NCBI GenBank assembly: GCA_964388155.1
Contig: CAYLYH010000003.1
Coordinates: 24,268 to 88,267, forward strand
Source of the DNA: an uncultured bacterium
GTDB lineage: Bacteria; Fidelibacterota; Marinisomatia; Marinisomatales; JACNKV01
Direction: 5' to 3'
Length of the DNA stretch: 64,000 nt
In this document: positions 1 through 64,000 of the stretch, piece by piece
Position numbering within the stretch: the first letter of the stretch is position 1
Layout of the letters: each line of letters starts with the position of its first letter
Translations under genes and position numbers: made by a program
The notes under the pieces: model-generated
What the model was told of the DNA's origin: nothing
The model's database searches: none
Seen by the model: the letters and a program-made list of their open reading frames with translations, nothing else

Positions 1-1
1 G

Positions 2-889
2 CTTGATTTTCTTATAGAACGCGGGATGAAAATCGGGCTTGTCGGGCGAAACGGCGCCGGAAAATCCACCTTGTTAAAATTACTCGCTGGTGTGGAGCCG
101 GTTACACAAGGACGTCTGGAGTATACACCCGGTGTAAAAAAAGCCTACTTTGCTCAGCATCAGTTAGAAATATTGAACCCGAATGATGCAGTGTTTACCT
201 CTATCCGAAAAAAATGTTCGGGTTGGACTGACAGAGAAATTCGCACGTTTTTAGGCGGTTTTCTTTTTTCCGGTGAAACGATTGATAAGCGAATCTCTGT
301 ATTGTCCGGCGGTGAAAAATCACGGCTTGCACTTGCACGGATACTTGCGGAACCTTCTCATGTCCTTTTATTGGATGAACCAACCAATCATTTGGATATG
401 GTATCCCGTGATATTGTAGAAACGGCTTTAAAAAATTATTCCGGGGCAATCGTTTGTATTTCTCACGACCGGCATTTTCTCAATGCCGTCACACATTTAA
501 CCGCAGAAATAGGCAATGGAAAAGCAACCTTGTATCATGGTAATTATGAATATTACGAGTGGAAAGTGTTGAATAAGGTTGAGGTTGAGCGAAGCGCCCG
601 CCTGCGCCCGCCTGCGCCCGCCTGCGGAACGGGCAGGGAACGGGTAGGGATTAAGGTTAAAACAAAAAAAACAGTTTATCGCGAAAAAAAGCGAAAGAAA
701 AATCGGCTGCAAAAAATTAAATTACTTCTGAAAGGTATTGAAGCTGAGCAACAATCTATTCAAAAAAAACTTTCAAGTTCTTCTGTTGCATCCGATTATG
801 AAAAAATTCATGAATTGTCCAAAAAAGACATGGAATTAGAATCAGCCTATTTTTATTTACTGGAAGAACAGGAAGCATTGGATAAATAA
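2..889 (+). CDS. ABC-F family ATPase, second ABC domain plus K/E-rich coiled-coil tail (5' end outside window)
   Basis: The frame is open to the window edge (LDFLIERG precedes the listed Met). Walker A GRNGAGKST, signature LSGGEKSRL, Walker B LLLDEPTNHLD, SHDR H-loop. No TM segments. Confidence 0.9.
   Translation, partial: LDFLIERGMKIGLVGRNGAGKSTLLKLLAGVEPVTQGRLEYTPGVKKAYFAQHQLEILNPNDAVFTSIRKKCSGWTDREIRTFLGGFLFSGETIDKRISVLSGGEKSRLALARILAEPSHVLLLDEPTNHLDMVSRDIVETALKNYSGAIVCISHDRHFLNAVTHLTAEIGNGKATLYHGNYEYYEWKVLNKVEVERSARLRPPAPACGTGRERVGIKVKTKKTVYREKKRKKNRLQKIKLLLKGIEAEQQSIQKKLSSSSVASDYEKIHELSKKDMELESAYFYLLEEQEALDK
576..660 (+). repeat. GC-rich composite repeat lying in frame inside the ABC-F gene
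   Basis: AGGTTGAGGTTGAG, then 3 x GCGCCCGCCT, then GCGGAACGGGCAGG GAACGGGTAGG, then GATTAAGGTTAA. The same module order recurs reverse-complemented at 20053-20177. The core is about 80% G+C by my count. Confidence 0.75.
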
Positions 890-1056
890 TACCCTCATTT
901 TTACTTTGTTATGTATGTGGGGTTAAGTGTTTTGTGCACTGGGCATACGTGTGGGGTTTAAAGATGTAGATTCTTCCTCACTTTGTTCGTCAGAAAGACA
1001 AAAAGACCATGTCATTCACCATCCGCCGGAGGGTAAGCGGGTCGGGATGACAAAAA
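890..1056. repeat. Modular intergenic repeat, copy 1
   Basis: 890-935 matches the reverse complement of 15721-15770 (GGGGTTAAGTGTTTTGT core). 971-1005 matches the reverse complement of 9772-9805 (TTTGTCTTTCTGACGAACAARGTGA). CGGGATGACAAAAAT is shared with the reverse complement of 15653-15672. Confidence 0.6.
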
Positions 1057-1063
1057 TCGTTTT

Positions 1064-2110
1064 TTATTTAAACATGCTTGAAAGCAACACGACAAGTTCA
1101 TCATAATCCATATTCTGTCCGAGATAGTATTCACCATCAGTGTTTTGGAGAATCAATTCATAATGCAAATGTGCAATGTCTTTACTTCCTTCGGCAGCCG
1201 GCATCAAACCGGAGTTCCCGGTCATTCCAAAAACCTCACCTTGTTTAATCTCATATCCGCGAGTTATGTGCGAATAGATATCAGAAAGGTGAGCATAAAT
1301 GGAAATGGCACGATATCCGGGGACAAGGTTAAATCCGTGGTCAACGATTACAGCCCGCCCTAAAAGTACATGATTAAAGATGTCGGAAGGCGTATGTCCG
1401 GTACGTTTGGCGTTTTCTAACATGGTTTTTAAGAACACCGTTGTAACCTCATTATAATGATGATCTGATCGAACAATAATTCCATCCGAAACTGCCCTTG
1501 CCGGTGTTCCCCAATTTGCTTGAAAATCAATTCCACGGTGGATGCCGTTTCGATATTGGCGTGGGGAGTTGGGTAAAAAATGAGGTTCTGTCGGCAGAGG
1601 AACACTCTCGCAGGGGAGAAGTAATCTAGTGTTCTTAAGGGCATCAGCAGAAAGTAAATGAGCCGGTTTAGAAAACAGGGGCTCGATTGGTAAAAGCACA
1701 GTTTGTTTGTGTTTTTGTATAATGGTGTTTGCGAGATTGAGCAAATTATTTTGGTTTATTTTATAAACGAATGTGAAATTATCATCGGAATATTTTATAT
1801 TTATTAATTCATAATGAATGTTATAATCCTCAAAGTGGGAGGATATATTATCTTCGACAATCTGTTTGAGTAAGGCGTCGTCAATGTCGGATAGAACTGT
1901 TTTCAAAATAATGGTTTGAGACGGGGTAGGTGGGGTATCTAGTGAAAAACATTCATCCAAAAGACCATAAGGAACCGTAATGGAAAACTGAAGGGAATCC
2001 TTGGAAAACGAGTAAACAGGTTTAACGTCTTCGGTCGTGACAGGTGGAGAGTAAGAACATCCTGAAACAAACAGCATAATACCTAAAACATAGGTGTAGA
2101 TTTTCGTCAA
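1064..2110 (-). CDS. M23 family metallopeptidase, lipoprotein
   Basis: TTG start. Signal plus lipobox LFVSGC. C-terminal M23 motifs HRGIDF, AHLS and HLHYEL. Confidence 0.8.
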   Translation of the reverse strand: MTKIYTYVLGIMLFVSGCSYSPPVTTEDVKPVYSFSKDSLQFSITVPYGLLDECFSLDTPPTPSQTIILKTVLSDIDDALLKQIVEDNISSHFEDYNIHYELINIKYSDDNFTFVYKINQNNLLNLANTIIQKHKQTVLLPIEPLFSKPAHLLSADALKNTRLLLPCESVPLPTEPHFLPNSPRQYRNGIHRGIDFQANWGTPARAVSDGIIVRSDHHYNEVTTVFLKTMLENAKRTGHTPSDIFNHVLLGRAVIVDHGFNLVPGYRAISIYAHLSDIYSHITRGYEIKQGEVFGMTGNSGLMPAAEGSKDIAHLHYELILQNTDGEYYLGQNMDYDELVVLLSSMFK

Positions 2111-2113
2111 CGG

Positions 2114-2557
2114 TTATTCAGAGATGTTGCGTAAATGTTTTGTGAGAATATCGACTCCATCCATAAATGACTGGTCCGGTTTCCCGGTTACGGATCCGAT
2201 GTTACTGTCGGCAAGGATGGAATCTCCGGCGGCTGTTCCCATGAAAAATTCACCATCAAAAAACACTTCGACAAACGGAAGCCCAACCAACTCCAGTGTC
2301 TCTTTGAGCATATATTCATACCGTGCCCAAGACATTGGAGCAATGATGATTCCATCAGCCCAGTTGCGGTTTCGTTGAATAAGCGTAATCACTTTTTCTA
2401 ACTTATGCGTTTGCAGGATTTTTAATTCAATATCTTGATTTCGGACATGAAGCCGCAGGGCACGGTTTACCTTGTCCAGTGTTAAGATGTTTCCGGTTTT
2501 TGATGATTTTATACCCAACAAGTTGAGGTTAGGTCCCTGAATAATTAGTGTGTTCAT
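2114..2557 (-). CDS. Type II 3-dehydroquinate dehydratase (AroQ)-like protein with divergent active-site positions
   Basis: The N-terminus LIIQGPNLNLLG and the GIIIxP and VEV blocks align to AroQ. The RxxxYG Tyr, the NPGA/HTS block and the EVH His appear substituted (KTGN, APMSWARY, EVFF). Confidence 0.5.
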   Translation of the reverse strand: MNTLIIQGPNLNLLGIKSSKTGNILTLDKVNRALRLHVRNQDIELKILQTHKLEKVITLIQRNRNWADGIIIAPMSWARYEYMLKETLELVGLPFVEVFFDGEFFMGTAAGDSILADSNIGSVTGKPDQSFMDGVDILTKHLRNISE

Positions 2558-2631
2558 TGTTAAGTGTTAAGGTGTTTGCGGGTTAGAGTTTTAAAGTATC
2601 GTGGTTCTTATTTCTTCATTTGATTTGTTTT

Positions 2632-3009
2632 TCATCTCAGCGGTAGGAGATGCCCAAGTATGTAGCCGATAATAATTCCGGTAAGGACTGCAAACGTTAG
2701 AATTCTCGAACTTGTTACAGACTTTGTGTATCCTTTTTTAATTGCCACAACAGATACAAAATATCCAAGAGCATTCACAACCCAGAAAAAAGGGATGGTG
2801 AAAAGTTTAATTATAAAGGGACCAATCCAGGGGATGAGTGCAATGAGTGCGCCCAACCCGGAAAACACTTGCGTAAACAGTCCAAGAGCCAACGTTAAGA
2901 AGACAACGATTTTTTCGTCAGTTCCCAACCGAAGCGCCACAATAATCACGATGACAACAATCCCCCAAATTAGAAAATGTCGTTTATTTTCTTTCCAAAT
3001 GTTATTCAT
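2632..3009 (-). CDS. Small integral membrane protein (about 4 TM), unknown function
   Basis: Hydrophobic segments throughout. The ATG overlaps the upstream TGA (ATGA) at 3006-3009. Confidence 0.5.
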   Translation of the reverse strand: MNNIWKENKRHFLIWGIVVIVIIVALRLGTDEKIVVFLTLALGLFTQVFSGLGALIALIPWIGPFIIKLFTIPFFWVVNALGYFVSVVAIKKGYTKSVTSSRILTFAVLTGIIIGYILGHLLPLR

Positions 3010-3803
3010 GGTTTCATCTGAATCTTTATCGGAATGCCAGACAGCGTAAAAGAAGCTTGGAGAATATGTTTGTCCCCCCCCCGCTCAACCCAAAGCTGTC
3101 TGACGCCTTTTTGATGGGTAATATTACGGCTGAAATAGTCTGTTTGGTCAAGTATTTTTACATTTTTTTTGTTCGCCGGAAAAACGTCCAAACGAAAATG
3201 ATTAGATGAAATGGAGTCACTACCAACAAATAGATTCATCGAATCCGCCCACAAAAAACGAGCTCTAAAGGATGACCCTTCGTGTTCCATCAAGAACCAC
3301 TTTGTGTCCAGCTCGTTTATAGGTGTGTATTGCGCACGACGGAACAAAGAAAAAATGTTGTGGTGTTTTTCTTTCCTTGAAACCCTCATGTGCTTTTTGT
3401 AATTAAACTCATGAGAGCTTTCATCCCAAACACAGGTTAGTTTTTGGTCAAACGTTTTCTGTTTAATGGATTTTCGATACGACGTGCATGCATAAGCAGT
3501 TGAATCAAATGTTGTGATATAATTATTGTCAAAAGGAATAATGATATCAACGATTCCTGTTGATTTTGCATGAACATACATTGAGTCTGGCGTGGGTGTA
3601 TGAATGGTTACCTCACCAATCTGAAATCCCCATAACGTTATTTCATAGGTTTGTGATTGAACAAGGGGAGTTATCATCATTGCTGTTGTCAGCAGGGATA
3701 ATAAAAAACGAAAATGTTTCAAGAGGTGGCTTTCCAGTTGAAACGACCGATAAGACTTAAAACACCAAGCATTGGGATGTAAATAATTTGAAATAAAACC
3801 CAA
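3006..3803 (-). CDS. Hypothetical secreted beta-rich protein (possibly DUF3108-like)
   Basis: Signal-like FLLSLLTTAMMITPLVQSQ. The listed ATG overlaps the GT2 gene by 85 nt. A TTG at about 3722 overlapping the GT2 TGA (TTGA) is a plausible true start. Contains a G9 run at 3074-3082. Confidence 0.4.
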   Translation of the reverse strand: MGFISNYLHPNAWCFKSYRSFQLESHLLKHFRFLLSLLTTAMMITPLVQSQTYEITLWGFQIGEVTIHTPTPDSMYVHAKSTGIVDIIIPFDNNYITTFDSTAYACTSYRKSIKQKTFDQKLTCVWDESSHEFNYKKHMRVSRKEKHHNIFSLFRRAQYTPINELDTKWFLMEHEGSSFRARFLWADSMNLFVGSDSISSNHFRLDVFPANKKNVKILDQTDYFSRNITHQKGVRQLWVERGGDKHILQASFTLSGIPIKIQMKP

Positions 3804-4837
3804 AGAATGATTTGAATTGGATTTAGTCGAAAATGAAATTTTATTGCCCCTGCGGTGAAGAGTAGAGTATCAAAAACAAATTTTATGAAAATTGCCGGAA
3901 TAAAAAGAGAAAACATCGGAAAAAATAATGCTGAGATAAATAGACCGACATTTGTGAAGTATGTGGTAAGCAGAAAAAACAGAAAACCAAAACGGGAATA
4001 TCCTGACAGTTTTTTTGTGTTAGAAGCCCATCGGATTTGTTGACTGAAGAAATCAGAAAGCGACTGTACCGGTTCTGTTGTTACAAAGCTATGTGAATCA
4101 AGATTAAAATACACAGAAGCATACTTTGCAATGGATTGAACCAAAAACATATCATCGCCCGAGAGCTCATCTGCTACGGAGGTAAATCCTCCGATTTTGT
4201 CATAGAAAGATCGTTTGTATGCCAAATTCTGCCCGGACCCTGACCATGCCCTGTTCCAACCAATCGCCCCGGCATTGGCAGTCATAAGTGCAAAGAAATC
4301 GAGAAATTGATGTTGGTTCAAAAGAGAGTTGGGGTTTTTTTGCACTGTAGACAACCCAACAACAATCCCAGTTCCCGGATCAAATGCGTGAACCATGCTG
4401 TGGATCCATGTCATCGGTATGCGGCAATCTGCATCTGTTGAGAGAATAATCTCTCCGCCGGAAGATGCCTTGATGGCTCGGGATAGTGCGTGTTTTTTGG
4501 GGGTCATGTCTTCTGATTTCTTCGTTATCTGTACCCCAATAATATTTGAATGTCCTGACGCATATTCAGAGATGATATTCCATGTGCTGTCTTCTGATCT
4601 GTCGTCCGCAATAATCACCTCATATTTATCGTTCGGATACTCCTGTTTGGACAAATCCTGAAGGAGCTGTGGCAAGTTCTTTTCTTCGTTTCTTGCTGCA
4701 ATAATTACAGAAACAGATGGGAGGTCAATTCGGTGCTCCGACCCTCGACGCAGACGAAGCAGCCCAATGGTAAGCGCCAAAATAAAAACAAGATACATTA
4801 AGAAAGCACCGGTAAAAAATATGAGTAAAAAATTCAT
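3719..4837 (-). CDS. Membrane-embedded family 2 glycosyltransferase, processive type
   Basis: N-terminal TM. VSVIIAARNEE...IIADDRSEDST, DAD and the QQIRWA (QxxRW) motif. Multi-TM C-terminus. Confidence 0.85.
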   Translation of the reverse strand: MNFLLIFFTGAFLMYLVFILALTIGLLRLRRGSEHRIDLPSVSVIIAARNEEKNLPQLLQDLSKQEYPNDKYEVIIADDRSEDSTWNIISEYASGHSNIIGVQITKKSEDMTPKKHALSRAIKASSGGEIILSTDADCRIPMTWIHSMVHAFDPGTGIVVGLSTVQKNPNSLLNQHQFLDFFALMTANAGAIGWNRAWSGSGQNLAYKRSFYDKIGGFTSVADELSGDDMFLVQSIAKYASVYFNLDSHSFVTTEPVQSLSDFFSQQIRWASNTKKLSGYSRFGFLFFLLTTYFTNVGLFISALFFPMFSLFIPAIFIKFVFDTLLFTAGAIKFHFRLNPIQIILWVLFQIIYIPMLGVLSLIGRFNWKATS

Positions 4838-4893
4838 CGTAAGATAATTATTCAGTTATGAAAAACAACACAGATGCCAGACCTATATACTTT

Positions 4894-6267
4894 TTACCCC
4901 ACGGGAAGGATAGATATTGCAATCAGAAAATAGAGCGCAACACCAAGAATATCAATACTGGTTGTCACAAATGGTCCGGTAGCAATCGCAGGATCCACAT
5001 CCAATTTTCGAAGGAGAAGTGGAACAAGTGTGCCGATGAATGTCGCAATCAGCATGGAAGCACAAATACTCAACCCCACCACAAGCCCAAGATACGGACT
5101 TGTGTCCAAAAATTTAAAGATAGCAAACACGCCAAGTAATAAACCGTACAGACCGCCAAGAATTAGCCCGACGCTGGTTTCTTTGAGAATTAATTTAAGA
5201 TCGTCACCAATATTTACACGCCCGGTGGCAAGCCCACGCACCACAATCGTCGAACTTTGCGTCCCAACATTTCCTCCCATCCCAATAATGACAGGGATAA
5301 AGGCAGCCAAGGCCATCGTAGCTTCCAAGACATGTTCAAAAGCCCCAATGATGTACGCAGCAACAATTCCCCCTATCCAGCTAGCAAACAGCCAGGGTAA
5401 GCGTGCGCGTGCATTATCCCACGAAGACTTCAACAAGATTTCACGGTCTTTTCCGGCACCCGCCATCTGGAGAAAGTCTTCCGTTGCCTCTTCCCGGACA
5501 ACATCCACAACATCATCAACCGTAACGATTCCTAAAATGTGATCATCAGAATCGACCACGGGGATGGCAAGGTAATTATACTGGGAGACAACATGCGCAA
5601 CTTCTTCCTGATCTGTTTCCGGGCGAACAGAGTGAACGTGCTTAGCCATAATATCTTTTAATCGAACTTCAGGGGGTGTTGTCACAAGGTCTCTAAGTGA
5701 AATCACGCCGGTAAGACCTCCGTCATCATCGGTAATATAAAGGTAAAATACCATTTCTGCGTCTTCATGGTCCTGTAAAGAGCGTATGGCTTCCTCCGCT
5801 GTTGTTTCTTCGTGCAGCGTAAAAACATCTGTGGACATAAGGCTCCCGGCACTGTCTTCCGGATAAGCTAATATTTCTTCAACCTCTTCCTGTTCTTCTT
5901 CTTTCATAAGATCAAGCACCGATTGTACTTTTTCTTCGGATAATAAGTTTAGGATATCCGCCTGATCATTCGACCCAAGTTCTTGAAATATCCGGACAAT
6001 TCGTGCAGGGTCTTCTCTCTCAAGAAGGTTTGATACAATCGACTCATCCAGCTCGACCATAACCTCCGCCGTATGCACATCTTCGATCATGTACCCAAAC
6101 AGGGTTGTTTGTTCTGTGTCTGAGAAATATCGAAAGAGAACAGCAAGGTCAGCGGGATGCGTTTTTTGGATAAGTTTAATTAAGTTCGTTTTTGCATGCC
6201 GTCGAAGCAAACGGCGGAACGTATCACGCAAAACAGTAATTTCATGTACAAACATTTCTTTTTTCAT
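4894..6267 (-). CDS. mgtE: Magnesium transporter MgtE
   Basis: MgtE N-domain, tandem CBS region and a 5-TM C-terminus with the GNVGTQSS motif. Confidence 0.95.
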   Translation of the reverse strand: MKKEMFVHEITVLRDTFRRLLRRHAKTNLIKLIQKTHPADLAVLFRYFSDTEQTTLFGYMIEDVHTAEVMVELDESIVSNLLEREDPARIVRIFQELGSNDQADILNLLSEEKVQSVLDLMKEEEQEEVEEILAYPEDSAGSLMSTDVFTLHEETTAEEAIRSLQDHEDAEMVFYLYITDDDGGLTGVISLRDLVTTPPEVRLKDIMAKHVHSVRPETDQEEVAHVVSQYNYLAIPVVDSDDHILGIVTVDDVVDVVREEATEDFLQMAGAGKDREILLKSSWDNARARLPWLFASWIGGIVAAYIIGAFEHVLEATMALAAFIPVIIGMGGNVGTQSSTIVVRGLATGRVNIGDDLKLILKETSVGLILGGLYGLLLGVFAIFKFLDTSPYLGLVVGLSICASMLIATFIGTLVPLLLRKLDVDPAIATGPFVTTSIDILGVALYFLIAISILPVG

Positions 6268-7064
6268 CGTTGAATCTCCAAAGATTTATGAAGCCATTTG
6301 AAACCAAAATAAACACATATCACTGCAAATACAAGTAAAATAGGTGAGACATGATTATGCCATGTGTAAAACACGTCGGAGTTATCCTCGGTATTCGCCT
6401 GTAAAAGCGCAAACCCGTTGTTCATTCCGTGTAAAATAAAACTAGGGAGGATAGACCCTGTCCGCCACGCGAGATATCCAAGCAAAACACCAAGAACGTA
6501 AATCTGGATCAACCAATATGGATTCATATGCGTAAAAGCGAAAAACAGACTGGTGACGAGGACTGCCCGAGTAATATCACGCCAGTTATCTTCAAGAAAT
6601 TTTTGTAAAAAACCACGGAAGAGTAATTCTTCTCCAAGTGGTGCAATGATAACGACTGCAGAGATAACCAGAAACATCGTTCTTACTGATGTCAGTTTAA
6701 AATTATCCACAAGCTGTTCCAGTGCGCCGGGAAGAGGAAAAAAAAGACTCATCACCCTGTCCATTTCATCCGCAAGAATGATGATACCAATAGACAAAAT
6801 AACCACAGAAAAAACCACAGAAGCTGAAACGGGATGCAGGCGAAACCTGGAACGTATGTTCTCTCCGCGAAATTTTAGAAAAATAAACGCCGGAAGAATA
6901 ATGGTGCCCTGACCAATTAACAAAGAAAGGTGCGTGTAGTATAACTCCCTGTCAGGATGAAACCTCAACCCAAAATCGAGGATAACACCACTTACAGCAA
7001 ACGCCAATAGGATAGACGCTGCCACAAGTCCGAAAACAACGGAGACTGTGAGTATCCGATTCAT
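6264..7064 (-). CDS. CPBP (CAAX) family intramembrane glutamic endopeptidase
   Basis: EELLFRG, FAFTH and HGMNN motifs in a polytopic membrane protein. Confidence 0.85.
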   Translation of the reverse strand: MNRILTVSVVFGLVAASILLAFAVSGVILDFGLRFHPDRELYYTHLSLLIGQGTIILPAFIFLKFRGENIRSRFRLHPVSASVVFSVVILSIGIIILADEMDRVMSLFFPLPGALEQLVDNFKLTSVRTMFLVISAVVIIAPLGEELLFRGFLQKFLEDNWRDITRAVLVTSLFFAFTHMNPYWLIQIYVLGVLLGYLAWRTGSILPSFILHGMNNGFALLQANTEDNSDVFYTWHNHVSPILLVFAVICVYFGFKWLHKSLEIQR

Positions 7065-7098
7065 GAGGGTCTGTTTCTTCGTATATCATAGGTAAAAG

Positions 7099-7863
7099 TT
7101 AAGGATTTTGACCGGTCAATTCATACAACAGAATGCTTCCGGCAATTGCCGCATTTAAAGACTCTCCGCCACCAATTTTAGGAATGGACACAGAAAAATC
7201 AAGGCTGTTTATAATTTCGGCGGAAAGTCCATGCGCCTCACTCCCAATTGCCAAAATCCATGGTTCTTCAATTGTTTCAATTGAAGAAATAGATGCACCA
7301 TTACTTACTCCTCCCAAAATAGTGTGCGTTTTTTTCAAGACTGATAACTCCAGCGGCTCAAAAATAGATGTATGGAAATGAGCGCCCATTCCTGCGCGAA
7401 TAACTTTTGCATTGAAAGGATCAATAGAATTGGGTGAGAGAGCAATATGGTTTACATCAAACCAAACAGCCGTCCGCAACAGAGTGCCGAGGTTACCCGG
7501 ATCTTGCATTTCAAATAGATATAACCAGTTGTTTCGGTCGTCTGGTTTTATATCATTTTTATGTGAGAAAGAACACACTCCGGCGATGCCCGATGGATGG
7601 ACGGTGTCGGAAATAGATAGAAGATCGGCCTCAGATACGACGCAAAAGGGAATCTCTTTTTTCCGCAGAGTTTCGATAAACTCTTGATGGTTTAGATTAG
7701 ATAAAAAAGTTTCGGTAGCATAAATTTGTTTTAATGGAGTGTCCTCTACTTCTAACGCGGAGGAAATCAAACGAGCTCCCTCTACAAGATACTCTCCATA
7801 TTGTTTTCGATACTTCTTTATCTGAAGTGATCGAATCTGTTTTTTTTCTTTATTCGTAAGCAT
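7099..7863 (-). CDS. TrmH/SpoU family RNA 2'-O-methyltransferase
   Basis: DPGNLGTLLRTA, GSEAHGLS and ESLNAAIAGSILLYE motifs. Confidence 0.85.
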   Translation of the reverse strand: MLTNKEKKQIRSLQIKKYRKQYGEYLVEGARLISSALEVEDTPLKQIYATETFLSNLNHQEFIETLRKKEIPFCVVSEADLLSISDTVHPSGIAGVCSFSHKNDIKPDDRNNWLYLFEMQDPGNLGTLLRTAVWFDVNHIALSPNSIDPFNAKVIRAGMGAHFHTSIFEPLELSVLKKTHTILGGVSNGASISSIETIEEPWILAIGSEAHGLSAEIINSLDFSVSIPKIGGGESLNAAIAGSILLYELTGQNP

Positions 7864-7866
7864 ACG

Positions 7867-9504
7867 TTAAGGTGTTGAAGAATACACAACCTTTCCATTT
7901 ACAATTGTGAAAAGAACATTTGTGTTCAATATTTCATCCGGCGATATGGTTTCCAGGGACGTATCCAGCACGGTAAAATCTGCATAAAAACCGGGGGCAA
8001 TTTTTCCTTTTACGTCTTCTTCAAACGAGGCATACGCTGCCCATGAGGTGTACATGTTAATCGCTTGATCTATTGATATACATTCATCAGATTGCCAGCC
8101 GGCGTGAGGATGTTTGTTTTTATCCTGTCGGGTAACAGCTGCATGAATTCCTGCAAGCGGATTTGGAAATTCAACGGGAGCATCTGACCCGCCCGGGATG
8201 ATAGATCCTGCCCTAATAAGCGACCTCCAAGGATAGGCTTCCTCCAACCGAACATTGCCTAAACGGTCATCAACCCAGTCCATATCACTGGTGCAATGCG
8301 TCGGCTGCATGGAGGGCAACACCCCAAGTTTTGCAAAACGCGGTATATCGTTTTTATGGACGATCTGTGCGTGTTCGATGCGATTTCTTAGTGCAGTGTC
8401 TCCGTCTTGCTCAAAAATGTCTAAAGCGATTCGATTAGCACGATCTCCGATACAATGAATTCCCACCTGAAAACCAGCAGCGTTTGCCTGCCGAACTTTT
8501 TGAGCAATTTCAGAAGAATCGGTAAGGATTAAACCGGAATTCCTCGGGTCATCGGAATACGGCTGAAGAAGTGCTGCCCCTCGCGAACCTAACGCGCCGT
8601 CCATATAGAGTTTTACCGATCTAATATTGAGAAATTGATTTTGAGTTTTGGTTCCCGTGGACAAGAAATATCCGGCGTCTTCCGGAGTGTCGTTTAACAT
8701 GGCATAGACACGGATTGGAAGCAGATTGTCTTTAATAAGAGATTGAAGAATTTCAATGGTTTTCCGGCTGGTTCCGGCATCGTGAACACCGGTTATACCC
8801 AAAGTATTTAATAGTGATGCTGCTTTTAATATTTGTCGCTGTTCACCTTTTTCTGTGCTGATTGGAATGTGAGGAGCGACTAATTCCATCGCATTGTCTA
8901 TCAGTATGCCGGTTGGATTCCCTTCATTATCTCTGAGGATTTTTCCACCTTCAGGGCTTTGAGTGGACGTTGTAATGCCGACAAGTTCAAATGTTTTTGA
9001 ATTTACCCATGCCGCATGACCATCAATTCGGCGAAGATAAACAGGCGTTTGAGGGGCAATAGAATCCAACATTTCTTTGGTTGGATATTTTGTGTCCTCC
9101 CAGTCATTTTGATCCCATCCGCGTCCCTGAACCCAGTGGTCCTTTTCGATGGAACCAACTTGAATAGCAACCTTGTACAGAATCTCATCGACAGACGATG
9201 TCCCCACCAGATCTAACACTTCTAAAGACCATCCAAGCCCGACAAGATGTAAATGAGCATCGGTAAATCCCGGATAAACAACCCCGCCTTGTAAATCAAT
9301 CGTCTTTACGTGTTTGGCTGATAAGTTACTCCCGATTATTTCTATTCGTCCTTCACGGCACAAGATGGAGTTTGCATCTGGATATTGGTAAACTGAGCAA
9401 TGTGTAAACAAGGTCTGTTGGCTATGTGCTGCGGATATCATCAGGGCTAATAACGCGGTAACTATGATTTTATTCATAAAAATATTCCGATAGAAAATAA
9501 CCAA
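7867..9504 (-). CDS. Secreted amidohydrolase family protein (Amidohydro_3-like)
   Basis: YPGFTDAHLHL metal-binding start motif and a C-terminal GSDAP. The likely true start is Met10 (about 9477), giving signal peptide MNKIIVTALLALMISAAHS. Confidence 0.8.
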   Translation of the reverse strand: MVIFYRNIFMNKIIVTALLALMISAAHSQQTLFTHCSVYQYPDANSILCREGRIEIIGSNLSAKHVKTIDLQGGVVYPGFTDAHLHLVGLGWSLEVLDLVGTSSVDEILYKVAIQVGSIEKDHWVQGRGWDQNDWEDTKYPTKEMLDSIAPQTPVYLRRIDGHAAWVNSKTFELVGITTSTQSPEGGKILRDNEGNPTGILIDNAMELVAPHIPISTEKGEQRQILKAASLLNTLGITGVHDAGTSRKTIEILQSLIKDNLLPIRVYAMLNDTPEDAGYFLSTGTKTQNQFLNIRSVKLYMDGALGSRGAALLQPYSDDPRNSGLILTDSSEIAQKVRQANAAGFQVGIHCIGDRANRIALDIFEQDGDTALRNRIEHAQIVHKNDIPRFAKLGVLPSMQPTHCTSDMDWVDDRLGNVRLEEAYPWRSLIRAGSIIPGGSDAPVEFPNPLAGIHAAVTRQDKNKHPHAGWQSDECISIDQAINMYTSWAAYASFEEDVKGKIAPGFYADFTVLDTSLETISPDEILNTNVLFTIVNGKVVYSSTP

Positions 9505-9699
9505 GATAATTGATAATGAATAATAGAAAATAGAGTACTAGAGGAATGGATTGTTGGCTGAATGAATGTATGGTTGAATGAGTAGAATAGTTGAACCATA
9601 GATTGTAGTATTAAAGTAGCGATTGATAGTCGCCTGCCTGTTCGCAGTGGAACGCAGACAGGTGTTTCCCCTGTAACAGAGAAAAAAACCTGATACAAT

Positions 9700-9860
9700 T
9701 GAATAAAACACAAAACTTAACTCTGTTTACAAAAAATGTGGATTCCTCACTCCGTTCGGAATGACACAGTATTTTTGTCTTTCTGACGAACAAGGTGAAG
9801 ATAAAGTTGGAGCGAAGCGCCTGCCCGCCAAAGCCTTGGCGCAGGCGGGGAATTATTTTT
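9700..9860. repeat. Modular intergenic repeat, copy 2 (composite)
   Basis: 9741-9766 GATTCCTCACTCCGTTCGGAATGAC is identical to 15625-15649. 9705-9740 resembles 15721-15755. 9806-9850 carries GGAGCGAAGCGCC plus a CCTGCCCGCC...GCAGGCGGGG hairpin. Confidence 0.65.
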
Positions 9861-10240
9861 AACTTCGACAACAATTTGCCTCCGTCTCATTATTGTACTC
9901 CGATATTCTACTTTTAGAAGAAAAACATGGATACCTGACTGAATTAGTCATGGTAAAAACCGATAGATAGATTCAGCTCCACCGACCTTCGGTTCGGGAC
10001 TGTAAGCCATGGAGTTATACAATGATTCGAACCAATTTTTAAACATTGTACTTCTACGGAGTATTCATACAAGAACAAGAATCCCGTAGGAATTAGATGT
10101 TTATAGAATGCGATATATAAAAACACGAACCCCATCGGGGTTCAACAAGATGGTATAAACAGTATTCAAAACAGTTCATTATTAGAACATCGCCATTGTT
10201 TCTAAAATCGAACAGATCAAATATCTATTTCTCTATAAAG

Positions 10241-10267
10241 AAAAAGACCGCAAATGCGGTCTTTTTC
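10241..10267. terminator. Bidirectional rho-independent terminator
   Basis: AAAAAGACCG-caaatg-CGGTCTTTTT, directly downstream of the minus-strand OMP gene. Confidence 0.7.
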
Positions 10268-10291
10268 TTTCATCATTTTTCTGTACAGCGA

Positions 10292-11869
10292 TCAAAAAGC
10301 GTAGTTTATTCCAAACGCAACATCTAATGCTGTTTTCATGTATGTTTCGTCTCCCACATCATTCGTCGCTTCTTCATAAGATGTATTTGACACACCAAAT
10401 GAAAGTCCCATTCTTGGACTTAAGGCATACTTACCCCCAAATCCAATTGTATTAGATGGAAGACTGTGACTAAGGTCAGAATTGTACAAGTTTTGGACAT
10501 TCCCGTTTGCATATAACCAACCACCACTGAGTGTAAGCGCATTGCTCAGAGCAAATTCAGCACCGACACCGTATTCAAAACCGTTATCAGTATATGCTTC
10601 TTTTCCGCCCCAATCTACATCTTTGTTAAAGTAAATATTGTAACTTCCTTCAACACGCAGAGATGGGAAAAGTTTAAACGAAATACCTGTAGCCAACATC
10701 GCCGGCATATCTGAGGGAGTTTCTCCTTTGTCAGGGAAAAGTCCGGAGCCATCGATTTCAGTATCGTTGACCAATGTCATGTCTGCCTGACCTTCATAGC
10801 GAACCGATAGACCCAGTCCTTCTACCGGTGTAAGATAAAGTCCGAATACCGGAGCAAGCGCGGACCCGGTTTGAACAACATCCACTTCTACGTCTGCCGT
10901 AGCTGCTGCATTTCCTGCGGCGGCAGCGGCGTCTGCTTCAAGGGCGCTTACTGCATAATTGAGGGATTCCTGAAGATCTCCGGGAGTATTTACTGCCGGG
11001 TCAAAAGGTATTCCAAGGGCAGCCGCTCCAGCAGCAATTGCATCTATGTCGTCTTGTGTAATGTGTCCAAACAATTTTAGTAGAACAAATGTGTAACTAC
11101 CGGCACCACCATCAATTAGTGGTTGAAGCCCTTCTGCAGCGCCTGATGCTTGAGCAGCGCCGGCGGACAGTGCGCCCGACAGAGTTGTAAAAAAGTCCGT
11201 CGCCAGAACCATGTTCCCAGTATACCCTAAATCGGGATAATTTGGATTAATGCTGATGTCTTTCAGGTGCCCCATATACGTGTTTTTGGCTTGTATGTAG
11301 CGTCCGCCAACCGAAAGAGAAATGGCATCGTTCATTTTATAAGAAACATTTGCCTGGAAACCCAGGTAAACGGAAGAGCCTTCGAATGCCATATCCATGC
11401 TGTAAGCTGTTGTTGGGATGCCCGCCTCTGTTAATAGATAAGGAAGCCCTGAAACCGGTTCTTCAAAAGAAGGAAGTCCTTTGTCATAATTGGCACTTCC
11501 ACCGCCGCCGATGGGCATAAATCCAAGGGACAGAGCAAAATCACCGCGTTTATCTACGTAATACATATTCGGGAATACCGGTGCAAAGGTTTCGCCAAGA
11601 TAGGTTTTTTCTTCACCAAACAGCACAAAAGAGGATTTTACTTCTCTGTCTTGCCAGATGGTCTGATTGCTCAGAGAAAAATACACGCCGTCTTCAAGGC
11701 TGGTTAATCCTGCAGGGTTAAAGTACGTTGCATCCAAATCTGTTGATGCATTGCGGTTCATCATTCGGATGAAATCCGCGCTTTGATTTGTATTGTGAAC
11801 TATATTGCCCCCAAAGACCAGACTGGTGGTCAAAACTACCAGGAGAGCAACAAAAACATTTTTTTTCAT
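10292..11869 (-). CDS. FadL/OmpP1/TodX-like outer-membrane beta-barrel with an Ala-rich insertion
   Basis: The listed GTG is at 11944, but Met26 (MKKNVFVALLVVLTTSLVFG) gives a signal peptide. Has the YFNPAGL motif, ends ...FGINYAF, and has a central Ala/Gly-rich stretch. Confidence 0.65.
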   Translation of the reverse strand: MKKNVFVALLVVLTTSLVFGGNIVHNTNQSADFIRMMNRNASTDLDATYFNPAGLTSLEDGVYFSLSNQTIWQDREVKSSFVLFGEEKTYLGETFAPVFPNMYYVDKRGDFALSLGFMPIGGGGSANYDKGLPSFEEPVSGLPYLLTEAGIPTTAYSMDMAFEGSSVYLGFQANVSYKMNDAISLSVGGRYIQAKNTYMGHLKDISINPNYPDLGYTGNMVLATDFFTTLSGALSAGAAQASGAAEGLQPLIDGGAGSYTFVLLKLFGHITQDDIDAIAAGAAALGIPFDPAVNTPGDLQESLNYAVSALEADAAAAAGNAAATADVEVDVVQTGSALAPVFGLYLTPVEGLGLSVRYEGQADMTLVNDTEIDGSGLFPDKGETPSDMPAMLATGISFKLFPSLRVEGSYNIYFNKDVDWGGKEAYTDNGFEYGVGAEFALSNALTLSGGWLYANGNVQNLYNSDLSHSLPSNTIGFGGKYALSPRMGLSFGVSNTSYEEATNDVGDETYMKTALDVAFGINYAF

Positions 11870-12189
11870 TTGTGGTTCCTCATTTTGTTTGTTGAGTGGA
11901 CACCCTGCTGTCTTTTTTTCGGAAACAAGCAAAATGGTTATCACCTGCTTCGGTTATTAGGACATCCAAGCGTGTGAATCTACCGTCTTATTTTTAAAAA
12001 AGTCAAACAAAAAATACACAACAACAAAACGAGGTGTACGACATTTTTTTTATTGTGAACGTTCTTTTTAGGTAATAAATTCTACAAATAGATGTGCGGG
12101 AGCATTTTTATGGTTCCGCTCATTGTTCTGCAATTGATTTCCATCTTTTGCGAAAACGATTTGTAAAACAAAACCAAGGAGAACAGAAA

Positions 12190-15100
12190 ATGATAAAACG
12201 AAATCTGTCGGTCTTTATCGTCCTGACGCTAGCTGTACGCGTGCTTTTCGCGCAGGGAGTTACAACGTCCGGACTTAGTGGACTGATTTCAAATCAAGAT
12301 AATACCCCATTGGTCGGTGCAAATGTCGTTGTCACACATGAACCCAGTGGAACACAATACGGGACGATGGTTCGCGACGGAGGGGCCTATACAATTCTGA
12401 ATATGCGTGTTGGCGGTCCTTATACGATCTCCGTGTCTTACATCGGGTATAAAACTCAGGTAGAAGAAAATGTCTATCTGAACCTCGGTGCAGCAACAAA
12501 CATAAACTTCCAGCTCGCCCATGAAGCCATTGAAATGGCTGGCGTTGATGTGACGGCTGTACAAGATGATGTCATGAACGCCAACCGCACAGGCGCTGCA
12601 ACATTTGTCGGAGAAGACCTTCTTGCGCAAATGCCTTCCATCAAACGCAGTACCCGGGACTTAACTCGTCTTGATCCTCGCAGTGATGGAAACTTCAGCT
12701 TCGGCGGACGGAACTGGCTGTATAACAATATCTCTCTGGATGGATCGTATTTTAATAATCCGTTTGGATTAGACGACCCGGCACCGGGCGGACAGTCCAA
12801 CGCCGAGCCGGTACCGTTTGATGCAATTGAACAGGTACAGGTTTCTGTTGCTCCGTTTGACGTGCGTGAAGGCGGATTTACAGGTGCGGGTATCAATACG
12901 GTAACCAAAAGCGGAACCAATGACTTTGGAGGATCTGTGTACAGCTTCAGCAGAAACGAAGTCCTGCAAGGAAATACCGTTGCCGGAAATGACGTTATTG
13001 CAAACCCGGCACTCAGCTATAACCAATCCGGATTTACATTGAGCGGCCCAATCCTGAAAAACAGAGCTTTCTTTTTTGTGAACTACGAAAGAGAACGCCG
13101 GACAGACCCCGGCTCAAATTTTGTCGCCGATGACAACGGAGATCTTGTCTTTGGAGAATCCCGCGTATCAGCCACAACGATGGATGCGATCCGCGATAGA
13201 ATGATGGACGTCTACGGATATGACACCGGTGATTATCAAGGATATAACCATGAAACAAACAACGATAAGCTCTTGGTAAAACTGGATCTGAATCTTGGAC
13301 CAAACCATAATGCGGTATTTCGCTATAATATGCTTGATGCCTCACGGGATCTTGGCCCTCATGGATTTGTGTTAAGTTTCAACAATACCGGACGTGGACC
13401 TAACAGCTCCAGCCTTCCGTTTGAAAATGCCGGATACCGTATTAATAACGTTCTTCATTCGTATGCCGGTGAGTTAAATAGTACCTTTGGCGGAAAAATC
13501 TCTAATCGGTTTTTCTTTAGTTATAACCAATTCAGAGATTGGCGAACACCAAAAAGTGTTGATTTCCCAACGGTTGAAATAGGCGAAGACGGTGTAACCT
13601 ACGCCACGCTGGGACACGAACCCTTCTCAATTCATAATATTCTTGACCAGGATGTCCTACAGATAACAAATAATATGTCCTATTTTATGGGCAAACATGT
13701 TATTACTGCCGGGGTGAATTACGAACAGTTTAAGTTCTTTAATTCCTTCAATATCTTTAGGCATGGATTGTTTATGCTGGATGCTTCGTGGGCAACTTTC
13801 TTGGGAGGAACCACGTTCTCTACAATAGATCAGTTCTTAGCGGCTACTGACCCAGCTGATCCTGTAGATTTTAATGGAATGATTGGCTCAGGACCTTACA
13901 AAGGTGAATTAATTGATGTTGCTCAGTTAGCGTTTTACGCACAGGATGAGTTTATGGTCAACGAAAACCTCAACATTACGGCAGGTTTACGCGTAGATAT
14001 ACCTATTTATAATACCGAACCGATAGAAAACCCATTCTCAACCGGACTCACATTACTGGATGAAAACGATGAAGCGGAAACGGTTGATCAGGCGAAACTT
14101 CCTGACTCAAAACCATTGTTTTCACCTCGGGTTGGATTTAACTACGACGTAAAAGGTAATCGATCTATGCAACTACGCGGTGGAACCGGTATCTTTACCG
14201 GACGCTTACCCTTTGTTTGGATTGGGAATGTGATTTCAAATCCGGGAAACAATCCAAATATACCCGGGGACGGAAGCAATCCTGACCATGAAACTGACAG
14301 CGGTGAGGGTCGCACAGAAGGAGAGGATGTCGCCTCTGTTTTACAACAATCCTTTGACTTAAATGCTATGACCGAAGATTTTGAATGGCCACAAGTTTGG
14401 ACGACAAACTTAGCTCTGGACATGGAACTTCCAAGTCAAATGCTGGGGACATTCGAAATGGTTTACGGAAAAGACCTGAACGCCATTTATATGCGTAACG
14501 CTGATCTCATTGCACCGGTGCGTGAACTCGCTGACGGACGCCCCTACTTTGGTGGTGTTGGCGCGAATGAGTTAAATTCATTCTACCCGGGTTCTGGCGA
14601 AGGTGTTTACGTCATTGATAATACAGACGAAGGATACAATCTGACCTTAACCGGTCAATTGAAAAAAGTACATGATTGGGGTCTTGTGACAAGCGTGGCT
14701 TACACATACACACAATCCATGAACAACCTCAAATCAACTGAGATTGCTTCTGTACTTTTCCAAAGCCAACCGGTTCAGGGTGATCCAAACACACCAACCA
14801 TGTCTCCATCAGAGTTTGGAAACCGCCATCGTATTATCGGAACAGCTAATTATGCCCATAAATGGGACGCAAACCAAAGTACGAATTTTGGTCTGTTCTT
14901 TGAAATGGTTGAAGGAAACCAGTATGTCTACTCCGGTGGCAACCGCTACTCACACACCTATGCAGGTGATGTAAATGGTGACGGATTTGCCAATGACCTG
15001 ATTTACATTCCGGAAAATCCAAATGATATCGTTCTCGCCGATCCGCATCAGTGGGTTGCGTTAAACGCCTTCATTGAACAAGATCCATATCTGAGTCAGA

Positions 15101-15423
15101 ATCGCGGTAATATTGCCGAGCGTAATGGGTTAATCAACCCCTGGTTCAGTAATATTGATCTGAAGATTCTCCATGACTTCAAAACCGGTCTTGGAAAATT
15201 CCAGTTCAGTGCAGATATTCTCAATGTTGCAAACCTAATCAATGACAGCTGGGGTGTGCGTAAGGTTGCCAATCCAATGGCACTTGCCCCACTCAGCCTG
15301 ACCGGTTGGGACGACAACGGTGAGCCAATCCTGAATTTCAACGGTGTTGAAGAAACATTCATTGATGATCCGGGCTTGTTCTCCCGGTGGCGTATGCAGT
15401 TTGGAATTCGTTATATCTTTTAA
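12190..15423 (+). CDS. TonB-dependent receptor with N-terminal carboxypeptidase-regulatory-like domain
   Basis: AGGAG lies 8 nt before the ATG at 12190 (the listed GTG at 12094 adds 32 aa with no signal). Signal MIKRNLSVFIVLTLAVRVLFAQG. CarboxypepD_reg-like block GANVVVTH...YTISVSYIGY. Plug and barrel present; ends FGIRYIF. Confidence 0.9.
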   Translation: MIKRNLSVFIVLTLAVRVLFAQGVTTSGLSGLISNQDNTPLVGANVVVTHEPSGTQYGTMVRDGGAYTILNMRVGGPYTISVSYIGYKTQVEENVYLNLGAATNINFQLAHEAIEMAGVDVTAVQDDVMNANRTGAATFVGEDLLAQMPSIKRSTRDLTRLDPRSDGNFSFGGRNWLYNNISLDGSYFNNPFGLDDPAPGGQSNAEPVPFDAIEQVQVSVAPFDVREGGFTGAGINTVTKSGTNDFGGSVYSFSRNEVLQGNTVAGNDVIANPALSYNQSGFTLSGPILKNRAFFFVNYERERRTDPGSNFVADDNGDLVFGESRVSATTMDAIRDRMMDVYGYDTGDYQGYNHETNNDKLLVKLDLNLGPNHNAVFRYNMLDASRDLGPHGFVLSFNNTGRGPNSSSLPFENAGYRINNVLHSYAGELNSTFGGKISNRFFFSYNQFRDWRTPKSVDFPTVEIGEDGVTYATLGHEPFSIHNILDQDVLQITNNMSYFMGKHVITAGVNYEQFKFFNSFNIFRHGLFMLDASWATFLGGTTFSTIDQFLAATDPADPVDFNGMIGSGPYKGELIDVAQLAFYAQDEFMVNENLNITAGLRVDIPIYNTEPIENPFSTGLTLLDENDEAETVDQAKLPDSKPLFSPRVGFNYDVKGNRSMQLRGGTGIFTGRLPFVWIGNVISNPGNNPNIPGDGSNPDHETDSGEGRTEGEDVASVLQQSFDLNAMTEDFEWPQVWTTNLALDMELPSQMLGTFEMVYGKDLNAIYMRNADLIAPVRELADGRPYFGGVGANELNSFYPGSGEGVYVIDNTDEGYNLTLTGQLKKVHDWGLVTSVAYTYTQSMNNLKSTEIASVLFQSQPVQGDPNTPTMSPSEFGNRHRIIGTANYAHKWDANQSTNFGLFFEMVEGNQYVYSGGNRYSHTYAGDVNGDGFANDLIYIPENPNDIVLADPHQWVALNAFIEQDPYLSQNRGNIAERNGLINPWFSNIDLKILHDFKTGLGKFQFSADILNVANLINDSWGVRKVANPMALAPLSLTGWDDNGEPILNFNGVEETFIDDPGLFSRWRMQFGIRYIF

Positions 15424-15455
15424 TACCTGATATAATACAAACACTCTGTTAACAG

Positions 15456-15486
15456 AAAAGCCGGCGGTTGTCGGCTTTTCTGTTTC
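15456..15486 (+). terminator. Rho-independent terminator after the TonB-dependent receptor
   Basis: AAAGCCG-gcggttgt-CGGCTTT followed by a T-rich run. Confidence 0.65.
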
Positions 15487-15619
15487 TATATGTGAGCCCA
15501 TTCCAGAAAGGGGTTCCTGCCGGTCCGGCAGGCGGGGGACACACACAATCAAATTCGGTATGTATGCGGTGTTCACAAGACTTTTTCTGTACACAAAACA
15601 ATGCTCCGTGGTGAGAAGT

Positions 15620-15780
15620 ATTTAGATTCCTCACTCCGTTCGGAATGACCCTGTATTTTTGTCATCCCGAAGAAAGAATGACTGAGGGATCTACAATATT
15701 TATCTCTGGGTATATGATTTTACAAAACACTTAACCCCGTATACAAAACAAAGTGGAAATGATAGTATTATTCCGGCGAT
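15620..15780. repeat. Modular intergenic repeat, copy 3
   Basis: Carries the GATTCCTCACTCCGTTCGGAATGAC module, the GTATTTTTGTCATCCCGAAG module and the ACAAAACACTTAACCCCGTATACAAAACAAAGTGG module shared with copies 1 and 2. Confidence 0.65.
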
Positions 15781-15860
15781 ATTTAATCGCCTGCTTGTTA
15801 CTTCTATGGATTTTGTTTTGTGCGGGCATGTAAGATTATCACAATGAATCCCGATATTGT

Positions 15861-16580
15861 TTAAACCCTCTTTTTTGCCGTTATAAGCGTAACCACGCCA
15901 AGCGTCATATCTTGGATATCAACATCAATAAATCCTGCGTTTTTTATCATCATCTTTAATTCATCTCTGACAGGAAAATATTCAACAGACTCCGGAAGGT
16001 ACCTATAGGCATCAGACCGGGAAAACAATGCACCTATTCGCGGCAAGATTGTTTTGAAATACCAGCGATAAACCGCTCCAAATATTTTTGATGAGGGTTC
16101 GGCAAACTCAAGGATGTGCAGCGTTCCTCCATCTTCCAAAACTCTATAAAACTCAGACAAGGCTTTTGAGTAATGCCCGATATTCCTAAATCCAAATGCA
16201 ATGGTTAATGCAGAGAAAACATTGTTATTAAACGGAAGATTCTCTCCATCTCCTTGTATCACGGTAAACCTTTCAGCTTTTCTCTCATCAATTTTTTTCT
16301 GACACATCTCCACCATTTTATGAGCATAGTCTAACCCGACAATCTCAGCATTTGAAAATTGTTTTTTTATTTCGAAACCAACATCGCCTGTTCCCGTGGC
16401 AACGTCTAACACCGGTTGATTCAGGATTTTTGGCAGGGAATTTACCAGTTGTTTCCGCCAGTAAAAATCAAGTCCAAGACTTAGAAAATGATTTAAAAAA
16501 TCATACCGTGAAGAAATATCATCAAACATTTTCTGCACATATTTTTTCTTGTCCTCTCCGGAATGTGTGAACTCAGGCAT
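15861..16580 (-). CDS. ubiE: Demethylmenaquinone/ubiquinone C-methyltransferase
   Basis: UbiE/MenG signature YDFLNHFLSLGLDFYWRK. SAM motif VLDVATGTGDV. Confidence 0.9.
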   Translation of the reverse strand: MPEFTHSGEDKKKYVQKMFDDISSRYDFLNHFLSLGLDFYWRKQLVNSLPKILNQPVLDVATGTGDVGFEIKKQFSNAEIVGLDYAHKMVEMCQKKIDERKAERFTVIQGDGENLPFNNNVFSALTIAFGFRNIGHYSKALSEFYRVLEDGGTLHILEFAEPSSKIFGAVYRWYFKTILPRIGALFSRSDAYRYLPESVEYFPVRDELKMMIKNAGFIDVDIQDMTLGVVTLITAKKRV

Positions 16581-17187
16581 GTAATATTTCCTTTATTATC
16601 CTTTCATTCTTCAAAGCCGAAACCGTTGTAAAGAGGATCGTCTTAAACCCCATCGCTTTGGCTTGAATAATATTGGCTTCATTATCATCGATAAACAACG
16701 ACCGTCCCGCGGTGGTACCGGCTTTCTTGATGGCAATATTAAATATCTCTGGCTCAGGCTTTCTTGATCCAACCTCATACGAATAAATTGCACCGTCTAC
16801 GTGTTGAAAAAATGAAAAAGAATTCCCAACACCGTTTACAATATGTCTGGAGTTTGTATTCGAGAGCAACCAAATCGGATATTTCTTTTTCAACTCACCA
16901 AGTATTTTTGATGCTCCGGTTTCGTTTCCGACCAGTTTTCGCCACGCAGACCAAAACGCAATCTCCGGTAAATATTTTCCTTTTGGCAAGTATTTACAGA
17001 CCTCCAGATAGAATGCGTCGTCATCGATCTCTCCTTTTTCGTAGCGATGGTGGACATCCATGGGAAAGTGATGAAACACTTCGTCTGCGGGTATTTCCAT
17101 CACTTGGGCAATATGCGTAACTGTGCGGTCAGGGTGGATGTCTAAAAGCACGCCCCCAATATCAAAAAAGATGGTCTTAATCTTCAT
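16573..17187 (-). CDS. HAD superfamily hydrolase
   Basis: Motif I FFDIGGVL, motif II SNT, motif IV FIDDNEANI. Confidence 0.8.
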   Translation of the reverse strand: MKIKTIFFDIGGVLLDIHPDRTVTHIAQVMEIPADEVFHHFPMDVHHRYEKGEIDDDAFYLEVCKYLPKGKYLPEIAFWSAWRKLVGNETGASKILGELKKKYPIWLLSNTNSRHIVNGVGNSFSFFQHVDGAIYSYEVGSRKPEPEIFNIAIKKAGTTAGRSLFIDDNEANIIQAKAMGFKTILFTTVSALKNERIIKEILHA

Positions 17188-17193
17188 CTTGTT

Positions 17194-17210
17194 GCCACAC
17201 AGACACAGAG
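17194..17210. repeat. Inverted repeat arm GCCACACAGACACAGAG (left flank of the GxxExxY gene)
   Basis: 15 of 17 positions match the reverse complement of 17703-17719. Confidence 0.6.
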
Positions 17211-17262
17211 GTGTTTATAGGTTGAAGCAAAAAAATCACTCGGTGTTCTTTGGATTTCTGTT

Positions 17263-17658
17263 TTAGACGATGAACCGTTTTACTCCGTCTTTTAACAATT
17301 GTTTGTTGAAATTTATCAATAAGCCTAGCTTGAGTCCTCCCAATTTCATATAACTGAGTATTTGAGCGTCGAAAACTGGATTCATGTTTTCAACACACTT
17401 TAATTCTAAAACTACAGCGTCTTCAACCACAATATCCATTCGGTATTCTCCGATAAATCTACCTCTGTAATTTAATTTTAACACTTTTTGAACTTCATAA
17501 TTTAAACCGGCGAATTCAAACTCAATACATAGAGCTTTTTCATAAATGCTTTCCAATAGTCCCGAGCCAAGTCTTTTATGATCATTGATGGCGCAACCAA
17601 TGATTTTATTTGTGAGCCTATTTAAATCATCCAGCGTTTTATTTTTTATATTTGACAT
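17263..17658 (-). CDS. GxxExxY family protein (PD-(D/E)XK-like)
   Basis: GSGLLESIYEKAL motif and the typical ~130-aa size and architecture. Confidence 0.85.
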   Translation of the reverse strand: MSNIKNKTLDDLNRLTNKIIGCAINDHKRLGSGLLESIYEKALCIEFEFAGLNYEVQKVLKLNYRGRFIGEYRMDIVVEDAVVLELKCVENMNPVFDAQILSYMKLGGLKLGLLINFNKQLLKDGVKRFIV

Positions 17659-17702
17659 TGTTCTTCTTTTTGATATCTAAGTTCTCAAAACTTTTCATTC
17701 TT

Positions 17703-17719
17703 CTCTGTGGCTTTGTGGC
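17703..17719. repeat. Inverted repeat arm CTCTGTGGCTTTGTGGC (right flank of the GxxExxY gene)
   Basis: Its reverse complement, GCCACAAAGCCACAGAG, matches 17194-17210. Confidence 0.6.
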
Positions 17720-17724
17720 TAATG

Positions 17725-18459
17725 TTATAAACCGCATAGATATATTTGCAGGTTGCTTTCTTCTGACAGTGGAGTGCCTTCATAATCCCCTAATTTATCA
17801 AAGATGGTCAATCCGGCATCGGAAATGAGTCTGTCCATCGTATCGGGATAAAACATCCGTAAATCAAAATGATAAGGATTGGGGGCTTGTTTTTCGTCTC
17901 TGAACAAGTGCCAAGTCAAATGGTTTATTTCCGTTTCTTCATCATAGTGTGTTATCTCTTTGATTGCGCAGATTTGACCGTCGTATTCGAATTTCTCAAG
18001 CACCGGATACAGCTTATTTGTTTTTCGATACAAAAACGACGGGTCGGGAATAAATACGGAGACCAAAAACCGTCCACCGGGGATGAGATGCCGTTTCACA
18101 CTCTTTAGACAAGATAGTGCCTCTTCATCGGTATAGTTATGGAGGAATGAATTAAACCCGATAAAAATGAATCGAAATTTCTGATCAATCATGAACGACC
18201 GCATATCACCTTGTAGAATTTTTCCGTTAGAATATGGTAATAGTTTTTCATTCCCGGTTTTTACAAATTCTGCACTCAGTTCCAGTCCGGTATAGTCCAA
18301 CCCAACCTCAACAAGTGGCAATCCCAATCGCCCAGTTCCGGCTGCAAGTTCTAAAACCGGACCGCCGATCTTGCTTGCCCAATTATAAATGAAATCCACA
18401 TCGGCACAGTATTGCCGGTGGATGGCATCATAAAGATTCGGGTTCGTGTAAATATCCAT
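17725..18459 (-). CDS. Class I SAM-dependent methyltransferase
   Basis: VLELAAGTGRLGLPL glycine-rich SAM motif. Confidence 0.75.
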   Translation of the reverse strand: MDIYTNPNLYDAIHRQYCADVDFIYNWASKIGGPVLELAAGTGRLGLPLVEVGLDYTGLELSAEFVKTGNEKLLPYSNGKILQGDMRSFMIDQKFRFIFIGFNSFLHNYTDEEALSCLKSVKRHLIPGGRFLVSVFIPDPSFLYRKTNKLYPVLEKFEYDGQICAIKEITHYDEETEINHLTWHLFRDEKQAPNPYHFDLRMFYPDTMDRLISDAGLTIFDKLGDYEGTPLSEESNLQIYLCGL

Positions 18460-18592
18460 TCTGTTACGTTGAATTACGACGGAGAAATTACAGAAAAAAG
18501 CAGGTAGGGTTTTACGGAATGTTTACCCTGCTCTAAAGTTTGGCCATTCATACAGAATGCCGGTAGTAAATCCACTCAAAAAACACTCACAG

Positions 18593-18632
18593 TAAACTGA
18601 CGGCGTCAGTTTAACGCCGATATGGTCGGCGT
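18593..18632 (-). terminator. Two tandem perfect hairpins directly after the aminopeptidase stop (terminator or REP-like)
   Basis: TAAACTGAC-ggc-GTCAGTTTA and ACGCCGA-tatgg-TCGGCGT. No clear U-run. Confidence 0.3.
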
Positions 18633-18647
18633 ACTCAAAAACCAAAA

Positions 18648-19727
18648 CTACAATTCTACCAATTCTTTCGTGGTCTTATTCAAAATTTCACAACCGTCTT
18701 TTTGGATAATCACATCATCTTCTATCCGCACACCGCCCCAGCCGGGGAGGTATATCCCAGGTTCAATCGTTACAACGTAATTCTCTTTTAACACATCCTT
18801 GCTCATTTTACTCAGGCGCGGCATTGTGTGTATCTCCAACCCAAGTCCGTGCCCTGTAGAATGTGAGTATGCTTCACCATATCCGGCAACCTCAATGACA
18901 TCCCGAGTGAGGGCGTCAGCATCTTTGCAGGACATTCCTGCTTTTACTCCGTCAACACCGGCTTGCTGTGCCTGTTTCACAATTTCGTATATCTCTTTGT
19001 GTTTATCCGTTGCCGGACCGATCAGCGGGGTACGAGTCATGTCGGCATGATACCCGGCATATTTGGCGGCCGCATCAATAACGATAAAATCCCCGGACTG
19101 GAATTCGCGCTCACCGGGTACTGCATGCGGCAACGCACTGTTTGGACCTGAGGCCACGATGGATGAATACGCTTCACCATCACCATATTTTCTGTACCGC
19201 ATGGCAAATTCGTTCGCGATAAATTTCTCCGTTACACCCGGACGCATCAACGGCAATACTTCTTCATAAACATTATCTGTAATTTCAACCGCAGTTCGTA
19301 TGGCGTTTAATTCCGTTTCATCTTTTACAGCTGCAATTTTCTCGACAATTCTTGAAGAGCTTTCCCAGCGCACACTCGGGAACAGTGTTTTCATCCTTTG
19401 GAAAAGATTTACGCTGACAAAATCTCCTTCAAAGGCTAGTTTAACATCTTTGGGAATTAACGTGTTTTTTTGTATACTTTTTAAATGGGAAACACTGTCG
19501 ATATACCGATTAAACCCCTTTACTTCTCTTTGAGATTGTTCGATATACCGTCCGTCAGTAAAAAAGGCATGAGTATCTCCAAGGATGAGACACGACCCGG
19601 CCGAACCGGTAAACCCGCTGATGTAGCGAACGTTTGTAAGGTTGGTAATAAACATACCGTCTAATCCCGCTGATGCCAATTCGGTTTTTAATGTGTTTAA
19701 ACGGCGTGAAAATATTTTATCACTCAT
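18648..19727 (-). CDS. pepP: M24 family Xaa-Pro aminopeptidase
   Basis: HSTGHGLGLEIHTMP and TIEPGIY...GGVRIEDDV metal-ligand motifs. Creatinase-like N-domain. Confidence 0.85.
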   Translation of the reverse strand: MSDKIFSRRLNTLKTELASAGLDGMFITNLTNVRYISGFTGSAGSCLILGDTHAFFTDGRYIEQSQREVKGFNRYIDSVSHLKSIQKNTLIPKDVKLAFEGDFVSVNLFQRMKTLFPSVRWESSSRIVEKIAAVKDETELNAIRTAVEITDNVYEEVLPLMRPGVTEKFIANEFAMRYRKYGDGEAYSSIVASGPNSALPHAVPGEREFQSGDFIVIDAAAKYAGYHADMTRTPLIGPATDKHKEIYEIVKQAQQAGVDGVKAGMSCKDADALTRDVIEVAGYGEAYSHSTGHGLGLEIHTMPRLSKMSKDVLKENYVVTIEPGIYLPGWGGVRIEDDVIIQKDGCEILNKTTKELVEL

Positions 19728-19823
19728 AGTTTCTCCTGTGGATAAGTCTTTTGGTTACAAATAAAAATTGAGTTTATCTTACGGTAATTAGTGTATTTCT
19801 TATGAAAAAAGGGGAGACAAGTC

Positions 19824-20582
19824 TCATGGGATGTGAATTTTAATTTGTTCTTCAAGGTATTGCTTTTCTTTTGCTAAGCGTTCCGGGTCTCCGCCTTTTT
19901 CTTCCAACACAGATAATACTTCTAACGCCTGATGAAACAATCCTTGGTTTTTCAAGACAGAGACTAGAGTAAATGTTGCTAATTTTGGGCTGATCGACAT
20001 CGGCTCTAAATGTTCATCAATAGACGGTGTTTCTGATACTTTTTTCTTTTTTCCCTTAGCCCCTGCCCGTTCTCTGCCCGTTCCCTGCCCGTTCCCTGCC
20101 CGTTCCCTGCCCGTTCCCTGCCCGTTCCGCAGGCGGGCGCAGGCGGGCGCAAGTGGGTCAGTCTTAACCTCAACCTCATTCTGTCCGATTAGTATTTCTA
20201 AGGTTTTCTTGGCTTGCCTGTGATTCGCGTCAATTTTTAACACAGCTTCCCAGCTTTTTCGGATGGTGTTTTTTGCTCGACCTAACGCTTCCTGTACCTG
20301 TGCTAACAGCACAGTCCCCTGAAGGTGAATCACTCCGCTTTTTTGTATTTTCTTCAGAGCGCGCTCCGCTTCAGTAATTTGTCCTTCTGCTAACGATGCG
20401 TTTGCAAAAACAAATAGCCCATCCACTTGGTTTGGGTGGTGTTTAAGTCCTATTTCACACACCTTCCTTGCGCGGGAGTGGTCTTCTTCAGTGAAATAAA
20501 TGTCGGCTAATACCGGAAACAAAATTGTATCCAGGTGATCCGCAAAATACAATTCTAGTTCAGCTTTGTTGTGAATGTCCAT
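19824..20582 (-). CDS. TPR-like repeat protein carrying an in-frame GC-rich repeat insertion
   Basis: Helical-repeat N-terminal half. The segment APACARLRNGQGTGRERAGNGQGTGRERAGAKGKKKK is encoded by the repeat at 20053-20177. Confidence 0.6.
   Translation of the reverse strand: MDIHNKAELELYFADHLDTILFPVLADIYFTEEDHSRARKVCEIGLKHHPNQVDGLFVFANASLAEGQITEAERALKKIQKSGVIHLQGTVLLAQVQEALGRAKNTIRKSWEAVLKIDANHRQAKKTLEILIGQNEVEVKTDPLAPACARLRNGQGTGRERAGNGQGTGRERAGAKGKKKKVSETPSIDEHLEPMSISPKLATFTLVSVLKNQGLFHQALEVLSVLEEKGGDPERLAKEKQYLEEQIKIHIP
20053..20177 (-). repeat. GC-rich composite repeat in frame in the TPR gene, including 6 x 11-nt tandem units
   Basis: Plus strand: 6 x CTGCCCGTTCY (20063-20128), 2 x GCAGGCGGGC (20129-20148), ...TTAACCTCAACCTC. 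The reverse complement is colinear with 576-660. Confidence 0.8.
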
Positions 20583-20585
20583 TTT

Positions 20586-20990
20586 TTATTCGCGGTGATC
20601 TTTCACCCAATTTTGAATGTAGTCGATGGTTTCTTGCACCGGTGTCCCGGGCCCAAACAGTTTTCCGACACCAAGTTTTTGGAGGTCTTTCATGTCTTTG
20701 TCCGGAATAATCCCGCCGCCGGTAAGTAGAATATCATCTAATTCATGTTCTTTCATTAGTTTTATGACGTGCGAAAATATTGTATTATGTGCCCCGGATA
20801 AAATGGAAAGCGCAATAACGTCCACATCTTCTTGCAAGGCAGCGGAAACAATCATTTCCGGTGTTTGGCGTAACCCAAGATAAATTACTTCCATGCCCGC
20901 ATCACGATAAGCCGCCGCCAAAACTTTAATTCCCCGGTCATGTCCGTCCAGCCCGGGTTTTGCCATCAAAATTCGTATCTTTCTATTCAT
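20586..20990 (-). CDS. Cobalamin-binding domain protein (methylmalonyl-CoA mutase C-terminal domain type)
   Basis: [11 protein letters not shown] (DxHxxG B12 motif) and the SILSGAH and GGGIIP blocks. Confidence 0.85.
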
Positions 20991-21095
20991 AAGTCTATCC
21001 TTTAAAATACTCGGTGAAAAATTACAACGAATGCCCGTAGAAAAATAGTGTGGATTTGTGTTGATTAAGACTATGTTAAGGCTTAGGATAATCTG

Positions 21096-21545
21096 TCATT
21101 TCCTTTTTTTACTATCCAACACAAAAGTCACCGGACCATCATTGACAAGATGAACCTTCATTACCGCTCCAAATTTTCCGGTTTTAACGTGGATATTATT
21201 TTCTCGTAATTTATGAATAAAATCAAGATAGAGGGCGTTGCCTTTCTGAGGAGAGGCGGCTCGAATAAAACTCGGGCGCCTGCCCTTGAGCCAATCTCCG
21301 CAAAGTGTAAATTGGCTTATAACGAGAATTTCTCCGGAAACATCTTTTATCGACAAATTCATTTTCCTCTTATCGTCGTTAAATATTCGGAATCCTGAAA
21401 TTTTTTCAGCTAAAATACTGCTGTCTTTTTCGTCGTCAACGTCAATCACACCCAATAGAATAACGAGACCGTGCCCGATTTCACTTATTTGCTCACCGTT
21501 GATACGGACACTTCCTTCTGTTACTCGTTGTAAAACTGCAATCAT
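21096..21545 (-). CDS. dtd: D-aminoacyl-tRNA deacylase
   Basis: MIAVLQRV..., SQFTL, NDGPVTF; about 149 aa. Confidence 0.9.
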   Translation of the reverse strand: MIAVLQRVTEGSVRINGEQISEIGHGLVILLGVIDVDDEKDSSILAEKISGFRIFNDDKRKMNLSIKDVSGEILVISQFTLCGDWLKGRRPSFIRAASPQKGNALYLDFIHKLRENNIHVKTGKFGAVMKVHLVNDGPVTFVLDSKKRK

Positions 21546-21705
21546 AGCGTTAGGGGTTGTTCGTTAGGGGTTAGGGGTCCGCCCGAGGCGGATAAATGTT
21601 TGGTGCTTAAATTTGTTTTGTTTTTCTAATCAAATTAGTTGTAATCTACTAATCTTTTATGTCTCCCAGTCTGCATTCTTTGTCGGGCGGGGAGGCTGTC
21701 TCCTT

Positions 21706-24700
21706 CTATTGTCCGCTTCCGTCAACCCAAACATTTTTCTTTCCAAAAATATTTCGAATCTCAGCGAAAAATTCTTTATCTGAAGTGACACGCACATTAT
21801 GTGCCAGTACACGCTGACCTTTTCCTCCGTTTGGGATATGGAACACAATACTACACTCGCCTTTGTGTTTTTCAGCAATTGAAAAAAGTTGGTTAATTTC
21901 TTTCTCTGTGGTCTGAGTATTGTGCAGTCGAATATTAATTCTCTTTGAAAAATAAGTTCTGGCATTTTTTAACAACACAACTTCTTCCGCAATAAGTTTC
22001 AAATCGCTAAAATCCGTGCTGTCGGTTGGCTTTCCCGTCACAAAGATAATTTGGTCTTTCTCAATCAAGGATTTATACTTTGCAAACGTATCGCTGAACG
22101 CCAGTATTTCAACCTGTCCACCAAGGCAATCCAACTTAAAAAAGGCCATTTGTTTTTTCTTGCGGTCAAAGTGATACCGGAGTTCACTGATCATCCCCCC
22201 AATCCTGACATTTTCTTCTTTGCTGACTTTTAATTTTTCCGAAAAATCATAATTACTGAATTCTTCAAGGTCGTCAGCATATTTCAACAAAGGGTGACCT
22301 GACACGTAAATACCCAGAACTTCTTTTTCTTTATCTAGTGATTCTTGTTCATCCCATGGGTTTGCATTTGGCAGTGTTGGTGTTTTTATGAGTTCATGAT
22401 CGTGAGCGCTTTGTCCAAAAATATCCACTTGGTTTGTGTTTGATCCGTTTTGAATTTGCTGCCCGTATTTTATTGCATCATCAATGGATGCAAATTTTTC
22501 TGCTCGTGTTCCTTCCAGTGAGTCCATTGCCCCCGCTTTCACAAAGCTTTCAAGAACTTTCTTATTGACGGTACGTTGATCTACTCTCGAACACACTTCA
22601 AATATGGTATTGAATCTCCCGTCTTTTTCTCTGTTTTCTATGATTTTTTCAAGTGCTTTTGTTCCGATATTTTTAATGGCATTTAAACCGTAAGAAATTA
22701 CCCGGTCATTAATCGGATGAAATTGTACATTCGACACATTTATGTCCGGAGGATTCACTTCAATCTTCATTTTTCGACATTCGTTAATCAAAATCACAAC
22801 GCGGTCGATGTTTGTCATTTCACTTGTGAGATTCGCGGACATAAATTCAGCTGGATAATGTGTTTTTAGCCAAGCGGTTTGATAGGCAACATAGGCATAA
22901 GCGGTGGAGTGGCTTTTGTTAAATCCATATTGTGCAAATTTATCGATTAAAGCAAAAATGTCTTTTGCTTTTTTTTCCTTAATTCCCCTTTTTACAGCTC
23001 CTTTAATAAATTTAACAGAAATTTCATCCATGAGCGTTTTAATCTTTTTCCCCATCGCTCGTCGCATAAGGTCAGCTTCTGCAAGTGAAAATCCTGCTAT
23101 TTTGTTCGCAATTTGCATCACTTGCTCTTGATAAACAATAATACCGTACGTTTCTTGTAAAATTAATTTTAAATCCTTGTGAATATATTCAATCGCTTTT
23201 TTTCCGTTTTTCCTTGCAATAAATTTGTCAATGTTCTGCATAGGGCCCGGACGGTAAAGGGCGTTCATTGCAATCAGATCTTCGATTACCGTCGGGTTTA
23301 ATTTTTTTAAAAATTCACGCATACCTGACGATTCAAACTGGAAAACACCAATCGTCTGTCCTTTTGCAAACAATTTATAGACGACCGAATCATCCATGGT
23401 TAATTCATCAATATTTACATTTATTCCACGATCCTTAAGAAGTCTAACAGCTTTGTCAATGACAGTGAGGTTCCGTAGCCCTAAAAAGTCCATCTTAAGA
23501 AGCCCAAGTTCTTCCAACCCCTTCATATCGTATTGGCTGGTTCCGTCTCCCTGCTGAGATCGATAGAGTGGTACATAATTCGTCAAGTGCCCGGGCGCAA
23601 TCACGACGCCGGCGGCATGAATGGAGGAATGTCGATTCATGCCCTCAAGGACTAAAGCATGCTCAATGAGTTCTTTATAGTCGCCATCCGCCATCTTTTT
23701 CAAGTCGGGATTTCGTTTCAGAGCATCTTTTAAGGTGATGTTTAACTCAGTTGGGACGGCTTTTGCAATTTTATCCACATCGCCGAAAGAATAACCCATA
23801 ACACGTCCAACATCCCGAACAACTTGCTTGGCTTTCATTTTTCCAAACGTAATAATTTGTGTGACGGATCCTTCACCATATTGTTCTTTAATATAATCAA
23901 TAACTTCACCTCTTCGCTCGATACAAAAATCGATGTCAATATCCGGCATACTAATTCGTTCAGGATTTAAAAACCGCTCAAACAAAAGATTGTATTTTAA
24001 CGGATCAATGTTTGTGATTCGAAGGGCGTAAGACACAATACTCCCTGCAGCAGACCCCCTGCCCGGGCCAACGGGAATATACTTGTCTTTTGCGTACCGG
24101 ATAAAATCTTCTGTAATAAGAAAATATCCTGCGAATCCCATCTTGCGTATTACATCAAGTTCATGATCCAGCCTGTCATTAATTTCAGGTGTTATTGTTT
24201 CATATCTGGTCCGGAGACCTTTTTCACACAAATCCCGTAAATACGCATCGGGGTCTTTGGTTTGAGATTCCACCGGTATATTATATTTCGGCAAATGATA
24301 TTCTCCCATAGAAATCTCAAAATCGATACTATCAGAAATACGTCGTGTGTTTTCAATGGCTTCCGGCGCATCTTTAAACAGCGTCTGCATTTCTTCTTGG
24401 GTTTTTAAATAAAACTCTGATGTAGAATATCTCAGGCGATTTGGATCATCCCGGTCTTTTCCGGTTCCAAGGCAAATAAGAATATCATGAGCCTCCGAAT
24501 GTTCTTTTTTTGCGTAGTGAGTGTCATTGCTGGCGACAAGAGGTAGCCCGGTTTCTTTCGCCAAGATTATCATCCGTTCAATATTTGTTTTCTCTTCCGG
24601 AATTCCATGGTCTTGTATTTCAAGATAATACCGATTAGGAAATATCTCCGCATACTCACGTGCTACGGCTTTGGCTCCCTCAAAATCATTTTGAAGAAGT

Positions 24701-25155
24701 TTTTGCGGAACCTCTCCCTTGAGACAGGCTGACATACAGATTAAACCTTCAGAATGATTTCGGAGCAGGTCTTTATCCACCCTGGGGCGATAATAAAACC
24801 CCTCTAAATAGCCATAGGTCACCAATTTCATTAAGTTATTGTATCCGGTTTCATTTTGAGCCAATAAGACCAGATGGTTATTTCCCCATCCACCTTCGGC
24901 TCGGGGTTTTTTATCAAAGCGACTGTTGACAGCGACATAGACTTCACATCCGATAATGGGTTTGATTCCCGCTTTTTTTGCTGCTTTGTAAAAAGGAAGA
25001 ACGCTGAACATGTTTCCGTGCTCCGTCAACGCAACAGCATCCATGCCCAAATCAACGACAGTCTGTACTAAAACATTGACAGTCTGAGCGCCATCCAGCA
25101 GACTGTAATCTGAATGATTATGCAGATGAACAAATTTTGCGGGTTTTTTTGACAT
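21706..25155 (-). CDS. dnaE: DNA polymerase III alpha subunit
   Basis: PHP domain FVHLHNHSDYSLLDG, polymerase core, HhH and OB fold; 1149 aa. Confidence 0.97.
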   Translation of the reverse strand: MSKKPAKFVHLHNHSDYSLLDGAQTVNVLVQTVVDLGMDAVALTEHGNMFSVLPFYKAAKKAGIKPIIGCEVYVAVNSRFDKKPRAEGGWGNNHLVLLAQNETGYNNLMKLVTYGYLEGFYYRPRVDKDLLRNHSEGLICMSACLKGEVPQKLLQNDFEGAKAVAREYAEIFPNRYYLEIQDHGIPEEKTNIERMIILAKETGLPLVASNDTHYAKKEHSEAHDILICLGTGKDRDDPNRLRYSTSEFYLKTQEEMQTLFKDAPEAIENTRRISDSIDFEISMGEYHLPKYNIPVESQTKDPDAYLRDLCEKGLRTRYETITPEINDRLDHELDVIRKMGFAGYFLITEDFIRYAKDKYIPVGPGRGSAAGSIVSYALRITNIDPLKYNLLFERFLNPERISMPDIDIDFCIERRGEVIDYIKEQYGEGSVTQIITFGKMKAKQVVRDVGRVMGYSFGDVDKIAKAVPTELNITLKDALKRNPDLKKMADGDYKELIEHALVLEGMNRHSSIHAAGVVIAPGHLTNYVPLYRSQQGDGTSQYDMKGLEELGLLKMDFLGLRNLTVIDKAVRLLKDRGINVNIDELTMDDSVVYKLFAKGQTIGVFQFESSGMREFLKKLNPTVIEDLIAMNALYRPGPMQNIDKFIARKNGKKAIEYIHKDLKLILQETYGIIVYQEQVMQIANKIAGFSLAEADLMRRAMGKKIKTLMDEISVKFIKGAVKRGIKEKKAKDIFALIDKFAQYGFNKSHSTAYAYVAYQTAWLKTHYPAEFMSANLTSEMTNIDRVVILINECRKMKIEVNPPDINVSNVQFHPINDRVISYGLNAIKNIGTKALEKIIENREKDGRFNTIFEVCSRVDQRTVNKKVLESFVKAGAMDSLEGTRAEKFASIDDAIKYGQQIQNGSNTNQVDIFGQSAHDHELIKTPTLPNANPWDEQESLDKEKEVLGIYVSGHPLLKYADDLEEFSNYDFSEKLKVSKEENVRIGGMISELRYHFDRKKKQMAFFKLDCLGGQVEILAFSDTFAKYKSLIEKDQIIFVTGKPTDSTDFSDLKLIAEEVVLLKNARTYFSKRINIRLHNTQTTEKEINQLFSIAEKHKGECSIVFHIPNGGKGQRVLAHNVRVTSDKEFFAEIRNIFGKKNVWVDGSGQ

Positions 25156-25290
25156 GGGTTAAATGAGTATTTTTCGCATGAAAATGATGAATAATATTAC
25201 ACAAGAGTCACCAGATTGGTAACAACGAAATTGGGTTTTATTGGTGGTTTTTAAAACTATTTTCGACGTTAAAAAACTAATTATAATTTT

Positions 25291-26124
25291 TTAACCAAGG
25301 TATATTGCCAATACACCGGCAATGGTGCTTAACTTCAATAGTTTCGTCGCAATCCCCGCATATCGATCAGAAGAGTCTTTAATAAACAATACTGTAATTA
25401 TAACTAAAGGAATTTCCACACCTGCAATCACCGCAAGAAGATATAAACGGCCATATATTCCGAGCCACCACGGGTATAAGATACCAATCGCAATAAGAAA
25501 GGAAAGCCCAATCACCAATTTCTCTGCATTTTCTAAACCAAAAATGACGGGATATGTATTTAATCCGCTACGCGTATCTCCATCAATATCCTCAATATCT
25601 TTTACTAGTTCTCTTAAAAGCGTCAACCCAAACGCCAACATGGCGGGAATAATCATTGGTTGCATATTTCCAAATGCTGCTCCGGAAAAAAGAAAGGTTA
25701 ATCCTAAAATATACGCAATTACCGCATTTCCGACCAGTGGCAGCTTCTTCAATTTAATGTTATATATAATCATAAGCGGTAATGTAACCACTATCGCAAG
25801 GACTGTTGCTTGCACTGGGAGAAAGAGGGCTGTAACTGATCCAGAAACACTCAATAGAACAGATAAAATCAATGCGGTTTTTCTCTGAACAAGATCGGTG
25901 CTTAGCGGACGATTTGGGTGGTTAATGCGATCGGCGTCAACATCAAGATAGTCATTCAATGCATTTGCCGCTGCGTTATACAGCACCACGGTCATAACCG
26001 CAAATAACAGTTCTGCTCTTTGGTGCAGTTCGTTCAAAATCGCACCGCTAACCCAAACTGCAAACGCCCCGGTGAGTAAATTTATCGGACGTAAAAGACG
26101 GATATGTGCAAAAAACTTTTTCAC
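25291..26124 (-). CDS. UbiA superfamily prenyltransferase (DGGGPS/chlorophyll-synthase-like subgroup by motif)
   Basis: NALNDYLDVDADRINHPNRPL first Asp-rich motif, second motif DIEDIDGD, about 8 TM. The start overlaps the prmC stop by 4 nt. Confidence 0.8.
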   Translation of the reverse strand: MKKFFAHIRLLRPINLLTGAFAVWVSGAILNELHQRAELLFAVMTVVLYNAAANALNDYLDVDADRINHPNRPLSTDLVQRKTALILSVLLSVSGSVTALFLPVQATVLAIVVTLPLMIIYNIKLKKLPLVGNAVIAYILGLTFLFSGAAFGNMQPMIIPAMLAFGLTLLRELVKDIEDIDGDTRSGLNTYPVIFGLENAEKLVIGLSFLIAIGILYPWWLGIYGRLYLLAVIAGVEIPLVIITVLFIKDSSDRYAGIATKLLKLSTIAGVLAIYLG

Positions 26125-26999
26125 GGGACTCTCACCTTTATAACGCGCGGATCGCCGTTGTAGTCTTTGATAAGTGTTGTGTCTGTATAGTCTTTTTTCT
26201 TAAAGATTTTCATGACAGACTTTGGATGATCCCCCAATCCTACTTCCATCAAAATCCATCCTCCTGATTTACATAAACGCGAGCCAATTTTTGCCAGACG
26301 ATGGTAAAACGTAAGCCCGTCTGCATCATCCGTCAATGCGATTTCCGGTTCAAAGTTACGAACATTTTCCATGACATTTTTTATTTCATCCGCCGGAATG
26401 TACGGTGGATTTGACACAATCAAATCTACTTTTTCCATTCGAACATCTTTCAAAATATCCATCTGAATAAATTGAACATTAGCGATTTCGAGTTTGTTTG
26501 CATTTTTTTTTGCCAGACAAACAACATCTTTAGAAATATCTATCCCTGTGACGGTTGACGTTGGCTTCTCTTTCGCAATCGCAAGGGCAACACATCCTGA
26601 TCCTGTGCCAATATCCAAAATCTCTGGATCTTCGGTTGACGTAAGCACATCAAGCGCAACATCAACCAACCTCTCTGTTTCCGGGCGGGGGATAAGCACC
26701 GATGAGTTAACCATAAGAGGAAGTCCGTAAAATTCCGCCGTACCCGTAATATATTGAAGAGGCTCTCTTTTTACGCGTCGCTGAACCCAACCGCGCAGGA
26801 TTATTAGTTTTTGTTTTTCAATCGGTTCTTCAAACCGCATATATAAATCAATCCGACGGCACTTCAATAATTCTCGAAGCAGCCACTCAATTTCGTTACG
26901 TGGTTTCTCAAACCCGCGGGATGAAAAGTACTTCTCTGCCCAGTGGATTAAATCAATGACCCGCCAGATTTTCCGGGTCGCTGGGGACGCTGACCGCAT
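26121..26999 (-). CDS. prmC: Release factor glutamine N5-methyltransferase
   Basis: ILDIGTGSGC SAM motif and the VSNPPYI catalytic NPPY. Adjacent to prfA. Confidence 0.9.
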   Translation of the reverse strand: MRSASPATRKIWRVIDLIHWAEKYFSSRGFEKPRNEIEWLLRELLKCRRIDLYMRFEEPIEKQKLIILRGWVQRRVKREPLQYITGTAEFYGLPLMVNSSVLIPRPETERLVDVALDVLTSTEDPEILDIGTGSGCVALAIAKEKPTSTVTGIDISKDVVCLAKKNANKLEIANVQFIQMDILKDVRMEKVDLIVSNPPYIPADEIKNVMENVRNFEPEIALTDDADGLTFYHRLAKIGSRLCKSGGWILMEVGLGDHPKSVMKIFKKKDYTDTTLIKDYNGDPRVIKVRVP

Positions 27000-28061
27000 T
27001 TATTGAACTTTCAATTTCTCCTGTTGATCTGCCAATTGCAACTGTTCGGTGAGGTCGCTTAAATCACCATCCAGCATCGCCTCTAGTTGGTGAGTAGTAT
27101 AATTAATTCTGTGGTCTGTAATTCTGCCTTGTGGAAAATTATAGGTCCGGATTTTTGCGGAACGATCTCCGGTAGAGACAAGGGACCTTCTCTTTTGTGC
27201 CCTTTCTTTTGCAATACGCTCTTGCTCAAGAGAAAGTAATCGAGAGCGCAATACTTTCATGGCGGCTGCTCGATTCTTGTGCTGCGAAGATTCATCCTGG
27301 CAGGTAACAACCAATCCGGTGGGAAGATGAGTAATCCGTATGGCAGATTCTGTTTTATTTACATGCTGCCCTCCGGCGCCGCTTGCTCGATATGTGTCAA
27401 TTTTGAGTTCTGTTTCTTTGACGTCCACATCGGCTGCTTTTGCTTCGGGCAATACGGCTACGGTTGCCGCAGACGTATGAAGCCGCCCGCTGGTTTCCGT
27501 TTTAGGCACTCGCTGAACACGATGGACACCACTCTCGTATTTTAAATGCCCGTAAACCCCTTCTCCTTTTACAGAAAAAATAACTTCTTTAAATCCGCCA
27601 AGACCGGTTTCGTTCAGGTTCATCACCGAACATGTCCATCCGGTTCGTTCGGCATAACGTGTGTACATTCTATATAAATCTGATGCAAATAATGCGGCTT
27701 CTTCTCCGCCGGTTCCGGCACGTATTTCAACAATGGTGTTTTTATCATCTGTCGGGTCACGGGGAAGCATTAACCTTTTTAAATGATCTTCTAACTCGGT
27801 TTTTTCTGATTCAAGTTCAGGGAGCTCTTCTTTAACTAAGGACTTGAGTTCTTCGTCATTTCCGCTTAGGATGGCTTGGTCTTCTTCAATCTGTTGTAAC
27901 ACGGACAGAAGTTGGTTTCCTTTTTCAACAATGGGTTCCAGGCGACGTCGTTCTTGTGCAATTTCCCGAACACTATTCTGATCCGCAAGAATCTCGGGGT
28001 CTGTCAATTGTAATGTGAGTTCTTCGAACTTTTCAAGAACATGGGTAACTTTATCCTTCAT
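27000..28061 (-). CDS. prfA: Peptide chain release factor 1
   Basis: [16 protein letters not shown] (GGQ) and a PxT-type tripeptide (PKT). Confidence 0.95.
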
Positions 28062-29020
28062 CCGATTGCCTCCGCAGTATATTCTTGTCTGGCTATCTCT
28101 TCGTAACGTTCTCCAAATGCAGACTGTAATGACGTAATTGCCACCTCTACCATGTCGTCATCCGGTTGTTTGGTTGTTATTTTTTGCAACCAAAGTCCCG
28201 GTTTCCGAAGTACCCGAAACAAAATACCCTCGTTTTTAGACGTGAGCTTAATAACTTCATATCCAACGCCCGCCACCAAAGGAATAAACGGCAAGTGCAC
28301 ACCAAGTCGAACGGCTAAACTCATGTTCCCGACAGCGGCAATAACCAGTGTGTCAAGGATGGCAAAAACAAGTATCGCTGTTACCAAAACAATAAACATG
28401 AAGCTCGTGCCGCATCTTGGATGAGGTGTCGGGAAGTTTTGAGCGTTTTTTATATTGATGTCTTTTCCCGATTCAAAATTATAAACAACCTTGTGCTCTG
28501 CTCCGTGATATTGAAAAAGTCGCTTAACGTCTTTTAGCATTGAGATGATAAATAAGTAGAGCAGGAAAAAGGAGATTCTCATTGCTCCGGCAGCCACATT
28601 AAAAAGCAGTGCTTGTTTCCCTACGCCGAGCACGTGAGTGGTAATCCAGTAGGGGGCAATCATAAATAAAACTATTGCTAACACAATAGCAAAACCCATA
28701 GACAGCCAGTCTGCAATTTTACTGGGTTCTTTTTCGGCTTCTTCCGGCATCGCAACGTCGGCGGACCATTGAAGTGTTTTCATACCCATTTTCATGGCTT
28801 CATACAGAGATGCCATCCCTCTGAAAATCGGTCGTTTCCAAAAGCGTGATTTTTCTGTCACGGATGTAAACTCGTGTCGCTGGAGTTTAATCTGTCCTTT
28901 GGGGTCTCGCACGGCGGTTGCATACGCCCCGGGAACACGCATCATAACGCCTTCAATTACAGCTTGCCCACCAACAAGGATTGACGGTTTCATCAAGGTT
29001 ATAAGAATGGATTGCTTCAT
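28058..29020 (-). CDS. DUF1385 family membrane protein
   Basis: [14 protein letters not shown]-terminal signature and the HGAEHK motif. Conserved position between rpmE and prfA. Confidence 0.8.
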
Positions 29021-29084
29021 GGATAAAAAAATGGCTTCAGTAGACGTGAAAAACGACTGAAGCCATTTAATGTTTTTATTCCGG

Positions 29085-29294
29085 TTATTGAGTGGCTTTT
29101 TTTCCGTATTTCCGTTGGAACTTTTCGATACGTCCGGCGGTATCTACCAGTTTTTGTTTCCCTGAGAAAAATGGGTGGCACTGGTTACAGATGTCTATCC
29201 GCTGGTCGCCCAGGGTACTATACACTTCAAATGTGTTTCCGCAAGCGCAGTGAACATGGCCTAATTTATATTCCGGATGGATTTTTTGTTTCAT
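29085..29294 (-). CDS. rpmE: 50S ribosomal protein L31
   Basis: MKQKIHPEY..., [23 protein letters not shown]. Confidence 0.95.
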
Positions 29295-29341
29295 CCTGTT
29301 AACTCCTGTTATTCAATTTTTGTTTTATCAATCTGATAAAT

Positions 29342-29366
29342 GAGGGTGAAATACAGCGTCACCCTC
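29342..29366 (-). promoter_or_regulatory. 8-bp hairpin in the rpmE 5' leader (possible autoregulatory structure)
   Basis: GAGGGTGA-n9-TCACCCTC, about 50 nt upstream of the rpmE start and upstream of its AGGAG. Confidence 0.25.
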
Positions 29367-29513
29367 TTTCAGAGAGCAATAAATTTAATGATTTTTGACA
29401 ATTATGTTGCTATATAATTTCAAATTCTTTCAAATCCAAATTTTTCTTGTTTTTCCTTTGAAAAAGAATGCTTAGTCTTCACCCACTATTTTTAATGATA
29501 ATAGGAGAATTTC

Positions 29514-30059
29514 GTGGATAAAAAATCTAGCTTCACAAAAAACGAACTGATGGATGTGGCAGAAGGCAAAACATTTGGAATGGAAAATGGGAAACTACCT
29601 ACGCCTCCAATGCTAATGATTGACCGTATACTACACATCACAGAAAAAGGCGGTAAGTATGGAAAAGGACTGATAAAAGCAGAGTTGGATATTAATCCTT
29701 CTAATTGGTTTTTCAGCTGCCATTTTAAAGGGGATCCTGTCATGCCCGGATGCTTAGGGTTAGATGGATTTTGGCAGTTGGTAGGGTTCTTTTTATCGTG
29801 GATTGGCGGAAATGGCCGCGGGCGTGCTTTAGGGGTTGGTGATGTCAAATTCAAAGGACAGGTTCGTCCATATCATGACAAAGTCACCTATCTCATAGAC
29901 ATTAAAAAAGTCATTCAGCGACCCGTATATATGGCGTGGGGTGATGCACAATTAAAAGTAAAAGACAAAATAATTTATTTTGCGAAAAACTTACAGGTCG
30001 GATTGTTTGATAACCTTACCTATGATTTTGGTGGAGATCCGTCTTTGGACACTTTTTAA
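29514..30059 (+). CDS. fabA: 3-hydroxydecanoyl-ACP dehydratase/isomerase
   Basis: GTG start after AGGAG. LPTPPMLMIDRI, CHFKGDPVMPGCLGLDGFWQLVGFFLSW, GRALGVGDVKFKGQV. Confidence 0.85.
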   Translation: MDKKSSFTKNELMDVAEGKTFGMENGKLPTPPMLMIDRILHITEKGGKYGKGLIKAELDINPSNWFFSCHFKGDPVMPGCLGLDGFWQLVGFFLSWIGGNGRGRALGVGDVKFKGQVRPYHDKVTYLIDIKKVIQRPVYMAWGDAQLKVKDKIIYFAKNLQVGLFDNLTYDFGGDPSLDTF

Positions 30060-30169
30060 CTTATTGCCATAACGGATCTCGAAAAAATCGGGATGTAAAC
30101 ATACATAATTCGCATGGGCTTATTCAATAACAGTGTGAACAAACTGTAGTCTTTCTGCCGGTTTAAATA

Positions 30170-30255
30170 TAAAGCCCTTAACCTCAGCCCCGACTAAGTC
30201 GGGATTTCCTGCCCTTCCGGCAGGCGAGTGATTTGCTCAACCTTAGCCTTGGTTA
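30170..30255. repeat. Hairpin repeat flanked by inverted AAGGTTGAG/CTTAACCTC-type arms
   Basis: CTTAACCTCAGCC...CCTGCCCTTCCGGCAGGCG...CTCAACCTTAGCC. The arm and core motifs are related to those at 576-660 and 20053-20177. Confidence 0.4.
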
Positions 30256-30259
30256 AAAT

Positions 30260-30862
30260 TTATTCGTCCTCGTCCTCTTCGTCGTCTTCATCTTCTTCCC
30301 ACTCGTCCTCTTCTTCATAAAATTCCGGTGGGTAGGCATACATCGGATGGGGATAATCTTCGTAATTCTCTTCTGTGTTTTCTTCTTTGGAAGCTGCCAG
30401 TTCTTGTTTGATCACAATAATTCTGGGATCTTTTTCCTCTTTTTCAACTTGGTCAATGGCAGTTTGAACCCATTCCTTTTCTTTTGGAGAAAGTCCGGGA
30501 GTGGGTGCGGAGGAGTCTCTTTTGTTAAATAATAAGCCAGTTAACACAGCAAACAAGAGCACCATCAGTCCAAAAAGGGCGCCTTCTTCCCGGATGACGT
30601 ACCCACCAAACTTAGTTTGTTCAAGCCCAAATTGCAGGAAAACCGCAATGGACATTAAAATTCCAAACAAGATGATGAGCCTGCCTGCAATGTCCGGTAA
30701 TGTGCTTTCCATAATAAAACTATAAAGCACCCAACCCAAAACCCCAATGATCGCAAAAATGATGGCAAGTATGAAATTCTCTGCAAAAAGAGACAGAACA
30801 AAACCGACGATTGCGGCAATGGGTATGAGATACCCAACTCCTGTTTTTATATCATTCCCCAT
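30260..30862 (-). CDS. Membrane protein (4-5 TM) with polyacidic C-terminal tail
   Basis: Hydrophobic N-terminal 110 aa. Tail YEEEDEWEEDEDDEEDEDE. Confidence 0.5.
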   Translation of the reverse strand: MGNDIKTGVGYLIPIAAIVGFVLSLFAENFILAIIFAIIGVLGWVLYSFIMESTLPDIAGRLIILFGILMSIAVFLQFGLEQTKFGGYVIREEGALFGLMVLLFAVLTGLLFNKRDSSAPTPGLSPKEKEWVQTAIDQVEKEEKDPRIIVIKQELAASKEENTEENYEDYPHPMYAYPPEFYEEEDEWEEDEDDEEDEDE

Positions 30863-31011
30863 GTATTTACTCCTGTGATTTAATAATTCTTATCAAATAG
30901 ATGATGTAAAATTGCCGTAATTATTGACGAAAATCAAGTGAATTCATTTCTTTTCCTTATCGGGTAATTTCCAGTAAACTTGGGTACGATTAAACATAAA
31001 AGAAAGATACA

Positions 31012-31998
31012 ATGAACCCTATTCTTAAACCACGAATCGGTGTTGTTGGCGTTGGTCACTTAGGTCAGCACCACGTTAAACACTATCAAAAACTTTCTTC
31101 CGCAACGCTGGTGGGGGTCTTTGACACAGATATGAATCGCGCCAACGAAATTGCCTCCACTTATGATACCACTGCATTTCCCTCCGTCAATGAGCTTTTG
31201 AATTCCTGCGATGCTGTGTCTATCGTAACTCCGACGGTTCAGCATGCTTCTGTTGCAGAGACATGTATCCGTGCAGGAAAACACGTCTTTATCGAAAAAC
31301 CTATTACAACAACCGTTGATGAAGCCGACACCCTAATTCACCAAGCTGATAAAAACGGAGTCATTATTCAAGTAGGACATATCGAAAGATTGAATCCTGC
31401 ACTCCGTGCGTTAGGTGATTACGCGTTGAATCCAAAGTACATCGAGGTTCAGCGGTTGGCGCCGTACACCGCACGCGGTACCGATGTCCCGGTTGTACTG
31501 GACTTAATGATCCACGATATCGATATTATTTTGGCTTTGGTGAGTTCCCCCGTGAAAAGCATTCACGCCAGCGGTGTATCGCTCATGACTGACTCTGTAG
31601 ACATTGCCAATGCCCGGATTCGTTTCGAAAACGGGACGGTTGCCAGTATGACTTCCAGCCGTATTGCCAAGGATAAAGTCCGCAAAACGAAGATTTTTCA
31701 AAAGGACATGTATGTGACGATCGATTTTCTTTTAGGGCTCACAGAAGTATACCGAGTCATGTCGGATAAAAATCCAAAAGCTATTCTTACGGCACCGCTT
31801 AGTGAAGAAAACAATCACCGTGAAATTGCCTATGAAAAACCGCCTGTGATTTCGGCTGATGCCATGCAGCTCGAACTTGCAAACTTTATTGCATCTATTC
31901 AGGGAAAAGAAATCCCAATCGTTGACGGAATCGCCGGCCGGGAAGCACTGGATCTTGCTATTCAAATTCATGATATGATTCTGGAGGATATCCATTGA
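31012..31998 (+). CDS. Gfo/Idh/MocA family NAD-dependent oxidoreductase
   Basis: Rossmann motif IGVVGVGHLGQHH and the EKP motif FIEKP. Lies at the head of the lipid A gene string. Confidence 0.8.
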   Translation: MNPILKPRIGVVGVGHLGQHHVKHYQKLSSATLVGVFDTDMNRANEIASTYDTTAFPSVNELLNSCDAVSIVTPTVQHASVAETCIRAGKHVFIEKPITTTVDEADTLIHQADKNGVIIQVGHIERLNPALRALGDYALNPKYIEVQRLAPYTARGTDVPVVLDLMIHDIDIILALVSSPVKSIHASGVSLMTDSVDIANARIRFENGTVASMTSSRIAKDKVRKTKIFQKDMYVTIDFLLGLTEVYRVMSDKNPKAILTAPLSEENNHREIAYEKPPVISADAMQLELANFIASIQGKEIPIVDGIAGREALDLAIQIHDMILEDIH

Positions 31999-32576
31999 AT
32001 TTAAACAATCTTAGACAGGCTTTTTTCAAATACAGAAGCTATACTCCCATTCCTTTAGCTGTTGGAATTCTTGTGTATTCAAAGCCGGATTTTTCCATAA
32101 TGTGGTTTGGGTTTCTGGTTCTGCTTTTTGGGGAATTTATTCGGTTTTCATCTGTGCGTTATGCCGGGGGAGCAACTCGAACAACCAAAATCGGAGCGCC
32201 GTCTTTGTGCACAGCAGGACCATACGCACATGTCAGAAATCCGCTTTATGTCGGAAATATGTTAATGTACACCGGCATCGTTTTCATTGCCGGGTCTCAA
32301 AATATTTGGATAATGTTAGGCTTCACATGGGCATTTTTTATCCTGCAATACTCACTTATTGTTTCCTTAGAAGAAGAAACCTTAGAAGGTCTGTTTAGCG
32401 TAGACTATCTCACATACAGGCAAAACGTCCCCTCACTGATCCCGAGACTTCGTCGCTGGGAAAATACCGACACTCGCACACCACTTTCTTTTTACAAAAC
32501 ACTTAAAACAGAAAAGCGCACGCTTCAAAATGTATTGTTGATCTTGATTCTAATATTTTTGCGTAATTACATTTAA
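31995..32576 (+). CDS. ICMT/PEMT-family membrane methyltransferase
   Basis: GPYAHVRNPLYVGN motif and about 5 TM. The start overlaps the upstream stop by 4 nt. Confidence 0.75.
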   Translation: MNLNNLRQAFFKYRSYTPIPLAVGILVYSKPDFSIMWFGFLVLLFGEFIRFSSVRYAGGATRTTKIGAPSLCTAGPYAHVRNPLYVGNMLMYTGIVFIAGSQNIWIMLGFTWAFFILQYSLIVSLEEETLEGLFSVDYLTYRQNVPSLIPRLRRWENTDTRTPLSFYKTLKTEKRTLQNVLLILILIFLRNYI

Positions 32577-32672
32577 TTTTATGAATAGAACACAGATAAC
32601 ACCGATTGAACGGATTAACGCGGATAAAAACAAAAGAACACATCACCTGCTCAACATCAAAACCGATTAATA

Positions 32673-33791
32673 ATGTGTGATAAAAAAGTATTCTTTCTTG
32701 TCGCCGGTGAAGAATCAGGTGACTTGCATGGTGCAAAACTGATTGAAGCCCTGCGTGTTGAATTTCCGAATTCTGAATTTATCGGTCACGGCGGTGAAAG
32801 AATGCGTCGTCAAGGCATGACCATCCTTGAGCATATTTCATCATTATCAATGATGGGGTTTACAGAGGTTATTCGTCATTTACCGTATATAATGCGTGTT
32901 ATGAAAAAAACACTTAACAAAATAAAAAAGGTTAACCCCGACCGAATTATTTTAATTGACTACCCGGGATTCAATCTCAGGCTTGCAAAAAAACTGGCGG
33001 GATTTGATATCCCCGTAATCTATTTTATTTTACCGCAAGTTTGGGCATGGAAAGAAAAACGTATCAACATTTTGAAAGATTACACAGACCAACGCCTAAG
33101 TATTTTTCCGTTTGAGAAGCCTTGGTTTACTGAGCGTGACATCGATGTGGATTTTATCGGACATCCTTTTTCTATGCTAAAACCGGCAAACATTACCAAA
33201 GATGGGTTTTTTGCAAAACACAATCTCAACCCAAACAATCCTTTGCTCGTTTTGCTTCCGGGTAGCCGACAGCAGGAGATAGGACGTCACTGGAAGGTGT
33301 TCTTAAAAACCGCTCAGCGGTTAAAAGACTCATATCCTTTTTTGCAGATTATTGTCGGTAAAGCCGAAGGAATTACGTTAAATCCGCTCCCGGAATATAT
33401 TCAAACAGAAACAAATTCCCGCTTGACGTTGCAATTCGGAACGGCGGCGTTAGCATCCTCCGGGACGGTTACCTTAGAGGCAGCTGTTTTGGATTGCCCG
33501 GTTGTCGTAACCTATAAACTGTCTGCCATAACGTGGCAGATTGCCAAACGAATTGTGAGGGTGAGGTATGCTTCCATCGTCAACCTAATCGCCGACAAAG
33601 AGGTTGTCCCTGAATTCCTCCAAGAGGACATGACTCCCGACAATCTTTTCAACGCCCTAACACCGCTCGTGTCTAATACTCCTCAAAGGCGAAAAATATT
33701 GACAGACTTTTTGGCTATACGCAGTCGTCTTGGGAAAAAAGACGTCTATCAACATGCTGCTATATTGATTAGAAAGAAACATCTGTCATGA
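32673..33791 (+). CDS. lpxB: Lipid-A-disaccharide synthase
   Basis: FLVAGEESGDLHGAKLIEAL N-terminal signature; length and C-terminal blocks typical. Confidence 0.9.
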   Translation: MCDKKVFFLVAGEESGDLHGAKLIEALRVEFPNSEFIGHGGERMRRQGMTILEHISSLSMMGFTEVIRHLPYIMRVMKKTLNKIKKVNPDRIILIDYPGFNLRLAKKLAGFDIPVIYFILPQVWAWKEKRINILKDYTDQRLSIFPFEKPWFTERDIDVDFIGHPFSMLKPANITKDGFFAKHNLNPNNPLLVLLPGSRQQEIGRHWKVFLKTAQRLKDSYPFLQIIVGKAEGITLNPLPEYIQTETNSRLTLQFGTAALASSGTVTLEAAVLDCPVVVTYKLSAITWQIAKRIVRVRYASIVNLIADKEVVPEFLQEDMTPDNLFNALTPLVSNTPQRRKILTDFLAIRSRLGKKDVYQHAAILIRKKHLS

Positions 33792-34432
33792 TAAACAAAT
33801 TTTTCTATACTATTAAAGTCATTATAGTAACCTGGTTAATCCGTTTTTTCTATAAAACCAACCATTGGAACATCCAAGGGCGAGAACAAATAGACGAATT
33901 ATTGAAAGAGGGGCGTTCCATCATCATTGCAAGCTGGCATGGACAGTTATTGCCAACGTTTATGAGTCTTGCAGAATGCGGATATTACGGCCTCGCCGGA
34001 ATGCATAAAGATGCCGAATTGATTTCTCAATTTGGGGAGCGCATCGGATGGAAACTCCTGCGCGGGTCAAGCTCCGATCGAGGAAAAGAAGTCTATTTGG
34101 AAATGGTCAAGGTGCTAAAAACTCCCGGATCTGTCGTTGCGTTGACTCCGGATGGACCGAAAGGCCCAGCCCGCATCCCAAAACCGGGGGTGATTCGCGC
34201 CGCACAAAAAACAGGAGCAGTAATCATCCCGGCAATGGGGCAATCTACCAAACATTGGGCATTTACAAACTGGGATACCTTTTACGTTGCCAAACCGTTC
34301 GGACGGATTGAAATGCTTTACGGTGAACCCCTTTATTTTTCAGAAGAGGACGATTATAAGTCCTGCGCAGAAACATTGCGGAAGGCCTTAAATGCTTTGG
34401 CAGAAACTGTGGATAATTCAATAAAAATATGA
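33788..34432 (+). CDS. DUF374 family protein (lysophospholipid acyltransferase-like)
   Basis: ASWHGQLL and TPDGPKGPA motifs. Overlaps lpxB and lpxK by 4 nt each. Confidence 0.8.
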   Translation: MINKFFYTIKVIIVTWLIRFFYKTNHWNIQGREQIDELLKEGRSIIIASWHGQLLPTFMSLAECGYYGLAGMHKDAELISQFGERIGWKLLRGSSSDRGKEVYLEMVKVLKTPGSVVALTPDGPKGPARIPKPGVIRAAQKTGAVIIPAMGQSTKHWAFTNWDTFYVAKPFGRIEMLYGEPLYFSEEDDYKSCAETLRKALNALAETVDNSIKI

Positions 34433-35460
34433 TGCGGTTTTTCCTGTTTCCGTTTTCAGTTACCTATGCTTTCTTTGTCGGTTTTAGAAATCTGTTTTAT
34501 GATATTGGCTTCTTCAAAACAAAAATACTACCGTGTTGTGTCATCAGCATAGGAAATCTCACAGTAGGCGGCACCGGAAAAACACCCACTGTAATCGCGT
34601 TGGCAAAACATCTTTTGAAGTGCGGAATCTCTGTGGTGGTTCTGAGCCGCGGTTACGGTCGTAATTCAACCGGGACAGTTGTCGTTTCTGATGGAAACAA
34701 TATTTTGCAGGATTGGCAAACCGCCGGAGATGAACCGGTTTTAATAGCAGAAAAATTACCCGACGTTCCGGTGATTGTTGATGAAAATCGATTCCGCGGT
34801 GGAATGGAGATTGTTAAGAAATTCAATCCGAAGGTGATTATTTTAGATGACGGCTTTCAGCATCGCGCTCTTCATCGGGATTTAAATATCCTGTTGGTTA
34901 ACAGCCAATTTCACCGCAAAGATAAATACTTATTGCCTACCGGAAATCTCAGAGAATCATGGGGTCAGATAGCTCGTGGTGACATGATTTTTCTAACTAA
35001 AACAAATTTATTTGAACAAAATAGCAGGTTGGCTGCCAAATTAAATTCGTTTAACAATCCGGTTGTTAGCACGACGCTGGAATTAGATATAAAACTGAAT
35101 ACTGGTTTCAATCGGGATTTACCATTAAGTACTCTGAAAAATAAACGTGTTCTAGCTGTATCCGCATTGGGATCACCAAAAGGATTTGAGCAATCGTTGT
35201 CAGAAACCGGTGCTGTCGTTGCCGATCACTTAGTGTTTCGGGATCATCATAAATTCACCCAAGCAGATATTGAAAAAATTCACAATAAAAAGGTGAACAC
35301 AGGTTCAGAGTTGATCATTACGACGGAAAAGGATTTTATTAAACTAAAACACCTTGTTCCGAAAAACCTTACAATCTATGCTCTGCCAGTTATAGTTGTG
35401 ATTCCTGAAGAAATTTTGACAACAATCATTTCACAGATACCCAATAACCTTAGCTCCTGA
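34429..35460 (+). CDS. lpxK: Tetraacyldisaccharide 4'-kinase
   Basis: SIGNLTVGGTGKTP P-loop and the DDGFQH motif. Confidence 0.9.
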   Translation: MMRFFLFPFSVTYAFFVGFRNLFYDIGFFKTKILPCCVISIGNLTVGGTGKTPTVIALAKHLLKCGISVVVLSRGYGRNSTGTVVVSDGNNILQDWQTAGDEPVLIAEKLPDVPVIVDENRFRGGMEIVKKFNPKVIILDDGFQHRALHRDLNILLVNSQFHRKDKYLLPTGNLRESWGQIARGDMIFLTKTNLFEQNSRLAAKLNSFNNPVVSTTLELDIKLNTGFNRDLPLSTLKNKRVLAVSALGSPKGFEQSLSETGAVVADHLVFRDHHKFTQADIEKIHNKKVNTGSELIITTEKDFIKLKHLVPKNLTIYALPVIVVIPEEILTTIISQIPNNLSS

Positions 35461-35488
35461 TTAAATAAAAAGGGGATTTAAAAAACCA

Positions 35489-38400
35489 ATGTCGGCCTTC
35501 TTAGGTGTGTTGAAAAAAATTACAAGTGGATTGTTCCTTTTTGCCGGTATCGCCATTTTTTCAAGCAGTGCTTCCGGACAAAAATACAACGATTGGTTTA
35601 ATTCAATGTTCGTTGAAAGTAGCGCTGCGGAACAGCGTCTTCCGGAAATTGACGATGTTTATGGCGTCGGGTTTCGGGATATTAATCAAGACGGTTATGC
35701 CGATTTGTACCTCACGCGGTTTCGAGACATCAATCGTCTATTTATCTACTCAAAAAAATCCGGGCAGTTTTTGGATAAAACCATCCCAACCGGTCTGGGT
35801 GGGAACCTCTATCCCCGTGGAATAAAAAACCTTGAACTTGGTGCCTCCGTTGTGGATTTTAATAATGATGGGGTTCGGGATGTCATGATCACCGGGTGGG
35901 GAATAACGACCCGCCTGTTTAAACAATCAGTTCGGCTTCGTTTTCAGGATATTACCGCTCTCTCCGGGATTGAAAAAACCATCAGCGGGAACGCCTCCGC
36001 TTGGGGTGATGTCAATCTTGACGGGTGGCTTGATGTGTTTATTACAAATGAGCATGGACGTAACTCGCTATATCTACAGAACAAAAACGGACAGTTTTCC
36101 GACCTCACGTCTGCGTATAATTTAACGAAAGAAAAAATTAGCCAGGGTGCCGGTTTTGCCGATATTGATATGGATGGCTACACCGATCTTTATGTCTGTA
36201 ATTGGTTGTCGCCGGATGAACTTTACCGTAATATTAACGGAATGTCTTTTGAACAGATATTTCTGCCGATCTCACATCTTCAGGATTCGCTGAACAGCAA
36301 CGGGGTTTGCTTCGGCGATGTGGATAATGACGGAGACGTCGATCTGCTGGTTACAGACAGAAACGGAAAAAATAGCTTATACCGAAATGATTTCGATTCA
36401 TCCAATGATAAATTTGCTTTTACCGACATTACAGTTTCTTCCGGCGTTGTCAACCCGCGCCCGGCGTATTCCGGATTGATCGCAGATATTGACAATAACG
36501 GTTGGCAGGATATCGTTTTTACAAACATTGGTGCTAATGCTCTCTGCATCAATACCGGTAACGGAACATTCGAAACCACCTTAATTGACCCGGAAATAAA
36601 TACGCATTACAGTACCGGAGCGGCCGTTGCTGATTTTGATCAGGACGGAGATTTGGATCTGTTTATTTCCAATAAAGACACTGCCAGCATTCTCTATGAA
36701 AACCACGGACAAAAATACTCTTCTATTCGGATTAAGGCAGAGGGCGTGTTTAGTAATCGCGATGGAATCGGAACTAAAGTTTGGCTTTACAAAATTTCTG
36801 AGGAAAATGAGCCAGGTACGCTCATCGGTTATCGTGAAATTTCCGGTGGGTCTGGTTATTTATCCACAGGGGAAAACATTGCCCATTTTGGTGTGCCGGC
36901 AGAAGGAAGATTTCGTGCCAGAATTTTGTTCCCGTCCGGAGAGGAGGTGTTGCGAACAAATATCCTAAAAGGAGACCGACTTTTTGTCTCCGAACTAGAC
37001 GGGGTGTACAAAACCGGCATAAGACTCAAACAAACAATTTCCAACCAGTTGGTGCGCGCCGAATTTTGGATGGCATTTTTATTATTACTTGCGCTTGTTG
37101 GAATGATTGGCGGTTCAACCACATTGTTTTTGAAACGATATCACTGGTCACATAGGCAAATAGGGATTTTTCTTTCTGTCATCCTGATTGTTTTATTTCT
37201 CCTTTACGCGGTTTTCAAAGGAAAATCCACTCTTTATGTATTGGGTGCTCAAACTATTACTGTTAGCCTTGGATTGATTATCACCTCAGTCGTCATGGAA
37301 TACATACTTTCCCTCAAAAAGAAACGGTACGGATATCGTAAAGCTCTGTACCAGTTTTCCGAACAATTAATATTCATTCGTGAAAATAAAAAATTATTTG
37401 AACAGCTTTCGCAAATGATTTACCGCACGATGCACCCTGACTTCTGCTCAATTTTTATGATACAGGATGAAATCGCCCTTTCCGTGTTCACTGCCGGAAA
37501 CGCCAATAATCTTCCGAAAACGATAAACCTCAGTATAGAACAGAAAAATGTTCTTCTCTCCACCAAAACCATTACTAAAGACTTTCTTACGTATGATTTT
37601 TCTGAGCTTTCAGATGTCGGTTGTTGTGTAATTGTCCCAATCGTGAGAAATGATACGGCGCTTGCATTTCTGACCACAGGAGTGTTAAAAAACAATCGAG
37701 ATTACGACACCGAAGATTTGAATACTTTGGTCATCCTTGCTAATCAGGCAGCATTAGCAGTGGAAAACAATAATTTCATCGAAAAAACCCGCGAACTCAC
37801 ACGGCAAATTACCGAAACAGAAACGCAGGAAAAATATATTTCTATGCTGGAAAATCAAAATACCACCTTGGAGTCGCTGTACTCTGAACTCAAAGAGACT
37901 CAGTCCCAACTTGTTCACAGCGAAAAAATGTCCAGCCTTGGACAGTTGGTTGCCGGTGTTGCTCATGAGCTGAATAACCCTATCGGATTTATTTATGGAA
38001 ACATGCGTGAACTTCAAAATTATATCACGAAATTGAAAGACCCGGACAAGGTCTCCGATGAACAGGAACTAACATTTATCAAAGAGGATGTGGATGCACT
38101 CATCAGTGAAACACTGGATGGATCAACGCGGGTTAAACAAATTGTTGAAGACCTTCGCAATTTTTCACGTTTGGACGAAGCAGAGCTTAAAAAAGCAGAT
38201 ATCCATGATGGAATTAATTCGACACTCTCCATTCTAAAAAAAGAAATCGGGGATTCCATCGTCATCCATAAAAACTACGGGGATATCCCGAATATTGAAT
38301 GCATGCCCGGTCAGTTGAATCAGGTGTTTATGAATCTTTTGCAAAATGCTATCCATGCCGTTAAAGGACAGGGGAATATTTATATTGAAACCAAGCTCAT

Positions 38401-38629
38401 TGATAATTCGGTATTTATTACAATTACCGATGATGGAATCGGTATCTCTGAAAAGGAAATCGGAAAAATATTTGAACCCTTCTTCACGACCAAAGATGTC
38501 GGTAAAGGCACCGGGCTTGGATTGAGTATCAGCTACAAGATTATCGAAAATCATGGTGGTACGCTATCTGTGACCAGCCAAAAAGGAAAAGGAACAACCT
38601 TCACAATAAAAATCCCTAAAAACCAATAG
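35489..38629 (+). CDS. Sensor histidine kinase with periplasmic FG-GAP/VCBS repeats plus an UnbV/ASPIC-like module
   Basis: Seven DxDxDGxxD(L/V) repeats. SNRDGIGTKVWLY...EISGGSGYLS. 3 TM, a GAF-like segment, HisKA VAHELNNP, HATPase NLLQNAIHA / DDGIGI / GTGLGLSI. Confidence 0.85.
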   Translation: MSAFLGVLKKITSGLFLFAGIAIFSSSASGQKYNDWFNSMFVESSAAEQRLPEIDDVYGVGFRDINQDGYADLYLTRFRDINRLFIYSKKSGQFLDKTIPTGLGGNLYPRGIKNLELGASVVDFNNDGVRDVMITGWGITTRLFKQSVRLRFQDITALSGIEKTISGNASAWGDVNLDGWLDVFITNEHGRNSLYLQNKNGQFSDLTSAYNLTKEKISQGAGFADIDMDGYTDLYVCNWLSPDELYRNINGMSFEQIFLPISHLQDSLNSNGVCFGDVDNDGDVDLLVTDRNGKNSLYRNDFDSSNDKFAFTDITVSSGVVNPRPAYSGLIADIDNNGWQDIVFTNIGANALCINTGNGTFETTLIDPEINTHYSTGAAVADFDQDGDLDLFISNKDTASILYENHGQKYSSIRIKAEGVFSNRDGIGTKVWLYKISEENEPGTLIGYREISGGSGYLSTGENIAHFGVPAEGRFRARILFPSGEEVLRTNILKGDRLFVSELDGVYKTGIRLKQTISNQLVRAEFWMAFLLLLALVGMIGGSTTLFLKRYHWSHRQIGIFLSVILIVLFLLYAVFKGKSTLYVLGAQTITVSLGLIITSVVMEYILSLKKKRYGYRKALYQFSEQLIFIRENKKLFEQLSQMIYRTMHPDFCSIFMIQDEIALSVFTAGNANNLPKTINLSIEQKNVLLSTKTITKDFLTYDFSELSDVGCCVIVPIVRNDTALAFLTTGVLKNNRDYDTEDLNTLVILANQAALAVENNNFIEKTRELTRQITETETQEKYISMLENQNTTLESLYSELKETQSQLVHSEKMSSLGQLVAGVAHELNNPIGFIYGNMRELQNYITKLKDPDKVSDEQELTFIKEDVDALISETLDGSTRVKQIVEDLRNFSRLDEAELKKADIHDGINSTLSILKKEIGDSIVIHKNYGDIPNIECMPGQLNQVFMNLLQNAIHAVKGQGNIYIETKLIDNSVFITITDDGIGISEKEIGKIFEPFFTTKDVGKGTGLGLSISYKIIENHGGTLSVTSQKGKGTTFTIKIPKNQ

Positions 38630-38667
38630 ACACGAAGCGCACGAAGAAACACTAAGAAAAAACTATT

Positions 38668-40098
38668 ATGAATGAGCCTGAATACAAACCAAAGATTTTA
38701 ATCATTGATGACGAGCAGTCCGTGCTTAATTCACTTAACCGAACTTTACGACACAATTTTGATGTGCTGTTGTCATTAAGCGGAGACGCAGGGCTTCAAC
38801 TCCTGCGGGAACAGGAAATATCCGTTATTCTTGCCGACCAGCGGATGCCAAAAATGTCCGGTGTGAGGTTTTTCCAAAAAGCACAAACCATCCAACCGGA
38901 TGCGGAACGAATTTTGATCACCGGGTATTCGGATATCGAAGCGGTCATTGTCGCAATCAATTCGGCAAATGTTTTTTACTATATTCATAAACCTTGGGAG
39001 CCGGATGCGTTGCGCATTATTGTGAAACGTGCCGCTGATCACTATCGATTAGTTCAGGAAAATCGCTCTCTGATGAGTAAGCTTCAGCAAACCAACCAAA
39101 CACTTCAAAACGAAAATACGCTGTATAACCAAGAGCTTCAAAAACACTATCAGTTTGATCAGATTATTGGAAAAAGTCCGGCGATGGAGGCTGTCTTTGA
39201 CCTCATGCGCAAAGTGATACCGACCGACGCAACCGTATTGCTGCAGGGTGAAACCGGCACCGGAAAGGAGCTGGTTGCCCGCGCCATCCATTTCAGTGGG
39301 CCGCGAAAGAAAAAACCGTTCGTAACACAAAACTGCGCCGCTCTCCCAGATACACTTCTCGAAAGCACTTTATTCGGACATAAAAAGGGGGCTTTTACAG
39401 ATGCGGTGGCAAACAAAAAAGGACTGTTTGAATTGGCGGATGGCGGTACGATTTTCTTGGACGAAGTTGCTGATATGTCCCCCGCCATGCAGCAGCGTTT
39501 ATTGAGGGTACTGCAAGAAGGGGAGATTCAACCTCTTGGTTCTGAGAAAATTAAAACAGTGGATGTTCGCATTATTTCCGCAACCCATCATACTTTACTC
39601 GAGGATGTAAAAACCGGAAATTTTAGGGAAGATCTGTTTTACCGACTCAATGTTTTTCCCATTACGTTGCCGGCATTACGTAACCGCCGGGAGGACATTC
39701 CGCGGCTGGTTAATCACTTTGTAAAAAAATCCGCTTTGCGAATGGGGAAAAACATCACCTCTGTTTCGGCTGAAAGTATGGCAAGGCTTGTGAATATGGA
39801 TTTCCCGGGAAATATCCGTGAGCTGGAAAATATGATTGAACGTGCCGTTGTGCTTGCCGAGAATAACACCGTTCTTTCTTTTGACAAAGAAGACACACCT
39901 GCGTCACACATTTTATTTCCGTCGGATACTTCAGCAGAACTTAAACTCAGCGAATTGACGGACAATATCGAAAAACAATACATCAAAAAAACGCTGACAA
40001 ACTGCAAAGGAAATATCAGTAAAACCGCAAAGATTCTTGGGCTTAGCCGCGCGGGTTTATATAAAAAAATGAAACGTCTTGAACTGATAAGTAGTTGA
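38668..40098 (+). CDS. Sigma-54-dependent response regulator (NtrC family)
   Basis: REC domain (IIDDE, ILADQRMP). AAA+ GETGTGKELVARAIH, with GAFTDA in place of GAFTGA. C-terminal Fis-type HTH ISKTAKILGLSRAGLYKKMKRL. Confidence 0.9.
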   Translation: MNEPEYKPKILIIDDEQSVLNSLNRTLRHNFDVLLSLSGDAGLQLLREQEISVILADQRMPKMSGVRFFQKAQTIQPDAERILITGYSDIEAVIVAINSANVFYYIHKPWEPDALRIIVKRAADHYRLVQENRSLMSKLQQTNQTLQNENTLYNQELQKHYQFDQIIGKSPAMEAVFDLMRKVIPTDATVLLQGETGTGKELVARAIHFSGPRKKKPFVTQNCAALPDTLLESTLFGHKKGAFTDAVANKKGLFELADGGTIFLDEVADMSPAMQQRLLRVLQEGEIQPLGSEKIKTVDVRIISATHHTLLEDVKTGNFREDLFYRLNVFPITLPALRNRREDIPRLVNHFVKKSALRMGKNITSVSAESMARLVNMDFPGNIRELENMIERAVVLAENNTVLSFDKEDTPASHILFPSDTSAELKLSELTDNIEKQYIKKTLTNCKGNISKTAKILGLSRAGLYKKMKRLELISS

Positions 40099-40485
40099 TT
40101 GCCTGTCCGCCCCATGGCTGGGTGAGTGGTAATTGGTGAATTTGTTATTGTCGTAACGTAGGGCCTGCCCGACAAAGAATGCAGGCGGGAAGACCCCGTG
40201 TTTTTTACGGGAGTGAGAACACAACCTTTTTTTAAGGACACGTTGTCCTGTAAAATAAATGACATTTGCAGGATAAAGTGTTTTGCTTCAGGGTTGTCTT
40301 TTTGAATATCATTTCTTCACCTTGGCAAGGTTGCAACAATAAATTAATATGTCTACTCTGTAGACTAGTTTATATGTGTATATGTATACTATGTTTACAT
40401 TGTGTTGTTTGTAAAATAACACGGGTATCCTATTATCTCTCTATTGAGCAGCGTGTTATGGTGCTTTCTAGGTTTATTTTAACTT

Positions 40486-40501
40486 TGGCATATTTATTGC
40501 G
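40486..40501 (+). promoter_or_regulatory. Sigma-54 (-24/-12) promoter TGGCATatttaTTGCg
   Basis: GG at 40487-88 and GC at 40499-500, with exact consensus spacing. Lies 34 nt upstream of the ATG at 40535 and 388 nt downstream of the activator gene. Confidence 0.65.
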
Positions 40502-40534
40502 TCTAACTAAGGTGAAGGAATCACAGGATTTACA

Positions 40535-41566
40535 ATGAATACAAAAACCATATTACAAACCCTCGTTTTTTTCGCAGTGTTTTTAACTCTACAGGGGTGC
40601 TACACTCAGCTTGCTACACACAATGTCGTTCAGGTTCAAAATCGGCCTGATCCTCGCCCGGTTAAACCAATTGGAGACCTGACTGACACTGTTGCTGTCG
40701 ATTACGCTAACGCTGAAATCAACGAATACCATTATCATTTTTATGATCGGGATAATTCCTGCTTCGGCGGCTGCCCTGATTATTACGAAGCGGATTATTA
40801 TGTAAACATCAATTTGGGTTACGATTATTACCGGTACAGACCTTATCCGCGCCAGCCCTGGCGCTGGAGCTACAGCCGTTATTATTGGGATTATCCATAT
40901 TATTACGCACATTATTACGATCCCCATTACTACGACTACGGCTGGGGCTACAACGGATACTGGAGTTACCATCCTTACAATTCGTGGCATTACGGCGGTT
41001 ATTATTACGGCGATTCTCCTGACAACGAAAAACGTGACTGGAACCGCCGCGGTGACAACCTGACCGACAGAACAATTCAGCGCCCGACGCAAACAAATTC
41101 CCCTTCCGGGAGTTCATTAAACAACATCATGGCTCCGGTTTCGAGTACGCCTGCCACCCCCGGAAATTCACGAACGGTAATTCGTTCAAAAGATAAAGAT
41201 GACAGTAAATCTGACACAGGAAAGAAAAAACGCCACTCCGTTCGCAGATCAAAAAGTACGAAACGCGGGTCAAGCCACGACAGTACCAAACCGAAAGAAG
41301 TAAAAAAAACCCGCAGTTCAAGCCGGGATGAGCCAAAACCAAGCAACAACTCCCGTACGCGCAACAAGGCCTCTCACAAACGGCATTCCTCATCGGCGTA
41401 CAGCAATTTCGAAAAAGCAGTATCGTTTGCTGCCACAGTATCAAAATCGGTAAAAAACTCTTCACACACATCAAAAATCACGAAGACGAAAAAACGCTCA
41501 TCCTCCGGCAGCAGTAAAAAGAGTTCCCGGAATCGCTCGGAATCAAAGCGCTCTGTCCGCCGTTAA
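40535..41566 (+). CDS. Lipoprotein with a Tyr/Trp/His-rich domain and a Ser/Lys/Arg-rich polybasic tail, unknown function
   Basis: Signal plus lipobox FLTLQGC. About 32 Tyr in about 105 residues (YYVNINLGYDYYRYRPY...YGGYYYG). The last about 170 aa are dominated by S, K and R. Confidence 0.7.
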   Translation: MNTKTILQTLVFFAVFLTLQGCYTQLATHNVVQVQNRPDPRPVKPIGDLTDTVAVDYANAEINEYHYHFYDRDNSCFGGCPDYYEADYYVNINLGYDYYRYRPYPRQPWRWSYSRYYWDYPYYYAHYYDPHYYDYGWGYNGYWSYHPYNSWHYGGYYYGDSPDNEKRDWNRRGDNLTDRTIQRPTQTNSPSGSSLNNIMAPVSSTPATPGNSRTVIRSKDKDDSKSDTGKKKRHSVRRSKSTKRGSSHDSTKPKEVKKTRSSSRDEPKPSNNSRTRNKASHKRHSSSAYSNFEKAVSFAATVSKSVKNSSHTSKITKTKKRSSSGSSKKSSRNRSESKRSVRR

Positions 41567-41587
41567 TTATCACCTAGAAAGACCGAC

Positions 41588-42958
41588 ATGAAAACACACA
41601 ATTTATTATTAAGTACCCTCTTTATCTCAATGTCTTTTATCTCCGCTCAAAACGCCTATGATGCCATTCATCTCTCAGAAAGCGAATTCGGATTTGGCAC
41701 AAAAGCCCTGGGGATGGGCGGTGCTTTCACCGGGCTTGCCGACGATTATTCCGCCATCTATTGGAATCCGGCCGGGCTTGGACAGCTCACCGACCCCACG
41801 CTTTATTCTGAGCTCACCCATTCCAACTTTTCCAATGATGCGCTCTACAACGATGAGCTTACATCCGACACGCGCAACTACACCCACTTTGGTTCGTTTG
41901 GATTTGTCCGCCCGGCAAAGACCACCCGCGGCAGTTTGGTGTTCGCCTTCGGGTACAACCGTATTCAGGATTTTGACAAGCATCTGATGTTCTCCGGCAC
42001 AGACAGTCTTTCGAACAATCTTGGGTTTGATATAGCAGTGAACGACAGTGTGTCCGAGTATTATCCTTTTGACATCAACGCATTCCGCTCTGAAGAAATG
42101 GTCACCGAAGGCGGTATCCATGAGTGGACAGCCGGTGGCGCTGTGATGCTCTCTCCTAATTTCACCATCGGATTAAGTGCCGCCCTGCGAAGCGGATCCG
42201 AAGATTATCGTCTTCACTATCAACAAACAGATATTGCCAACGTCTTTAACGAATATCCCGCCGATTATCACGCGTATTCTGTGAAAAACCTCCTTCAATC
42301 TGAATATACCTCATTGGTTTTAAAGATTGGCGGGATGTTCACCCTTGGGGAAAATCTTTCGTTGGGCGGGACAATCACCTTACCTTCTACTACTGCCATT
42401 GACGAAATTCACTCTACCGATGATGTGCTGACTTTTGATGACGGCTACGAAGACATTACAGAATCCACCGGACAGTTTGAATACCGCGTAAAAAAACCCT
42501 TTGTGTTTGACGGCGGACTTGCCCTCCGTACTCCGTGGGTGACTGTGTCGGGTTCGGCACGGTACCGTGATTGGTCTCAAATTCAATTCAAAGTTGATCG
42601 AAATGACTATGATGATGCGGACTACCGCGAGTTTTTGGATGAAAATGAAACCATCCGTCAAAACTACCAACCAACAGTGGAATATCGGCTGGGCGGAGAA
42701 TTGAGTATTATCCCGAAAGTAAAACTGCGCGGCGGATATGTGCTGATTCCGTCTCCGCTGAAACAAGCCATTGACGATGGAAACAAAGAATATTTTACCG
42801 GCGGGATCAGTCTTTTGCTGGATCGCTATGTCAGTCTGGACGCCACAATTATTACCGGAAAATGGCAGGAGAACTCATCAGATTCTTACACACCCGAAGG
42901 AACACAGGAAGATATTTCGGTTACAAAATTTATTGTGGGATTTTCTTATAGGTTTTGA
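41588..42958 (+). CDS. FadL/PorV-like outer-membrane beta-barrel
   Basis: Signal peptide. KALGMGGAFTGLADDYSAIYWNPAGLGQL motif. Alternating beta pattern. Ends FIVGFSYRF. Confidence 0.7.
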   Translation: MKTHNLLLSTLFISMSFISAQNAYDAIHLSESEFGFGTKALGMGGAFTGLADDYSAIYWNPAGLGQLTDPTLYSELTHSNFSNDALYNDELTSDTRNYTHFGSFGFVRPAKTTRGSLVFAFGYNRIQDFDKHLMFSGTDSLSNNLGFDIAVNDSVSEYYPFDINAFRSEEMVTEGGIHEWTAGGAVMLSPNFTIGLSAALRSGSEDYRLHYQQTDIANVFNEYPADYHAYSVKNLLQSEYTSLVLKIGGMFTLGENLSLGGTITLPSTTAIDEIHSTDDVLTFDDGYEDITESTGQFEYRVKKPFVFDGGLALRTPWVTVSGSARYRDWSQIQFKVDRNDYDDADYREFLDENETIRQNYQPTVEYRLGGELSIIPKVKLRGGYVLIPSPLKQAIDDGNKEYFTGGISLLLDRYVSLDATIITGKWQENSSDSYTPEGTQEDISVTKFIVGFSYRF

Positions 42959-43070
42959 TTTTTTTCCGCCACAGAGACACAGGGGGGGGTTATTTAGCCT
43001 TTCAAAGGTTTTTATCCAAAAAGCAGGCGGATAAAACAACCTTTGAATCGTTTTTTGTCCTCGGTGGGGT

Positions 43071-43427
43071 TTACATTGTGTTAAATAATTGCTCTATTTT
43101 TTCTTGAAGTATTATTGGTGTCGCCATTTGATTATGAGAGGGCAATTGAAATGTTGATGGTTTTTTCCAGTTTATTTTCATAAAATGAATTCCTTCAATT
43201 TGGTTTTTTCCAATTAAACCTTTTCCGTCAAAAACTTCTAATTTTAGATTATAATCCAATCTTGGAAAAGCATAACTCCACTCCATAATCGTAACCAAAT
43301 AAAAAATGTCAGCCCTACTTTCTGTGATGCGGGACATCACTTCTTTTTTTCTTAACCTTGGAGAAAACTTAATGGGCACGGCGTGCTTTGTTTCCTTTTT
43401 CAATGCGTTGGTTAGTCCTCTCGACAC
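43071..43427 (-). CDS. Hypothetical protein; possibly the C-terminal part of the upstream lipoprotein gene
   Basis: GTG start 3 nt after a TAG, in the same frame as 43431-43715. No SD. Confidence 0.4.
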   Translation of the reverse strand: MSRGLTNALKKETKHAVPIKFSPRLRKKEVMSRITESRADIFYLVTIMEWSYAFPRLDYNLKLEVFDGKGLIGKNQIEGIHFMKINWKKPSTFQLPSHNQMATPIILQEKIEQLFNTM

Positions 43428-43430
43428 TGC

Positions 43431-43715
43431 CTACGCAAGCGGCAAGGGTTCTGAATATACATACACCGGAAATAATAGGTCAATTACTGCTCCCCATCCA
43501 CGAGGTTTTCTACCGATAAACTTTTCCGATTTCTTTCCGCTAACTACATAATTTCGTCTATCTTGAACGCCTAATCCAATGCTAAATCCGATTTCTGTTT
43601 GGATACTTGGATTTATCTTGTCGTAGTGTTGAGGATAGTTGGAAACGGTACCACATCCCTGAAAAAGGACGAGGGAAAGGAGGATAAAATTAAAAGGCTT
43701 TATCACAGAACACAT
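43431..43715 (-). CDS. Small lipoprotein (possibly the N-terminal part of an interrupted gene)
   Basis: Signal plus lipobox LVLFQGC. Ends at a TAG at 43431-43433. Confidence 0.5.
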   Translation of the reverse strand: MCSVIKPFNFILLSLVLFQGCGTVSNYPQHYDKINPSIQTEIGFSIGLGVQDRRNYVVSGKKSEKFIGRKPRGWGAVIDLLFPVYVYSEPLPLA

Positions 43716-43727
43716 CTTAATAGTTTC

Positions 43728-46700
43728 TTAAATCTGTGATATTCCCCATGCAAACATGACGCCGACAAAAGTAAGCATCAGTGGCCAGCTTGTATTCACA
43801 AATTGGCGTGCACTCGGATCTTCGAACACATGCACCTGAAACTCATGCGCTGTTGCAGCACCATGTTCATCGATGGCCATGATGATAATATCATTCGGAC
43901 CGCGCTGATTGTTTCGTGGTTTCCATTTTAATTTACCGGTTCGCTTGTTAAACTTCGCATATTTCGGGAGTCGAATCGGACGATAGGTCACCTTATCACT
44001 GTTTAGATCCTCGGCGACAATTTTGTAACGATATTCATGTCCGGTAAGTGCTACCGGTTTTGGTTTCGAAATAATTGTCGGATTGATATTGACAAACACT
44101 TTTCCGGTCTGGACATCTTCTGAGTACCCGTCTGACGCTTTCACTTCAAATACTTGATAATCAATCTGGTCAGATTCCGGCGTCCATAGGATTTTTCCCT
44201 CCCGGCTAATTTGCATATTTCTTGGGGATTTAATGAGCGAATACGTTAATTCTGCGTTCTGATTATTGTCTTCAACTTGAAGTGTATATTTAAACACATC
44301 TCCGACCAGCGCCATCGCGGGCGGGTTGGAAATAATTGTCGGGATCTGGTTGACATACAACTCATAGGTTTGCTCGTCTTTGCTGTATCCGTCCGATGCC
44401 ATCACGGTTATTGTGTGAATATCTACCTGATTGGGTGTGGGTGTCCATGAAATCGTTCCTGTCAGCTCATTCACTATCATGCCGTCCGGAAAGTCCAAAA
44501 GTGTATAGCGAGTGAGCGGCTGACGTTCAACGATGACTTTAGGCGGCTTTCCTTTGCTTCCTTTAAACAGCTCCCAGAGGACATCTTTCACTTTCACCGT
44601 GCGGTCGTCGATCGTTTGTAAAATTACTACCAGCCTATCTTCCTCGTAAAAAAGAGAATGTACATATTTTTTTAAATTTAGACGGGAAACGCTTGCGGTA
44701 TCCGGTGTGTTTGTCCCTGTTAAATATACAGTTTCAGCATATTCCCAATCTCCGATATATCGATCGATATTTTCACGGTAAACATCATCCGTAATGTTGA
44801 CTTTATACATGTTCACAGACTCCACATCTTCTACTGTTACCACGCGATTCATCGGGAGAAGCGATCCCTTATTTCGGTCAGATGTTAAAAGTGAATACGT
44901 ATATTTATCTCCGGTGGTAGCGGTAAGTGTTGGTAATGAAACAATTTGTATCGGTGCATTTACAAAGAAATCTGATTCAATTATTCGGGTGGTTTTTCCG
45001 TCGCTGACTTCAATCATTAAGTGTGAAAAGTCCGCTTCTCTCCATGAGGGTTCCCACAATAATCTCCCGGAATACGGATCCATCCGCATTCCCGGCGGAA
45101 GTTCAATGGAGGCATAGGTGATTTCATCCAAAACATTGGGATCAAAAATCTCGATCTGAAAACTCCATGTTTCCCCGGCACGAACCAAGACCATCGGCGG
45201 TGGCGCTGTTACCACAATGGGCGGATGGTTCACAAACAGCTCCACGCGTTGTGTGTCTGCTGCGACGCCGTGCCGGACAATAATGGCGGTTTTCTGTGTG
45301 TCTATCTGCGTTTCTGTTGGTGTCCACGCAACAAGTCCGTCGGTGTTGATGGTCATTCCCTCCGGTGCATCTATCAATTCAAATTCCAGCGGATAATTTA
45401 AGTTTTGATACCACACGTCCATTTGATATTCATACGGTTCACCAACCCATAGCTCTCCGGACGGCTCGGATAAAATCACCACGCCTGCCCGGGCAAATAA
45501 TTTAAATTCCTGTGCCGCGCGGTCAAATCCATCCGTTGCCACCAATCGCACAGGATATATATCCACATGAGCACTGTCGGTTTGCCATGTAAGTGTGTTA
45601 TTGTCCAATACCATTTCATCGGGAGCAACTTCCATGTCTATCTGAATATTCGCATCAACGTTTCGGTCTTGAATAAGAGGCTCATACGAAAACAATGTGT
45701 TCGCTACAAATTCCGTTCCAGTGGGCTCTGAAATAAATACAGGCGGGTCGTTGACATAAATCCACAGTCGTTCATCGTAACCCTCTAATTGCGGAATAAC
45801 TTGGTACGCAAGGGAATCTTCTTCGTTTTGAACAATGGTTTCCCCGATTTTCATTTCGATATGATACGCCAACTGGAAGGCACCCAAGTCTTTTTCATTC
45901 GGGACCCATTGAATCGATTTGGTTTCATAGTGAAAAAACATGCCTTTAGGCGGCGGCTGTAGCCAGCGGAAACTGTAAAATATTTCTGCTTCATCTTCGG
46001 GGATGGTATACGCAAAAGACTTATTCACCGGTAAAACATGTCGTGGAAGCACATTTTCAGGGAGGGGTTGCCCGGTTGTTTTTTCCGGTTTGGACACTTG
46101 CGGGAGCGTGAATTGATCCATGGGAATTTCCGGAAACGTTTCTAATAGCTTTTCCTGTTCAATAACATCACTAATTATGACGTCAGGTTTTTCAGGCGGA
46201 GATATCGGTTTTTTCCCAAGGTCGGTAAGGAATACTGTGTTGGTGGTGCCGTTCCATCCTGCGGCAAGAATAGATCCGGTATAGGTGCCAAGACGGACCA
46301 TCGGCAAAATTGAAAATATCTGCATGGTTTCATTACCGCCGTCCAGCGAAAAATATTCTGCCGACGGCTCAATGCCGTTTTTCGTTCCGGAGAATAAAGA
46401 GACCATGTTCATTTCCCCGGAAACAAGAATGATATCTGTATAGCCGTCTTGGTCTACATCGGTGATTTTTAAATCAGAAACAGGACCTCCCTCTACGGGA
46501 ATTTCTTCTATAACAACCTTGTCCGGTGTCATGGTTAAGGCAGCGATGTGCCCGGACTGAAAAGACAAAACCACGTCCGTAAATCCATCAGCATCCCAAT
46601 CCGTTTTTGTGGTTTTCAGCGGAAGAAATCCATTAATACCGTCGATTTTTAACCGGGTTCCCTTACTTGGGATAAATGTACCTTGAACATTATAAAACGG

Positions 46701-47453
46701 TTGTGCTTTTAGGAAATTTCCTTCCGGGCTGAAGACAATCAGGTCATCAAAACCATCGTGATCATAATCCACAACATCTACAAAGATAAATCCCGAACCA
46801 GAGCGGAGAAAGGTGGGGGTTAGCTGTTCAATGATAGAAAGAGTTCCTTCAGCGTCCAGATCAATGATAACAACGCCGCGCGGTGGAATTCCCAGGGAAG
46901 CAACAACCTCTTCATCTCCATCAGCATCAATATCTAAAAGTTCAAAGTTATGACACCGAAGAAATTTTTTATTTCCAGCAAGGTTCAGCGTAACGTCCGG
47001 GATTTCTTCAAATCCGTTGTCAAACCATCGATACACAAAAAAATGCGGCTGGAGAATATCTTCTGACCCAGAACCGGACACATTGACACCAACAATTAAT
47101 TCCGGATATGTATCTCCGTCAATATCGCCAATATCAACACCGATAAAACTCCCCAACGCTCCATCCGGAATATTTAAGTCCCATAATAACTCCTGCCTCC
47201 CGGCATCATCAGTTTCATAATAACGAATAAACGATAAAAAGCGGTTTTCAGAAGGCTGTTCTTCAATTGTAATGTATTCCAAATGTCCATCGCTATCTAA
47301 ATCATACGTCCCCTCAAGATGAAGGATTTTTGCATCCCCGGCAAAAACGAGCGAAAAGAATAAGCTCATCATGAACAATGTGCGTGTTTTCATGCCTGGC
47401 TTTTGTGGGCGCTGGTTGGTTTTAAGGGCGATTTTTTCGAAGATATCCATCAT
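43728..47453 (-). CDS. Large surface protein: FG-GAP/VCBS repeats, tandem cadherin-like/putative-Ig domains, C-terminal TM anchor
   Basis: DLDSDGHLEY, DIDGDTYPELIV, VDYDHDGFDDLIV and similar repeats. Repeated ...Y.Y.L...D.....LTYSL...P.GM.I...G.L.W.P modules. C-terminal WPLMLTFVGVMFAWGISQI. The start may be Met21 (about 47393). Confidence 0.8.
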   Translation of the reverse strand: MMDIFEKIALKTNQRPQKPGMKTRTLFMMSLFFSLVFAGDAKILHLEGTYDLDSDGHLEYITIEEQPSENRFLSFIRYYETDDAGRQELLWDLNIPDGALGSFIGVDIGDIDGDTYPELIVGVNVSGSGSEDILQPHFFVYRWFDNGFEEIPDVTLNLAGNKKFLRCHNFELLDIDADGDEEVVASLGIPPRGVVIIDLDAEGTLSIIEQLTPTFLRSGSGFIFVDVVDYDHDGFDDLIVFSPEGNFLKAQPFYNVQGTFIPSKGTRLKIDGINGFLPLKTTKTDWDADGFTDVVLSFQSGHIAALTMTPDKVVIEEIPVEGGPVSDLKITDVDQDGYTDIILVSGEMNMVSLFSGTKNGIEPSAEYFSLDGGNETMQIFSILPMVRLGTYTGSILAAGWNGTTNTVFLTDLGKKPISPPEKPDVIISDVIEQEKLLETFPEIPMDQFTLPQVSKPEKTTGQPLPENVLPRHVLPVNKSFAYTIPEDEAEIFYSFRWLQPPPKGMFFHYETKSIQWVPNEKDLGAFQLAYHIEMKIGETIVQNEEDSLAYQVIPQLEGYDERLWIYVNDPPVFISEPTGTEFVANTLFSYEPLIQDRNVDANIQIDMEVAPDEMVLDNNTLTWQTDSAHVDIYPVRLVATDGFDRAAQEFKLFARAGVVILSEPSGELWVGEPYEYQMDVWYQNLNYPLEFELIDAPEGMTINTDGLVAWTPTETQIDTQKTAIIVRHGVAADTQRVELFVNHPPIVVTAPPPMVLVRAGETWSFQIEIFDPNVLDEITYASIELPPGMRMDPYSGRLLWEPSWREADFSHLMIEVSDGKTTRIIESDFFVNAPIQIVSLPTLTATTGDKYTYSLLTSDRNKGSLLPMNRVVTVEDVESVNMYKVNITDDVYRENIDRYIGDWEYAETVYLTGTNTPDTASVSRLNLKKYVHSLFYEEDRLVVILQTIDDRTVKVKDVLWELFKGSKGKPPKVIVERQPLTRYTLLDFPDGMIVNELTGTISWTPTPNQVDIHTITVMASDGYSKDEQTYELYVNQIPTIISNPPAMALVGDVFKYTLQVEDNNQNAELTYSLIKSPRNMQISREGKILWTPESDQIDYQVFEVKASDGYSEDVQTGKVFVNINPTIISKPKPVALTGHEYRYKIVAEDLNSDKVTYRPIRLPKYAKFNKRTGKLKWKPRNNQRGPNDIIIMAIDEHGAATAHEFQVHVFEDPSARQFVNTSWPLMLTFVGVMFAWGISQI

Positions 47454-47618
47454 TACAGCCTTTGAATCTACATAAGACTGTCAGAAAACGACACCCAAAT
47501 TTATTTTGTTTTTTTGTTCATTATAATAATTAGTGCTGTCCTAGACTTAGTATAAAAAGTGTACACGTAGTTAAGTGACTTTTTAAAAAGTCGTGGGTGT
47601 ATTTTTAGAGCCAAGACG

Positions 47619-47752
47619 ATGACGTTTCAGTTTATAGATCAGCATAAGCACTCACACAGAGTTCAGACCTTGTGCCAAATATTTGGTGTAACGACCTCGG
47701 GGTATTATCAGTGGAATAACCGTGGTAAGAGTAATAGAGAGATTTTTACTTG
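47619..47752 (+). mobile_element. IS3-family transposase OrfB N-terminal fragment (remnant)
   Basis: Translates to MTFQFIDQHKHSHRVQTLCQIFGVTTSGYYQWNNRGKSNRE then a stop. This matches the FI....V..LC..L.VS.SGYY.W..R..S.R pattern of IS3 OrfB. There is no catalytic DDE region. Confidence 0.55.
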
Positions 47753-47769
47753 AAAAGATCAAAGACACC

Positions 47770-47859
47770 TACGGAAAGCCGGTAGCATCAGGGATGTATT
47801 TGTATCAGTTGAAAATGGCGAACTTTGTAAAAACAAAAAAACTTGTGTTGCTGAAGTAA
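47770..47859 (+). pseudogene. 3' fragment of an exbD paralogue
   Basis: ACGGAAAG..CCGGTA...ATCAGTTGAAAATGGCGAAC parallels 51741-51800. A 20-nt identity encodes QLKMAN. No N-terminal part is present. Confidence 0.4.
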
Positions 47860-48029
47860 TAGGCGCCTTTCAAAGGTTTTTTTTACCCTTTGAAAGGTTG
47901 ACAAACTCAAGCAAGAGAAGGCGGAGAAATTCGCCATGGTTTTGTTCTTAAAAAAACTCTCCTCCCCTAAATATTTGCCTTTCGACAAAGCTGTTGATTG
48001 TCCTAAATTGTATGGTTCTCTTATTAAAA

Positions 48030-48935
48030 ATGAGCAACCAAACCATGATGAAAAACATTCTACTCTTAGGTTTTCTTTCCGTCAGTCTTTTCGGGCAAAG
48101 CGATTTATACCCCGTTGAAGAGTTCTACGGCGGTGGTATCGGGTACAGCCTGACATCCATAAAACTGGCTTCAATTCCTGCAGCATCTGATCTTTCAAAG
48201 ATGGGGTTGGATACCACAGATTTCAAATCAACATTTACAATCCATGGCGGCGAGGGATTCACCCATATTGCCGGTCGCTGGCGAATTGGCGGTTATGCCG
48301 GGATTGGCGTAGACAGAATCAGCGGCGTACCGGACGTCATGCTCTATCTCAATCGTGATGGGGTTGATGGCTACCAGGCTAATCCTCTGGGGGGGGTTAG
48401 TGCAGATAGCGCTGTCGTATATGATGGAGACTATGCACCCTCCACCAAGGCTAAAATAACGTTCACGCTTGGAGCAGCTACCGTTGAATACGTGATGCCG
48501 TTATTCCGCGACCTTGAAATTGCAGCCGGTGCATTAATTGGGTTGGGACGAATTAATATCAGCGTTGAGCAATACAACGGAACTGCACGTTGGGATAGGG
48601 CTTTTTCTGATGTGACTTACGGACAGCCAGACTCCAGTGGAACCATGTATTACGAAGTAACAAGCATTGACTCTGCTCAATCTCTTGGATTAATGCCAAA
48701 TAGAATTCCAAGTCGATTTACAAACGTCAGTGGGGCTTTTTTAAATGTACAGCCTTATGTTGCGATTAAATGGCAGCTTCTCGATCGGGTGGGCTTAAGA
48801 GTAAGCGTGGGATATAACAAAGGAACCATTCCCGCGGGTGGTTGGCTTTTGAATGACCGTGAGCCCATCAGCGATTCTCCTAAATATTCCGCGCAGGGAG
48901 TTGCCATTCGTGCCATGCTCTATTTTGGGTTATAA
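48030..48935 (+). CDS. Hypothetical secreted / outer-membrane-like protein
   Basis: An internal Met (about 48030-48048) gives signal MMKNILLLGFLSVSLFGQ. Gly/aromatic-rich alternating pattern. Confidence 0.45.
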   Translation: MSNQTMMKNILLLGFLSVSLFGQSDLYPVEEFYGGGIGYSLTSIKLASIPAASDLSKMGLDTTDFKSTFTIHGGEGFTHIAGRWRIGGYAGIGVDRISGVPDVMLYLNRDGVDGYQANPLGGVSADSAVVYDGDYAPSTKAKITFTLGAATVEYVMPLFRDLEIAAGALIGLGRINISVEQYNGTARWDRAFSDVTYGQPDSSGTMYYEVTSIDSAQSLGLMPNRIPSRFTNVSGAFLNVQPYVAIKWQLLDRVGLRVSVGYNKGTIPAGGWLLNDREPISDSPKYSAQGVAIRAMLYFGL

Positions 48936-49077
48936 TCTGGTTTTTGCCACAAAGCACGCAGGACTTTTCTATTAAATAGCGTTACAATTAATAATTACGA
49001 ATGTGCTTATTTACCCTTCCCCGACAAACCGTTAAAACGGATATAAATCTCCGTCGGTTTCTAAAAGGACTCACATT

Positions 49078-50694
49078 ATGAAAAAAATGACAAAAAAAAT
49101 ACGGCTGTCGTTTTTTGGAGCCGGGGTCATAATTCTGAGCCTCGTTCTGTCTCCGTTTGTTCACAATCTATATTCCCAAGGAAAGGATCCTTTTAAGGCT
49201 CTTCGAACCAAAATCCAGGTGATGAACCAAATATTGCAAATTGTTCAGCGATATTATTTTGAACCTGTAGAAATGGACGACTTAATGGAGGGGGCTTTTC
49301 ATGGAATTATGAAAGAGTTAGATCCTCATTCGATTTATATTCCGCCGAAAGATTTAGAAGATATCAACGAAAAATTCATGGGAGAGTTTCAAGGAATTGG
49401 CATTGAGTTTGATATTCTTCATGGATACATCACCGTTATTTCTCCTGTCGCGGACAGTCCGGCAGAGCGAGTCGGACTTATCTCAGGAGATCAGATTATT
49501 GCGATTGACGGAGAGGATGCTTACGAAATTACAAAGGACGAGGTTTTTGCTAAGCTCCGAGGTAAAAAAGGAACGCCGGTTGTCGTTACTATTGCCAGAA
49601 TCGGCCTGGATGAGACTTTTGATGTGACTATCATACGGGATAAAATTCCTATTTACAGTATTCGTGCCTCCGTCATGTTGAACGATTCCACCGGATATAT
49701 TTGGCTCACACGGTTTTCTGCCACCACCGGACAAGAAATGCAAGACGCCATCCAAGAACTGGAAGGAAAGGGGGCGACTCAACTATTGTTAGACCTTCGA
49801 AACAATAGCGGAGGATATCTAGAACAAGCGGCAGCGGTTGCAAATCTTTTTTTCACCCACAACGATACAATTGTCTACACAAAAGGAAGGAAATCCGATG
49901 TGGAACAGGTGTTTACTGCCGATGTGACGGTTGGCAGAGAGGATTATCCGCTTATCGTCCTTGTTAATCGAGGATCGGCCAGTGCCAGTGAAATTGTAGC
50001 GGGGGCGGTACAAGATCTTGACCGTGGATTAATCACCGGCGAAACAACATTTGGAAAGGGGCTTGTCCAGCGCCAACTCCGGCTTAGTGATGATTCTGCC
50101 GTCAGAATCACCATCGCACGGTATTTTACACCAAGCGGACGGTTAATTCAACGCCCGTATGAAAACGGAGACAAACGAGCGTATTATAAAGAACTGTATG
50201 CAAAGGACAGAGAAGTTAAAATTGACAGCTTAAAAGAGCTTCGTCCAAAATATCTGACGCGGGCGGGACGGACCGTCTATGGCGGGGGTGGAATTACGCC
50301 GGATGTCTACATCCCTTGGGAATCTAAAATTAAAGTCGGAACTCAGAAGTTGCTTTCAAACCCTAAACGTCCTTTGTTTAATTGGGCTTCTGTTTATTAT
50401 GCAGAACATAATTCAACTATCCCTGATTACCGTGAGTTTCTTGCCTCCTGGGATTTTCAGGAAGCGGATTTTCAAGGTTTTCTTACTTATCTCGACAAAG
50501 AAAATATTGATTATGATTCTACTTCTGTCTTTACAGATAAGGATTATTTATTGACAACACTTAAGGCTGAGGTCGCAGGTGTTGCATGGGGAAATGATGA
50601 AGAATGGGGTATCCGAAGATCGGATGACATCCAAGTTTTAGAAAGTTTAAAATTTTTTCAAGAAGCTACTGACTTCCTACATCATTCACCGTAA
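49078..50694 (+). CDS. ctp: S41 family C-terminal processing peptidase
   Basis: PDZ (GIGIEF...SPAERVGLISGDQIIAIDG), LDLRNNSGGYL, NRGSASASEIVAGA, GETTFGKG. Confidence 0.9.
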   Translation: MKKMTKKIRLSFFGAGVIILSLVLSPFVHNLYSQGKDPFKALRTKIQVMNQILQIVQRYYFEPVEMDDLMEGAFHGIMKELDPHSIYIPPKDLEDINEKFMGEFQGIGIEFDILHGYITVISPVADSPAERVGLISGDQIIAIDGEDAYEITKDEVFAKLRGKKGTPVVVTIARIGLDETFDVTIIRDKIPIYSIRASVMLNDSTGYIWLTRFSATTGQEMQDAIQELEGKGATQLLLDLRNNSGGYLEQAAAVANLFFTHNDTIVYTKGRKSDVEQVFTADVTVGREDYPLIVLVNRGSASASEIVAGAVQDLDRGLITGETTFGKGLVQRQLRLSDDSAVRITIARYFTPSGRLIQRPYENGDKRAYYKELYAKDREVKIDSLKELRPKYLTRAGRTVYGGGGITPDVYIPWESKIKVGTQKLLSNPKRPLFNWASVYYAEHNSTIPDYREFLASWDFQEADFQGFLTYLDKENIDYDSTSVFTDKDYLLTTLKAEVAGVAWGNDEEWGIRRSDDIQVLESLKFFQEATDFLHHSP

Positions 50695-50797
50695 ATTCAT
50701 GACCGTATTTTGTTGTTGTTCATTCGAAATACATCAAACTTTTGTTGAAAACAAAAAAACATAAAAACAATTATTCGTAACTAAACTGGAGGAAACT

Positions 50798-51418
50798 ATG
50801 GTTGAATATTTTGTGAATGGCGGAGACTTCATGTGGCCGATTTTACTTTCGCTGATGTTTGGCGTCGCCTTCTCATTTGAGCGACTCTATTCATTGATGA
50901 TGTCTTCTATCAATTCTAAACAATTTTTTTCCGATGTCTCTGACGTCCTGGACAAAGATGGTGTAGAAGCCGCAGTTGAACTGTGTAACAATACGCGTGG
51001 ACCTGTCGCCGAGGTGTTTCATGCCGGGCTTTCACGGCGACATCGCGGATTAGCCGAGGTTGAAAAAGCTATTCAAAATGCAGGTGGCGTTGAAATGGCA
51101 TTTTTGGAAAAAAATATGATTTGGCTTAATTCTGTCATTACAATTGCACCGATGTTAGGGTTTACGGGAACAGTTGTTGGAATGATCGCGGCCTTTGATG
51201 CAATTAAAGCCGCCAATGATATTTCACCCGCTGTTGTTGCGGGGGGTATCTCTCAGGCGTTGTTAACCACCGCATTTGGTCTTATCACAGCCATGATTAT
51301 TCAAATATTCCAAAACTTCTTTGTCTCAAGGATTGATAAACTTGTTTTGGATATGGAAGAAAAATCTGTACAGTTGGTAGACCACCTGTATGAACTTGAT
51401 GCTGTAAAGAAAAAATAA
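50798..51418 (+). CDS. exbB: MotA/TolQ/ExbB proton-channel protein
   Basis: 3 TM. APMLGFTGTVVGMI and ALLTTAFGL motifs. Confidence 0.85.
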   Translation: MVEYFVNGGDFMWPILLSLMFGVAFSFERLYSLMMSSINSKQFFSDVSDVLDKDGVEAAVELCNNTRGPVAEVFHAGLSRRHRGLAEVEKAIQNAGGVEMAFLEKNMIWLNSVITIAPMLGFTGTVVGMIAAFDAIKAANDISPAVVAGGISQALLTTAFGLITAMIIQIFQNFFVSRIDKLVLDMEEKSVQLVDHLYELDAVKKK

Positions 51419-51433
51419 TCTTCAGGATTTATT

Positions 51434-51835
51434 ATGGCAATGAAAAAACGAAGGTTTAAAGGTGGAGAAATCCCCACAGCATCGATGGCAGATATCGCCT
51501 TTTTGTTGTTGATTTTCTTTCTTGTCACAACAACGATTGACACAGACAAGGGACTGGGGATTGTCCTCCCTCCAAAAGGTGATACAATTGAGATTAAAAA
51601 GAAAAATATTCTTAATTGCCTGATTAACTCCTCCGGAAATGTCCTCCTTGGGGGTGAACCTGTAAAAATTCAGAATATTAATCGAGTTGTGAAAGAAAAA
51701 CTACGTGTAAACAATAAGTTAATCATTTCAGTTAAAACACACGGAAAGTCCCGGTATCGCGACTATGTGAGGGTTATTGATCAGTTGAAAATGGCGAACG
51801 CGACACGAATTTCAATTGCGGAAAGCGAATTATGA
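51434..51835 (+). CDS. exbD: ExbD/TolR biopolymer transport protein
   Basis: IPTASMADIAFLLLIFFLVT N-terminal TM signature. Confidence 0.85.
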   Translation: MAMKKRRFKGGEIPTASMADIAFLLLIFFLVTTTIDTDKGLGIVLPPKGDTIEIKKKNILNCLINSSGNVLLGGEPVKIQNINRVVKEKLRVNNKLIISVKTHGKSRYRDYVRVIDQLKMANATRISIAESEL

Positions 51836-52242
51836 AGTTTACAAAAAAAACAAAACTTAGCAGTGAAATCCCCACAGCATCCATGCCGGATATCATCTTT
51901 ATGCTGTTGATCTTCTTCATGGTTACCACCGTTTTAAGAGAATATTCCGGGTTGCCTATTGAGCTTCCGAAAGCCAAGCGGATTGAAAAACTAAAGTCGA
52001 AACGACATACGGCGCAAATATGGATTTCAAAGGAAGGATTAATTTCCATTGAAGACAAGCTCTTTGCCGTCCAGGATGTAAAACACATCATGTACGAACG
52101 CCGTTCCGCGGATCCTCAGATTACCATATCATTAAAAGCCGATGAATCAGCTCGAATGGAAATCATATCCGGGGTTCATAACGAACTCAGAGAAGCCGAT
52201 GCGCTTAAACTGAATTACTCCACAAAAACAGAAGTTAATTAA
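51832..52242 (+). CDS. exbD: ExbD/TolR biopolymer transport protein (second copy)
   Basis: IPTASMPDIIFMLLIFFMVT. 4-nt overlap with the first exbD. Confidence 0.85.
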   Translation: MKFTKKTKLSSEIPTASMPDIIFMLLIFFMVTTVLREYSGLPIELPKAKRIEKLKSKRHTAQIWISKEGLISIEDKLFAVQDVKHIMYERRSADPQITISLKADESARMEIISGVHNELREADALKLNYSTKTEVN

Positions 52243-52262
52243 TACACAAACCCACTTTATGT

Positions 52263-52300
52263 AAAAAGGGCTGTTCCAAAAGGATCAGCCCTTTTTTATT
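52263..52300. terminator. Bidirectional rho-independent terminator between exbD and sdhB
   Basis: AAAAAGGGCTG-n12-CAGCCCTTTTTT. Confidence 0.7.
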
Positions 52301-52324
52301 TTAGGTATCTTGTTAAGCGGATGG

Positions 52325-53062
52325 TTATTTCTGTTTATCCTTTGCCAATGCTATTCCGCTCAACTTTCTTCGGATGAACGAAAATACTTCAAGCAGCGGT
52401 AAGTCTTTCGGGCAGACATCATCGCATGCCATCATTCCGATGCAGCCAAACACACCTTCGTCTGTTGACACCAACTCAAACCACTCTTGATTGCCTCTTT
52501 CATCGCGAGGATCTATCAAAAAGCGTCCAATCCTGTTTAATCCGGTTGCACCTAAAAAGTCAGGATAAACCTGAATAGTCGCACAGCCGGCTAAGCAGCA
52601 ACCGCATTCGATACAGCGTTCGGCTTCATATATCTTGTTTGCGGTGGCATTATCCATTCGTTCTTCTTCGGCGGTCGGATCAAATTCTTTTTGTGTATGA
52701 ATCCACGATTCAACTTTCTCTGCCATCTCGTGAAACCATACTCCGGTATCGACAGAAAGATCGCCAAGCAGTTTGAAAAACGGTAATGGATACAACTCAA
52801 TCGTATCCGGTAAGTCAGACGTTAATGTTCGGCAGGCTAATGTTGGACGACCGTTAATCATCATACTGCAGGATCCGCAAATCCCCGCACGGCAGACAAA
52901 ATCAAACATCAGGTCTGGTGCCTGCGTTTCTCTGAGAATATTTAACGCAGTAAATACGTTTAGCCGTTTGGTTTCTTCTATCTCATACGTATCAATCCGC
53001 GGCTGGTCGTTTTCCTTTGTCGGATTATAACGAAATATTTTGAAGGTCAGTGTTCTTCCCAT
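52325..53062 (-). CDS. sdhB: Succinate dehydrogenase/fumarate reductase iron-sulfur subunit
   Basis: CRAGICGSCSMMINGRPTLAC, CIECGCCLAGC and CDDVCPK clusters. The ATG at 53062 overlaps the sdhA TAA by 1 nt (the listed start at 53080 is less likely). Confidence 0.9.
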   Translation of the reverse strand: MGRTLTFKIFRYNPTKENDQPRIDTYEIEETKRLNVFTALNILRETQAPDLMFDFVCRAGICGSCSMMINGRPTLACRTLTSDLPDTIELYPLPFFKLLGDLSVDTGVWFHEMAEKVESWIHTQKEFDPTAEEERMDNATANKIYEAERCIECGCCLAGCATIQVYPDFLGATGLNRIGRFLIDPRDERGNQEWFELVSTDEGVFGCIGMMACDDVCPKDLPLLEVFSFIRRKLSGIALAKDKQK

Positions 53063-54993
53063 TACAGCGCCTCTTTCCATGCTTCTTTTGGTAATCGTTT
53101 TCCTGTTTTTTCCACCGGATCAATCCTTCCTTCTGCTTTTTGTCCGCTATCAACATTGGCATTATATTCTTCTACCGATTCTTTCATATCAATTTGTTGT
53201 CCGCCACCATATCCGCGATCGCCGGGCGGAAGATCCAAAACCCCGACCGGTTCGTACGTAAATACGGGATCCTCTTGTGACTCAGGCCAGCGCGCTAATG
53301 TACGGTTCAGCCAATTTGCATCGTCTCTTGCCGGGTAATCTTCGCGGGTATGTGCTCCTCTGGATTCAGTACGTCGCAACGCACCTTCGGCAATAAGCAA
53401 GGCTTGTTTTGCCATTCCCTCGATTCGAATCGCTTGTGATAGCTCAGGGTTCATTCCGGGAGCATCCGTTTTAACCTGTACGTTTTTAGTGCGCTTCACA
53501 ATCCCTCGTAAACCGTCCACGGCTTTTTCAAGTCCTTCACCTGTCCGGAAAATATGTACATACGTTTTTAACACGTCGGAAATTTCATCCCGAAGTTTAT
53601 ACGCATTTTCTCCATCGGTATTATTCAGCATTTTCGCAATTTTATCTTTTTCGATTTGTGCCGTATTTTCAGCCAAAGTAACATCTGCCATCAATTCCGC
53701 CTTGCTTGCAAAATCGGCAATTTTTTCTCCGACCACCATTCCGGCAACAACTGTTTCTGCCAATGAATTTCCGCCGAGGCGGTTAAATCCGTGCATATCC
53801 CAGCAAGCAACTTCACCCAGCGCAAACAATCCTTCCATGTTGTAGACCTGTCCGTCCTTGTTAACGCGGATACCACCCATGGAATAATGCTGTGTCGGGC
53901 GCACCGGAATCAATTCTTTAATTGGGTTTACTCCGATAAAGTACATGCAAATATCGTACACTTCACGGAGTTTTGTCGTGAGGTGTTCTTCTCCAAGATG
54001 ACGAAGATCCAGCCATAAATGTTCACCGTATGGAGATTTTACACCCTTACCCTTTAGCATGTGTTCTTTCATCCTTCTGGAGACTACATCTCGTGAAGCC
54101 AGTTCTTGTTTATCCGGTTCATAATCCGGCATAAAGCGATACTCGTCCACATCAAGCAAGAGTCCTCCATCACCGCGACAACCTTCTGTGACTAAAATAT
54201 CTGTCGGAACGATCCCGGTCGGATGGAACTGAACAGCTTCCATGTTCGCCAGTGGAACCACTCCGGTCTGCAGCGCCAGCCATGAACCGGTACCTTCGTT
54301 AATAACCGCGTTCGTGGATTCACCGTAAATCCGTCCGTATCCGCCGGTTGCAATGACGGTAGCTTTGGACATGTACGCCATTATTTCACCATCACGCAGC
54401 GAGCGAACCACCGCCCCCACGCACTTTCCGTCTTTATGAATGAGCCTGATAGCCTCCATACGGTCGTGAACTGTAATTCCGTGCTGAACAACTAAATTGT
54501 CCATAGCATACAGAACGGTATGCCCCGTTCCATCGGCTGTGTAGCATGTCCGCCATTTTGCGGTTCCACCAAAATCCCTGGCTGTAATCAAACCCTCTTT
54601 GGCGTCATCTTCGACGATTGTCGTTTTCTTTCCTTTGATATACACATCACGCGGGCCGCCTTCAACACGATTCCACGGTACGCCAAAATGTGCCATTTCG
54701 CGCATCGCAATCGGAGCATTGTCGGCAAAAATCCGTGCAACTTCCTGGTCGGCTCCCCAGTCAGAACCTTTGACGGTGTCCAGCCAATGAACGGTGGGGT
54801 TGTCGCCTTTTCCTTTCGCGGAATTTCCCAGGGACGCCTGCATTCCTCCCTGGGCGGCAGCAGAATGACTACGTCGGGGTGGAACCAGTGAAAGAATGAT
54901 AACATCTAAATCTTTTTCGGCTGAGGCAATCGCGGCGCGTTCGCCGGCTAATCCTGCACCAATAACTAATACATCTGTGGTAATCACTTTCAT
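53062..54993 (-). CDS. sdhA: Succinate dehydrogenase/fumarate reductase flavoprotein subunit
   Basis: Met44 of the listed ORF gives MKVITTDVLVIGAGLAGERAA (FAD dinucleotide fold), and its ATG overlaps the sdhC stop. HPTG and RGAHTRED motifs. Confidence 0.93.
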   Translation of the reverse strand: MKVITTDVLVIGAGLAGERAAIASAEKDLDVIILSLVPPRRSHSAAAQGGMQASLGNSAKGKGDNPTVHWLDTVKGSDWGADQEVARIFADNAPIAMREMAHFGVPWNRVEGGPRDVYIKGKKTTIVEDDAKEGLITARDFGGTAKWRTCYTADGTGHTVLYAMDNLVVQHGITVHDRMEAIRLIHKDGKCVGAVVRSLRDGEIMAYMSKATVIATGGYGRIYGESTNAVINEGTGSWLALQTGVVPLANMEAVQFHPTGIVPTDILVTEGCRGDGGLLLDVDEYRFMPDYEPDKQELASRDVVSRRMKEHMLKGKGVKSPYGEHLWLDLRHLGEEHLTTKLREVYDICMYFIGVNPIKELIPVRPTQHYSMGGIRVNKDGQVYNMEGLFALGEVACWDMHGFNRLGGNSLAETVVAGMVVGEKIADFASKAELMADVTLAENTAQIEKDKIAKMLNNTDGENAYKLRDEISDVLKTYVHIFRTGEGLEKAVDGLRGIVKRTKNVQVKTDAPGMNPELSQAIRIEGMAKQALLIAEGALRRTESRGAHTREDYPARDDANWLNRTLARWPESQEDPVFTYEPVGVLDLPPGDRGYGGGQQIDMKESVEEYNANVDSGQKAEGRIDPVEKTGKRLPKEAWKEAL

Positions 54994-55775
54994 GACAGCG
55001 CTCCTTCCCATGGACCGGCCAACCCGATGACGGCTGCCGCACCCAAGATGACATAAAACCAGAATAATAAATAGAAAAATGCTTTGGCGTAATTGCGAAC
55101 GAACCATGTGTCCGCCAGCCATTTGACGATGAGCCGGTATACCCCAATCGCCATGTGAGCAACGACCGCCAGCATTAATATTGCGTAAAGAATCCAGAGC
55201 CCGCTTTCAACGCGATTGGTTGCAACCTCGGCGGTGAGCCCAATCTCCTGTCCTTTCACGCCCATATCGGTAAAAATATTCCACATCACCAAAAAGAGGT
55301 GAAAGGCTCCGGTTGCCAAGACGATCATTCCCGTCCTCACCTGCCAAATCCACAGCGATGTTTCAAAATGGTTTCTGAGTTTGATGTCAGACTTTGGATC
55401 TTGATTCCATTGTTTTTTGGATTTTTTCAGCTTGAGCCCCAGTTCCATCATCCGTTTACGTTCATGGAGCTTTCCGGGTATTTTTCGACTTGCCCAAACA
55501 AAATGAACAAAAAATACAAACGTAATGATAAAAATAAGTGGCTGTGCCATCGGAACGGTATGCTCCATAAAGTGTGCGACGGCATCGTATACGTTTTTTC
55601 CAAACAGTATGGTGCTCTCGATCACGAGATGTCCCCAAATGAATAGAGCAAGAAACGCTCCGGTCAGCCCGCTGATCCACTCATTCCTGATGGCTTTTTT
55701 CGCTTTTTTATACGCTTCGCTGCTGCAACCGTGACGCGATTCTGCCTCAGGGTATAATTCTGTGTTTAAAGGCAT
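54990..55775 (-). CDS. sdhC: Succinate dehydrogenase/fumarate reductase cytochrome b subunit (5-TM b558 type)
   Basis: Five hydrophobic helices with conserved His residues. Sits at the head of sdhA-sdhB with overlapping junctions. Confidence 0.7.
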   Translation of the reverse strand: MPLNTELYPEAESRHGCSSEAYKKAKKAIRNEWISGLTGAFLALFIWGHLVIESTILFGKNVYDAVAHFMEHTVPMAQPLIFIITFVFFVHFVWASRKIPGKLHERKRMMELGLKLKKSKKQWNQDPKSDIKLRNHFETSLWIWQVRTGMIVLATGAFHLFLVMWNIFTDMGVKGQEIGLTAEVATNRVESGLWILYAILMLAVVAHMAIGVYRLIVKWLADTWFVRNYAKAFFYLLFWFYVILGAAAVIGLAGPWEGALS

Positions 55776-55895
55776 ATTGTATTCTCCTTAACCTTTGAAA
55801 AATGATGGTGGAAAATTACATACCTTTTTGTCTTCTTTACAGAGGAAAATATCTTTTTTTAGAGGAAAACTGTCTAACTGTTCGTATCGTTTCAG

Positions 55896-57194
55896 CTAAG
55901 CTCTCCGAATCCTAAATAAAAATTCACGCAGCGACACGCAGCTTTCGGCAAAATCTTTTTGCCGCCGCAGAGATGGAAGTCCGTGGGTGTTTATTTCATT
56001 GACATAGTCCTCAAGAAAAGATCGCTCATTTTTAATGTGGCGTGTTTCGCTGCGGTCATCCAACCCACTCATCGCTAAATCACAGATCTGTTCTAGTTCT
56101 TGTTTAAATGATATATTGCCAATGGCGTTTATATTTAGGTCCAGGCAGCTTGAAAGCTTGTGGAGTTTTTTTCGATCTTCAACCGTCCGTTTTTTCAGCA
56201 GAGCCATAACCTGTGTACGTGTTTTCTTTGCGGTTAGCAGTCCAAGCCAAAACGCTGCCGGTGCCATTTCAAATCCACTAGGAGGACGATCAGCTCCGCG
56301 AATTTCTATCACATTCTTAAACCTGACGTGAGTAAAAACCTGGTGAAGTGCCAGTAAAACATCTTGGTGTGTGAGGTTGCCGCTTTTCTTTTTATCTTGC
56401 AACCACTTTCCAAGTGTTCCTTCATAATTTATCGTATTCCCGGAGCCGTCTTTCACAAAAATTGCCGGGACATTTTGGAGGTATACGCTGAATTTATTCA
56501 AGAGGCCTTCGGGTTTTGAAATCTCATGATCAAGGAGATTTCCACAGCGACTTTTGTCAGTATCGCTCCATACATCAACTCTAGTGTTTTTTAATCCGAC
56601 AGGCTGCGAATTCATAAACGGGGTATTGGCAAACAGCACCGCACAAAATGGCTGAAGACAATCGGAAATATACGCCATTTCTTCAGCGTCTGCTTCTGAT
56701 ACGATGTCCAAATTCACCTGAACGCTGGTCGTGTTTTTCATCATCCATGCGCCGTGCTTTCCGGTGGAAAGAAACCGATCGTGCATCATGTGGTACTTTT
56801 TTATATCAATCAATTCGATCCCTTCCGGGGAACAAAGCGGTTCTATGGCTAAATCCGACTGGAAAAGTCCCTGCTCATCACAGACAGCTTCCACCCGACG
56901 AAGATGTGTTTGAAAATGATGGTTTAACTCGTGAAGTGTTTTTACCGGTGGTGAAGCCCACTCCAACTGTCCGCCGGGCTCCAGTGAATACCCCGATGGT
57001 ACGTTGTTGTGTTTTGAGCGACGTTTCATTTCCTCCAATAAATCTACCGCACTGAATTCATTACATGGGTTCGTCGGAATTCTAACCCCGGTATTATCAT
57101 AAAAAAAACACTCAACCTCTACACCGATGCGGCGATTTTCTTCAGGGTGTAAATTGGAAAGAATGACAGATTTTATGATTTCAGTCAGATTCAT
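55896..57194 (-). CDS. Glutamate--cysteine ligase family protein (plant/GCS2-like)
   Basis: RIGVEVECFF and SLEPGGQLEWASPP motifs; about 430 aa. Confidence 0.55.
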   Translation of the reverse strand: MNLTEIIKSVILSNLHPEENRRIGVEVECFFYDNTGVRIPTNPCNEFSAVDLLEEMKRRSKHNNVPSGYSLEPGGQLEWASPPVKTLHELNHHFQTHLRRVEAVCDEQGLFQSDLAIEPLCSPEGIELIDIKKYHMMHDRFLSTGKHGAWMMKNTTSVQVNLDIVSEADAEEMAYISDCLQPFCAVLFANTPFMNSQPVGLKNTRVDVWSDTDKSRCGNLLDHEISKPEGLLNKFSVYLQNVPAIFVKDGSGNTINYEGTLGKWLQDKKKSGNLTHQDVLLALHQVFTHVRFKNVIEIRGADRPPSGFEMAPAAFWLGLLTAKKTRTQVMALLKKRTVEDRKKLHKLSSCLDLNINAIGNISFKQELEQICDLAMSGLDDRSETRHIKNERSFLEDYVNEINTHGLPSLRRQKDFAESCVSLREFLFRIRRA

Positions 57195-57208
57195 AGGGGG
57201 TGATATTA

Positions 57209-57241
57209 CAAAAAAGGGGAGTGGTAAACTCCCCTTTTTTA
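57209..57241 (-). promoter_or_regulatory. Terminator-like hairpin 14 nt upstream of the ligase start codon (candidate attenuator)
   Basis: AAAAAAGGGGAG-tggtaaa-CTCCCCTTTTTT, inside a divergent intergenic region with no upstream gene to terminate on either strand. Confidence 0.35.
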
Positions 57242-57402
57242 CTGTTTAGGCGATATCAAAAATAATAGGGAATTATAAGTGTCGTTAATGAGTATATTGC
57301 TTTGTCGTCAATCAACTGACAGACTTTTCCGAAATTTCTCAATACTTGCACTTATATAACAATCAACGTTAGCTTTGCCCCGCCAATTACCGAAAGGCAA
57401 AC

Positions 57403-58209
57403 ATGAATGATATGCTAAACACCCCCTGGAGAAAAATGTCCACCGCTGTTTACGGGCCGCCGAACGAAGGAAAGATTTATGGAACCGCAGATATTGATGT
57501 CACAAACGCTGTAAATTTCATCCAAGACCATCGAGACGCCGGGCGTTATTTAACCATCACCCATCTCGCGGCGGCGGCTTTAGGACGTGCGTTGGGAGGT
57601 GATGTCCCTGAAGTTAATGTGTACTTGCGACGAGGAAAATTGATTCAGCGGCGTGATGTAATCGTTACCGTTGCTGTGAATATGGGAGAGGGCGGAGAAA
57701 TGGGAAGTGTTCGAATTCGCGGGGCTCACAAAAAATCTGTGTTTGATATTGCGGAAGAAATCATTGGTAAAGCTAAAACCAGCCGTAGTGGGACTGAAAA
57801 CCGTACCATGAAAAAGAAACACTCACTTTCTAAAATTCCATGGCCATTCAGACGCGGAGTGTTTCGCCTGCTGAGGTGGATAACCAATGAACTGGGGTTT
57901 GAATTAAAATCTCTGGGATTAACCCATGAGGCATTCGGGTCTGTACTTCTTTCAAATATTGGTTCCCATGGATTAACCACCGGTTTCGCTGCCTTGTTTC
58001 CTGCATCACGGCTTCCGGCTGTAATCACAATGGGGGAGATTGAAGACAGGCCGGTTGTTCGCGATGGTGAGATTGTCATTCGAAAAATGGTTACCTTCGC
58101 CGGTGTCTTCGATCACAGGATTATGGACGGTTTCCATGGTGGAAAACTGGCGTCCTCCGCGAAGAAATATCTTGAAAACCCGGTACTATTGGCGAAAACA
58201 ATAGACTAG
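57403..58209 (+). CDS. 2-oxoacid dehydrogenase E2 catalytic-domain protein (no lipoyl or E3-binding domains)
   Basis: C-terminal FDHRIMDGFHGGKL (DHRxxDG active site). Begins directly with the catalytic-domain pattern. Confidence 0.7.
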   Translation: MNDMLNTPWRKMSTAVYGPPNEGKIYGTADIDVTNAVNFIQDHRDAGRYLTITHLAAAALGRALGGDVPEVNVYLRRGKLIQRRDVIVTVAVNMGEGGEMGSVRIRGAHKKSVFDIAEEIIGKAKTSRSGTENRTMKKKHSLSKIPWPFRRGVFRLLRWITNELGFELKSLGLTHEAFGSVLLSNIGSHGLTTGFAALFPASRLPAVITMGEIEDRPVVRDGEIVIRKMVTFAGVFDHRIMDGFHGGKLASSAKKYLENPVLLAKTID

Positions 58210-58218
58210 TTTAGCGCC

Positions 58219-59625
58219 TTACTTTGATGGAGGTGGTGGCTTCTTCTTAAAATGAATAAAGCCAATTCCTCTCCAAAAAAGAAGGAGGAACACCCAGTAC
58301 GCGGTGATAAACCCAAGAGTAACCCAGTACCCCATCATTGACCCATTGAAGTGGAGAAAGGGAATATTAAGTGCATATAGCATGGGAAACCCAAGAAACA
58401 ACGAAATCCCGCTTCCATAAACGGCATCTTCCGCAACGGGGGTTCTAAACTCTGGATCTGTAATCCGTAGTAACACTAACGCGGAATTGATTGTACCTGT
58501 CATTTCTCCAAATAGTTCAATAAATCTTTCAAAGTGATAATCATCAAAGGCACGGTAACAGAGATAATACAACATTACCATCGTTGCCGGTCCGGCGAGT
58601 AATGTCATGATGAGAATTGGCAACCAATAGTAACCAATGACCGAAAGACTTATCCCCGCAATTGCGCCCACAACTAAATAATCTAAGAACAGCCCCATGC
58701 CGCGGGTCATCAGCCCCTCGTCAATCACGTAAGCTTTTCCTGTCCAGCCTAAGATATTTCGGATAAGAATAGCCAAGAGCAACCCAACCACAAAATGAAA
58801 CCCCCACAAGGTCGCTGTTAGTTCGCCCAATCCGTTATTTTCCATTAAGACCGCAAGATAACCGACAATTTTATAGGTTAATAAATATACAAACCCAATC
58901 GCAGCCAGATGGAATGCCATGGGTTCTATCGCTTCCGTTGTCAGGGGAAGCCTACCGGCTGACGGGCCTTCGCCTTTTTTGTGAACGCCACGACGAATGT
59001 TTTCATCAATGTGGTCCATTCCTTTTATCAAGGCTGTTTTTTTATTTCGAATTCCCCAATTAATAAGAGCGATTCCGGCAAAAAACGCATACATATATCC
59101 GACGGTGGCAAATGTAAGTCCCACTTGCGCTCCGTTTATAAAGCCGTATTTTTCCCAACTTCCGGCAATCGTGGCAGCTAATCCGGGACCCATTCCAAAT
59201 CCCAGCGGGAGGACAAGACCAATCCCTGTAAAAAGATCCGGTTTTATAGTGTAAAAAAGTAAGAGAGCAACACTAAGTCCAATAATCGCCTGAAGAAGAT
59301 ATGATGATAGGGCAGCCAGGCTTTTACTGAGCGGGCCTCGTCCCCATTTTGTTTTTTTCTGCCTTAATCCAAGGGCAATAAATGTAAGCGCTAAAAAGTG
59401 GTATACATAAAGAATGAGTCTGTCGGAATGCAGGTCTATCCACCCCATCCCCTGGGTGCCGACAAACAAGGCAATAAACCCTGCAATAAAGTTGTTTGGA
59501 ATTAAATATCTTTGGAAATATTTCACATAACGACGTAAAACCGTCCCAATTAATATAAAACTGCTAAGATACAGTAAGTCGAGGATAACGGTTTCAAGAT
59601 TGGCTTCAAGGCTCCATGGATTCAT
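58219..59625 (-). CDS. Sodium/glutamate symporter (GltS/ESS) family transporter
   Basis: Polytopic. N-terminal LIGTVLRRYVKYFQRYLIPNNFIAGFIAL resembles the GltS start. The assignment is tentative. Confidence 0.5.
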   Translation of the reverse strand: MNPWSLEANLETVILDLLYLSSFILIGTVLRRYVKYFQRYLIPNNFIAGFIALFVGTQGMGWIDLHSDRLILYVYHFLALTFIALGLRQKKTKWGRGPLSKSLAALSSYLLQAIIGLSVALLLFYTIKPDLFTGIGLVLPLGFGMGPGLAATIAGSWEKYGFINGAQVGLTFATVGYMYAFFAGIALINWGIRNKKTALIKGMDHIDENIRRGVHKKGEGPSAGRLPLTTEAIEPMAFHLAAIGFVYLLTYKIVGYLAVLMENNGLGELTATLWGFHFVVGLLLAILIRNILGWTGKAYVIDEGLMTRGMGLFLDYLVVGAIAGISLSVIGYYWLPILIMTLLAGPATMVMLYYLCYRAFDDYHFERFIELFGEMTGTINSALVLLRITDPEFRTPVAEDAVYGSGISLFLGFPMLYALNIPFLHFNGSMMGYWVTLGFITAYWVFLLLFWRGIGFIHFKKKPPPPSK

Positions 59626-59693
59626 TCTTCTCTCCGGTTAATTGTTCGGTTGGAATATAACCGTTTACAAACATGGATTCAAACTAAAACAAT

Positions 59694-59718
59694 AAAGGCG
59701 TTAAAACGCCTTTTTATT
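59694..59718. terminator. Rho-independent terminator after the HesB-like gene
   Basis: AAAGGCG-ttaaaa-CGCCTTT with T-rich flanks on both strands. Confidence 0.6.
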
Positions 59719-59729
59719 TGTTTTTTCTG

Positions 59730-60008
59730 TCAGCAACTATGGCCGGTATTAACAACCAATCCCTTACCGCGATAATCATCGATATAATCTACTTCTATCC
59801 CTTCGGTGTAATGACTATCTTGTTCACCGACCAATAGGCCCAACCCGTTAACCTGCACTGTTTTATCACCGTCTCTTAACTCATCCAGAGTCAACCCCAA
59901 ATTGGGACCACCTCATCCAAAACCTGCGATAAATATCCGTAAGGATTTTCCTTCGTTTTCCGATAATACTTTTATCAGTTCTTCTTTTGCTGTATCTGTT
60001 ATTTTCAC
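59730..60008 (-). CDS. IscA/HesB-like protein with an in-frame TGA at codon 32 (candidate selenoprotein; not in the ORF track)
   Basis: My translation: (GTG)MKITDTAKEELIKVLSENEGKSLRIFIAGFG-TGA-GGPNLGLTLDELRDGDKTVQVNGLGLLVGEQDSHYTEGIEVDYIDDYRGKGLVVNTGHSC-stop. The TGA is at 59913-59915. A single frame runs through both halves. Confidence 0.55.
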
Positions 60009-60154
60009 GGTGTTTCCAATCTTGTGTTCTTTAAGTTTGATTTACCAATTACAAATCGGTTACAAATTAATTATATTACTTTCTCTCCTTTTTATTAAAT
60101 AGTTAAATTTCATGCTGTATTTTACCATTAAAAAATTAAATAAAGGAAAAAATA

Positions 60155-62860
60155 ATGCAAAAACACGTTTACTTTTTTGGACACGGACACGCCGAAGGCC
60201 GTGCCGACATGAAAAACTTGCTCGGCGGAAAAGGTTCTAATCTGGCGGAAATGATCAATCTTGGAATTCCGGTTCCGCCGGGATTTACCATAACAACCGA
60301 TGTGTGTAATTATTATTATGAACACAATCTGAATTACCCCGAAGAACTTGCCCCTCAAATGAATGACGCACTAAAACAAACCGAAGCGATCATGGAAAAA
60401 GGGTTTGGTGACGCAGAAAACCCTCTCCTTTTCTCTGTCCGTTCGGGAGCGCGTCAATCCATGCCCGGAATGATGGAAACTGTTCTCAATATCGGGTTGA
60501 CATCCGAAACTATCCCGGGACTTATCGCAAAAACCGGGAATAAACGGTTTGTTTACGATTCTTACCGCCGACTGATTACAATGTATGCCGATGTTGTGAT
60601 GGAAAAAGCTGCAGGTGTTAAACCTAAAGACGGAATAGGTATTCGTCATCAGCTAGAAACCATCCTGGATGCGTTTAAAAAAGAAAAAGGTTGTTCGGAA
60701 GATACGGATCTGTCTGGAGATGACTGGCATATCGTTTCTGACCAGTTTAAAGCGAAAATTAAAGAACAGCTTGGCGAAGAGTTTCCTGATGATCCCCATG
60801 CCCAGCTTTGGGGTGGCGTAACCGCCGTGTTTAAAAGCTGGAATGGAAAGCGTGCCATCAACTACCGAAAGATCGAAAACATTCCGGAAGAATGGGGAAC
60901 CGCTGTCAATGTTCAGGCAATGGTTTTTGGAAACACAGGAAAAGGTTCTGCTACCGGTGTTGCTTTTACACGAAACCCCGCCACCGGAGAAAACGTATTT
61001 TACGGTGAATGGCTGCAAAACGCACAGGGTGAAGATGTGGTTGCCGGTCTGCGCACACCAAATCCGCTGAATGAATCCACAAAAACTGATGGTAATCAAG
61101 ATGTGTTGTCCCTTGAATCGTTTTTGCCTGAGGTTTACGAACAATTAGATGTTATTCGCTTAAAGCTTGAAAAACATTATACTGATATGCAGGATATTGA
61201 ATTTACCATCGAAGAAGGCCGCCTGTGGATGCTCCAGACCAGAAACGGAAAACGGAACGGCCCGGCAGCAATCAAAATAGCGGTGGATATGCTCCATGAA
61301 AACCTCATCGGTAAAGAAGAAGCAATTTTACGGGTCTCGCCTGATCAGATTGACGAGCTTCTTCATCCGATGGTAGACCCTCAGGCTGAAGCAGATGGCG
61401 AGCTGTTAGCCAAAGGATTGCCGGCTGGTCCGGGTGGCGCTACAGGACAAATCGTCTTTACTGCCGATGATGCCGAAATGTGGAAAAAAGAAGGGAAAAC
61501 CGTTGTGCTTGTCCGCGATGAAACCTCCCCGGAAGACGTGCATGGGATGCATGCCGCCGTTGCGATTCTCACGTCTAAGGGTGGCATGACAAGTCATGCT
61601 GCTTTAGTCGCCCGCGGTTGGGGAAAATGCTGTATCGTCGGCTGCAGTGCGTTGCAAATTAACAGTGATAAAAAAACACTCTCTGTTAACGGCGTTGAGC
61701 TTAAAGAAGGTGATCTGCTCACCCTGAATGGAACTACCGGAAAAGTATATAACGGTGAGCTGAATCTATTAGATGCAAACCCTGAATCAAACACTGAATA
61801 TGCAGAACTAATGACCTGGGCAGATGAAATTAGGACAATGAAGGTTCGCACAAATGCCGAACGCCCGGAAGACTCTGCGTTGGCTCGCAGTTTTGGTGCA
61901 CAGGGAATCGGTCTTTGCCGGACGGAACACATGTTCTTTGATCCGAAACGAATTTTAGCGGTACGAAAAATGATTCTTGCCGGAAGTGAAGAAGACCGCC
62001 GCTCAGCTGTGATGGAATTGCTTCCGTATCAGCGTGAGGATTTTCATGGGATTTTGGAAGCCATGCAGGATTTGCCGGTGACCATTCGCTTACTGGATCC
62101 TCCTTTGCATGAATTTATGCCACAAAACGATGCATCCATTAATGAACTTGCCGCTGAACTGAATATTTCCTCTGATGTAATTCGTGCGCGTATCGCAAAT
62201 CTGCATGAATTCAATCCAATGTTAGGTCACCGTGGTTGTCGCCTTGGAATTGCCTATCCTGAAATTACCGAAATGCAGTCACGGGCAATTTTTGAAGCAA
62301 CCGCTGCATTGACGAAAATGGGGGTAAATGTCTTCCCCGAAGTGATGATACCGCTGGTTGGAACCTATACGGAATATGAAAACCAGGAAGCGATTGTCAG
62401 AAAAATTGCGGATGCGGTCATAGAAGAAATCGGTGTTAATTTTGAATATTTGGTCGGAACAATGATTGAGCTTCCGCGTGCTGCCTTGACGGCTGACCAG
62501 ATTGCTCAAAAAGCTGAGTTCTTTAGCTTTGGCACCAACGACTTAACGCAAACCACATACGGCTTCAGTCGTGATGATATCGGTGGGTTCTTGCCGGATT
62601 ATCTTGAACAGAACATTCTTGCGCATGATCCTTTTCAAAGTTTGGACCAAACCGGTGTCGGTCAGTTGGTAGAAATGGGCGTTCAAAAAGGACGTAGTGT
62701 GAGAGAAAATCTGAAAATTGGAATTTGCGGCGAACACGGTGGTGACCCCTCCAGTATTGATTTTTGTCACCGCACCGGACTGGATTACGTCAGTTGTTCT
62801 CCTTTCCGTGTTCCGGTGGCTCGTTTAGCTGCAGCACACGCTACGCTGAAAAACAAATAG
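60155..62860 (+). CDS. ppdK: Pyruvate, phosphate dikinase
   Basis: LLGGKGSNLAEM, the phosphohistidine loop GGMTSHAALVARGWG, and the PEP-utilising C-terminal domain NDLTQ. Confidence 0.95.
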   Translation: MQKHVYFFGHGHAEGRADMKNLLGGKGSNLAEMINLGIPVPPGFTITTDVCNYYYEHNLNYPEELAPQMNDALKQTEAIMEKGFGDAENPLLFSVRSGARQSMPGMMETVLNIGLTSETIPGLIAKTGNKRFVYDSYRRLITMYADVVMEKAAGVKPKDGIGIRHQLETILDAFKKEKGCSEDTDLSGDDWHIVSDQFKAKIKEQLGEEFPDDPHAQLWGGVTAVFKSWNGKRAINYRKIENIPEEWGTAVNVQAMVFGNTGKGSATGVAFTRNPATGENVFYGEWLQNAQGEDVVAGLRTPNPLNESTKTDGNQDVLSLESFLPEVYEQLDVIRLKLEKHYTDMQDIEFTIEEGRLWMLQTRNGKRNGPAAIKIAVDMLHENLIGKEEAILRVSPDQIDELLHPMVDPQAEADGELLAKGLPAGPGGATGQIVFTADDAEMWKKEGKTVVLVRDETSPEDVHGMHAAVAILTSKGGMTSHAALVARGWGKCCIVGCSALQINSDKKTLSVNGVELKEGDLLTLNGTTGKVYNGELNLLDANPESNTEYAELMTWADEIRTMKVRTNAERPEDSALARSFGAQGIGLCRTEHMFFDPKRILAVRKMILAGSEEDRRSAVMELLPYQREDFHGILEAMQDLPVTIRLLDPPLHEFMPQNDASINELAAELNISSDVIRARIANLHEFNPMLGHRGCRLGIAYPEITEMQSRAIFEATAALTKMGVNVFPEVMIPLVGTYTEYENQEAIVRKIADAVIEEIGVNFEYLVGTMIELPRAALTADQIAQKAEFFSFGTNDLTQTTYGFSRDDIGGFLPDYLEQNILAHDPFQSLDQTGVGQLVEMGVQKGRSVRENLKIGICGEHGGDPSSIDFCHRTGLDYVSCSPFRVPVARLAAAHATLKNK

Positions 62861-62994
62861 TTATTTACTTCTTGTCATTGCCTGCCCGCCGTTTTACTCT
62901 GGTAGGCGGGCGAATGCAGCGAGGAAATCGACCTCTATTGGTGATGTTTTGTCACGTTGCACGAACCAATGACGGAATCTATAGCTTCGTAAAT

Positions 62995-63025
62995 AAAAAA
63001 GGCAGGATGTGTCCTGCCTTTTTTC
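62995..63025. terminator. Bidirectional rho-independent terminator between ppdK and the cytochrome gene
   Basis: AAAAAAGGCAGGA-tgtg-TCCTGCCTTTTTT. Confidence 0.7.
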
Positions 63026-63040
63026 ATATCTCGTTATTGT

Positions 63041-64000
63041 TTATTTATTTGTATGAATCTTGAGCCAGTCTTCCATAGTGGCGATAGTTTTTGTCATTTC
63101 CCACCATCCGTTTTTGAATGTCGCATAGTCCGCACCACTCATTGCGGAACCATAGCGGGCAGAATTTGCATAAAAAAGCCATTGTTCGATCCATAACCGT
63201 TCGATGTGCTCATCAAACGGGTTTTCGGCATCTGCTAAGCCAGCATCCCATGCTTTTTGCAAATGTTGAGTAGCTTTTAACACCATATCATCTGTTGCTT
63301 TGTTTTGTTCATCCATCTGTACAAAATGCCCCTCTACCCATGAGGTGCTGTGACATGATTGACAAATACCGGTCATTTTAGATTTTCTGGCAGTTTGTTC
63401 ATCTTCATTAATCAGTCCGGTTTCAGCCAATTCGCCGGTAAATGCTGTTGGCATGGGTAATCCGTCCTTGTTCTTTAATAGCCATGTTCGACCATCTTTG
63501 GGTTGCGGATGAGAATAGATTAACCCGAACAAACGCGTCCATAATCTGCTACCAAAATCGTGTGTTCTTTCTGCTATAACCTCACCTTCGGTGTCCACGA
63601 TTAAACTATTGTGGCACCCTGCACAGGTCGGTGTCTTAAAATCCTGTCCGACAACCCACGGAACATCATTCCAATTCCATTTTGAGCCAAGGGACATATA
63701 CATATTCCCATGTTTACTTTCTTTGTACACGTTGTACGCAGGAACATCAGGTTCTAGGTGGCACTCTGCACATGTATATGGTTTACGGGCAACTTCGATC
63801 GAAAAACTATGCCGGGGATGGCAACTGGTACACGATCCTTTACTCCCATCGGGATTGATTCTGCCGACTCCCTGGTTCGGCCAACCGGATAGATTGGGGA
63901 CATCCACTTCATCGTCGTCTTTGGTGTAAATTTTTTTCATACCAAGAACTTTCACTTCTGTACCGTGGCAGCCGTAACAGGTTTCTCCTTCAACCCGGGC
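63041..64000 (-). CDS. Hydroxylamine-oxidoreductase-family multiheme cytochrome c (5' end outside window)
   Basis: The frame stays open to the window edge. Five CxxCH motifs are visible (CYGCH, CTSCH, CAECH, CAGCH, CQSCH). GRINPDGSKGSCTSCHPRHSFS...ARKPYTCAECH resembles the HAO/octaheme core. Confidence 0.7.
   Translation of the reverse strand, partial: ARVEGETCYGCHGTEVKVLGMKKIYTKDDDEVDVPNLSGWPNQGVGRINPDGSKGSCTSCHPRHSFSIEVARKPYTCAECHLEPDVPAYNVYKESKHGNMYMSLGSKWNWNDVPWVVGQDFKTPTCAGCHNSLIVDTEGEVIAERTHDFGSRLWTRLFGLIYSHPQPKDGRTWLLKNKDGLPMPTAFTGELAETGLINEDEQTARKSKMTGICQSCHSTSWVEGHFVQMDEQNKATDDMVLKATQHLQKAWDAGLADAENPFDEHIERLWIEQWLFYANSARYGSAMSGADYATFKNGWWEMTKTIATMEDWLKIHTNK

Follow-up and report, generated by a model that had tools for sequence, protein, structure and literature searches.

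A GC-rich composite repeat read in frame in two unrelated Marinimicrobia genes, and the 21-nt unit from which it is built

How does the same GC-rich sequence come to be read in frame within two unrelated proteins? The question is raised by a 64,000-nt stretch of a contig from an uncultured Marinimicrobia bacterium (the window), in which an initial annotation had pointed to a composite GC-rich repeat common to an ABC-F ATPase gene (576-660, plus strand) and the gene of a TPR-like protein (20053-20177, minus strand). Both positions were confirmed, and the two copies share a 54-nt stretch with 94% identity (597-650 against 20104-20157) that is the longest inverted repeat of the window. In the window GAACGGGCAGG, with at most one mismatch allowed, occurs nine times against 0.7 expected. 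The count for GCGCCCGCCT is six against 1.6 expected. Neither count was reached in any of 100 shuffles.

Anatomy of the repeat and its host genes

The building block of the composite is one 21-nt unit, CCCGCCTGCG followed directly by GAACGGGCAGG. The 10-nt and 11-nt halves of this unit are each tandemly repeated, giving arrays of the form (CCCGCCTGCG)n(GAACGGGCAGG)m with 3+2 half-unit copies (10-nt + 11-nt) in the ABC-F gene and 3+6 in the TPR-like gene. Tandem Repeats Finder delimits these arrays at 594-626 (period 10, 3.3 copies) and 626-650 (period 11, 2.3 copies) in the former, and at 20061-20128 (period 11, 6.2 copies) and 20128-20151 (period 10, 2.4 copies) in the latter.

The window holds the 3' part of the ABC-F gene (1-889, plus strand); the full-length protein, 635 aa, is encoded in L010. 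Pfam recognizes two ABC_tran domains, ABC_tran_Xtn and ABC_tran_CTD in this protein, the last at residues 571-633 with an E-value of 3.6e-4 and 21 bits, under the 32-bit cut-off. The insert comes after the second of the two ABC domains and before the coiled-coil domain at the C terminus (ABC_tran_CTD), in agreement with its earlier placement in a linker. Its left flank (575-593), a member of direct-repeat family D15, consists of the hexamer repeats AAGGTT GAGGTT followed by GAGCGAA. The left module previously described is present here but reads AAGGTTGAGGTT, one mismatch from GAGGTTGAGGTT, and GGTTGAGCGAAGCGCC of this flank is also found in an intergenic copy at 9798-9828. The 10-nt array follows at 594-626 (GCGCCCGCCT / CCCGCCTGCG, 3.3 copies, all identical), overlapped by the 21-nt core unit CCCGCCTGCGGAACGGGCAGG at 617-637, which is read as PACGTGR and whose exact 19-nt junction recurs in metagenome contigs. 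The 11-nt array at 627-648 comprises GAACGGGCAGG and then GAACGGGTAGG, and the right flank GATTAAGGTTAAAACAAAAAAA (649-670) encodes a Lys-rich stretch, repeats the AAGGTT motif of the left flank and is identical in a sister species.

The TPR-like gene (19824-20582, minus strand) encodes 252 aa with Pfam TPR_14 and TPR_19 matches. An AlphaFold2 model predicts that the protein begins with a helical repeat and ends with a three-helix domain, the two being joined by a disordered linker. The insert again lies in the linker, as had been suggested: pLDDT is below 50 for residues 135-197, which predicts disorder. All parts of the composite are on the minus strand. The left flank GAGGTTGAGGTT, a hexamer repeat, lies at 20166-20177; the 10-nt array (20128-20157) has one degenerate copy, CCCACTTGCG, and two copies of CCCGCCTGCG; the core unit CCCGCCTGCGGAACGGGCAGG (20117-20137) is read as (A)RLRNGQ; six 11-nt half-units GAACGGGCAGG, one of them GAACGGGCAGA, occupy 20062-20127 in polymorphic copy number; and the right flank GGCTAAGGGAAAAAAGAAAAAAG (20039-20061) is Lys-rich.

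Both host ORFs are intact and the repeat is read through in frame. The insert peptides quoted in the initial annotation match the translations of ORF 26..889 (plus strand) and ORF 19824..20582 (minus strand) exactly, and the predicted insert peptides include ARLRNGQGTGRERAG. Orientation and frame are the same in the two genes at both ends of the composite, as claimed, but not at the central junction, where each gene uses a frame of its own: CCC GCC TGC GGA ACG GGC AGG (PACGTGR) in ABC-F and GCC CGC CTG CGG AAC GGG CAG (ARLRNGQ) in the TPR-like gene. The two genes have unequal numbers of 10-nt units and unlike spacers, which accounts for the difference.

Orthologues, alleles and intergenic relatives

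Distant orthologues of both proteins lack the sequence, which bears out the earlier view of it as an addition: TPR-like orthologues at 62-67% identity have no insert, and in ABC-F homologues at about 50% identity the linker is 13 residues shorter. A protein search for close ABC-F orthologues, saturated by the generic ABC domain, returned none; they were found via the 90% cluster and its contig. Sister-species contigs approached through neighboring genes end directly after the M23 peptidase gene, and in more distant relatives synteny is gone. In the sister species, the TPR-like gene (93% identical outside the insert) has a single-unit version, CTCGCCTGAGGAACGGGCAAGG only. Its protein is four residues longer than the element-free orthologue, so this site is not a clean +7 insertion. 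The sister-species ABC-F gene (93% identical) has a hairpin version with a 9-bp stem, CCCGCCTGCC..GGCAGGCGGAACGGGCAGG, and its 3' flank is unchanged over about 100 nt, while the 5' flank differs at a few positions only. In neither gene is any other part less conserved between the window and the sister species than the element region. That the composite was inserted as one piece in two genes is not supported: each site already had an occupant in the common ancestor of the two species. The composite module order results from tandem amplification of a 21-nt unit in which each half was amplified separately, and this order is polymorphic.

This polymorphism is seen in a TPR-like allele, L177, that has three full 10-mers and four 11-mers between identical flanks (4+4 counting the degenerate copy). 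The changes of +10 nt and -22 nt leave a net difference of -12 nt and keep the frame. All four TPR-like alleles are in frame through the repeat, as are the 14 members of the 15-member 90% ABC-F cluster that reach it. Copy-number variation within the population, together with 10-nt and 11-nt units inside ORFs, could be taken as a phase-variation (contingency) switch that turns the C-terminal domain of each protein on and off, since neither unit length is divisible by three and a single unit more or less would put the reading frame out. Yet none of the 4 TPR-like alleles or 14 ABC-F members, all from assemblies, is out of frame, the variant allele altered both arrays with the frame kept, and the hosts are housekeeping-type cytoplasmic proteins rather than surface or restriction genes. 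We regard such a switch as very improbable.

Errors in sequencing or assembling low-complexity, GC-rich DNA could also have produced these arrays, given that tandem repeats are often mis-resolved by short-read assemblies and that a relative's contigs break beside neighboring intergenic repeats. The chance of this is negligible: ENA and JGI assemblies, made independently from different samples, agree at every base of the ABC-F region, the reading frame is intact, a coherent in-frame allele occurs in another sample, and the sister species, from other projects, has related but different versions at the same two sites.

The repeat also has intergenic relatives in the window. Those already noted at 9806-9850 and 30170-30255 were found again, and further ones lie at 15516-15536, 40164-40189 and 21661-21691. 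The first (9798-9855, plus strand; D15) has the same left module as ABC-F, AAGTTGGAGCGAAGCGCC, followed by a hairpin, GCGCCTGC..GCAGGCG. On the minus strand at 30170-30255 is a composite of AAGGCTAAGGTTGAGC, a spacer, CTCGCCTGCCGGAAGGGCAGG, an extra hairpin and then GCTGAGGTTAAGG (z -2.5 to -3.0); its module order is that of the two genic copies and it is not present in the sister species. The 21-nt variant CCCGCCTGCCGGACCGGCAGG at 15516-15536 (minus strand; direct-repeat family D8) folds as a good hairpin (DNA, -8.2 kcal/mol, z -3.8). A variant with a longer loop, CCCGCCTGCATTCTTTGTCGGGCAGG, lies at 40164-40189 (minus strand; inverted-repeat family I6), and its degenerate copy at 21661-21691 (plus strand; I6) sits within the dnaE-dtd spacer, which measures 160 nt here and just 24 nt in the sister species. 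Intergenic relatives thus turn over, present or absent, between two species whose genes are 91-95% identical.

While these intergenic variants fold well, the master 21-mer is only weakly palindromic. Its fold, with a stem of 5 bp and an energy of -4.4 kcal/mol, is equalled by shuffled sequences, and the composite arrays (z +0.2, -0.65 and +1.2) likewise fold no better than shuffles. A hairpin was consequently dropped as the defining feature of the master 21-mer and the arrays.

The 21-nt core in other bacteria

The core of the composite is not confined to the window. A scan of metagenome contigs for the exact 19-mer junction listed at least 120 matches, which do not extend to the contigs of this species, and the exact 19-21-nt junction occupies at least 79 distinct sites in low-GC contigs. 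Among the matches listed, CC directly precedes the 19-mer in 74 of 79 distinct sites, and the conserved flank of the 21-mer is limited to R at -1. Again among the matches listed, 43 of 84 sites lie within long ORFs of diverse housekeeping genes, and the use of reading frames by genic copies is skewed (16/9/3/1/1/0, p = 2e-7). Core-bearing genes include those for DNA ligase (LigA), exonuclease III (ExoIII), triosephosphate isomerase (TPI), LepA and FolD; in TPI and ExoIII, comparison with solved structures reveals a clean seven-residue insertion located in loops. Either orientation is found, the genes that contain a copy are unrelated, other copies are intergenic, and no neighbor is common to them; further element copies close to a core site are rare. 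Named hosts belong to Bacteroidota, Paceibacterota, Saccharibacteria, Brocadiia/Planctomycetota and Marinimicrobia. GTDB representatives, which do not include the window's own genome, were scanned with a pattern that has an extra 3' G and covers about 6% of the family; it gave low-GC hits. Viral contigs gave 0 matches to the core, and phages and plasmids gave matches at chance level only.

These sites bear on the suggestion that the repeats are purely local minisatellites, formed by slippage of ancestral GC-rich linkers and gene conversion between the two genes, with nothing mobile involved. Several observations are in line with it: copy number is polymorphic between identical flanks, the sister species has single-unit versions at both sites, half-unit arrays are restricted to this species among all loci compared, and paralogues are more alike than orthologues (a local score of 54 between the two window copies, and of 33 and 22 to their orthologous counterparts). 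The suggestion fits poorly with the rest, however, as it leaves unexplained both the exact junction at at least 79 unrelated sites elsewhere, as a seven-codon insertion, and the intergenic relatives that have the same module order in the window, while more distant orthologues lack any such sequence. We therefore consider a purely local origin quite unlikely.

Direct repeats flank the 21-mer at periods of 21+7n, namely 28, 35 (five sites) and 42, and the five sites with period 35 compare with 0.05 per control replicate. Lag-7 identity across the joined flanks is at least 0.5 in 6 of 64 sites, against 0 distal controls, and at least 0.47 in about 12 of 64, so that a heptamer-repeat setting holds for a subset of sites only. 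A fixed target-site duplication was rejected: the flanking repeats are variable and are better explained by insertion within heptamer repeats, which we prefer because a 35-nt period would break reading frames. A MITE would measure 70-300 bp, end in inverted repeats and have a target-site duplication that is fixed; the unit here is 21 nt long and has no terminal inverted repeats, so it does not belong to that class. The L045 copy and the sister-species ABC-F version look nested.

No mobilizer emerged beside the copies. All-against-all clustering of neighboring ORFs yielded host-gene families only, with no transposase or other recurrent gene, and a scan of the window for HUH and Y motifs gave no match. 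One Y1_Tnp ORF was found, in L116, 3.3 kb from element copies and flanked by a different palindrome, TTACAGAGG..CCTCTGTAA. Rfam returned no family match for 20 metagenome sites or for the window, and searching the literature by nucleotide or peptide string brought up nothing relevant. A recent insertion of the 21-mer, visible as an empty site in a near-identical genome, was not caught; the 90%-identity clusters all carry the 21-mer.

At orthologous sites in LigA and ExoIII, each from three diverged lineages, identity is 100% within the 21-mer and falls to 72-83% over the flanking 120 nt. Such a pattern could reflect purifying selection on a DNA or RNA signal to which a conserved factor of the host responds, with the peptide as a by-product; examples would be a hairpin bound by protein, a site of pausing or processing, or a signal for recombination or repair. 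The occurrence of an identical sequence in several phyla would agree with this, as would the lack of a mobilizing gene near the copies. An exact-match search sees unchanged copies only, though, so the apparent conservation is partly ascertainment. A signal also sits badly with copies that face either way and are spread over unrelated genes and intergenic DNA without a common neighbor, with element regions that are the least conserved part of both genes between the window and the sister species, with the absence of an Rfam match and with the weak hairpin. On balance, a selected signal is unlikely.

We instead propose that the repeat is probably a very small mobile dispersed repeat, of the SDR, REP or RPE kind, that has been locally amplified here. 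As a clean seven-residue insert in many housekeeping genes, the core behaves like one of the smallest mobile elements known. The seed would be a 21-nt GC-rich, weakly hairpin-forming dispersed element, CCCGCCTGCG joined to GAACGGGCAGG. At 21 nt it spans seven codons and is stop-free in all six frames, so insertion in coding DNA just adds seven small or charged residues. Copies would survive where the protein tolerates added residues, in loops and linkers. Entry into the linker-coding DNA of the ABC-F and TPR-like genes may have predated the split from the sister species, and the two halves would afterwards have been amplified separately into the 10-nt and 11-nt tandem arrays. Candidate routes of amplification are nested self-insertion into the center, slipped-strand mispairing and unequal exchange between copies. 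Central self-insertion would build (5' half)n(3' half)m arrays with n = m, and the unequal half-unit numbers of 3+2 and 3+6 fit pure nested insertion poorly. Selection may then have retained combinations that restore the frame, the only ones observed. For the protein, the added peptide most likely amounts to a disordered extension of the linker that is neutral in effect.

Should this proposal be correct, proteins of many uncultivated low-GC bacteria, core enzymes included, contain short inserts of non-protein origin, with consequences for annotation, alignment, phylogenetics and structure prediction. More tentatively, the 21-nt sequence could be a horizontally distributed, frame-neutral, stop-free mini-element that is identical in at least five phyla and is copied or homogenized by machinery acting across them. 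Identity at orthologous sites whose flanking codons are 20-30% diverged, together with faster rebuilding than the flanks between sister species, would, if true, imply shared, sequence-specific copying or homogenizing machinery, either an enzyme or an RNA template. In that case no mobile element described from more than one phylum would be smaller, and bacterial proteins would have in it a general source of seven-residue loop insertions.

Relation to known small repeats

The initial annotation likened the repeat to the palindromic elements of Rickettsia (RPEs), which are roughly 100-150 bp long, clearly palindromic and Rickettsia-specific. RPEs lie in frame inside functional ORFs as tolerated extra peptides and are also intergenic (PMC3733652). 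The analogy holds for behavior, because many other genes contain the 21-nt core as a clean insertion that keeps the frame: it too is found in frame in intact ORFs at tolerated sites and has intergenic copies. It fails for the unit itself, which at 21 nt is far smaller, is weakly palindromic and occurs across phyla, with Marinimicrobia as the host here. The likeness meant here is one of behavior.

Another parallel is offered by small dispersed repeats (SDRs), which are 21-27 nt long, dispersed, including inside genes, predicted to form a small hairpin, set in heptamer repeats and capable of self-insertion, without a known mobilizing enzyme. SDR1-8 of Nostoc and relatives were reportedly described by Elhai et al. 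in 2008 (Genome Res 18:1484), a study cited in PMC3116915, PMC2884548 and PMC5861425, and SDRs are reported as confined to Nostocaceae (PMC5861425). The element described here shares the 21-nt unit, with which the seven-residue gaps agree, as well as dispersal, genic copies and the lack of a mobilizing enzyme in our searches, and a subset of its copies lies within tandem heptamer repeats. Its arrays and the L045 copy are explicable as self-insertion, with slippage as an alternative. To our knowledge, SDRs do not show what is seen here, namely 10-nt and 11-nt arrays that come from amplifying each half of the unit separately. The hosts also differ, being Marinimicrobia, Bacteroidota, candidate phyla radiation lineages and Planctomycetota. 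Since these are not cyanobacteria, the element is at most a new family of the SDR kind; if it is one, very small mobile repeats extend from one cyanobacterial family to several phyla.

REP/REPIN elements are mobilized by RAYT (Y1) transposases (PMC3116915, PMC3733652). They resemble our element in being dispersed GC-rich units of 20-40 nt with hairpin potential, which here is seen in the intergenic window variants that fold well. Some REPs have been recorded within genes, among them those for DNA ligase and for repair (PMC3733652). One end of a REP bears a conserved tetranucleotide, GTAG or CGTC (PMC3733652); neither tag is present in CCCGCCTGCGGAACGGGCAGG or its complement. About half of the copies here are genic while REPs are mainly extragenic, and we saw no REPIN doublets and, beside copies, no RAYT gene of the kind that REPs typically flank.

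The GC clusters of yeast mitochondria and the 'byp' elements of Magnusiomyces are likewise short mobile GC-rich hairpins in AT-rich genomes, also inside genes. These are organellar and eukaryotic, and byps are skipped by the ribosome; the sequence described here is stop-free, a multiple of three in length and, judging by its intact frames, evidently translated. Coding VNTRs and contingency loci share with the arrays their tandem units (10 and 11 nt) inside ORFs and their copy-number variation in the population. They differ in that no out-of-frame alleles were seen here, the unit comes from a dispersed element and the hosts are not of the typical phase-variable classes. In the local case, then, a dispersed seed would have given rise to a polymorphic coding minisatellite bound by a frame rule (10a + 11b nt).

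A 21-nt unit amplified in two host genes

Two runs of nearly pure G+C, at 576-660 (plus strand) and 20053-20177 (minus strand), stand out in the window, whose GC content is about 42%. Both are read through within long ORFs, one forming the 3' part of an ABC-F ATPase gene (26..889) and the other encoding a 252-aa TPR-like protein (19824..20582, minus strand), and the peptides quoted in the initial annotation match those of these ORFs. The composite repeat that it described in both genes is real: GAACGGGCAGG occurs nine times in the window at up to one mismatch (0.7 expected) and GCGCCCGCCT six times (1.6 expected), counts reached by no shuffle; Tandem Repeats Finder reports period-10 and period-11 arrays at both gene sites; and 597-650 and 20104-20157 form the longest inverted repeat of the whole window (54 nt, 94%). 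An assembly artefact had been named as a possible refutation. The ABC-F stretch is identical at every base in independent assemblies of different samples, L009 from ENA and L010 from JGI, and therefore does not arise from assembly; we give an artefact practically no credence.

In both genic copies an array (CCCGCCTGCG)n is joined without a gap to an array (GAACGGGCAGG)m. The repeated 10-mer and 11-mer are the two halves of a single 21-nt unit, CCCGCCTGCGGAACGGGCAGG, each tandemly amplified, so that the composite is a unit amplified locally and not the single inserted module first proposed. The ABC-F gene holds three 10-mers and two 11-mers, and the TPR-like gene three 10-mers, of which the first is degenerate (CCCACTTGCG), and six 11-mers. 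Short hexamer repeats (RAGGTT) flank both copies on the left, and a TAAGG motif with an A-rich, Lys-coding run on the right. The sequence first given for the left module of the ABC-F repeat needed correcting: it is AAGGTTGAGGTT. A shared reading frame was confirmed for both ends of the element but not for the central junction, which is translated PACGTGR in ABC-F and ARLRNGQ in the TPR-like gene.

The linker location proposed for both inserts is supported by the domain positions of ABC-F and by low predicted confidence in the TPR-like protein. In ABC-F (635 residues) the insert occupies 533-562, after the second ABC domain and ahead of an ABC_tran_CTD match at 571-633 that is weak and under the Pfam cut-off. 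AlphaFold2 with 18 orthologues predicts confident helices at residues 6-132 and 199-250 of the TPR-like protein and pLDDT below 50 at 135-197, including the insert at 136-181.

Related single units with better hairpins are intergenic, at 9798-9855, 15516-15536, 21661-21691, 40164-40189 and 30170-30255, the last with the module order of the genic copies. These variants fold better than shuffled controls; the master 21-mer and the arrays fold no better than such controls. Other repeats lie close by. Directly after the element at 30170-30255, a GA-rich triplet-type repeat (TCGTCC/TCTTCG; 30260-30316, minus strand) apparently codes for an acidic C-terminal tail rich in Asp and Glu, and the intergenic region of the 40164 element also holds an AT-rich 25-nt tandem repeat, ATATGTGTACTATGTAGACTAGTTT, in 2.3 copies (40347-40405).

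Turnover between sister species and among alleles

Homologues carry the names Marinimicrobia, Neomarinimicrobiota or Fidelibacterota. The TPR-like proteins P0002-7 (GCA_974654135.1, MAG NIOZ-UU68) are 93% identical outside the insert and 28 residues shorter, and their DNA at the insert site, GAGGTTAAGGTTAAGACCGGCTCGCCTGAGGAACGGGCAAGGGCTAAGG, is one diverged unit. The ABC-F protein search was saturated on the ABC domain, and the sister-species protein was found in the 90% cluster instead. Its linker reads KHKAD-PPA(D/G)RPARQAERAGVKVKTKK, versus NKVEVERSARLRPPAPACGTGRERVGIKVKTKK in the window, and its insert DNA, AAGGCTGACCCGCCTGCCGGCCGGCCGGCAAGGCAGGCGGAACGGGCAGGGGTTAAGG, totals 42 nt (2 x 21) and combines a perfect hairpin with a 9-bp stem and one 11-mer. 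In the surrounding coding DNA, about 100 nt 3' of the insert match without a difference, and only a few positions 5' of it do not match. More distant ABC-F homologues (about 50% identity) lack 13 residues at the insert site. Comparing orthologues for presence or absence, as had been suggested, bore out an insertion in part: TPR-like orthologues at 62-67% identity show no trace of the element, but both sites are already occupied in the sister species. From the orthologues, both sites were occupied before the two species split, and the element regions have been rebuilt at a far higher rate than the DNA around them. The window copies score 54 against each other in local alignment, versus 33 and 22 against their orthologous counterparts, and the two species differ in which intergenic family members they have, though genes are 91-95% identical.

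Further features were noted in these genomes. The dnaE-dtd spacer (21546-21705) measures 160 nt, versus 24 nt on the sister-species contig L001 (8919-8943); the extra DNA holds (GTTAGGG)n heptamers, an adjoining GC hairpin, TCCGCCCGAGGCGGA, at 21578-21592, and the 40164 element in degenerate form. The CCGCCCGAGGCGG hairpin type is also found beside the 21-mer at two metagenome loci (L060, L125). The window has a segment of about 490 nt (17220-17711) that the sister species lacks, with 62 nt in its place. Encoding a 131-aa protein of the PD-(D/E)XK nuclease superfamily (Pfam PDDEXK_3, E 1.6e-39), it resembles a small mobile ORF. Conversely, a 3.9-kb island on L001 (11850-15733; window ~18525-18649), with a 293-aa ORF, an RNase_T-domain protein, a Fic protein and a phage-type integrase, is missing from the window. 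A second mosaic intergenic repeat family, unrelated to the GC element, occupies 885-1060, 9736-9801 and 15620-15772, as well as L056 4825-5085. Examples are AATAATACC..GGGGTTAAGTGTTTTGT, inverted between 885-935 and 15722-15772 (51 nt, 86%), and TTCCTCACT(C/T)(C/T)GTTCG..GACAAAAA at 975-1017, 9759-9801 and 15620-15674. This family also lies 3' of ABC-F in the sister species, and short-read contigs of a relative (L006-L008) stop exactly there. Finally, a direct repeat (51467-51531 and 51865-51929; 65 nt, 80% identity, 398 nt apart) probably reflects N-terminal segments conserved between two neighbouring paralogous genes.

The arrays are also polymorphic. A TPR-like allele from JGI sample 3300009105 (L177) has three full 10-mers and four 11-mers between identical flanks, a change of +10 and -22 nt relative to the window (net -12 nt) that keeps the frame. 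All four TPR-like alleles are in frame at the repeat, as are all 14 members of the 15-member ABC-F cluster that span it, which makes the arrays frame-constrained coding minisatellites. A phase-variation switch is improbable, as no OFF alleles were seen among these sequences and the hosts are housekeeping genes. Among the loci examined, half-unit arrays were not seen beyond the window species.

The 21-mer in other bacteria

Scanning JGI metagenome contigs for exact copies of the 19-nt junction CGCCTGCGGAACGGGCAGG gave at least 120 matches. Among the matches listed, 88 loci have under 50% GC and represent at least 79 distinct sites, where the sequence forms an isolated GC island. CC directly precedes the junction at 74 of these 79 sites, though absent from the query, and a purine precedes the CC at 65, so that what is conserved is again the 21-mer. 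A few matches, on metagenome contigs L151 and L166 and in Neisseria polysaccharea (L055), are native coding DNA and no insertions, the 19-mer there being ordinary coding sequence for TPAERAGVKSGD, which we take to be a PDZ-type motif. Taxon names on hosts and contigs include Bacteroidota, Bacteroidales, Candidatus Paceibacterota, Saccharibacteria, Brocadiia and Planctomycetota besides Marinimicrobia, of which those on single contigs may reflect MAG binning errors. That local minisatellites homogenised by gene conversion account for everything is accordingly a doubtful reading, since it leaves the 21-mer in other bacteria unexplained.

When ORFs were delimited from stop to stop, long ones enclosed 43 of the 84 sites tested among the matches listed. 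Host genes among these matches encode DNA ligase, exonuclease III, triosephosphate isomerase, LepA, FolD, FabD, PheT, CCA-adding enzyme, imidazolonepropionase, PrmC, Fic, restriction enzymes and an RND pump, along with many T9SS C-terminal domains. Relative to solved structures, ARLRNGQ is a clean 7-residue insertion in triosephosphate isomerase (1b9b, 7rmn) and PARSAGG a clean 6-7-residue insertion in exonuclease III (5j8n, 3g91). The 21 nt equal seven codons, and none of the six frames contains a stop. Frame use is skewed over 30 events among the matches listed, with homologous sites collapsed (PARSAGG 16, RLRNGQ 9, PPAERAG 3, PACGTGR 1, LPVPQAG 1, CPFRRR 0; chi-square 39.6, p = 2e-7), which is consistent with the encoded peptide being under selection.

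At orthologous sites in LigA and ExoIII (three lineages each) the 21-mer is 100% identical and the flanking 120 nt 72-83%; because the search could detect only unchanged copies, this identity suggests constraint but does not prove it. It favours a selected nucleic-acid signal, an explanation that we consider unlikely, if the least so of the alternatives, given the diverse contexts of the copies and their rapid restructuring between sister species.

Probable mobility and relation to known repeats

Direct repeats of at least 7 nt flank 14 of 79 sites among the matches listed, versus 2 of 79 in the control. The distances between them peak at 35 nt (five of these sites versus 0.05 per control replicate), with single cases at 28 and 42 nt, all values of 21+7n. 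We think a fixed target-site duplication unlikely: ORFs that are in fact intact would be disrupted by an extra 35 nt. Inspection and lag-7 autocorrelation identified tandem heptamer repeats, in phase across the element, at 6 of 64 sites among the matches listed (about 12 at a laxer cut-off), with a lag-7 score reached by no distal control.

No recurrent gene was found beside the copies, nor a RAYT-like motif in the window, an Rfam family match, copies in IMG/VR, or a literature match to the element's nucleotide or peptide strings; phage and plasmid collections gave chance-level matches only. L116, a Paceibacterota-type metagenome contig, carries the 21-mer twice, 3.3 kb from the one Y1_Tnp gene detected, which is IS200-like and RAYT-like (4414-5112). 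The palindrome on both sides of that gene, TTACAGAGG..CCTCTGTAA, is unrelated in sequence to the 21-mer, and gene and palindrome are possibly a REP-RAYT pair in a candidate-phyla-radiation genome. On metagenome contig L123, a restriction-modification-like ORF of more than 1300 aa carries a PARSAGG copy near its N-terminus and an embedded Y1_Tnp-like HUH plus Y motif (MPNHVHVL ... YIRENPLKANL).

The best-supported reading, which we hold to be reasonably probable, is a dispersed GC-rich element of very small size that is probably mobile. Its length of seven codons and lack of stops would let genes tolerate it, and in the lineage of the window it would have seeded two polymorphic coding minisatellites within linker DNA. 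Nested self-insertion would yield equal numbers of both halves, as in L177 (4+4 with the degenerate copy counted); the 3+6 and 3+2 arrays would need slippage or unequal exchange.

The analogy first drawn with Rickettsia palindromic elements (RPEs) is right in spirit, as the element behaves like in-frame RPEs and like REPs within genes. It is no RPE by unit length or palindrome; it lacks the GTAG or CGTC tag of REP/RAYT repeats, is not mainly extragenic and has no linked RAYT that we found; and its identity as a MITE was rejected. Families of small dispersed repeats (SDRs) proper are cyanobacterial, whereas the hosts here are non-cyanobacteria. The SDRs described by Elhai et al. 2008 are the best match, agreeing with what is reportedly their size, heptamer context and self-nesting, the last a possibility for the 21-mer.

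Follow-up and report, generated by a model that had tools for sequence, protein, structure and literature searches.

The analysis of the window, by which we mean the whole stretch of 64,000 nt from a metagenome contig of Marinimicrobia (SAR406/Fidelibacterota), revealed four adjacent genes downstream of lpxK, encoding a sensor histidine kinase, an NtrC-class sigma-54 activator (bEBP), a lipoprotein and a predicted outer-membrane beta-barrel protein (Table 1). All four are on the + strand, and the genes following the barrel gene are on the opposite one. The histidine kinase gene ends 38 nt upstream of the bEBP gene. The same gene order was found in 12 independent genomes from Marinimicrobia and Calditrichota.

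Table 1. Features of the locus; positions are counted from the first nucleotide of the window.
Feature	Position	Strand	Basis or description
lpxB	32673-33791	+	
214-aa ORF	33788-34432	+	
lpxK	34429-35460	+	
Sensor histidine kinase, 1046 aa	35489-38629	+	Pfam: FG-GAP/ASPIC-UnbV, GAF, HisKA, HATPase_c
NtrC-class sigma-54 activator (bEBP), 476 aa	38668-40098	+	REC, AAA+ sigma-54 interaction domain, HTH_8
Pair of GC-rich hairpins downstream of the bEBP gene	40164-40212	+	Terminator-like match at 40185-40199; -20.5 kcal/mol, z -1.6
UAS1, distal candidate activator site, GTCTACtctGTAGAC (GTCTAC-tct-GTAGAC)	40351-40365		Perfect 15-bp dyad, 8/8 to GTnnAC-N3-GTnnAC
UAS2, proximal candidate activator site, GTATACtatGTTTAC	40384-40398		8/8 to GTnnAC-N3-GTnnAC
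Putative sigma-54 -24/-12 promoter element, TGGCATATTTATTGCG (TGGCAT-ATTTA-TTGCG)	40486-40501	+	Sequence, matrix scores, orthologous conservation
Predicted transcription start	40511-40513	+	12 nt past the -12 C; canonical sigma-54 geometry and sequence
Lipoprotein, 343 aa, predicted first regulated gene	40535-41566	+	Lipobox LQGCYTQ
FadL-fold outer-membrane beta-barrel (predicted), 456 aa, predicted second regulated gene	41588-42958	+	
Weak terminator-like hairpin after the lipoprotein/barrel operon	42984-43003	+	

The histidine kinase combines a propeller-like periplasmic FG-GAP/ASPIC-UnbV domain with transmembrane segments. In the bEBP, Pfam matches were obtained for Response_reg (residues 10-119), Sigma54_activat (166-332, E 9e-71), AAA_lid_14 and HTH_8 (433-471), and the Walker A (GETGTGKE) and Walker B (DEVAD) motifs can be read from the translation. 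The loop that contacts sigma-54, encoded at 39388, is GAFTDA in place of GAFTGA; GAFTDA is kept in the Marinimicrobia orthologues and GAFTGA is present in those of Calditrichota. As a natural variant, GAFTDA has been reported before and is regarded as compatible with activation (PMC4641369); for Dickeya VfmH, which also has GAFTDA, binding to sigma-54 has not been demonstrated (PMC10714721). The presence of an intact bEBP suggests that the genome encodes sigma-54 (rpoN). No RpoN box and no other bEBPs were found in the 64-kb window or in the loci fetched for comparison.

The lipoprotein is largely of low complexity, with a Tyr/Trp-rich region and a Ser/Lys/Arg-rich tail, and gave no Pfam or NCBIfam match; its CYTQ lipobox is kept in about 48 loci. 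The 456-aa protein is predicted to have a FadL-type beta-barrel fold. Its AlphaFold2 model (pLDDT 88, pTM 0.82) was matched by Foldseek with probability 1.0 to BamG, FadL and TodX, the closest solved structure being BamG of B. thetaiotaomicron (9hiv_F; E 8e-20, TM 0.60/0.67), followed by FadL and TodX. At the sequence level the relationship to TbuX and BamG is marginal (E-values of just ~1e-3 to both) and does not favor BamG over FadL, and the curated scores are under the cut-offs (27.4 against 29.7 bits for Pfam Toluene_X, 42.6 against 250 for NCBIfam BamG). BamG is an essential FadL-family subunit of BAM in Bacteroidota, and F. johnsoniae has a poorly expressed paralogue of it, BamG2 (PMC12611786). 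The barrel encoded in the window may act as a transporter of hydrophobic compounds or as a BAM accessory.

The bEBP and lipoprotein genes are separated by an intergenic region of 436 nt (40099-40534). As the preliminary description of this DNA had pointed out, the part upstream of the promoter element is AT-rich: GC content is 0.28-0.34 at 40300-40500 and about 0.37-0.59 in the flanking genes. The two GC-rich hairpins at the beginning of the intergenic region may terminate the upstream unit and thereby separate two transcription units, although the indication is weak. An Rfam scan of the intergenic region identified no RNA family.

The probable -24/-12 promoter element and its conservation

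The element TGGCATATTTATTGCG was described earlier as a near-consensus sigma-54 promoter with GG and GC spaced as in TGGCAC-N5-TTGCW. The sequence bears this out, with GG at 40487-40488 and GC at 40499-40500. The C to T change at position 6 (-21), previously given as the only core mismatch, is present, but the final W (-11) is also read as G, so that two mismatches, both outside the GG/GC core, have to be counted. The element is on the same strand as the lipoprotein gene, with the ATG of the latter 34 nt downstream, and is surrounded by a conserved block at 40483-40505. From canonical sigma-54 promoter geometry, transcription is predicted to start near 40512 and to produce a 5′ UTR of ~23 nt; a Shine-Dalgarno-like AGGA is located before the ATG, at 40525-40528. 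A second TTGGCA (40322-40336) was rejected as a promoter: its GG-to-GC spacing is 3 nt short, and it lies within a 37-nt insertion missing from the related locus L163.

Plain counting of consensus matches was discarded as a discriminator, since it leaves TGGCATATTTATTGCG at chance level: 25 matches with at most two mismatches were found in the 64-kb window and 29.5 were expected, and TGGCA-N6-TTGC occurs once with an expectation of 0.68. Perfect inverted repeats with 6-nt arms in the AT-rich stretch are likewise not enriched (4 compared with 1.5-1.7 in shuffled sequences, p about 0.12-0.15). The significance of the site must therefore come from context and comparison. With a generic -24/-12 matrix, whose frequencies approximate the compilation of Barrios et al. 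1999, TGGCATATTTATTGCG placed second among about 128,000 positions and was the only one of the top matches located in an intergenic region, the other high scorers being inside ORFs; the first-ranking match, at 23751, is antisense within a 1149-aa ORF and was judged to be due to chance. A lineage matrix was also built from 31 orthologous promoters, leaving out the window and its close relative. With this matrix TGGCATATTTATTGCG ranked first at 23.2 bits, 10 bits above the runner-up (13.2) of about 128,000 positions.

Hundreds of homologues of the FadL-like protein were found, and 166 further loci were fetched from genomes and metagenomes. The metagenome scan added few close relatives among the matches listed. 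Using the invariant CYTQ lipobox as an anchor, we collected 48 non-redundant lipoprotein genes from several FCB-group phyla. The motif TGGYAY-N5-TTG was present 25-52 nt before the ATG in 33 of these 48 loci and at none of 335 control ORF starts from the same loci; in all, it occurs 47 times in 983 kb. When the distance was extended to 120 nt from the ATG, 35 of the 48 loci had the motif and three more had it in the same place with one mismatch. The ten loci without it all belong to distant lineages. The preliminary description had named a matrix score against the background and conservation in orthologous intergenic regions as checks of its sigma-54 reading. Both came out in favor of that reading, as did the intact NtrC-class bEBP encoded next to the site.

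The base at the position of the -12 C varies among the 33 orthologous motifs (T in 15, C in 10, A in 7, G in 1). The canonical C is thus missing in 23 of them, which is unusual for sigma-54 promoters. This could mean that TGGYAY-N5-TTG is an operator or is recognized by a different factor, for instance a sigma factor of the sigma-70 family or ECF type. We consider this very unlikely: GG and TTG are invariant and at the exact sigma-54 spacing, a bEBP gene adjoins the motif in many loci, several orthologues are near-perfect for the sigma-54 consensus (18-19 bits), and the site in the window carries the full GG/GC. Near-perfect motifs, for example GTGGCACGGGATTTGCAC (19 bits) and TTGGCACAGAATTTGCAC, were also kept in a second Marinimicrobia lineage which has no adjacent two-component system and where the neighbors are a divergent PALP gene and a gene for a 660-aa Sigma54_activat protein. 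Alternative promoter motifs were rejected as rare among the 48 upstream regions; TAnnTTTG, the Bacteroidetes-type sigma-A motif, was seen in seven and a sigma-70-like pair in one.

Dyads upstream of the probable promoter

Three inverted repeats had been proposed earlier as possible enhancer sites, with the choice among them rightly called a guess, and all three are present: IR1 at 40351-40365, IR2 (TTTACA-n10-TGTAAA) at 40394-40415 and IR3 (TAACACG-n28-CGTGTTA) at 40417-40458. Their fates differ. Inverted repeats alone being near chance, IR1 is meaningful through comparative data only, and these data support it: it is UAS1 of Table 1, and a second copy of the same dyad, missed in the preliminary description, forms UAS2. 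The left arm of IR2 is the right half of UAS2, and we rejected IR2 as an element of its own, reading it as an incidental overlap. IR3 was rejected as well. In L163, where the barrel protein is 89% identical, its arms read TAATATG and CGGGTTG; both are mutated without compensation, and the repeat is best read as due to chance.

UAS1 and UAS2 constitute direct-repeat family D1 with a spacing of 33, and their centers, 33 bp apart, are at about -154 and -121 from the predicted start. They are the only 8/8 matches to GTnnAC-N3-GTnnAC in the 64-kb window, and UAS2 is the best match in the window (18.7 bits) when a matrix derived solely from the orthologous sites is applied. The orthologous intergenic regions have this dyad in common, usually in two copies. 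A match of at least 7/8, placed 60-140 nt upstream of the GG, was found in 12 of 15 orthologous regions with 0.19 expected (the maximum in 1000 shuffles was three regions), and an 8/8 match in seven of the 15 with 0.007 expected.

The position of the dyads relative to the promoter is conserved. The distal and proximal centers are 129 and 96 nt from the GG in the window and L163, 127 and 94 nt in L003, about 128 and 104 nt in L008, L026, L033 and L085, 131 and 107 nt in L009 and L015, 130 and 106 nt in L012, and 129 and 105 nt in L101. In the Calditrichota loci L032, L038 and L088 the most distal center is at 107-109 nt. These distances do not change in the window and L163, where ~250 nt are added between the dyads and the stop codon of the bEBP gene. 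The inner bases of the half-sites co-vary with symmetry being kept (GTCTAC/GTAGAC, GTATAC/GTATAC, GTTAAC/GTTAAC).

An explanation by chance, with the promoter match arising in an AT-rich spacer and IR1 being a weak terminator hairpin, would agree with the chance-level consensus counts, with the lack of enrichment of short inverted repeats and with a terminator scan that marks 40351-40365 on both strands. RNA folds of the dyads are weak (IR1, -6 kcal/mol; second copy, -2 kcal/mol with z +0.9), and a role as RNA hairpin or terminator was rejected on this ground. Because the distance to the promoter is fixed, the symmetry co-varies and the RNA folds are weak, a DNA site linked to the promoter is favored over a hairpin or terminator. 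Set against cross-phylum conservation of the promoter motif at a fixed distance from the ATG, its absence from all control starts, the 10-bit margin with the leave-out matrix and dyads that hold their distance to the promoter and not to the upstream stop codon, the explanation by chance is extremely improbable.

Sites of this kind are expected as dyads ~80-200 bp before the -24/-12 element, often in tandem, and both centers in the window fall in that range. From their conservation and placement, IR1 and the second dyad likely form an enhancer of the adjacent bEBP. The recognition helix of the activator varies with the half-site: SRAGLYKK is found with GT(A/C)TAC, SRPGLY with GTAAA/TTTAC and SRLGLHKK with GTTAAC. 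That the helix variant tracks half-site type is no more than suggestive, being confounded with phylogeny. No IHF consensus with one mismatch or fewer was detected between the dyads and the promoter.

It is also conceivable that the sigma-54 promoter is real while the dyads bind another dimeric regulator, a repressor or co-regulator, or that a bEBP encoded elsewhere is the activator. L164-L168 and the Ignavibacteria-type loci fit such an arrangement, as they keep the promoter in the absence of both an adjacent two-component system and the dyad, and so do L009 and L015, which have the dyads and no bEBP match in the fetched locus. Nevertheless, we regard it as unlikely. Of 15 regions, 12 have the dyad together with an orthologous bEBP and at a distance like that of enhancers; the pairing of sites at intervals of 24-33 bp is reminiscent of NtrC-type tandem enhancers such as those of glnAp2; the HTH variants of the bEBP follow the half-sites; and the locus contains no other candidate regulator genes.

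Proposed regulation of the lipoprotein/barrel operon

Overall, we propose, with a probability of roughly 0.8, that TGGCATATTTATTGCG is the sigma-54 promoter of the lipoprotein/FadL-fold barrel operon and that it is switched by the adjacent kinase and bEBP through the two dyads. The FG-GAP/GAF histidine kinase would sense a periplasmic, envelope or extracellular cue by means of its FG-GAP propeller and, judging from domain content, would phosphorylate the neighboring NtrC-class activator on its REC domain. The C-terminal Fis-type HTH of the activator would then bind GTCTACtctGTAGAC and GTATACtatGTTTAC, the two conserved and position-locked dyads. Formation of an AAA+ oligomer and looping over the AT-rich spacer would follow, and ATP hydrolysis would remodel the closed sigma-54 holoenzyme complex and allow transcription to begin near 40512.

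Marinimicrobia (SAR406) are abundant in the ocean, with few members in culture and no genetics available. For this lineage the model offers a concrete, testable circuit that would run from sensor kinase and activator through two defined enhancer dyads and a sigma-54 promoter to an outer-membrane operon, with the promoter kept across several FCB-group phyla. The lineage promoter matrix and the activator-site motif can be used in annotation of related genomes, and the orthologous motifs flag a -12 element that is possibly relaxed in these lineages.

A broader idea, which we offer as speculation and hold to be rather doubtful, is that of an undescribed envelope regulon extending over several FCB-group phyla. 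In it, FG-GAP kinases with NtrC-type activators, or in other lineages different activators, would conditionally induce a BamG-like, FadL-fold barrel along with the disordered lipoprotein rich in Tyr. The pair might be an alternative accessory module, induced by stress, of BAM of the Bacteroidota type (compare the silent BamG2 of F. johnsoniae). The -12 element used by sigma-54 in these lineages would moreover be relaxed, with TTGT or TTGA tolerated beside TTGC or preferred to it. If true, the relaxed element would imply lineage-specific recognition of -12.

Comparison with known systems

Searches of the literature for this operon and for sigma-54 or rpoN in Marinimicrobia found nothing, and a 2025 survey of sigma-54 regulons makes no mention of FadL. 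The proposed mechanism is that of the textbook sigma-54/NtrC paradigm, which makes the result useful rather than surprising; we found no earlier description of this particular regulon.

A close parallel is the NtrB/NtrC-glnAp2 system of enteric bacteria, where the enhancer sites are near -140 and -108 and have the sequence TGCACC-N5-GGTGCA. Both systems pair a two-component kinase with a REC-AAA+-Fis-HTH activator, and both have a sigma-54 -24/-12 promoter preceded, at more than 100 bp, by two dyads ~30 bp apart; looping and ATP hydrolysis, by which glnAp2 is activated, are proposed here as well. They differ in the sensor, a periplasmic FG-GAP/ASPIC propeller with GAF here and an unrelated cytoplasmic protein in the case of NtrB, and in the targets, an outer-membrane lipoprotein and barrel instead of nitrogen assimilation genes. 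The binding site and the GAFTDA contact loop set the activator apart from NtrC too, and its NCBIfam NtrC score is 370, with a cut-off of 558.6.

The bEBP in fact reached the cut-off of no NCBIfam equivalog (AtoC, NtrC, ZraR, GlrR and others). AtoC (388 bits) and ZraR (359 bits) are among the best-scoring ones, and AtoS/AtoC and ZraS/ZraR share with the present system the REC-AAA+-HTH_8 architecture and a HisKA/HATPase kinase. With respective cut-offs of 714 and 760, these scores are far too low for membership, and the activator belongs to neither equivalog; nor are the sensor domain and the regulated genes related to those of the two systems.

The predicted EBP regulons of Desulfovibrio vulgaris, a comparative-genomic inference, similarly include two-component EBPs beside sigma-54 operons for envelope or transport functions, and natural GAFTGA variants including GAFTDA are regarded there as functional; phylum, targets and binding motifs are all different (PMC4641369). 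As to the regulated barrel, the 456-aa protein shares its predicted FadL fold with the BamG and FadL barrels (PMC12611786; PDB 9hiv_F, 3dwo, 3bs0), from which it is separated by an identity of just 11-16% and by the low NCBIfam BamG score given above.

Probable promoter elements and the region 3′ of the activator gene

The -12 element of the window's own predicted sigma-54 promoter carries TTGC. Analysis of 33 orthologous promoters (L003-L167) revealed an invariant TTG, followed by T in 15 promoters, C in 10, A in seven and G in one. This operon family does not conserve the C that is canonical in the -12 element of sigma-54 promoters.

A second TTGGCA in the window was considered as a further -24/-12 element and rejected, its GG-to-GC spacing being short by 3 nt. 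It sits within a 37-nt insertion that is missing in the close relative L163.

In most orthologues the putative enhancer, a GTnnAC-N3-GTnnAC dyad, is found directly 3′ of the stop codon of the bEBP (NtrC-class activator) gene. In the window and L163 about 250 nt of extra DNA lie between the two. This DNA contains GC-rich hairpins and, in L163, three copies of CCCGTGTG; it is a candidate terminator or a candidate REP-like insertion.

Coordinates of the features in the window and in orthologous loci
Feature	Locus	Position	Strand	Remark
lpxB, 214-aa ORF, lpxK	window	32673-35460		lipid A genes with the ORF in the middle; directly upstream of histidine kinase gene
Extra DNA	window	40099-40350		
Extra DNA	L163	2495-2760		
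Second TTGGCA	window	40322-40336		TTGGCAAGGTTGCAA
-12 element	window	40497-40501		
Lipoprotein gene	window	40535-41566	+	
FadL-fold barrel gene	window	41588-42958	+	
1241-aa FG-GAP/He_PIG Ig-repeat protein	window	43728-47453	-	convergent to operon
Operon locus, second Marinimicrobia lineage	L164	1-4000		
Dyad pair	L009, L015	upstream of 3646		GTTAACataGTTAAC / GCTAACcccGTTAAC

Loci with other upstream arrangements

In L164-L168, which represent a second Marinimicrobia lineage, the same operon is preceded by a near-perfect -24/-12 promoter, and neither an adjacent two-component system nor the dyad is present at the operon. The neighbours are instead a divergent PALP gene and a gene for a 660-aa Sigma54_activat protein, for which no REC or HTH_8 match is on record. 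Four Ignavibacteria-type loci (L034, L044, L051 and L094) have a common block, ..CTCGAGTATGC.CGGGCCTTCTGA.., roughly 100-140 nt 5′ of the GG of the -24 element, which takes the place of the GTnnAC dyad. This conserved block may be an enhancer for a different activator. Two Calditrichaceae loci, L009 and L015, carry a dyad pair at distances of 131 and 107 nt to the GG. A tblastn search over the whole fetched locus did not find a bEBP in either, and the activator gene may lie in another part of these genomes.

Flanking genes and operon products

Only 28 nt separate the lpx block from the histidine kinase gene, a spacing that suggests co-transcription of these genes and an envelope-related neighbourhood. 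On the other side of the operon, the 1241-aa protein is kept in L003 (72% identity by tblastn), and at the equivalent position in L163 there is a 1241-aa gene whose product shares the FG-GAP/He_PIG domains; the protein is missing from more distant syntenic loci.

The lipoprotein of the window and about 48 loci constitutes an undescribed family, in every case encoded just 5′ of the FadL-like barrel gene. The lipobox CYTQ is invariant among its members, which also have an acidic stretch, a low-complexity region rich in Tyr, Trp, Gly and Pro (about 10% Tyr) and a tail rich in Ser, Lys and Arg. The barrel protein matches neither BamG nor FadL transporters well in sequence; by predicted structure it is closest to BamG, an essential BAM subunit in Bacteroidota (PMC12611786).
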